Shown here: positions 1-18,567 of the stretch, piece after piece
Position numbering within the stretch: the first letter of the stretch is position 1
How the letters are laid out: the number at the start of each line of letters is the position of its first letter
From: a virus
Length of the DNA stretch: 18,567 nucleotides
Reading direction: 5' to 3' (one strand)
IMG/VR virus record: IMGVR_UViG_3300045988_161322
Location: 1-18,567 of that record
The notes under the pieces: model-generated
The model's database searches: none
The model's input: only the letters and a program-made list of their open reading frames with translations
What the model was told of the DNA's origin: nothing
Translations under genes and position numbers: made by a program

Positions 1-223
1 AATCTAATTTGTTCTTCTCAGTTCCAAATACTTCCCCCAATAGTAATCAAAACTACGTCAAATAACATACACAAATCATGTAACATTTTCATTATATTTT
101 CACATAGTATTGATAACTACATGCATCAATATTTTGTCGAATATTTCTTATAATTATTTTCAATTATTTGTTTAAAAACCCTTGCATTTTCTGTTCAAAT
201 GTTATATAATTAAATCATGGAAA
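1..223. repeat. Left inverted terminal repeat (ITR), 223 bp; genome end and protein-primed replication origin
   Basis: Bases 1-223 are the exact reverse complement of 18345-18567, compared by eye in 10-nt blocks. The first mismatch is 224 versus 18344. The genome also encodes a protein-primed family-B polymerase and a terminal-protein candidate. Confidence 0.97.
182..210 (+). promoter_or_regulatory. Sigma-A-type early promoter inside the left ITR, reading inward
   Basis: TTGCAT (182-187), a 17-nt spacer, then TATAAT (205-210). An A/T-rich block at about 145-178 lies upstream. The predicted start is near 217. Confidence 0.6.
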
Positions 224-293
224 AGGAGTTGAATAATATGAATAAAGAATAGTAGATTTTATAAAAGGATTAAGTATTAAAGATTTATTGTAT

Positions 294-428
294 ATGTACG
301 AAAGATATTGTGACATGGCTTTCACATTTTATATTGATTGTGATGAAGAAAAATATAATAGAACAATGGATGTTATTAAATTAATTGATGAAATATTAAG
401 GGATAAAGGCATTTGGGTAAAGAAATAA
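294..428 (+). CDS. Hypothetical 44-aa early protein (MYERYCDMAFTFYIDCDEEKYNRTMDVIKLIDEILRDKGIWVKK)
   Basis: Hand-translated open frame from ATG 294 to TAA 426-428. There is no convincing SD. An in-frame ATT at 276 follows AAAAGGA. Too short for the supplied ORF track. Confidence 0.35.
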   Translation: MYERYCDMAFTFYIDCDEEKYNRTMDVIKLIDEILRDKGIWVKK

Positions 429-443
429 TTAAGAGGTGATAAC

Positions 444-611
444 ATGAAAAGTAAAGAATATTTTAGATTATTACAACGTATATATATTTTATGTACAACT
501 AACAAGGTTTATACAATAGATTTAAATCATAAAGACGCATTAAGAATAAAAAGGTTATTAGAAAAGTATTCAAATATGAAAATTGAAGAATTAAGAGATT
601 TATACAAATAA
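444..611 (+). CDS. Hypothetical 55-aa early protein
   Basis: SD AGAGGTGA (432-439) lies 4 nt upstream of ATG 444. Hand translation gives MKSKEYFRLLQRIYILCTTNKVYTIDLNHKDALRIKRLLEKYSNMKIEELRDLYK, with stop at 609-611. Confidence 0.6.
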   Translation: MKSKEYFRLLQRIYILCTTNKVYTIDLNHKDALRIKRLLEKYSNMKIEELRDLYK

Positions 612-622
612 GAGGTGATTAA

Positions 623-691
623 ATGGAAATATTATTTTTTATTTTTATTGTTATTATTTTTATTATGTTAGGAATATATGCATTATCATAA
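623..691 (+). CDS. 22-aa hydrophobic peptide (MEILFFIFIVIIFIMLGIYALS)
   Basis: An identical SD, AGAGGTGA (611-618), lies 4 nt upstream of ATG 623. The peptide forms a single predicted transmembrane helix. T-rich DNA readily yields such translations by chance. Confidence 0.4.
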   Translation: MEILFFIFIVIIFIMLGIYALS

Positions 692-698
692 TTCTTGT

Positions 699-727
699 TT
701 ACCAATTAATCCACTTATACGTATAAT
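699..727 (+). promoter_or_regulatory. Candidate sigma-A-type promoter
   Basis: TTACCA (699-704), a 17-nt spacer, then TATAAT (722-727). It faces a 270-bp stretch without a credible ORF. Confidence 0.35.
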
Positions 728-996
728 ATAATTGAGCATTGTTCTATTGGACACTTTTTCATTTTTTCTCCTTTCAATTTATTTATAGTGGAATCAACCA
801 CCATTTGATTACCACACATTTATTAATCACATATTTTATTCCTGTGGGCGATTTATTCGCCCTCATTATTACATATATTATACTGGTATTACTCTTAAAT
901 ATTTTTAAAATAGTGTATACTTTAGCTCTTAAATATCAGTATAATATAAATACAAGAAACAAAAATAATAAGTATTAAAGTGAGGTTGATTATTTT

Positions 997-1368
997 ATGA
1001 ACAAAGTAATTATTAGTGGAAATTTAACAAAGGACATGGACGTAAAGGTATTAGCTAACGAAACAATAGTCGGTAACTTTACAGTAGCAAATCAAGTGGG
1101 TTATGGCGAAAAAGCTAAAACTAATTTTGTACCTGTTACAATGTTTGGTCAAAGAGTTGAATCAATGGAAAAATATTTAGTAACTGGTGCTAAAGTTTTA
1201 ATAGAGGGTGAAATTGATTATAAATCAATTCAAAATGATAAAGGAAATTGGAAGAATTACTTTTCAGTAATTGTTCACAACATTGAAATTATTAAATTCA
1301 AAGAAGATAATCCTTTTGAAGAAGATAATAAAAATAAGAGAAATTACAGAAAAGGAGGTAGAAAATAA
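997..1368 (+). CDS. ssb: Single-stranded DNA-binding protein, bacterial OB-fold type
   Basis: The N-terminus MNKVIISGNLTKDMDVKV...NFTVA...FVPVTMFGQRVESMEKYLVTGAKVLIEGEI matches the classic SSB OB-fold pattern (MN.V.L.G.L..DPE...). SD GTGAGGT lies upstream. Confidence 0.85.
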   Translation: MNKVIISGNLTKDMDVKVLANETIVGNFTVANQVGYGEKAKTNFVPVTMFGQRVESMEKYLVTGAKVLIEGEIDYKSIQNDKGNWKNYFSVIVHNIEIIKFKEDNPFEEDNKNKRNYRKGGRK

Positions 1369-1649
1369 TGGAAAGTATTAAAGTTCATTTATTAACTTTA
1401 TTGGACGAAGTTACTCAAACTTTAGAATTAGCCAAAAAGGTTAAGGCAAATGATAAAAAAGAACATAATAAATTAGCAAGAATGTATGAATCAAACGGTG
1501 ATTATATAGATACAGAAAAATTATTTAATGATTTAGAAGTTTTATGTGATAAAATTGCTACAGAAGAAAAAGAAATATACGCTATGAAGAAAATAGCATA
1601 TAGAATCAACAAAGCAATTCAATTTGCAAATGGTGAAATAGAAGAATAA
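1368..1649 (+). CDS. Hypothetical 93-aa early protein, helical and charged
   Basis: SD AAAGGAGG. The ATG overlaps the ssb stop (TAATG). No family recognised. Confidence 0.7.
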   Translation: MESIKVHLLTLLDEVTQTLELAKKVKANDKKEHNKLARMYESNGDYIDTEKLFNDLEVLCDKIATEEKEIYAMKKIAYRINKAIQFANGEIEE

Positions 1650-1653
1650 TATT

Positions 1654-1682
1654 AAGGTAGGCTTTATTGTCTACCTTTTTTC
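1654..1682 (+). terminator. Rho-independent terminator of the left early unit
   Basis: Stem AAGGTAG (1654-1660) pairs with CTACCTT (1671-1677), with a 10-nt loop and a T-run at 1676-1681. Confidence 0.8.
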
Positions 1683-1723
1683 ATTTTTTATCGTATATAT
1701 TAATTGTAGTTTATAATACGTTG

Positions 1724-1865
1724 AATAATAATGTTGCAATTACATACCAAGGTGAAGAGCCTGTAATTGCAAGGTCGAAAGTGGTATTTCCGTTATTAAC
1801 ATTTATAAATTGCATTTTTATTGAGTACCCAACGCACTACAAGGTGCATATTTGGGTATTCTATT
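1724..1865 (+). ncRNA. Candidate structured RNA or late-leader element. Function unknown; packaging-RNA analogue is one hypothesis
   Basis: This is a non-coding gap. The track ORF 1667-1867 starts on TTG inside the terminator and has no SD. There is a perfect 11-bp stem, 1734-1744 with 1762-1772. A 9-bp stem, 1823-1831 with 1853-1861, encloses a GCAC/GTGC helix (1834-1837 with 1844-1847). TATAAT lies at 1712-1717. The region is visibly more G+C-rich than other intergenic DNA here. Confidence 0.3.
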
Positions 1866-1897
1866 AAGAATTAATAAATTATAAGGAGGAAATATTA

Positions 1898-2170
1898 ATG
1901 GCATTTGAAAATTTGGAACAAGCTAATGATTACCAATTAAAAGCTGAAAAAGAAATCGCAGATTTAAAGCAACAATTGGAAAGTCAAAAATCAGTTTTAT
2001 CAGAAAAAGATGAAACAATTAAATCATATGATGAACAAGTTAAAAAATTAAAAATTAAAAATTATGAATTATTTGAACAAGTTTCAAGTAATCCCGAACA
2101 AAACAAGCCTAAATCTCAAGATACTCAACCTAAAATGAGTTATCAAGAGTTTTTAAATAAAGTATTATAA
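1898..2170 (+). CDS. Putative scaffolding protein (phi29 gp7 position)
   Basis: A 90-aa coiled-coil-like, charged protein immediately upstream of the capsid gene, as in phi29 (gp7, about 98 aa). SD AAGGAGG. Confidence 0.6.
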   Translation: MAFENLEQANDYQLKAEKEIADLKQQLESQKSVLSEKDETIKSYDEQVKKLKIKNYELFEQVSSNPEQNKPKSQDTQPKMSYQEFLNKVL

Positions 2171-2188
2171 TAGGAGAGTGATTATATT

Positions 2189-3232
2189 ATGGCATTGGAC
2201 AATGTAACGTTTGTAAGTATGGTTAGTGATTTAGCAAGTCAAGAATATAAAGATAGAGTTCCTACTGCAACTCAAGACAATATAGGGAATATTGAAGAAA
2301 TTATTTATACTTATCCAAGTACAAAGAATGAATTTATTAGTGTGTTAACAAATCAAGTTGCAAAACAATTATTTTTTAGTAAGGCATACGAAAATCCTTA
2401 CAAATTATTTAATAGGGGTATGTTACCATACGGTAAATCAATTGAAAGCATTTTTGTTGATATTATCAAAGGTAAACAAAGGACACACGAAACAGATACA
2501 TCTAATTTAGCTAGCGATTTATTAGCAAGAGAAACTCCTAATGTAAAGGTCGAGTATTATTCAGAAAATTTCCGTCATCAATACAAAACAACTATTACTG
2601 ATGAGGAATTAAAAGGTGCATTTAGGGCAGAAAATGGTTTAAGCTCTATGACAGGTAGAATATTACAAGCTCCATTGACTTCTATCGAGTATGACATGCA
2701 AGAAATGGTATTACATGCATTACCAGAATTAAAAGGTGGAAAAGCTACTATTAATAAGGTAGCATATGGTACAATGACAGAAGAAGAAAAGGCAAAAGTA
2801 TTAGTTAAGACTATAAAATCACAAGTTATCAAAATGGGATTTTTAAATAACAAACATAATGGACAGGGTGTAATGACTTTCTCAAGACCTCAAGATTTAG
2901 TTGTTTTCTTAGACCCGGATATGATGGCAAATATTGATGTTGAATTATTAGCACAAGCATTCAATATAGATAAGGCAGAAGTTCCACTTCATGTATTACC
3001 AGTTCCACAATTCACTAAGAGAACAGGAGAGGGTGAAGAAGCAACATATGCAGAAGATACTGATTGTTTAGCAATTATTTGTGATAAAGATGCAATACAA
3101 ATATATGAAACATTAAACAGTTCAGAAACATTTAGAAACCCTCAAGGAATTTATACAAATGTATTCTTCAATAGATGGGGATTAATGTCAGCTTGTAATT
3201 TTGCAAATGTTTGTAGAATAGTAACTGAATAA
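2189..3232 (+). CDS. Major capsid protein (phi29 gp8 family)
   Basis: Matches to phi29 gp8 as I recall it: PYGKSIESIFVDIIKGK with PLGRTIEEIYTDITKEK; ETPNVKV with EMPNVKT; FRNPQGIYTN...CNFANV with VRNPRGLYWN...SRFANA. Confidence 0.93.
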   Translation: MALDNVTFVSMVSDLASQEYKDRVPTATQDNIGNIEEIIYTYPSTKNEFISVLTNQVAKQLFFSKAYENPYKLFNRGMLPYGKSIESIFVDIIKGKQRTHETDTSNLASDLLARETPNVKVEYYSENFRHQYKTTITDEELKGAFRAENGLSSMTGRILQAPLTSIEYDMQEMVLHALPELKGGKATINKVAYGTMTEEEKAKVLVKTIKSQVIKMGFLNNKHNGQGVMTFSRPQDLVVFLDPDMMANIDVELLAQAFNIDKAEVPLHVLPVPQFTKRTGEGEEATYAEDTDCLAIICDKDAIQIYETLNSSETFRNPQGIYTNVFFNRWGLMSACNFANVCRIVTE

Positions 3233-3235
3233 AAT

Positions 3236-3262
3236 AAGGAGGTATACAAGCCTCCTTTTTTG
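3236..3262 (+). terminator. Rho-independent terminator or attenuator after the capsid gene
   Basis: Stem AAGGAGG (3236-3242) pairs with CCTCCTT (3251-3257), with an 8-nt loop and T6 at 3256-3261. Confidence 0.75.
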
Positions 3263-3294
3263 TCGTATATGAAAAAGGAAAGGAAGTGAATTTC

Positions 3295-4848
3295 ATGGCA
3301 AGACAAAGTACAATTTATTTGTTTAACTGTTGGTTTTTAGATGTTGGACACAATCATACAGTTAATTTTAATAATGTAACAAATCAATTAAATTTCTTTA
3401 TGAATTATTTGCAATTTAAAATTGATAACTGCACATATTTAAGAAAAGAACGTACATTAAAAGTTCCAAAATATATTGACGAACTTGCATTATGTAATTA
3501 TTGTGCATTTCAAAATTCTGTTGATGGTAAAATGGAATACTTTTTTATTTTAAATAAAACTTATCTTTCTGAAAATGTAACGGAACTTACTTTAAAGTTA
3601 GATGTAATTCAAACATATTGGTTTGAAATGAATTTTACAAAAATAAAATCTCACATAGATAGGCAACATTTATGGAGATGGAATGCAGATGGAACAGTGG
3701 CAGATTATAATATGTTAGAAAATGAAGATTTTGAAATAGGTGAATATATTTTACAAAACAGAACTCCACTTTATGATTATGAAAACAAAGGTGGTTATAT
3801 TGTTACTAGTTCAGATAAACTTTCAATAAAATATAGTGGTGGAAGTAGTGATAGTTCAACAAATCAAGGTAATTTATATAAAGATAAATTAGTATCAGCT
3901 AATGGTTTTTGGTTTATTAAACAAGGCGAGGGGTTTAGCGCAACTCCATACAATTTAGGTGATGGAACTTACACTATTGGCTACGGTACTACGAGTAAAT
4001 ATGATTCTGAACATTATAATCAACTTGCTCCAGAATGTACAGAGGAACAAGCAAGTAATGTGTTGGCAGAAAGTTTAAAGAACAATTATTCATCATATGT
4101 GTATGATACCTTTGTCAAATATGGTTTTGATATGAATAAAATGAAGCAACAACATTTTGATGCGTTCGTTTCTTTTTATTATAATACTGGTAGTTTATCA
4201 AACAAGTCAATTTTTACTAAATACATTAATGGCGATAGTCCTGAAAGTATTGCAGAAGTATGGAAAGAAACGGTAATAATGCCGGGTACTCAATTCGAAG
4301 AGGGATTAAGGAATAGAAGAAAAGCAGAAGCTAATGTATTTTTAAATGGTGATTATAATTATAAGCCAATACCTAACCTAAATGGTGGAACAATTACAGA
4401 CAATGACGGAAAAGGTTACATTCCTGATATGTTTAATAAGTATGATACTCCAACAAGTGAAATAAGGCAAAATATTATAAATAGCGCAAAGAAACTGATT
4501 GGATTACCTTACGTATATGGTGGGAATTATCCTCCATTAGGTAATAGTAGTGGAACAGATTGTTCTGGCTTATGTCAATGGGCATATCATGATAATGGAA
4601 TAAATATATCAAGAACAACATATACACAAATTAAAGAGGGTAAAGAAATAACGTTAGAAGAATGTAAACCAGGTGATTTGGTCTTTACTAGGGGTAACTC
4701 CGACAATGGTCATGTTGTTATGTTTTATAGGCATAATGATGATGGTAGCATTCATGTTATTGAAGCAAAACAAACAGGTACAGATATAATGGAAAATGAC
4801 AGAACTCCAAATAGTGATTATCGTTATAGAAATTTATTAGGAGATTAG
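3295..4848 (+). CDS. Tail-knob N-terminal fragment fused to a GH24-like lysozyme and an NlpC/P60 endopeptidase (virion-associated peptidoglycan hydrolase)
   Basis: Numbering is from the track start at 3286. Residues about 1-180 resemble the phi29 gp9 N-terminus: LKLDVIQTYWFEMNF...IDRQHLWRWNADGT with FEIDVLQTWMFDIKF...VREHVKLWNDDGT. Residues about 203-352 carry IKQGEGFSATPYNLGDGTYTIGYGTT, a phage-lysozyme signature. Residues about 392-505 carry GLPYVYGG...GTDCSGL...GDLVF...GHVVMF, the NlpC/P60 Cys-His motifs. ATG 3295 sits 8 nt after AGGAAG and is preferred over GTG 3286. Confidence 0.9.
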   Translation: MARQSTIYLFNCWFLDVGHNHTVNFNNVTNQLNFFMNYLQFKIDNCTYLRKERTLKVPKYIDELALCNYCAFQNSVDGKMEYFFILNKTYLSENVTELTLKLDVIQTYWFEMNFTKIKSHIDRQHLWRWNADGTVADYNMLENEDFEIGEYILQNRTPLYDYENKGGYIVTSSDKLSIKYSGGSSDSSTNQGNLYKDKLVSANGFWFIKQGEGFSATPYNLGDGTYTIGYGTTSKYDSEHYNQLAPECTEEQASNVLAESLKNNYSSYVYDTFVKYGFDMNKMKQQHFDAFVSFYYNTGSLSNKSIFTKYINGDSPESIAEVWKETVIMPGTQFEEGLRNRRKAEANVFLNGDYNYKPIPNLNGGTITDNDGKGYIPDMFNKYDTPTSEIRQNIINSAKKLIGLPYVYGGNYPPLGNSSGTDCSGLCQWAYHDNGINISRTTYTQIKEGKEITLEECKPGDLVFTRGNSDNGHVVMFYRHNDDGSIHVIEAKQTGTDIMENDRTPNSDYRYRNLLGD

Positions 4849-4860
4849 GAGGGATTTATA

Positions 4861-6114
4861 ATGGCAACAACTTCAAAAAATGAGCCAGATAGCACAATAA
4901 TTAATAATGTTGCAGTTGGGTTATATTATTACTATGTTCCTAAAAATGGAGCAAGTGAAGCAACTTATCTTGGATTTGTAAATACTATTGAAAGTGTAAC
5001 ATATAATCCTTTCATTGATGAAGCTGATATATCAGACGTTCGTAAAGCAATATTTGATACTGCAAGGTATGGAAGCCCCGACGGTCAAATACCTTATGTA
5101 AAAAGAATTTGTTCGTTTGATAAAATTAATTATCAACTTGGTGGAACTCAAAAAATTTACCCTAAAAAATCTGACTATAGTTATGATTTTGAGCCTAGGG
5201 TTTTATGTTATCCTTTTAGATATTTTTTAATTACTGATTATTCTTCAAATCCAATGTTAATCAAGCCCGAAAGAATAGAGGATAATGGCACAAACGAATT
5301 CAAGGTAAAAGTAAAAACTACTGCAATAAGTTCAGAAAGTAAGTATAATATTTATGTTGAAAATTATAAATATGATGGCGATGGTAACTTAGAGGGAATG
5401 TGTAATAGTACAGCATTAATGTTACCTGTTACATCTTCTGCATATAGTCAATTTTTAGCTACTTCTGCTAGTTCATTTAATCAATCAGTTACTAATGCTT
5501 TATTAGAAAATGATTTAACATTAAAACATAATACTCAATCAAATAATTTGAATTTTGCACAAAGTACAACTAATAATGCATTAAGTGCAATAGGTAATTT
5601 ATTGAGCCTAAATTTTGGAGGATTAGCAGGTAACGCAAGTAATTTAGCTTTTGGTTACATGCAAAATCAATTAGCTAATAATCAAGCAAATGAAAATTCA
5701 CAATTAAATGAGCATAACATTATTAGTATGAAAAACGCAAAAGTTAACGATATGCTAACAACTCCGAATAGTATTAAGACTGCAGGAAATGACACATTAT
5801 TTAATTTAATTAATAGCAATCAAAGAGTTGATTTATTAGAATATAGATGTAATGTTCAACAAATGTCAAAGGCTCAAGAATATTTTAAACGATATGGTTA
5901 TAAAGTTAATGGTTATGATTTTATAAATTTAACATGTAGAAAACATTATAATTATGTAAAAACTAATGTTTGTAATATTGTAGGAGCAAGAATACCTCAT
6001 GAATATTTAGACGAAATAAAATCAATTTTTAATAATGGTATTACAGTTTGGCATATGGACAATGACGGAACAACAATGTTCAATTATGATAACAATGTGG
6101 AGGTGTATGTATAA
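4861..6114 (+). CDS. Tail-knob protein, central and C-terminal part (phi29 gp9 residues about 200-599)
   Basis: Matches to phi29 gp9 as I recall it: VGLYYYYVPKNG with PLCYYIHPFYKDG; CYPFRYFLITDY with MYPYCVTEITDF; YFKRYGYKVNG...YNYVKTNVC...EIKSIFNNGITVWHMDN with FFHKYGYKINR...FNYVQTKDC...EIRTIFDNGITLWHTDN. It has its own SD GGAGGG and ATG, 12 nt after the preceding TAG. Confidence 0.9.
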   Translation: MATTSKNEPDSTIINNVAVGLYYYYVPKNGASEATYLGFVNTIESVTYNPFIDEADISDVRKAIFDTARYGSPDGQIPYVKRICSFDKINYQLGGTQKIYPKKSDYSYDFEPRVLCYPFRYFLITDYSSNPMLIKPERIEDNGTNEFKVKVKTTAISSESKYNIYVENYKYDGDGNLEGMCNSTALMLPVTSSAYSQFLATSASSFNQSVTNALLENDLTLKHNTQSNNLNFAQSTTNNALSAIGNLLSLNFGGLAGNASNLAFGYMQNQLANNQANENSQLNEHNIISMKNAKVNDMLTTPNSIKTAGNDTLFNLINSNQRVDLLEYRCNVQQMSKAQEYFKRYGYKVNGYDFINLTCRKHYNYVKTNVCNIVGARIPHEYLDEIKSIFNNGITVWHMDNDGTTMFNYDNNVEVYV

Positions 6115-6992
6115 TGGGAATGACACATAAACAAAAACAGGGATTGATGCAAGAAAGTAGAAATCAACATTTTAATTTATTGTATAATAAATACAAGTTA
6201 TTAGCTTTAAATATGTTCACATGGGAAAACCTACCCGAAACAATTAAACCAAGATACATCGAAAAATCTCTTTTTCACTTTGGAAAAGCTATATTCGTTA
6301 ATGATGAAAATATGGGATTAATTTGTGTTCCTTGTGAATTTGCTGAAGAAATGAACGTAAATTTTGAGCATACAAAAGTAATTACAAGTGGTTATAATTA
6401 TATTAAAACTATACCCTATTTAAATAAAGATTGGAAGAATAATTGTCAACTTATTCTTAATAATGATTTAGGTTTCGGAACAGAGGATTATGTCATAGAT
6501 TATGCAACAAAGATGATGGAGGTTGAAAGATGTATAAGAGCTAATATTAATCATCAAAAATTCCCTTGGTTTATAGAAACAACTCCCAACAATAAACAAA
6601 CTATGCAAAAATTATTTGAAGAAGTAGATAATTTAGAGCCAGTGATTTTTGGTAATAAGGATTTAAATATTGAAAACTCAAATGCAATTTTAACTACTAC
6701 TCCATATGTCGCAGATAAGCTTAATGCATACAAATATGAACTTGAAAGAGAAATACTAACATTTTTTGGATTGAACAATTCCTTTGAGAAAAAGGAAAGA
6801 TTATTAGTTGACGAGGTTAATTCTAATAATGATTATATAAATAGAAATGTAGATATTATGTTTGCTAATAGACAAATTGCATGTAAAGAACTTAATAAAA
6901 AATTTGGGCTTAATGTTAAAGTAACAAAAAATAATAATTTTGAAAACAGTTATGACCAAGACGGAGAAAAGGAGGGAGAAATAGATGAGTAA
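6114..6992 (+). CDS. Head-tail connector, upper collar (portal), phi29 gp10 family
   Basis: Matches to phi29 gp10 as I recall it: [23 protein letters not shown] with [52 protein letters not shown] with [37 protein letters not shown] with YGLNVKV. Confidence 0.95.
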   Translation: [292 protein letters not shown]

Positions 6993-7611
6993 ATACACAC
7001 TAGAATTAAATCAAATAGTCAATGACTTAGATTTTAATTTATTTGATTTTGATTATAATTTATATGACAATGAATTAAAGTCAGCTTTTCAGAAAAAATT
7101 TATTGACCATTTCTATTTTTATGAAATTGGATTAACTCCTATAGCTAGATTTAAAAAGGCATTGCAAATTAAATTAAATGATATTTATCCATATTTTAAA
7201 CAACTTTATCAAACTGAATTAAGATGTAATGACATTGATTTTATGCTAAATAAAGATTTAAAAGAGCAATATACAAGAGAATTAACAGGAAATAGTTCAG
7301 TTAATCAAAGTTCAACAAGTACATCAAATGACACTAGCTTAAATATTAATAATGATACTCCACAAAATAAAGTTGATGACATTGACCAATATATGACTAG
7401 TGCAAGTAAGAATACGGACAACTCAACAATGAGCAGTAACGGGACAAATAGTGCAGAAAATAATTCAACAGAAACATATAGTTTAATTTCCCAAGGTAAT
7501 ATAGGGGTGACTTCATCTGCTGAATTATTAGAAAAATGGAGAAACGTATTAATAAATATTGACCAAATGATTTTTGATGAATGTAACGATTTGTTCATGC
7601 TAATATATTAG
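6985..7611 (+). CDS. Putative lower collar (tail tube) protein (phi29 gp11 position)
   Basis: It directly follows the connector and overlaps it by 8 nt. The N-terminal pattern FDFDY...FIDHFYFYEIG is typical of lower-collar proteins as I recall them. It has a central Ser/Asn/Thr-rich segment. Confidence 0.7.
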   Translation: MSKYTLELNQIVNDLDFNLFDFDYNLYDNELKSAFQKKFIDHFYFYEIGLTPIARFKKALQIKLNDIYPYFKQLYQTELRCNDIDFMLNKDLKEQYTRELTGNSSVNQSSTSTSNDTSLNINNDTPQNKVDDIDQYMTSASKNTDNSTMSSNGTNSAENNSTETYSLISQGNIGVTSSAELLEKWRNVLINIDQMIFDECNDLFMLIY

Positions 7612-7637
7612 GACTTGTTTACTCAAGTCCTTTTTTG
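7610..7637 (+). terminator. Rho-independent terminator or attenuator after the collar genes
   Basis: Stem AGGACTTG (7610-7617) pairs with CAAGTCCT (7624-7631), with a 6-nt loop and T6 at 7631-7636. Confidence 0.8.
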
Positions 7638-7667
7638 TCGTTAGTAATAAATAGGAGGTGCATGTGC

Positions 7668-8951
7668 ATGAGTATTGATAAAATAAGAAATATTGGACTT
7701 GATAAATTAGTTACACAAGTTTATGATTTTGACAGTTTGACAACTGATGAATTAATGTGCAAATTTGCCCAAAAAATAAATATCATTATTGAACATTTTA
7801 AATATTTAGATGATAGATGTTATAATAGTGATAAAAGTATGGAATTAAAATTGCAATATTTATTAGGACAAGGACTAGAGGAACAAGTTGCAAAAAGATT
7901 ATTAGAATTAATAAATAACGGAACATTGGAGCAGTTAATTAATCAAACTCTATTAAAGGATATTAATGATAAAGTTAATAATTTTAAAATTGAAGTTAAC
8001 GAAGAATTGGATAGTATTAAGAGTGAAAAAGTTGATAAAGAGTTGTTTAACTCACGAAGAGTTTTCAAACCTAAAATTTACGGTAATTTAAACTGGTCAG
8101 TATCAAAAAAAGTTGATGAAATATACCCATTTACTGATGAAACATTAAACAGTTGGATTGGATGTATTGACGGCATAATAATTGATTTTCAAATAAAGCC
8201 AAATGGGTCAATTATAAATGATGACACAACATATTTTTTAAATCCAACAACTGATTGGTTAAATTATGTAATAAAAAAATGCAATGATTTAAATATAAAA
8301 ATCAAAGGAGTAAAATTTCATGCTGATGAAATAAGGGACAATCTGAATAAATTAACATTTACTAATTGGTTTAATAAATATAAAGAATTAATAAGAAGTG
8401 TTACTAATGTATTAAAGTGTGATTATTTATTATATTTTAATGAAAGCTCTTCATTATTAAATAGAGAAATGACAGAAGTAAATATAATAAATAATTTTAC
8501 TAATGAATTAAAATCTTTAGGCTTTCAAGTAGGGTTTGCAGGAACTGGGGTAAAAAATTTAGATAAAGGATATATATTTGATATTATAAGTTTCCATCAA
8601 TACCCAGCAATAAGTGGAAAACTCAATAATACAACTTATAATGATAGTGTTATAGCATGGGAACAAAATAGAAATACCTATTTAGTAAATAAAGCTATAA
8701 AAGATTACCCAAATAAAAAAGTAATGTTAGGTGAAGCAGGTTGTCCCGATAGTTGGGAATGTTTAGCAGTTCCCGAAAAATGGAATTGGAATAGCAACGA
8801 TTTAACACCCGATATGAGTGGAAACCCTAGTGCTATCTTTTTATATGGAATGTTAGAAACATATAAAAATACAAATTTAGATTGTGCATGTTTTTGGTAT
8901 TGCGACCCTATGCTAGAAGAAACTAGAAAATTATTGAAAAAATATGTATAA
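7668..8951 (+). CDS. Putative tail appendage or receptor-binding protein with a clan GH-A-like glycosidase domain
   Basis: It occupies the phi29 gp12 position. The N-terminal LQYLLGQGLEEQVAKRLLELINNGTLEQLIN resembles anchor regions of Firmicute phage fibre proteins (from memory). The C-terminal half has FNESS and MLGEAGC, which look like the Asn-Glu acid/base and Glu nucleophile motifs of (beta/alpha)8 retaining glycosidases. ATG 7668 lies 9 nt after AGGAGG and is preferred over TTG 7635. Confidence 0.6.
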   Translation: MSIDKIRNIGLDKLVTQVYDFDSLTTDELMCKFAQKINIIIEHFKYLDDRCYNSDKSMELKLQYLLGQGLEEQVAKRLLELINNGTLEQLINQTLLKDINDKVNNFKIEVNEELDSIKSEKVDKELFNSRRVFKPKIYGNLNWSVSKKVDEIYPFTDETLNSWIGCIDGIIIDFQIKPNGSIINDDTTYFLNPTTDWLNYVIKKCNDLNIKIKGVKFHADEIRDNLNKLTFTNWFNKYKELIRSVTNVLKCDYLLYFNESSSLLNREMTEVNIINNFTNELKSLGFQVGFAGTGVKNLDKGYIFDIISFHQYPAISGKLNNTTYNDSVIAWEQNRNTYLVNKAIKDYPNKKVMLGEAGCPDSWECLAVPEKWNWNSNDLTPDMSGNPSAIFLYGMLETYKNTNLDCACFWYCDPMLEETRKLLKKYV

Positions 8952-8965
8952 AGGAGGTCGATTAT

Positions 8966-9760
8966 ATGAACGGAATAAATAGAGGGGGAGACGTAACTGT
9001 CGAAAGAGGTATAGGAAGCGATTATTGCGTTCCAGTTTTAAGAATACCAATAGAGCCAAAAGGAACTATTTTCAATTTTGATGAAGGGAAAATAATAGGA
9101 AGTATTGGATTCACTGTTTATAGATATACAATAAACGAATATGAAAAAGCAGAATATTTTGCTTATTTTGGCAGACAAACAAACGAAGATACAAGTAGTA
9201 TTTTATCGAAAATAAAAAAACTTAATGGAAGTAGTAATATTAGAGTTTATAGTAGAATTTTAGGTAATTATATTTATGTTTATGTAAGACCAATAAATCA
9301 GTATGATGTGTTAACTCTACAAGTTAATTTTGCAACTGCATTTAATTTTGTTGAGTTATTGCGATATGAAGATAAAGAGTTATATTCTGATTTAAGTTCA
9401 ACTTTAACGATAGCACAAACACAAAAAACTAACATTACTCCAAATGAGGAATTAGGTTGGAAGAATGATAGTTCATATACTGTAATAAATGATATTGATT
9501 ATTTAAATAGAGTATCATTAAATTTCACTTTATATTCAACTTCAACTGCAGATTTATCAGAGGGTGTTAATATTGCTACAATTTCAAATCCACCATTAAA
9601 AAATACTCCAGTTTGTGCTTGTTATCAAGACTTAACAACAAATACAATTGGTGTTTGTCAATTGTTATTTAGGGCAAACGGTACTGTAGGTTTGAGAGGA
9701 TGTTCAACCTTATCAAACAAGGAAATTCGTGTATTTGCTAGTGTAAATTATTTTATTTAA
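8966..9760 (+). CDS. Hypothetical 264-aa late (probably structural) protein
   Basis: SD AAGGAGG. It lies in the late operon between the appendage and lysis genes. No family recognised. Confidence 0.75.
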   Translation: MNGINRGGDVTVERGIGSDYCVPVLRIPIEPKGTIFNFDEGKIIGSIGFTVYRYTINEYEKAEYFAYFGRQTNEDTSSILSKIKKLNGSSNIRVYSRILGNYIYVYVRPINQYDVLTLQVNFATAFNFVELLRYEDKELYSDLSSTLTIAQTQKTNITPNEELGWKNDSSYTVINDIDYLNRVSLNFTLYSTSTADLSEGVNIATISNPPLKNTPVCACYQDLTTNTIGVCQLLFRANGTVGLRGCSTLSNKEIRVFASVNYFI

Positions 9761-9821
9761 TTAATAAATGAGTAAGGAGGTAACATCAACTTTCCTAATT
9801 TTATAAAGGAAGTGAAATACA

Positions 9822-10070
9822 ATGGGAAGTAAAGAAAATATTTATTCATCTATACAAAATTTGTACAATATGGATAAAAATACATGGCAAGAAGTTCTCG
9901 CAGAAATGTATAACTTAGTATATCAATGCCAAGATACTTGTGAAAATTTAAATAATACAATTAATTTAATGTTACCATTTAATAAGATTGTTTTAATTTC
10001 ACCAAGTAATAAACAATATAAACTAATAGTTGATGATGAGGGAAATTTATCAACTGAATTATACGAATAG
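9822..10070 (+). CDS. Hypothetical 82-aa late protein
   Basis: SD AAGGAAGTG lies 7 nt upstream. The C-terminal IVLISPSNKQYKLIVDDEGNLSTE resembles a short motif common in small proteins next to Firmicute phage fibre and holin genes (from memory). Confidence 0.65.
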   Translation: MGSKENIYSSIQNLYNMDKNTWQEVLAEMYNLVYQCQDTCENLNNTINLMLPFNKIVLISPSNKQYKLIVDDEGNLSTELYE

Positions 10071-10079
10071 GAGGATAAT

Positions 10080-10325
10080 ATGAGCGAAGTATCAACATTA
10101 ATTACAAATCTAGGTTTTCCAATTGTTTGCGTTCTAGGTTGTGCATATTTTATTTGGTATATGGTTAAGCAAGAACGTGAAGAAAATGCAAAAAGGGAAG
10201 AAAGGTATTTGACAACTATTGATAAATTCACAGATGTACTTGAAAAAGTAAACGAAAATTTGGCAACAAATAACAAAAGATTAGAATATATAGAAAAGAA
10301 ATTAAGCATAGGAAGTGATGAGTAA
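10080..10325 (+). CDS. Holin, BhlA/UviB family
   Basis: One N-terminal transmembrane helix (LITNLGFPIVCVLGCAYFIWYMV) is followed by a charged coiled-coil tail (KQEREENAKREERY...). This is the BhlA/UviB architecture. It sits immediately upstream of the endolysin. SD AGGAGG. Confidence 0.8.
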   Translation: MSEVSTLITNLGFPIVCVLGCAYFIWYMVKQEREENAKREERYLTTIDKFTDVLEKVNENLATNNKRLEYIEKKLSIGSDE

Positions 10326-10985
10326 TTGTATAACCAAATTAATATTAGTAGTGGTCATAGCATAAATTGTCAAGGTGCAAGTGATATAATAAACGAAGTT
10401 ACTGAAGCAAGAAAAATAGTTGATAGAATTTACGACATGTGTAAAGCTATTGGTATAGAAGTGTACAAGTATCATGATACATCAAGTTCAAGTTCACAAA
10501 ACTTAGCAAATATTGCAAACTGGCATAATCAATTTAAAGATGGTATAGATATATCAATTCATTTTAATGCTTATCACCATACATCAAACAGTATGGGTAC
10601 AGAAGTTTGTTATTATTCCCAATCACAATTAGCTAATCAAGTGTCATCTGCAATTAGTAAAGCAAGTGGACTAAAAGATAGAGGGGGAAAAGAAAGAAAA
10701 GGGCTTTATGTTTTAAAACACACAAATAAACCAATGCTATTAATTGAAGTTTGTTTCTGTGATAGTTCTTTTGATGTACAAAAATATCGTGAAAACTTTG
10801 ATGGCATATGTTCTGCAATAATACAAGCTTTAACTGGTAAAACTTTTCAAGTAAATAATACAAATAATAGTTCAAATAATGATAAGATTTATCGTGTACA
10901 AGTTGGAGCATATAAAGTTAAATCAAATGCAGAAGAAATGCAACAAAAATTAAAGAAATTAGGTATTGATAGTATAATTGTATAA
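10326..10985 (+). CDS. Endolysin: N-acetylmuramoyl-L-alanine amidase (Amidase_3, CD27L-like) with a C-terminal SPOR-like repeat
   Basis: SSGHSINCQGAS..INE and ISIHFNA....GTEVCYYS....LKDRG.KERKGLYVLKHTNKPMLLIEVCFCD parallel the CD27L/PlyPSA-type amidase as I recall it. After an Asn/Ser linker, YRVQVGAYKVKSNAEEMQQKLKKLG matches the SPOR signature. The only usable start is TTG 10326, which abuts the holin stop. GGAAGTG lies 8 nt upstream. Confidence 0.88.
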   Translation: MYNQINISSGHSINCQGASDIINEVTEARKIVDRIYDMCKAIGIEVYKYHDTSSSSSQNLANIANWHNQFKDGIDISIHFNAYHHTSNSMGTEVCYYSQSQLANQVSSAISKASGLKDRGGKERKGLYVLKHTNKPMLLIEVCFCDSSFDVQKYRENFDGICSAIIQALTGKTFQVNNTNNSSNNDKIYRVQVGAYKVKSNAEEMQQKLKKLGIDSIIV

Positions 10986-10993
10986 TATAAACA

Positions 10994-11024
10994 GTCCTTG
11001 CAATCACTTGTAAGGGCTTTAATT
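10994..11024 (+). terminator. Weak stem-loop, possible attenuator, after the endolysin
   Basis: GTCCTTGCAA (10994-11003) pairs with TTGTAAGGGC (11008-11017), including two G-U pairs, with a 4-nt loop. The tail TTTAATT is poor. Confidence 0.35.
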
Positions 11025-11045
11025 AAATGAAAGGAAGTGTTTATT

Positions 11046-12047
11046 TTGGCATGGTATAATTATGATAGAATTAATAGTTATAATGCTACTTTGAATTTCA
11101 TATTGACTAATAGAGGGTTTGGGAAAACATTTGGAGCAAAATGTAATGTAATCAAAAAGTTTTTAAAAAAGGGTGAACAATTTGTATATGTAAGGAGATA
11201 TAAAACTGAACTTAATGATATTCATAAATTTTTTGATAGTCCTGATTTAAGGAAAAAGTTTAAGACACACACATTCGAAGTAAAAGGTAAAACATTTTAT
11301 ATAGATGGAAAAATCGCAGGGTATGCGATTGCTCTTTCAACATCACAAAAATTAAAATCAGTAGATTATCCTTTTGTAACAACTATCATTTTTGACGAAT
11401 TTATAGTCGATAAAGGTTGTATAAGGTATTTATCCAATGAAGTTGATGTATTTTTAGATTTATATGAAACAATAGCAAGAAAAAGAAATAATGTTAAAGC
11501 ATATTTACTAGCTAATAATGTTTCAGTAGTTAATCCTTATTTTACTTACTTTGATGTAACTCCTAAAAAGACAGAAAGATTTACTATAGCTCGTGATGGT
11601 GAATTGATTATCGAAATGTGCACTGATACAGTATTTATTAATGAAAAACTAGAAACAAAGTTTGGTAAACTTATTAAAGGGACAAAATATGCTGACTATT
11701 CAATATTTAATAATTCGCTTAGAGATAGTGAAGTGTTTATTGAGAAAAGACCAAAAAGAAATACTTCGCCTGTTATGTCAATAACATATAATGGTGAAGT
11801 TAGTATGATATGGCTTGATTACAAAACTGGTATATTTTATTGTGATGACAAATATATGAAAACATGTAATGAATATGTACTAAGTTGTGAAGACCATAAT
11901 CCGAATACATTACTAAATGCAAGTGGAATTAATCTTAGCATGTTAAAACAATTAATATCATATTTCCAAGTTGGAAGAGTAAGATTTTCTGACCAAAACA
12001 ATAAACATTTAATGTATGATATTTTCAGAAGTTTAGGAGTAAAATAA
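11046..12047 (+). CDS. DNA encapsidation ATPase (phi29 gp16 family)
   Basis: Matches to phi29 gp16 as I recall it: YDRINSYNATLNFILTNRGFGKTF with YDRILNFVIGARGIGKSY (Walker A); GEQFVYVRRYKTEL with GEQFIYVRRYKPEL; TTIIFDEF with STIVFDEF; NNVSVVNPYF with SNAVSVVNPYF. There is no in-frame ATG. TTG 11046 lies 8 nt after AAGGAAG and is preferred over GTG 11037, which overlaps the SD. Confidence 0.93.
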   Translation: MAWYNYDRINSYNATLNFILTNRGFGKTFGAKCNVIKKFLKKGEQFVYVRRYKTELNDIHKFFDSPDLRKKFKTHTFEVKGKTFYIDGKIAGYAIALSTSQKLKSVDYPFVTTIIFDEFIVDKGCIRYLSNEVDVFLDLYETIARKRNNVKAYLLANNVSVVNPYFTYFDVTPKKTERFTIARDGELIIEMCTDTVFINEKLETKFGKLIKGTKYADYSIFNNSLRDSEVFIEKRPKRNTSPVMSITYNGEVSMIWLDYKTGIFYCDDKYMKTCNEYVLSCEDHNPNTLLNASGINLSMLKQLISYFQVGRVRFSDQNNKHLMYDIFRSLGVK

Positions 12048-12049
12048 AA

Positions 12050-12066
12050 GGAGGGTTTAACCCTCC
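12050..12066. terminator. Bidirectional terminator between the convergent late and right-early units
   Basis: GGAGGG (12050-12055) pairs with CCCTCC (12061-12066), with a 5-nt loop. It is flanked by A-rich sequence on the left and T-rich sequence on the right, and sits in the 24-bp gap between two convergent stop codons. Confidence 0.75.
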
Positions 12067-12071
12067 AATTG

Positions 12072-12635
12072 TTAAATTATTTCTCTTATTTCTTTCTCAT
12101 GTTCTCTTAATCTTTTTCTAATCCTTGATAAAATTGTTTTTGTACCATTATATTTTGTATTATATTTTTTACATATTTCTTCTATAGTATAACCTTGACA
12201 ATACATTTTAAAATATTCTTTATGCCTTTCATTTTTGATAAATTCGCAAACCTTATCAATTGTTTCGTTTATATCTTCGTATTCATCTTCAGATTGAATA
12301 ACATTGTGTAAACTCAAATCCTTATTACTTTCATTTTTAACCACTTCTTTATCTAAAAACACTCTATTGTCATAAACTTTTCTTTTTTCTCTTCTTTCAA
12401 TTTTTAAAACATCATAAACTCCATTTTTTACTACTTTTGCAATGAATGTATTTAACCCTGCAATATCTTCATTATATTTATTTATAGCAAAAGCAACTTT
12501 TATTTCACATATTTGTAACACATCTTCAAATTCTACCCTATCATGGTAATTTACTAATATAGTATTATAAAATCTGTATGTCATACCTTTTATATATCTA
12601 TCTCCATATTGATTTATATAATCTTCATATTTCAT
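12072..12635 (-). CDS. Sigma-70-family (ECF or group-5-like) sigma factor, candidate late-gene regulator
   Basis: 187 aa. A region-2-like segment, EDVLQICEIKVAFAINKY...LNTFIAKVVKNGVYDVLKIERREKRK, and a region-4 HTH-like segment, KEYFKMYCQGYTIEEICKKYN...GTKTILSRIRKRLRE, are separated by an acidic linker. SD GGGGGTAAGGA. Confidence 0.7.
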   Translation of the reverse strand: MKYEDYINQYGDRYIKGMTYRFYNTILVNYHDRVEFEDVLQICEIKVAFAINKYNEDIAGLNTFIAKVVKNGVYDVLKIERREKRKVYDNRVFLDKEVVKNESNKDLSLHNVIQSEDEYEDINETIDKVCEFIKNERHKEYFKMYCQGYTIEEICKKYNTKYNGTKTILSRIRKRLREHEKEIREII

Positions 12636-12650
12636 AAAATTCCTTACCCC

Positions 12651-14780
12651 CTAAAATAAATAATAACTATTTGAAATTTTATAAGGTTGTTCTTGTATAA
12701 GTGTACCACCTTTTATTATCTTTGATTTTTTAGATTTAATTAAACCTACTATTTTCTTTGTACATTCTTTATCATAATAGTAATATATATCATTTTCTTT
12801 TGTGTATAATTTCATCTTTTTTAATTCCTTTGATGCGTGAGGACAATTATCGAATACATTAATATCATTAACTTGCTTCATTATATTATCTGTTAATCCA
12901 CAACATTTAATTTCCCATTTATGAGTTTCTGCATTCTTTTCTGCATAACGTTTGCTGCCAATATATTTAAAATCTTCAAAACATAATTCATTATCCCAGT
13001 AACCATATATCTTTGCTCCAATGTTTACCCCTTTAACTTCTTCAAGTGTTCCGTATAAATGTAAACTGTCAGTATCACAATATAAAAATCTTTCATAATT
13101 TGCATTAATTGCTTGGACTAAATATTGCTTAGCATATGATGTTATAAAAGTCGCCATAGGTAAATAAATGTTATCTGAAACATACTCATCATGTAAATGA
13201 TTAATTGTAAATATCCCGTCTTTGTTTTCAAATTCTGTAATTTCGTTACTGCCACTCATGCCGAATTTACCATATAACCCGTTTTGCCTTAATTTTGCAA
13301 TTGCTCTATTTGCACCTGTAGAGTTCTTTTTTACTTCACTCCAAAAATCAATGTAGTTTTTGAATAAATCATGACTACCACTAAATGCCATATGCCCACC
13401 AAGTTCATAAGAATAAACATTGTAACATTCAAAAAGTAAATCAAGTAACGGGTTGCATAATCTAAAAGTTAATGTTACTTTTTCTCCATCTTTTACATTA
13501 TTTTTTAATATTTCACGACCATTAAAATTTGGGTTATCCTTAACTTGTAAGAATGCCATCTTATTTTCTTTTACTTCAAAATCGTATATAGTAATTTCTT
13601 GAATATATAATGGAAAACATTTTTTATAACTTTCATTCATATCACAATATGGAATATCTTTATAATTTGCTTGACCATAAGGTAATAGTCTGTCGTACAT
13701 AATATATGGATACAAAGAATTAACATCTAAAACTATACCGTTATGATTTTTGCATTTTTTAAATTTTTCTACATTTTCAAAACATACTGTACTTAAACCA
13801 CCATAATACGAATGCCTTTGCCATGCATCAGTAAAATAACTTTGCTTTGGAAACAAGCATTCAAACATTATTTGTTTTTTCAAAGCAGGGCTATTAGTTT
13901 GAAAAAATTTCGAACGCATTAATCCATTATCTACATAGTCAAATAAATCTTGATTTTCAAACATATTTTGTTTTAAAGTATAATCCTCTAGAATTGTGTC
14001 TTTATAATCCTCTAATGATTGACCACTATTTGTTAACTTAGTGTACAATACATGTTTCCCATTTATATCAAGCCCGTCAATTTTAAGCATTTTTACTAGA
14101 TAACTTAAACCGAATACATCATTGTAAATATAACTTAATTCTTCTATTGTTAAATCATCATCAAGACTTCTTTCCTTTTCATAATCTAATCCATCTTTTG
14201 GTAGATGCAAATTAAGAAAGTCACTACAACATTTTTGTAAAGAAAATGGAGCAATTTTGAAAGTATCATAAAAATTTATTGTTACGTCATCACCTTGTAA
14301 AGTTAACTTATAAAATAGTCCATCTTTCATTATTAAATTATATTCAAATGCTTTTAATTTTGTTTTATTCTTAGTAGTGAATTTTAATTTTTCTTTTTTC
14401 TTATTGTAAAAATCGTAACATTCTTTTTCGTAATAATCATCAAATCTTTGACTTACATTATCTTGTTCGGTAAACCATAATATAAAAGGCTTAATATCGT
14501 ATAATGCATTATGAGCAAATAAATTAATTGTTTTCTTTTTAATAGATAATAAATCATTCATAAACTTATCAACAGATTTATAATGATAACAAATATCTGT
14601 ATTATTGTCACATGACATTAAAGCGATAGAATAAGTTAACATTTCATTCTTTTCTTTTAAATAACATGCTTCAATATCAAACGCAAAATTTTGAACGTCG
14701 CCATAATTTGGAATAGTATCATAAAAATAATGTTTTTTTAACTCATTAGTAATTTTTTCTAACCTTTCATTTAATTTCAT
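12651..14780 (-). CDS. Protein-primed family-B DNA polymerase (phi29 gp2 type)
   Basis: Exo I FAFDIEA, Exo II HNALYDIKPF, Exo III YIYNDV, motif A LDVNSLYP, motif B KLRQNGLYGKFG, motif C LYCDTDS, and KxY GSKRYAEK. SD GGGAGGA. Confidence 0.96.
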   Translation of the reverse strand: MKLNERLEKITNELKKHYFYDTIPNYGDVQNFAFDIEACYLKEKNEMLTYSIALMSCDNNTDICYHYKSVDKFMNDLLSIKKKTINLFAHNALYDIKPFILWFTEQDNVSQRFDDYYEKECYDFYNKKKEKLKFTTKNKTKLKAFEYNLIMKDGLFYKLTLQGDDVTINFYDTFKIAPFSLQKCCSDFLNLHLPKDGLDYEKERSLDDDLTIEELSYIYNDVFGLSYLVKMLKIDGLDINGKHVLYTKLTNSGQSLEDYKDTILEDYTLKQNMFENQDLFDYVDNGLMRSKFFQTNSPALKKQIMFECLFPKQSYFTDAWQRHSYYGGLSTVCFENVEKFKKCKNHNGIVLDVNSLYPYIMYDRLLPYGQANYKDIPYCDMNESYKKCFPLYIQEITIYDFEVKENKMAFLQVKDNPNFNGREILKNNVKDGEKVTLTFRLCNPLLDLLFECYNVYSYELGGHMAFSGSHDLFKNYIDFWSEVKKNSTGANRAIAKLRQNGLYGKFGMSGSNEITEFENKDGIFTINHLHDEYVSDNIYLPMATFITSYAKQYLVQAINANYERFLYCDTDSLHLYGTLEEVKGVNIGAKIYGYWDNELCFEDFKYIGSKRYAEKNAETHKWEIKCCGLTDNIMKQVNDINVFDNCPHASKELKKMKLYTKENDIYYYYDKECTKKIVGLIKSKKSKIIKGGTLIQEQPYKISNSYYLF

Positions 14781-14793
14781 TTATTAATCCTCC

Positions 14794-15588
14794 CTATTTA
14801 AAATTATCCAAGTTCCTATACTCTTGTATTGTCCTATCTATTCTTGCATAAGAATTTTCGGAAGCTTTATCTATTTCATCCTCTCCAACATCTAGATATT
14901 TATCCCTTAAATTATTAAGCTCGCCTTTTATAAATAATTCTTTTTGTAGTGGTGAAAGAGTGTGCCATTGTTTCCATATAGCTTGTCTTTGATAATTCTT
15001 CATATTTTGAACAAAATCTAAACTCATAAAATCAGCAAACCATTGATTTTGCATTGTATCATCATTTATTTTGTCATAAACTGCTTGAAGTGTTATCTTT
15101 TTATAATCATTCTTTAATTTGTTTAACATTGCTAATCTTTTATCATCATCAGTTATTATTAAATTTCCAATTTTCTTTAATGGAGTTCCGTCTACCTTAA
15201 AGCTTTTATTTCTCCTACTTGGAAAAAATATATCTTTACCAGATAGATAATCAATTTCTTGTTGTGATAAACCAATAGCTTTTAATGCATTTAATGTCAT
15301 ATCAACTTCCTTATTATATCTTTTTACATATCGATTAAGTCGTGTTTCAATTGGTAGTGATTTTTTAGGCTTTGAATTATCTTTTTTAATTTGTGAATTT
15401 AAACCACGTTCAATTTTATTAATTTGTGATTTTAATTGTCTATCAGTAAGTTGTCCATTTTTTAAATAAGTTGGAATTTTAAAACCTAACATTGTTAACT
15501 TATTAGTTAAGTATTTTACTTTTTGCTTAGTTGACTTCTTTTCCCAATTTACTCTTTTTAATCCACTTAGTTGTCGCTTTGCATTCAT
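14794..15588 (-). CDS. Putative terminal protein (phi29 gp3 position)
   Basis: It lies immediately upstream of the polymerase in the same operon. It is 264 aa (phi29 TP is 266 aa), very basic and Lys-rich in the N-terminal two-thirds, with an acidic C-terminal part. No direct sequence motif recognised. Confidence 0.6.
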   Translation of the reverse strand: MNAKRQLSGLKRVNWEKKSTKQKVKYLTNKLTMLGFKIPTYLKNGQLTDRQLKSQINKIERGLNSQIKKDNSKPKKSLPIETRLNRYVKRYNKEVDMTLNALKAIGLSQQEIDYLSGKDIFFPSRRNKSFKVDGTPLKKIGNLIITDDDKRLAMLNKLKNDYKKITLQAVYDKINDDTMQNQWFADFMSLDFVQNMKNYQRQAIWKQWHTLSPLQKELFIKGELNNLRDKYLDVGEDEIDKASENSYARIDRTIQEYRNLDNFK

Positions 15589-15630
15589 GGTATACCCCCT
15601 TATTATTCATATATTTATAATATATGTATT

Positions 15631-15650
15631 AGGGTGAAAATGTTCACCCT
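15631..15650 (-). promoter_or_regulatory. Perfect 8-bp stem with 4-nt loop (palindrome) in the MazG-TP intergenic gap
   Basis: AGGGTGAA-AATG-TTCACCCT. There is no U-tract on the - strand transcript, so it is more likely an attenuator, processing site or operator than a full terminator. Confidence 0.35.
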
Positions 15651-15656
15651 TATTAA

Positions 15657-15929
15657 TTAGTTATTTATTAACTCGTTATATCTTGTAACCTTAGATATAT
15701 AAATACTATCAAAGGCTTCGGGTATTATTTCAAGTTTTTCATTTAATTTTTCTAAACAAATATAAACGTCAACCATTTCCTCAAGTACCATGCTATCAAT
15801 TTCTTCTTTACTTGCTCTTAATGTTACATCACCACTAGCCCAACGATTAAGTTTTGATAAAGCTTGTATAAGTTCAGAACATTCCTCTATAGTAATTGAA
15901 TTAACATCTTGTAAACTTTCTCTTATCAT
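15657..15929 (-). CDS. MazG-like all-alpha nucleoside-triphosphate pyrophosphohydrolase (small form)
   Basis: 90 aa with IEECSELIQA (ExxE) and LEEMVDVYICLEKL (ExxD). This is the spacing and helical context typical of the MazG / dimeric dUTPase superfamily, compared with B. subtilis YpjD from memory. Confidence 0.55.
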   Translation of the reverse strand: MIRESLQDVNSITIEECSELIQALSKLNRWASGDVTLRASKEEIDSMVLEEMVDVYICLEKLNEKLEIIPEAFDSIYISKVTRYNELINN

Positions 15930-16120
15930 TATAATAACACCTCTATAAATTTATTAGGTATATCTCCCCTAAACTCTGTATTTAATATATCTATATATCT
16001 TTCCATATCTTTAGCATCTTCAATGTAATCATATAAATTTAGTAAAAAATCATCTGTAAATACTCTATCCTCTGATATACATTCATTTCTTAAACTATAA
16101 CTTTTTTCAATTCTATTCAT
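15929..16120 (-). CDS. Hypothetical 63-aa early protein
   Basis: ATG 16120 overlaps the upstream stop (ATGA) and follows GGAGAGTGGAG. It is preferred over the track start at 16141. Confidence 0.6.
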   Translation of the reverse strand: MNRIEKSYSLRNECISEDRVFTDDFLLNLYDYIEDAKDMERYIDILNTEFRGDIPNKFIEVLL

Positions 16121-16320
16121 TTTAATAACTCCACTCTCCAATCATTATTTTCAAATAAGAAATTAACTAAATACTCGTAATCTTTACGAGATTTACAATC
16201 ACCATTAATATATGCATACGCTATCCAAAATATATCATCGGGATATAGTTCTCTATAACCAAGAACTTTTCCACATTTATCTGCTAATAATTTAAATGCT
16301 ATATATCTATCGTCTGACAT
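16117..16320 (-). CDS. Hypothetical 67-aa early protein containing a YINGDCK motif
   Basis: SD AAGGGGTGA. Tightly packed in the operon. Confidence 0.65.
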   Translation of the reverse strand: MSDDRYIAFKLLADKCGKVLGYRELYPDDIFWIAYAYINGDCKSRKDYEYLVNFLFENNDWRVELLK

Positions 16321-16334
16321 TATAAATTCACCCC

Positions 16335-16490
16335 TTATTCTTCATCACTAGAACTAATATTAATTTCGTCAAAAAAATCAATAACAGTAATAATAGGGTC
16401 GTCAATAGAATCTCCAACGTATACAGTATAATGTGCTTTATCATCTTCTATTAAAACTTCTAATATTTCTTTTAAATCTTTTACTGTCAT
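16335..16490 (-). CDS. Very acidic 51-aa early protein (paralogue B)
   Basis: Hand translation gives MTVKDLKEILEVLIEDDKAHYTVYVGDSIDDPIITVIDFFDEINISSSDEE, with 15 Asp/Glu against 3 Lys. SD AGAGGTGG. The ATG overlaps the upstream TGA (ATGA). Confidence 0.65.
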   Translation of the reverse strand: MTVKDLKEILEVLIEDDKAHYTVYVGDSIDDPIITVIDFFDEINISSSDEE

Positions 16491-16630
16491 TGTAATACCA
16501 CCTCTTTCTTTTCATTATCAACATATACTGCAAAATCCTCACCATAATACCCTGCTGCAAAAACAGGAAAATCCGTTTTACCATCTTCAATCAAACATTC
16601 CAAAATTTCTTTTAAATCTTTTACTGTCAT
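16487..16630 (-). CDS. Acidic 47-aa early protein (paralogue A)
   Basis: Hand translation gives MTVKDLKEILECLIEDGKTDFPVFAAGYYGEDFAVYVDNEKKEVVLQ. The ATG overlaps the stop of the 92-aa ORF (ATGA). The first 26 nt are identical to the start of paralogue B. Confidence 0.6.
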   Translation of the reverse strand: MTVKDLKEILECLIEDGKTDFPVFAAGYYGEDFAVYVDNEKKEVVLQ

Positions 16631-16905
16631 ATACAATACAACTCCCTTATAACTTTCGCTCTTAAATCTTTTTCTGTCTTGTAATTCTTTGGTATAATAA
16701 TAAACATTTCATCAGTCATTTCATTTGTAATTTGATTTTTTCTTTTATATTTTACTACTAAAATATCACAATATTTATCATTTTTCGTTGTCATTTTTTC
16801 ACAAGCTTTACTTGCTATAATTCTATATTCGGAATCAAATTCCATCATTATTTGTTCGCAACCTCTAGATTCTAATATTTTATAAATTTCCCATGCATAA
16901 TTCAT
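16627..16905 (-). CDS. Hypothetical 92-aa early protein
   Basis: SD AAGGAGTG. No family recognised. Confidence 0.7.
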   Translation of the reverse strand: MNYAWEIYKILESRGCEQIMMEFDSEYRIIASKACEKMTTKNDKYCDILVVKYKRKNQITNEMTDEMFIIIPKNYKTEKDLRAKVIRELYCI

Positions 16906-16939
16906 TTAATTCACTCCTTCTTATTCTTGTTCTTCCATT

Positions 16940-17133
16940 TTACACTTCGTAGTTAGCTTTAATAATAGGGTTTATTATATCATAAATTTCTAATAAATCA
17001 TGTGTGCTTAAATTCCCTAAACATTCACACATTATTATAAAATCATCATCAGATAAAGCCTTACAATCTACCCCATTAAAATACACATATAAAATACTAA
17101 GCTACCTGTTAATTCTTCTTTGCACATTTTCAT
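16940..17133 (-). pseudogene. Small Cys-containing ORF broken across two frames
   Basis: A strong SD, GAGGGGGAAG, precedes ATG 17133. It opens a 21-codon frame (MKMCKEELTGSLVFYMCILMG, stop at 17068-17070). The -1 frame continues ..LSILYVYFNGVDCKALSDDDFIIMCECLGNLSTHDLLEIYDIINPIIKANYEV to a stop at 16940-16942 and has no SD of its own. Confidence 0.35.
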
Positions 17134-17147
17134 TTATCTTCCCCCTC

Positions 17148-17234
17148 TTAATAATCACGTTCTGAAGCACCTACAAAAAATACAATGATTAAAAAGTTTA
17201 ATGCTAAATATAAAAATAATAAACCTAGAATCAT
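17148..17234 (-). CDS. 28-aa hydrophobic peptide (MILGLLFLYLALNFLIIVFFVGASERDY)
   Basis: SD GGGGTGA lies 9 nt upstream. The ORF fills the gap between neighbouring genes exactly. It forms a single predicted transmembrane helix. Confidence 0.45.
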   Translation of the reverse strand: MILGLLFLYLALNFLIIVFFVGASERDY

Positions 17235-17236
17235 AA

Positions 17237-17542
17237 TTATTTTTCACCCCTCTTTTCAAATTCTATTAATCTGTCTATATATTCTTTTGCTTTTTCTAAA
17301 TCTTCAATACCATTTTTGGCTTTATATCTTGTAACATATTTAATAACATTACCTTGCATAAATGTTAAGTTATTTCTTAGACAAAACTCAATAACATCAA
17401 TACCAGTTCCATAATATGATGGCTTTATTTTAGATTCTTTACGTTCAAATTCACTATAATTCCAGCATTTATCATTTGTACAATCTTCACCATTAAAATA
17501 AATACACAAACCACAACCTTTAACATTTACATCCATTGACAT
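17237..17542 (-). CDS. DUF3310-like protein with an N-terminal 4-Cys extension
   Basis: C-terminal YYGTGIDVIEFC...LTFMQGNVIKYVTRYKAKNGIEDLEKAKEYIDRL matches the DUF3310 pattern (NxxKYxxR...K.G.EDL.KA..Y) as I recall it. The N-terminus is GCGLCIYFNGEDCTNDKC. Confidence 0.7.
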   Translation of the reverse strand: MSMDVNVKGCGLCIYFNGEDCTNDKCWNYSEFERKESKIKPSYYGTGIDVIEFCLRNNLTFMQGNVIKYVTRYKAKNGIEDLEKAKEYIDRLIEFEKRGEK

Positions 17543-17655
17543 ATATCACACACCCCATCATTTTTATAATATTCATAACTATCTATTTGTCTGCCACACT
17601 TTGAACAACAGTAATAAAACTGTTTAATTCTATGAGTTTTGATTCTCTTTATCAT
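17527..17655 (-). CDS. 42-aa zinc-ribbon-like protein overlapping both neighbours
   Basis: Hand translation gives MIKRIKTHRIKQFYYCCSKCGRQIDSYEYYKNDGVCDICQWM (CxxC..15..CxxC). SD AAGGAG lies 10 nt upstream. It overlaps the upstream gene by 26 nt and the downstream gene by 16 nt. Confidence 0.45.
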   Translation of the reverse strand: MIKRIKTHRIKQFYYCCSKCGRQIDSYEYYKNDGVCDICQWM

Positions 17656-17824
17656 ATCCATCTAACTCCTTTATTAACATTTTTGAAATTTCACATAATT
17701 CTAAATGTTCATGCACTGCTTTTTCTAATATTTTTTCATTAGTTACTCGGCTATACATTTTTTGTAAATGTAGTTGATGATAACTAATACTTTCAATTAA
17801 TAATTCAATTTGTCTTTTTGTCAT
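17630..17824 (-). CDS. Hypothetical 64-aa early protein
   Basis: ATG 17824 follows GGAGTGAATAAA and lies 1 nt after the upstream stop. The track's longer 98-aa version would overlap the upstream gene by about 100 nt with low-complexity residues. Confidence 0.65.
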   Translation of the reverse strand: MTKRQIELLIESISYHQLHLQKMYSRVTNEKILEKAVHEHLELCEISKMLIKELDGYDKENQNS

Positions 17825-17825
17825 T

Positions 17826-18086
17826 TTATTCACTCCATTCATCATAATATATTTTATAATTATATAATAATACCATCTTTTCACTAGTGTTACATATAAA
17901 ATTATCATCTTCATCATATAGTGCATAATGATAACTATCTCTTTTATCTTTCTTTGCTACAACATAACTACCTTTACTATAATCATAATTATGCTTTGGA
18001 GCATACCTCAACTTTGAACAATCTGTTTTGTTCTTTCTACATGTCCCGTCTTGCCAGTAGAAACAAGTAGAAAATGTGCATTTCAT
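17826..18086 (-). CDS. Hypothetical 86-aa early protein with an N-terminal 4-Cys motif
   Basis: MKCTFSTCFYWQDGTCRKNKTDC. SD AGAGGTGA. Confidence 0.7.
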   Translation of the reverse strand: MKCTFSTCFYWQDGTCRKNKTDCSKLRYAPKHNYDYSKGSYVVAKKDKRDSYHYALYDEDDNFICNTSEKMVLLYNYKIYYDEWSE

Positions 18087-18096
18087 TTAATCACCT

Positions 18097-18249
18097 CTAG
18101 AATAATTTTGTAATTACACCTATTATTAAACCAATTCCAAAGAATAGTTCAACTAACCAAAACCATATGAAAAGCTTAGTCATACTTTTAAATATTTCCC
18201 AGTGTGTTAAAGCATGAAGTAAGAATAAAATTAATAAACATACTAACAT
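18097..18249 (-). CDS. 50-aa membrane protein with two predicted transmembrane helices; first gene of the right early unit
   Basis: Hand translation gives MLVCLLILFLLHALTHWEIFKSMTKLFIWFWLVELFFGIGLIIGVITKLF. SD AGAGGTGA lies 5 nt upstream. Confidence 0.55.
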   Translation of the reverse strand: MLVCLLILFLLHALTHWEIFKSMTKLFIWFWLVELFFGIGLIIGVITKLF

Positions 18250-18344
18250 TTTAAATCACCTCTTATTTGTAATATACAATCATTGGAATACATACCCTTA
18301 GCCACTACAAGGTTATGATATTTAGTAGTGCTTATTTATTTCCC

Positions 18345-18567
18345 TTTCCATGATTTAATTATATAACATTTGAACAGAAAATGCAAGGGTTTTTAAACAA
18401 ATAATTGAAAATAATTATAAGAAATATTCGACAAAATATTGATGCATGTAGTTATCAATACTATGTGAAAATATAATGAAAATGTTACATGATTTGTGTA
18501 TGTTATTTGACGTAGTTTTGATTACTATTGGGGGAAGTATTTGGAACTGAGAAGAACAAATTAGATT
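18345..18567. repeat. Right inverted terminal repeat (ITR), 223 bp
   Basis: Exact reverse complement of 1-223. Confidence 0.97.
18358..18386 (-). promoter_or_regulatory. Sigma-A-type early promoter inside the right ITR, reading inward
   Basis: Mirror image of 182-210: -35 TTGCAT at 18386-18381 and -10 TATAAT at 18363-18358 on the - strand. The predicted start is near 18351. Confidence 0.6.

What the first reader, a model, noticed from the sequence alone, without database searches (positions are those of the whole stretch)
3286..6114. Tail-knob gene (phi29 gp9 homologue) split into two ORFs, with a lysozyme plus NlpC/P60 cassette fused to the N-terminal fragment
In phi29 the tail knob (gp9, 599 aa) is one polypeptide, and the tail peptidoglycan hydrolase (gp13, lysozyme plus M23 peptidase) is a separate protein at the knob tip. 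Here residues about 1-180 of the first ORF match the gp9 N-terminal domain (DVIQTYWFEMNF, RQHLWRWNADGT, then GEYILQNRTPLYDY, corresponding to SEYDIVSVENHKPYDD). The chain then runs through a Ser/Gly linker into a GH24-like lysozyme (about 3892-4341) and an NlpC/P60 endopeptidase (about 4459-4845), and ends at TAG 4846-4848. Twelve nt later a new SD and ATG open a 417-aa ORF. That ORF resumes gp9 homology almost exactly where the first left off: LYYYYVPKNG, CYPFRYFLITDY, a Gly/Ala/Asn/Leu-rich segment at about 5566-5760 matching the position of the phi29 membrane-pore loop, and the C-terminal YFKRYGYKVNG...NNGITVWHMDN. No separate gp13-like gene exists. The knob would therefore be assembled from two chains, and 6 copies (if hexameric as in phi29) of a dual-activity cell-wall hydrolase would be anchored covalently to the knob through the gp9 N-domain. 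This looks like a gene fission caused by cassette insertion. The enzyme part has probably been annotated in related phages as a lysozyme-endopeptidase, but I am not aware of the split-knob interpretation.
Basis: partly seen in the sequence, partly recalled or inferred. Interest (0 to 1): 0.8.

Follow-up and report, generated by a model that had tools for sequence, protein, structure and literature searches.

The report
Two-gene phage tail knob carrying lysins
In this small phi29-like phage the tail-tip "knob" protein is encoded as two adjacent genes. The first half carries two cell-wall-cutting enzymes, an arrangement already recorded in Clostridium perfringens phages and seen here with a different peptidase.

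Summary
ORF1 (3286/3295-4848) has a phi29 gp9 N-terminal region, then a GH24 lysozyme and an NlpC/P60 peptidase. ORF2 (4861-6114) is the rest of gp9. Against one full-length knob profile (PHROG 2248, 590 positions) ORF1 covers 17-212 and ORF2 covers 194-581.

The split is real. Stop, ribosome-binding site and restart recur in every related locus whose downstream gene could be read. They recur at 28-91% identity, with different stop codons, spacers and frames.

It is not new in kind. Volozhantsev et al. 2012 described a 529-aa "tail domain + lysozyme + M23" virion protein and a shortened 399-aa gp9 homologue in C. perfringens podophages. A 2024 review described two-gene knobs in Gram-negative phi29-like phages. 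The differences here are the NlpC/P60 module and the explicit two-halves reading.

A survey added three things:
- The gp9 N-region anchors shuffled hydrolase cassettes: GH24, GH73, NlpC/P60 and M23.
- Two single-ORF forms exist with a lysozyme inserted between N and C.
- Enzyme-bearing forms cluster together.

Assembly geometry, six-copy stoichiometry and enzyme activity remain inferred. Interest is moderate.

The parts
3236..3257 (+). Terminator-like hairpin followed by a T-run. It lies between the major capsid gene (stop at 3232) and ORF1.
   Evidence: No such site lies between ORF1 and ORF2, so the two are probably co-transcribed. This is a consensus match only.
3295..4848 (+). ORF1: the N-part of the tail knob fused to a two-enzyme cell-wall hydrolase. 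It is 517 aa from ATG 3295, or 520 aa from the mechanical start at GTG 3286. Residue numbers in this report use the 520-aa numbering unless stated.
3301..3633 (+). gp9-type N-terminal beta-sandwich domain (residues 6-116), with the tail-tube-like fold.
   Evidence: - Pfam Caud_tail_N, 28.9 bits.
- AF2 model confident over residues 6-114.
- Foldseek: phi29 gp9 5fb4_B at E 3.4e-7.
- BFVD 'major tail proteins' superpose at rmsd 1.6-2.6 A over 110-122 columns.
3634..3828 (+). gp9-like extended segment (residues 117-181). It aligns to gp9 123-183, the stretch that follows the N domain.
   Evidence: - hhalign.
- As conserved as the N domain: 0.60 mean column conservation, with invariant residues listed.
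- pLDDT below 50 in the monomer model. This fits a segment that folds only within the assembly, which is an inference.
3829..3885 (+). Ser/Gly-rich spacer (residues 182-200), at the junction where gp9 homology stops.
   Evidence: Sequence KYSGGSSDSSTNQGNLYKD. It is the least conserved segment (0.49) and has low pLDDT.
3886..4353 (+). GH24 (T4/lambda-type) lysozyme domain, residues 201-356.
   Evidence: - Pfam PF00959, 63.9 bits.
- PDB endolysin and lysozyme matches.
- pLDDT about 90.
- E215 and T230 invariant in 32 sequences.
4453..4845 (+). NlpC/P60 cysteine endopeptidase domain, residues 390-520.
   Evidence: - Pfam PF00877, 68.3 bits.
- PDB 4hpe, 4fdy and 9ubf at E 1e-12 to 1e-13.
- C426, H476 and E493 invariant.
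4846..4860 (+). Junction between the two genes: TAG stop (4846-4848), Shine-Dalgarno AGGAGGG (4847-4853) overlapping the stop, and the spacer up to ATG 4861.
   Evidence: A stop, ribosome-binding site and ATG are found at this junction in the window and all six relatives whose junction sequence was inspected, with spacers of 1-13 nt.
4861..6114 (+). ORF2: the C-part of the tail knob (417 aa), corresponding to gp9 from about residue 197 to the end.
   Evidence: - Pfam phi29_gp9_C, 86.3 bits.
- phmmer to PDB 5fb4, E 7.9e-20.
- hhalign probability 99.65%.
- PHROG 2248 positions 194-581 and PHROG 16740.
5467..5760 (+). Predicted long helical hairpin with a Gly-rich turn (residues 203-300). It sits at the position of the phi29 L-loop / Andhra channel loop.
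   Evidence: - AF2 helices 203-248 and 253-300, at pLDDT of only 50-67.
- Aligned to the gp9 stretch that contains the Gly/Ala/Ser-rich L-loop region.
- The loop's role is taken from PMC6542822 and PMC9710869.
5761..6111 (+). C-terminal domain of the knob (residues 301-417), the best-conserved part relative to phi29 gp9.
   Evidence: YFKRYGYKVNG, GITVWHMDN. In Andhra gp12 the chain returns here to complete the beta-sheet of the N domain (PMC9710869).

Best explanation
The tail knob is encoded by two adjacent, co-transcribed genes.

ORF1 supplies the gp9-type N-terminal beta-sandwich and the extended segment that follows it. At the point where gp9 would continue, ORF1 leaves the knob through a Ser/Gly spacer. 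It then carries a GH24 muramidase and an NlpC/P60 endopeptidase.

ORF2 supplies the rest of gp9. This comprises the distal beta-sheet body, the helical channel loop that in phi29 blocks the tube and then inserts into the membrane, and the C-terminal domain.

By analogy with solved one-chain knobs, the ORF2 C-terminal domain would return to complete the sheet of the ORF1 N domain. The two chains would then be locked together without a covalent link. A hexameric knob would hold six covalently anchored copies of the hydrolase pair. These would open the peptidoglycan during infection, doing the job of the separate gp13 of phi29. A separate Amidase_3+SPOR endolysin with a holin-like gene handles lysis from within.

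Shown here:
- homology and complementarity of the two ORFs to gp9;
- conservation of the split;
- intact catalytic residues;
- absence of another tail lysin gene.

Published for relatives at about 30% identity: both proteins are present in virions.

Inferred: the strand-complementation geometry, six copies, where the enzymes sit on the knob, and their activity.
For: Complementary halves of gp9:
- Pfam and hhalign mapping to gp9.
- Single-profile complementarity on PHROG 2248: ORF1 17-212 and ORF2 194-581, against gp9 2-586.
- The best PDB structural match of the ORF1 model is gp9.
- About 181 gp9-like residues in ORF1 plus 417 in ORF2 give 598, close to the 599 aa of gp9.

Conserved two-gene layout:
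- Seen in six metagenomic relatives (49-91% identity for the five from the ORF1 search) and in phiCPV4 (28-32%), in the order MCP, N-enzyme, gp9_C, connector.
- The best 120 listed homologues at 47-91% identity are mostly 504-528 aa. They carry the lysozyme and NlpC/P60 domains, and most also have a recorded Caud_tail_N hit.

Likely active enzymes: catalytic E215/T230 and C426/H476/E493 are invariant.

Folds only in the assembly: segment 117-181 is conserved but not foldable as a monomer. ORF2 is also poorly modelled as a monomer (pLDDT 48.5), as expected for an intertwined hexamer.

Virion presence in a relative: mass spectrometry of phiCP7R virions found the 59-kDa lysozyme-peptidase (4 peptides) and the 46-kDa tail protein (2 peptides) (PMC3362512).

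Precedents for the geometry:
- Chain topology of one-chain knobs (PMC9710869).
- AlphaFold3 12-mers of two-gene knobs in Gram-negative phi29-like phages show beta-sheets shared between the two proteins (PMC11476376).

Permissive junction: single-ORF N+LYS+C proteins show that a folded domain is tolerated at exactly this junction.
Against: - No multimer model or experimental structure of the two-chain knob was obtained.
- The ORF2 monomer model is unreliable, and its Foldseek match to gp9 is weak (E 1.6e-3).
- The Caud_tail_N score of ORF1 is only just above the Pfam cut-off (28.9 against 27). In phiCPV4 it is below the cut-off (22.7).
- ORF2 residues 13-107 map to gp9 only through PHROG 2248. 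hhalign did not align them.
- Copy number and the location of the enzymes on the knob are unknown. In Andhra the tail-tip lysin is present in only two copies.
- The virion evidence comes from a relative with about 30% identity and an M23 peptidase, not NlpC/P60.
Confidence: 0.8

Rival explanations
1. ORF2 alone forms a shortened knob. ORF1 is a separate tail-tip lysin whose gp9-like N domain is a docking module, forming an extra ring or plug on the knob. On this reading ORF1 is a functional analogue of gp13 or Andhra gp10, not an integral half of the knob.
For: - The 2012 authors read the protein as a gp13 analogue.
- In other picoviruses the tail lysins are separate proteins that insert into the knob.
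- Proteins with a gp9 N domain plus enzymes occur in many forms, as expected for a modular adaptor.
Against: - ORF2 lacks any N domain: it starts at PHROG 2248 position 194.
- The window has only one gp9 N domain.
- ORF1 homology extends beyond the beta-sandwich through gp9 123-183 and stops where ORF2 begins.
- In one-chain knobs the N domain is the part contacted by the lower collar, and its sheet is completed by the C-terminal domain. A knob without it would lack its attachment ring.
- Single-ORF N+LYS+C forms exist.
Confidence: 0.12
2. The stop at 4846-4848 is an artefact or is bypassed. The real product would be one 942-aa chain made by a sequencing error, TAG read-through or recoding. 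ORF1 and ORF2 are in the same frame, separated by TAG and four codons.
For: Same frame in the window and in L005. Single-ORF N+LYS+C proteins exist in other phages.
Against: - The stop, ribosome-binding site and ATG are found in the window and all six inspected relatives, with TAG or TAA and spacers of 1-13 nt.
- The frames match in only 2 of these 7 junctions, about the chance rate.
- The 91%-identical relative L004 has TAA and a 13-nt spacer, which puts it out of frame.
- TAG ends 7 of 26 genes in the window, including the DNA polymerase gene. No tRNA gene is present.
- In phiCP7R, separate proteins of 59 and 46 kDa (predicted sizes) were identified from an SDS-PAGE separation by MS.
Confidence: 0.02
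3. ORF1 is a soluble lysis enzyme (an endolysin) that happens to carry a tail-like N-terminal domain. It would not be a virion component.
For: PHROG hits of the enzyme domains include many 'endolysin' families. UniProt names the 67%-identical protein simply 'Lysozyme'.
Against: - The gene sits inside the structural block, between the capsid and knob/connector genes.
- A separate Amidase_3+SPOR endolysin lies next to a holin-like gene at 10080-10985.
- The homologue is found in purified phiCP7R virions.
- The N-region is under the same constraint as the knob domains.
Confidence: 0.04

Closest known systems
'Lysozyme-peptidase' plus 'tail protein' gene pair of Clostridium perfringens podophages (Guelinviridae: phiCPV4_0020/0019, phiCP7R, phiZP2, CpV1, phi24R; PHROG 16615 and 16740)
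   Same: - Same gene order: capsid, N-enzyme, short gp9 homologue, then (directly or after a small gene) connector.
- Same N-terminal tail domain followed by a GH24 lysozyme.
- Same shortened tail protein of about 400 aa.
- Same PHROG families.
- Both proteins were found in virions by mass spectrometry (PMC3362512).
   Different: - Only 28-32% identity.
- The C-terminal peptidase there is M23; here it is NlpC/P60.
- The published description likens the protein to gp13 and notes that the tail protein is 'much smaller'. It does not say that the two are complementary halves of gp9.
phi29 gp9 tail knob protein (PDB 5FB4/5FB5; Pfam PF16838 + PF20934; PHROG 2248)
   Same: The N domain, the following segment, the body, the Gly-rich helical loop and the C-terminal domain are all recognisable. 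Together they cover the whole profile.
   Different: gp9 is one 599-aa chain with no enzyme. Here there are two chains, with about 340 aa of hydrolase appended at the break.
Two-gene tail knobs of phi29-like phages of Gram-negative hosts (Phanie gp9/gp10, Astrid, DU_PP_III; PMC11476376)
   Same: The knob is encoded as an N-part protein plus a C-part protein. Extra domains sit at the break. The predicted 6+6 assemblies have beta-sheets shared between the two proteins.
   Different: - There the extra domains are Ig-like, non-enzymatic, and sit at the N-terminus of the C-part protein.
- Here they are peptidoglycan hydrolases at the C-terminus of the N-part protein.
- The host group differs.
- The review does not mention the clostridial case.
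phi29 gp13 tail lysin (Phage_lysozyme2 + M23)
   Same: A glycosidase plus a peptidase associated with the knob, for cell-wall penetration. The role is presumed to be the same.
   Different: gp13 is a separate gene with different enzyme families (PF18013 and M23). It has no gp9 domain and binds the knob non-covalently.
Andhra gp10 / P68 gp11 tail tip lysin
   Same: A two-enzyme (glycosidase + cysteine peptidase) virion lysin at the knob of a picovirus.
   Different: It is a separate protein, with two copies in Andhra, that inserts a linker domain into the knob. Its domains are GyH + CHAP, and it has no knob homology.
UniProt A0A8S5PZ70, 'Lysozyme [Podoviridae sp. ctack17]' (metagenomic)
   Same: 67% identity across a full-length 519-column alignment; the target is 516 aa. 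It probably shares the N + GH24 + NlpC/P60 architecture, although its domains were not scanned here.
   Different: It is named only 'Lysozyme' and has not been studied.

Membership tests
phi29 gp9-type tail knob protein | N-terminal tube-like beta-sandwich (Pfam PF16838 Caud_tail_N) | tested here: met
   - ORF1 residues 22-116 score 28.9 bits against a cut-off of 27.
- hhalign probability 99.0% to gp9 21-183.
- Foldseek 5fb4_B at E 3.4e-7.
- BFVD major tail proteins superpose at rmsd 1.6-2.6 A.
phi29 gp9-type tail knob protein | C-terminal body (Pfam PF20934 phi29_gp9_C) | tested here: met
   - ORF2 scores 86.3 bits.
- phmmer to 5fb4, E 7.9e-20.
- hhalign probability 99.65%.
phi29 gp9-type tail knob protein | N and C parts lie in one polypeptide | tested here: not met
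   Two ORFs are separated by a stop, a ribosome-binding site and an ATG. This is found in the window and all six inspected relatives.
phi29 gp9-type tail knob protein | Long internal helical, hydrophobic loop that plugs the tube and forms the membrane pore | tested here: inconclusive
   ORF2 residues 203-300 are predicted as two long helices with a Gly-rich turn at the aligned position. The model confidence is low and membrane activity cannot be tested.
phi29 gp9-type tail knob protein | Hexameric tube attached to the lower collar | not testable with these tools
   No multimer prediction was available. Lower collar and connector genes are present.
Guelinviridae-type knob-anchored lysozyme-peptidase (PHROG 16615) | gp9 N domain + GH24 lysozyme in one protein, encoded directly upstream of a gp9 C-part gene of about 400 aa | tested here: met
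   - PHROG 16615 at E 2e-59 over residues 6-423.
- Synteny with phiCPV4.
- tblastn 32% identity over residues 12-427.
Guelinviridae-type knob-anchored lysozyme-peptidase (PHROG 16615) | C-terminal M23 metallopeptidase | tested here: not met
   The window has NlpC/P60 (PF00877, 68.3 bits) and no M23. phiCPV4 has M23 at 107 bits. The tblastn matches to these phages stop at residue 427-447.
Guelinviridae-type knob-anchored lysozyme-peptidase (PHROG 16615) | Component of the virion | not testable with these tools
   Shown by mass spectrometry only for phiCP7R (PMC3362512).
GH24 phage lysozyme (PF00959) | Profile match above the cut-off, with the catalytic Glu present | tested here: met
   63.9 bits against 22.3. 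E215 is invariant and D226 is present in 28 of 32 sequences.
NlpC/P60 cysteine peptidase (PF00877) | Profile match above the cut-off, with the Cys-His catalytic pair and a third polar residue | tested here: met
   68.3 bits against 23. C426, H476 and E493 are invariant in 32 sequences.
phi29 gp13 tail lysin | Separate protein with Phage_lysozyme2 (PF18013) + M23 | tested here: not met
   gp13 has PF18013 and a sub-threshold M23 match, 18 bits against a cut-off of 28.7. No window ORF matches either family. The resemblance is one of function only.
Two-gene knob of Gram-negative phi29-like phages | Ig-like domains on the C-part protein; N-part protein without enzymes | tested here: not met
   ORF2 begins directly with knob homology at residue 13. 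The extra domains are enzymes on ORF1.

The most novel reading that the evidence does not exclude
The boundary near gp9 residues 185-200 may be a general plug-in site of phi29-like knobs. In a large, mostly uncultured clade of Firmicute phages, the N-region serves as a universal covalent anchor for freely shuffled peptidoglycan hydrolase cassettes. These include GH24, GH73, NlpC/P60 and M23, in any order. Both one-chain (inserted) and two-chain (split) states exist. Gram-negative phi29-like phages use the same boundary for Ig-like domains. If so, cell-wall specificity in these phages is set by swapping a cassette at one structural joint. Six anchored enzyme pairs would replace the few-copy tip lysins of phi29 and Andhra.
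Probability: 0.6. Interest if true: 0.55.

Novelty: new variant of a known kind. Interest (0 to 1): 0.4.

Why it matters
The finding gives a structural reading of two gene annotations, 'lysozyme-peptidase' and 'tail protein', that are still copied unchanged into C. perfringens phage genomes (for example PMC13236511, 2026).

It predicts that the knob of these phages is a 6+6 hetero-oligomer with built-in wall-degrading enzymes.

It identifies a natural joint at which enzymatic cassettes are exchanged. That is useful for engineering the host range or lytic activity of small therapeutic podophages, and for mining virion-associated lysins against clostridia.

It does not reveal a new principle. 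Tail proteins with fused lysins, and split knobs, are both documented.

Tried and rejected
- Sequencing artefact or read-through. Rejected from seven junctions, the window and six relatives, from stop-codon usage, and from the absence of tRNA genes.
- Near-identical known phage. None was found by megablast of the region or of the whole window against 50,697 phage records.
- phmmer of ORF1 against PDB. It found only the enzyme domains, not gp9, at E up to 1. Profile and fold methods were needed.
- Monomer AF2 of ORF2. The model was poor (pLDDT 48.5) and its Foldseek result is only weakly informative. I could not use it to place the break in three dimensions.
- Papers on the gp9 crystal structure (Nature 2016) and on C1 gp12 (PNAS 2012). 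Neither is held, so gp9 domain boundaries could not be taken from them.
- Multimer prediction. 
- Literature searches for an explicit split-knob statement about clostridial phages. They found none. One search failed on a syntax rule.
- Rfam. It gave no match, so no pRNA was recognised.
- The neighbour-joining tree of N domains. It has no support values and is used only as a hint.


Full report
**What the window is.** The 18,567-bp window looks like a complete linear genome of a phi29-like podophage.
- It has 236-nt inverted terminal repeats at 1-236 and 18332-18567 (98% complementary).
- The rightward structural block encodes a phi29-type capsid protein, a connector, a lower collar, an appendage-like protein, a holin-like protein, an Amidase_3+SPOR endolysin and a packaging ATPase.
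- The leftward block contains a protein-primed family B DNA polymerase gene.
- G+C content is about 27%.
- No phage record is similar at the DNA level.
- The closest isolates are Clostridium perfringens podophages of the Guelinviridae, at about 30% amino-acid identity in the polymerase, ORF1 and ORF2.

**Checking the observation.**
- ORF1 runs 3286-4848 and ends in TAG.
- A 12-nt spacer contains AGGAGGG.
- ORF2 runs 4861-6114 and encodes 417 aa.
- Pfam places Caud_tail_N at ORF1 residues 22-116 (28.9 bits, cut-off 27), Phage_lysozyme at 212-348 and NLPC_P60 at 406-495.
- Pfam places phi29_gp9_C, profile positions 150-444 of 449, on ORF2.
- The true start of ORF1 is probably ATG 3295, because MARQSTIYLFNC matches the family consensus MRxSxxYLCNC.

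**Are the two ORFs complementary halves of gp9?** Yes.
- In phi29 gp9, Caud_tail_N covers residues 7-122 and gp9_C covers 151-597.
- A 32-sequence profile of the ORF1 family aligns residues 20-181 to gp9 21-183 (probability 99.0%, E 6e-18).
- A 27-sequence profile of the ORF2 family aligns residues 108-410 to gp9 321-594 (probability 99.65%).
- The cleanest test is a single full-length profile, PHROG 2248 (590 positions). phi29 gp9 covers positions 2-586. ORF1, in 517-aa numbering, covers 17-212, and ORF2 covers 194-581. A relative with 49% identity gives 5-201 and 195-583.
- The AF2 model of ORF1 has confident N, lysozyme and NlpC/P60 domains (mean pLDDT 78). Its best PDB match is phi29 gp9 (5fb4_B, E 3.4e-7, 142 columns).
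- In BFVD, many 'major tail proteins' superpose on the N domain at rmsd 1.6-2.6 A.
- About 181 gp9-like residues in ORF1 plus 417 in ORF2 give 598, close to the 599 of gp9.

**Is the split real?** Yes.
- The ORF1 family has 273 database clusters. The best 120, at 47-91% identity, are mostly 504-528 aa. They carry the lysozyme and NlpC/P60 domains, most also have a recorded Caud_tail_N hit, and many sit on 17-20 kb contigs.
- In L003-L007, L010 and phiCPV4, the next gene is a gp9_C-only protein of about 400-430 aa. The connector gene follows, directly or after a small gene.
- At the junction there is always a stop, a ribosome-binding site and an ATG.
- The stop is TAG or TAA, the spacer is 1-13 nt, and the two genes share a frame in only 2 of the 7 junctions inspected.
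- The window's same-frame arrangement is therefore chance, and read-through is not a conserved feature.
- TAG is an ordinary stop codon in the window (7 of 26 genes), and there is no tRNA gene.

**The enzyme cassette.**
- The catalytic Glu of the GH24 domain (E215) and T230 are invariant in the 32-sequence alignment.
- The NlpC/P60 residues C426, H476 and E493 are also invariant. Both enzymes are therefore probably active.
- No other structural gene of the window matches a lysozyme or peptidase family.
- The only other wall hydrolase is the Amidase_3+SPOR endolysin, which lies next to a holin-like gene.
- ORF1 residues 117-181, the part aligned to gp9 123-183, are as conserved as the N-domain beta-sandwich. 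Yet they have pLDDT below 50 in the monomer model.
- ORF2 as a monomer is also poorly modelled. Both results fit chains that fold only within an intertwined assembly. This is an inference.

**The wider family.** A phmmer search with ORF1 residues 1-185 against 1.84 billion representative proteins found 2,510 hits at E up to 0.001. I classified the best 150 with HMMs I built myself and with Pfam.
- 70 are ordinary one-chain knobs (N+C).
- About 45 have the N-region, nearly always ending between residues 165 and 190, followed by hydrolases in many combinations and orders. These are GH24 alone, GH24+NlpC/P60, NlpC/P60+GH24, NlpC/P60 alone, GH24+M23, M23 alone, GH73, GH73+NlpC/P60, NlpC/P60+GH73 and M23+GH73.
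- Two are single ORFs with a lysozyme inserted between N and C: P0273 (812 aa, L008) and P0369 (850 aa, L009). Both have no internal stop, and in L009 the connector gene follows.
- Two are N+C knobs with a C-terminal M23.
- In a crude neighbour-joining tree of the N domains, the enzyme-bearing forms cluster together. That cluster includes the window and phiCPV4, the N+LYS+C forms are nested inside it, and the cassette types are intermixed.
- This fits a single main origin of the insertion followed by frequent cassette exchange. The tree has no support values, and the direction of change (fission or secondary fusion) is open.

**How it probably works.**
- In solved knobs the chain starts with the N-terminal beta-sandwich at the head-proximal end. 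The lower collar binds there (PMC6542822).
- The chain then descends through an extended connector to a beta-sheet domain at the distal end and forms the internal helical channel loop. It returns to the top to complete the sheet of the N domain (PMC9710869).
- The break here falls after the extended segment and before the distal body.
- I therefore expect the ORF2 C-terminal domain to complement the ORF1 N domain. This would give a 6+6 knob in which six lysozyme-peptidase pairs hang from the joint on a spacer of about 19 residues.
- AlphaFold3 models of the two-gene knobs of Gram-negative phi29-like phages show shared sheets of this kind (PMC11476376).
- I could not establish whether the enzymes sit at the side or at the tip.

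**What is already known.**
- Volozhantsev et al. 2012 (PMC3362512) reported a 399-aa gp9 homologue in phiCP7R, phiCPV4 and phiZP2. They called it 'much smaller' than the 599-aa phi29 protein.
- They also reported a 529-aa structural protein with a phage tail domain (PHA00380, residues 1-150), a lysozyme domain and an M23 domain.
- Both proteins were detected in purified virions. The authors compared the second one with gp13.
- The GenBank note of phiCPV4_0020 says the same.
- Evseev et al. 2024 (PMC11476376) described a tail knob encoded by two genes, but only for phages of Gram-negative hosts and with Ig-like inserts.
- Later clostridial phage papers keep the labels 'lysozyme-peptidase' and 'tail protein'.
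- I found no statement that the clostridial pair are complementary halves of one knob protein.
- The NlpC/P60 version exists in UniProt only as an unstudied metagenomic 'Lysozyme' (A0A8S5PZ70, 67% identity).
- No isolated phage in the collection matches ORF1 across the NlpC/P60 domain in the same protein.

**Verdict.** The arrangement is a variant (NlpC/P60 in place of M23) of one already documented at the domain and proteome level, so the surprise for a specialist is moderate. The added value has three parts:
- the explicit two-halves mapping;
- the finding that the same joint hosts shuffled hydrolase cassettes in a large uncultured clade;
- the existence of unsplit insertion forms.

Assembly, stoichiometry, enzyme position and enzyme activity remain to be shown.

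Noticed in passing
window 1-236 and 18332-18567: 236-nt inverted terminal repeats, 98% complementary. This is far longer than the 6-nt repeats annotated in phi29 or the 28-nt repeat of phiCPV4. It indicates that the window is a complete linear genome with protein-primed replication.
   Followed up: partly
window 3286-6114: ORF1 and ORF2 are in the same reading frame, separated only by TAG and four codons. Read-through would give a 942-aa chain. Only 2 of the 7 junctions inspected share this, so it looks like chance.
   Followed up: yes
window 3286-3297: The mechanical ORF start is GTG 3286. ATG 3295, preceded by AAAGGAAAGGAAG, fits the N-termini of homologues better.
   Followed up: partly
window 3236-3257: Terminator-like hairpin with a T-run directly after the major capsid gene. 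It could lower transcription into the low-copy tail genes.
   Followed up: no
L008 546-2984 and L009 3001-5553: Two metagenomic phi29-like phages encode the knob as one ORF of 812 or 850 aa, with a GH24 lysozyme inserted between the N and C parts and no peptidase.
   Followed up: partly
proteins P0297 and P0381: One-chain knob proteins (N+C) that carry an M23 peptidase at the C-terminus. This is a third way of attaching a lysin to the knob.
   Followed up: no
window 7635-8951 and 8966-9760: A 438-aa protein has a pre-neck-appendage-like N-terminus (PHROG 17212) and a sub-threshold GH113-like match. It is followed by a 264-aa protein with no match in Pfam or PHROGs. They may form the receptor-binding apparatus.
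   Followed up: no
window 12072-12635 (- strand): A 187-aa protein with weak matches to ECF-type sigma factor regions 2 and 4. Only Sigma70_ECF is above its cut-off (22.2 against 21.1). It may be a phage-encoded sigma factor for late genes.
   Followed up: no
whole window: No Rfam family reached threshold, so no recognisable packaging RNA (pRNA) was found. No tRNA genes were found either.
   Followed up: no
L005 and L006 (relatives at 62-69% identity in ORF1): In these relatives the DNA polymerase gene lies upstream of the capsid gene on the same strand, together with a 229-aa protein with a weak 'Recombinase' match. In the window the polymerase gene is on the opposite strand at the other end. 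Genome organisation therefore differs within the clade.
   Followed up: no
window 10326-10985: The endolysin combines Amidase_3 with a C-terminal SPOR domain, which binds denuded glycan at septa. The C. perfringens relatives are reported to have SH3 domains instead.
   Followed up: no

Follow-up and report, generated by a model that had tools for sequence, protein, structure and literature searches.

The open reading frame at 12072-12635 of the window (here, the whole 18,567-bp stretch of DNA that was analysed) encodes a sigma-70-family protein with sigma-2 and sigma-4 domains in an ECF-like architecture, and it follows the gene for the protein-primed family-B DNA polymerase (PolB) of a phi29-like phage. 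Comparison of relatives indicates that the PolB-sigma pairing is a conserved module and not a one-off. Phage-encoded sigma factors are known in larger phages; the novelty here is that the carrier is of the phi29 type, among the smallest tailed phages, and within the collections examined a sigma factor in the phi29 group appears to be unreported. We favour, as somewhat probable, the reading that this sigma activates late or middle genes of the phage and takes the role that p4 has in phi29.

The window is a complete linear genome of 26.9% GC with terminal inverted repeats (236 nt, 98%). It carries the phi29-type Pfam set of Phi29_MCP, Phage_connector, phi29_gp9_C, Podovirus_Gp16 and PolB (identifiers matched: PF03175, PF05894, PF05352, PF25622 and PF20934). 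Given this gene set, its order, the terminal repeats and the convergent arms, the label phi29-like, which an earlier note on this DNA had proposed, is correct. The genes and the junction between the arms are as follows.

997-1368, plus strand: SSB gene
1898-2170, plus strand: scaffold-like gene
2189-3232, plus strand: phi29-type major capsid protein gene
about 3295-4848, plus strand: tail protein gene with lysozyme and NlpC/P60 domains
4861-6114, plus strand: gp9 tail knob gene
6114-6992, plus strand: connector (gp10) gene
6985-7611, plus strand: lower collar gene, with an appendage-like protein gene next
10080-10325, plus strand: UviB/BhlA-like holin gene
10326-10985, plus strand: amidase endolysin gene
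11037-12047, plus strand: gp16 packaging ATPase gene, the last plus-strand gene
12050-12066, between the sigma and gp16 ATPase genes: convergent terminator hairpin GGAGGGTTTAACCCTCC, 7 pairs, 5 of them GC, with a T-run
12072-12635, minus strand: sigma-70-family gene, 187 aa plus TAA stop, ATG start
12636-12650, minus strand: PolB-sigma spacer of 15 nt, holding only a ribosome-binding site, GGGGGTAAGGA
12651-14780, minus strand: PolB gene (PF03175, 6.5e-33; phrog_1907, 1.8e-91)
14794-15588, minus strand: candidate terminal protein gene, 264 aa, by position and size

Read from the right end, the minus strand holds small genes, the 264-aa candidate terminal protein, PolB and then the sigma ORF (12635 to 12072) as its final gene. 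We infer from position and size that the 264-aa ORF is the terminal protein (TP); it gave no Pfam or PHROG match, and a homologue (22% identity, E=7e-16) precedes PolB at the syntenic place in the related locus L015. The two arms of the genome meet at the GC-rich hairpin at 12050-12066 (7 bp; terminator scan, minus strand). Because the 15-nt gap between PolB and sigma is too small for a promoter, the sigma gene almost certainly shares a transcript with the replication genes, and its earlier placement at the end of the TP-PolB transcription unit holds: it lies 15 nt 3' of PolB and is last on its strand. No anti-sigma gene is evident, the sigma gene being last before the convergent terminator with no gene downstream, and no autoregulatory promoter is evident, with no motif upstream of the sigma gene.

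The phage stands apart from deposited genomes. The closest deposited PolB proteins are from Guelinviridae of C. perfringens (about 30% identity) and the closest gp16 proteins are from Enterococcus and Bacillus Salasmaviridae (about 42%), and a megablast of 11000-15600 against deposited phages gave no nucleotide-level match. The sole match in a genome collection was a 3.6-kb contig in a 'Bacilli bacterium' MAG, which is weak evidence for a host.

The identity of the sigma ORF was assessed using profile searches. The NCBIfam model TIGR02937 (sigma70-ECF superfamily) matches residues 21-178 with 57.0 bits against a cut-off of 42.9, Pfam Sigma70_ECF matches residues 64-180 just above its cut-off (22.2 against 21.1 bits), and PHROG 1740, 'RNA polymerase sigma factor', matches with 3e-12. 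These three bear out the claim of a 187-aa protein with sigma-70 region-2 and region-4 helix-turn-helix (HTH) segments. At the level of single domains the profile search was less favourable, with Sigma70_r2 (residues 26-82, 19.4 bits) and Sigma70_r4_2 (residues 139-176, 17.8 bits) falling below their respective cut-offs of 24 and 25.7. The alignment of relatives displays the usual features of region 2 and the HTH of region 4.2; those kept from regions 2.1-2.4 are EDvlQ..., ...TFI... and KR. Using a family profile against PDB sequences, numerous sigma structures were matched; the best match was the sigma-H structure 3mzy (3.6e-25, 92 bits), and B. subtilis SigW (5wuq) was matched over its full length (5.7e-16, 62.1 bits); phmmer with the single sigma protein gave nothing there, only the family profile finding matches. 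When 1.84 billion representative proteins were searched exhaustively with a profile, 10 fell below 1e-10 and 129 below 1e-3, few enough that the family is isolated in sequence space.

An AlphaFold (AF2) model of the protein has a pLDDT of 84.7 and two helical domains. It was obtained with a 34-sequence alignment, an earlier alignment of 18 near-identical sequences having given a pLDDT of 50. The predicted domains, all on the minus strand, are listed below.

12369-12635 (about aa 1-89): sigma-2 domain, helical in the model, pLDDT above 90
12291-12368 (aa 90-115): acidic linker of low confidence, pLDDT 53-66
12075-12290 (aa 116-187): sigma-4 HTH domain, modelled over residues 116-186 with pLDDT of about 90

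Regions 1.1 and 3 are absent, and a short flexible linker joins sigma-2 to sigma-4 within the 187 aa. The top 50 Foldseek matches in PDB are sigma factors only, led by a B. subtilis SigH model (9a4r) and including M. tuberculosis SigH, RpoE/NepR, AlgU and E. coli sigma-E; their TM-scores are low because the two domains are arbitrarily oriented in the model. In a viral structure library the neighbours are mostly phage sigma factors. The gene is under strong purifying selection, with a median dN/dS of 0.10 (ten orthologues, 44 pairs).

The module recurs in relatives. The sigma has 53 full-length homologues with identities of 80-90%, many of which come from contigs some 18-20 kb long, and IMG/VR holds 12 loci related to the sigma locus. 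Beyond these close relatives, the polymerase-sigma arrangement is found in at least five diverged metagenomic lineages, with sigma identities of 27-32%; the diverged homologues include L015 and L021 (P0057, whose PolB is 57% identical to that of the window), L025 (P0060), L026-L028 (P0061) and L022 with L023 (P0058). In L025 and L026-L028 the sigma gene comes directly after a PF03175 PolB, and in L015, L021 and L022/L023 it is preceded by PolB or by an ORF occupying the place of PolB; convergence with a gp16 ATPase gene is seen in L021, L025 and L026-L028. Two sigma genes stand in tandem in L025 and in L022, the second of each pair scoring above the TIGR02937 cut-off (54.8 and 45.9 bits). A further lineage, L042-L049, has a capsid protein 60-63% identical to that of the window and encodes a 229-aa sigma-like protein that reaches 96.9% in hhalign against the family profile and scores 29.8 bits, below cut-off, with TIGR02937. 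Its gene follows a 670-aa ORF at the PolB position and lies immediately upstream of the late operon, on the same strand. IMG/VR was also searched for loci related to P0058 and P0060, and none was found. Among cellular proteins the closest, with about 28% identity, are ECF sigmas encoded on chromosomes. P0188, which has a small downstream gene, and P0200 were considered as further phage contexts and rejected, both being chromosomal ECF sigmas.

Deposited sequences and literature were then covered for sigma factors in this group. A tblastn search of three sigmas of the clade against 50,697 deposited phage genomes gave no homologue, and the window sigma gave no match against plasmids. Using the family HMM, which picks up unrelated sigma factors and recovered all positive controls, no sigma-family ORF was found in five deposited phi29-like phages: CPD7, Hungatella phage CH17P1 (a partial genome record), Aurora (2952-25905 of a 25,905-bp record), CI644P1 and Athos. 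In C. perfringens phage CPD7, the gene that follows PolB was tested as a cryptic sigma and rejected. The word sigma does not occur in a review of phi29-like phages from 2024 (PMC11476376), and a full-text search of the literature on phi29-like and Picovirinae families together with 'sigma factor' gave no such report.

For the switch itself we infer binding to core RNA polymerase, the timing and the promoters used. The sigma gene would be transcribed as the last cistron of the early TP/DNA-polymerase unit, probably by host sigma-A RNA polymerase from the strong TTGCAT-N17-TATAAT promoter of the terminal repeat. Its product would then bind host core RNA polymerase and direct it to phage promoters on the opposite strand, yielding a pRNA-like RNA and the scaffold and capsid, tail, lysis and packaging genes. 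The sigma would thus provide the early-to-late switch that is the job of p4 in phi29. A sigma-driven late operon is plausible from the position of the gene, its conservation and no p4-like gene having been found. In the family scans, the window ORFs covered gave no match to a transcription regulator, p4-like or otherwise, besides the sigma, which does not prove p4 absent, since p4 is small and fast-evolving.

The candidate promoters, together with the structured RNA that lies next to one of them, are as follows.

182-210, plus strand: sigma-A-type promoter TTGCAT-N17-TATAAT in the left terminal repeat, directed inward, from reading of the sequence
18358-18386, minus strand: identical sigma-A-type promoter in the right terminal repeat, directed inward to the early/replication/sigma unit
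698-727, plus strand: sigma-A-type promoter TTTACC-N18-TATAAT
1654-1699, plus strand: site 1, hairpin 1654-1677, GTCTAC 1669-1674, N17, CGTA 1692-1695, TATATA 1694-1699
3236-3271, plus strand: site 2, hairpin after the capsid gene 3236-3257, GTATAC 3242-3247, N16, CGTA 3264-3267
7610-7646, plus strand: site 3, hairpin after the lower-collar gene 7610-7631, GTTTAC 7617-7622, N16, CGTT 7639-7642
about 1706-1871, plus strand: pRNA-like conserved structured RNA of about 165 nt, upstream of the scaffold-like gene

The terminal-repeat promoter (182-210; 18386-18358) and that at 698-727 are candidate early promoters. Sigma-A-like matches across the whole genome number 152 against 146.7 expected, which is the chance level at 27% GC and makes the consensus scan uninformative in so AT-rich a genome. 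At each of the three late-type sites an intrinsic-terminator hairpin with a T-run is followed by (G/A)TCGT(A/T). Since the candidate sites are embedded in the 3' half of the terminator hairpins, each would stop upstream transcription and re-initiate it, with predicted starts at about 1706, 3278 and 7653. The pattern GTNTAC-N16/17-CGTW has 4 matches in the genome against 0.08 expected, all on the plus strand and all intergenic, a statistic inflated because the pattern was derived post hoc from three of those sites. The recurring bipartite motif proposed earlier thus stands at three plus-strand intergenic sites; the fourth match, at 697, is better read as a sigma-A promoter and was rejected as a sigma-dependent site, its CG being missing in 7 of 10 relatives that keep TATAAT.

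Conservation was followed in 10-12 relatives, in which the hairpins vary while TAC-N16-CGT and the box TTTTGTCGTAT(A) are invariant; TCGT is kept in every relative at three of the four motif matches. At site 1, TCGTATATA is invariant in all 11 relatives (11/11), and the spacer and hairpin vary. At site 2 all relatives keep TAC-N16-CGT and TTTTGTCGTATATGAAAA with a different hairpin sequence, and at the place syntenic to site 3 the similar boxes TTTTTGTAGTATAAT and TTTTTGTTGTATATT are found in L025 and L026. The -35-like hexamer is not conserved between lineages: in the window family the element is GTNTAC (TAC or CAC), not AAC, and in the L044 lineage GTTAAC stands there. No promoter box was seen after the capsid gene in that lineage. 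Taken together, the sequence patterns make it possible, if still somewhat doubtful, that the three GTNTAC-N16/17-CGTW sites (1669, 3242 and 7617) are the targets of the phage sigma.

The RNA at about 1706-1871 is a probable prohead RNA, judged by structure and covariation. The predicted start at site 1, near 1706, coincides with the 5' end of its closing helix. RNAalifold gave 33 pairs, 10 of them with compensatory changes, and once a loop-loop helix is added the paired share of cells is 97.4%, compared with 34-49% in slid controls. Both sides change in twelve pairs, and covariation is 0.357 against 0.148 in shuffles (0/500), each covarying pair corresponding to about one evolutionary event because only two lineages were compared. 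The internal loop AUACCA (1744-1749) is complementary to the hairpin loop UGGUAU (1782-1787), and in the other lineage the same loop positions hold UGCAA and UUGCA; this complementarity has the form of the intermolecular pairing between R and L loops in phi29 pRNA. When the window and 1690-1900 were scanned with Rfam, the Bacillus pRNA family was not matched, and the matches that appeared were at chance level. The 200-nt gap from the first late site to the scaffold-like gene was also seen to be more conserved than the flanking genes, and it is recognisable in the L042-L049 lineage.

Other explanations of these observations were weighed. The late sites could be ordinary weak host sigma-A promoters, maybe aided by replication or copy number, with the phage sigma having narrower or different targets such as the pRNA-like RNA only, a middle class or unrecognised promoters. 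The -10-like boxes hold TATATA or TATATG and are readable as weak sigma-A -10 hexamers, the boxes of L025 and L026 read TATAAT and TATATT, and the homologous site of the L044 lineage, TTAACC-N17-TACAAT, is a fair sigma-A promoter. The box is alike across lineages in which sigma identity is only about 28%, which is what reading by a conserved host factor would produce. Yet the -35 regions of the late sites match TTGACA at only 3-4 of 6 positions, and an invariant CG, where GC content is 27%, is not a trait of sigma-A promoters. The terminal-repeat and 698 promoters are near the sigma-A consensus and the late-type sites are not; because the phage has near-consensus promoters elsewhere, the deviation looks deliberate, and we regard purely host-read late sites as unlikely. 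The sigma could instead act on the host, either reprogramming host transcription or serving as a decoy that ties up core RNA polymerase and stops sigma-A transcription in the host. Phage sigmas with host-directed effects are documented, SigF/G homologues altering sporulation (PMC9429907), and the link of this sigma to particular phage promoters is drawn from sequence. However, NCBIfam lists no SigB/F/G-family model for the ORF, and its nearest relatives in cells, with about 28% identity, are generic ECF sigmas. That the PolB-sigma module is strictly kept in an 18.6-kb genome and across diverged lineages argues for a role in the core phage cycle, and in the L044 lineage the sigma-like gene abuts the late promoter, so that a mainly host-directed function is decidedly improbable.

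The invariable adjacency of the sigma gene to PolB, with no p6 homologue detected among the window ORFs scanned, would also fit a sigma-fold DNA-binding protein for replication or genome organisation (p6-like, or binding the origin or terminal repeat) that is not an RNA polymerase subunit; this would explain the linkage to TP and PolB. DNA binding alone would require only the HTH domain, whereas both sigma-2 and sigma-4 are retained with typical region 2.1-2.4 features, and a replication protein is very hard to credit. The earlier note had raised, as speculative, a TcdR/UviA (group 5) sigma sharing a regulatory module with a UviB-type holin, as in uviAB of pIP404. Parts of this idea held. The size class, ECF or group 5, fits a protein of 187 aa, and the holin at 10080-10325 is of the UviB/BhlA type by BLASTP to pIP404 UviB (31% identity, E=1e-8), with Pfam Holin_BhlA at 19 bits, below its cut-off of 22.6. 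Group-5 sigmas have a Ser-Arg-Gln (SRQ) marker in region 4.2 and recognise -35 TTTACA and -10 GTTATA (PMC4031146); the -35-like hexamers TTTACT, TATACA, TCTACC and TTTACC resemble that -35. The 93.6% probability that hhalign gives for UviA reflects homology among sigma factors in general. Against this, the family profile scores UviA at 14.1 bits, compared with 62.1 for SigW and 92 for sigma-H, BLASTP to pIP404 UviA is insignificant (E=0.85), the SRQ positions read Lys-Tyr-Asn in the window (alignment to pIP404 UviA), and no clade member in the family alignment has SRQ. A distance of 1.7 kb separates the sigma gene from the holin gene, which is on the other strand, and the holin gene has no motif immediately before it. 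By these comparisons UviA does not stand nearer to the phage sigma than other sigmas do and the proposed kinship is largely refuted; the shared sigma-holin module falls with it, there being no uviAB-like pairing, and we give the group-5 idea next to no weight.

The phage sigma as activator of its own late genes, the reading that we prefer, can be set beside known systems. CGTA is the -10 core of SigW-type ECF promoters of B. subtilis. Like ECF group 4 (B. subtilis SigW, 5wuq), the protein is in the range of about 180-190 aa with sigma-2 and sigma-4 only and a flexible linker, its best superfamily model is TIGR02937, and the candidate CGTA resembles the SigW-type -10. It differs in that no specific ECF subgroup model comes near cut-off, no anti-sigma gene is adjacent, and the -35-like element is GTNTAC where ECF promoters have the hallmark AAC, with CGTW conserved at the three sites. 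The sigma-H-like proteins (3mzy; B. subtilis SigH) provide the best PDB profile match and the top Foldseek match, and spore_sigH is among weak NCBIfam matches for several clade members, but the scores are far below SigH equivalog cut-offs (21 against 295 bits). The sigma-H-type promoter is AGGA / GAAT, and no candidate site seen matches it. The group 5 sigmas TcdR, BotR, TetR and UviA are alike in size, AT-rich Firmicute context and -35 likeness, and in the presence of a UviB-like holin in the genome; they differ in the marker, profile score and gene pairing given above.

The phages SPO1, phiEco32 and Fah have genomes of about 37-150 kb and other replication and packaging systems. The proposed logic is that of SPO1 gp28 and gp33/34, phiEco32 gp36 and the sigma of Bacillus phage Fah, in keeping with phage sigmas as neighbours in the viral library; in contrast, the present genome is 18.6 kb, protein-primed and phi29-like, and its sigma has no detectable sequence homologue in deposited phages. 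In such systems a phage sigma made early sends the core RNA polymerase of the host to later promoters (PMC13401047, PMC12276001, PMC4113786). In phi29, p4 activates the late promoter A3 in the early-to-late switch between convergent early and late units (PMC11476376). The proposed role here is the same switch in a phi29-type genome, but p4 is a non-sigma activator/repressor that works via the sigma-A holoenzyme, and here the protein is a sigma-family member.

A wider proposition covers an uncultured clade of protein-primed phi29-like phages of about 13-20 kb, in which p4-type activation would be replaced by a PolB-linked sigma of their own (a two-sigma cascade in some), with late promoters set in terminator hairpins, one of them also driving the packaging pRNA; taken as a whole, this could nearly as well be right as wrong, and we hold it with some reserve. 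If true, these would be, to our knowledge, the smallest phage genomes that encode a sigma factor.

phi29 is the textbook small phage, in which gene timing is set by the DNA-bending activators p4 and p6 acting on the host sigma-A holoenzyme. The phage described here probably activates its late genes differently. A phi29-size relative with its own sigma means that the most compact tailed phages can afford a polymerase-specificity subunit, and the relatives with tandem sigmas hint at a cascade in a genome below 20 kb. The pRNA-like RNA, undetected by Rfam, would extend prohead RNAs beyond Bacillus phages. Together with its short candidate promoters, the sigma could be used for orthogonal gene expression in low-GC Firmicutes, as a compact module. 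phi29 and its sigma-bearing relatives offer a natural comparison of two solutions to one switch on a homologous genome scaffold.

The packaging ATPase (11037-12047) is closest to Salasmaviridae, at ~42% identity (Enterococcus phage Athos and B. subtilis phages), while the DNA polymerase (12651-14780) is closest to C. perfringens Guelinviridae, at ~30% identity. The phage is either a deep lineage or else a Salasmaviridae/Guelinviridae mosaic. Among 185,579 species genomes, the sole match was a 3.6-kb contig, JBJEEA010000010.1, with a sigma identity of 87%. Its binning into a 'Bacilli bacterium' MAG gives, at most, a weak clue to the host. The features of the window that bear on its terminal, early and late regions are as follows.

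Features of the window (coordinates, strand, description)
1-236 and 18332-18567, terminal inverted repeats, 236 nt, 98%
182-210 (+) and 18358-18386 (-), near-consensus sigma-A promoters reading inward, one per terminal repeat
624-692 (+), mini-ORF of 22 aa in the left early region, strongly hydrophobic, with a good ribosome-binding site
728-996 (+), a second non-coding stretch with high conservation, 3' of a sigma-A-type promoter (698-727) and 5' of the SSB gene
1706-1871 (+), structured non-coding RNA, conserved, 3' of the first terminator/promoter-like site and 5' of the scaffold-like gene
3295-4848 (+), tail protein with Caudoviral tail N-terminal, phage-lysozyme and NlpC/P60 (CHAP-like) domains
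15657-15929 (-), MazG-like NTP pyrophosphohydrolase fragment (phrog_2245), right early region
17237-17542 (-), 100-aa protein matching 'nucleotide kinase' PHROGs, right early region

The RNA at 1706-1871 is probably the prohead RNA (pRNA). Its structure comprises 39 pairs, with 97.4% of cells paired and compensatory changes in 12 pairs. A hairpin loop, UGGUAU (1782-1787), is complementary to an internal loop, AUACCA (1744-1749), and this loop-loop complementarity covaries, being UGCAA/UUGCA in a second lineage. The RNA was undetected with Rfam. The stretch at 728-996 includes a hairpin (846-862) and a stem that covaries, with AGUGG..CCACA in part of the relatives and AGCGG..CCGCA in the rest; it could be either a long leader or an unknown RNA.

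Each terminal repeat carries, upstream of its sigma-A promoter, a near-match to the late-type motif, AACTAC-N17-CGAA (115-144 and 18424-18453). Judging by its domains, the tail protein looks like a virion-associated peptidoglycan hydrolase with dual activity. The homologue of the 100-aa protein in the related locus L031 is a DUF3310 protein.

Some related metagenomic loci differ from the window in the arrangement of their sigma genes.

Features of related loci (locus, coordinates, description)
L044, 89-2101, 670-aa ORF in the place of PolB, co-oriented with the late genes and 5' of them
L044, 2285-2974, 229-aa sigma-like gene, same strand as the late genes and directly 5' of them
L044, ~2985-3200, terminator overlapping TTAACC-N17-TACAAT, then a pRNA-like RNA, 3' of the sigma-like gene
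L025, 3060-3608 and 3620-4159, two tandem sigma-70-family genes after PolB
L022, 583-1140 and 1150-1695, two tandem sigma-70-family genes after PolB

The L044 layout is shared across its diverged lineage (L042-L049; capsid identity 60-63%), in which the replication module faces the opposite way from that of the window. Within this lineage, L046 has ~6 tandem copies of a ~16-nt unit (ATTTACGAGTATACTY) at ~3070-3190, separating the pRNA-like RNA from the scaffold gene, and its relative L048 has ~1 copy.

The second sigma copies in L025 and L022 score 54.8 and 45.9 bits, respectively, on the sigma70-ECF model TIGR02937, above its cut-off. The tandem arrangement in some phi29-like relatives suggests a two-step sigma cascade within a very small genome.
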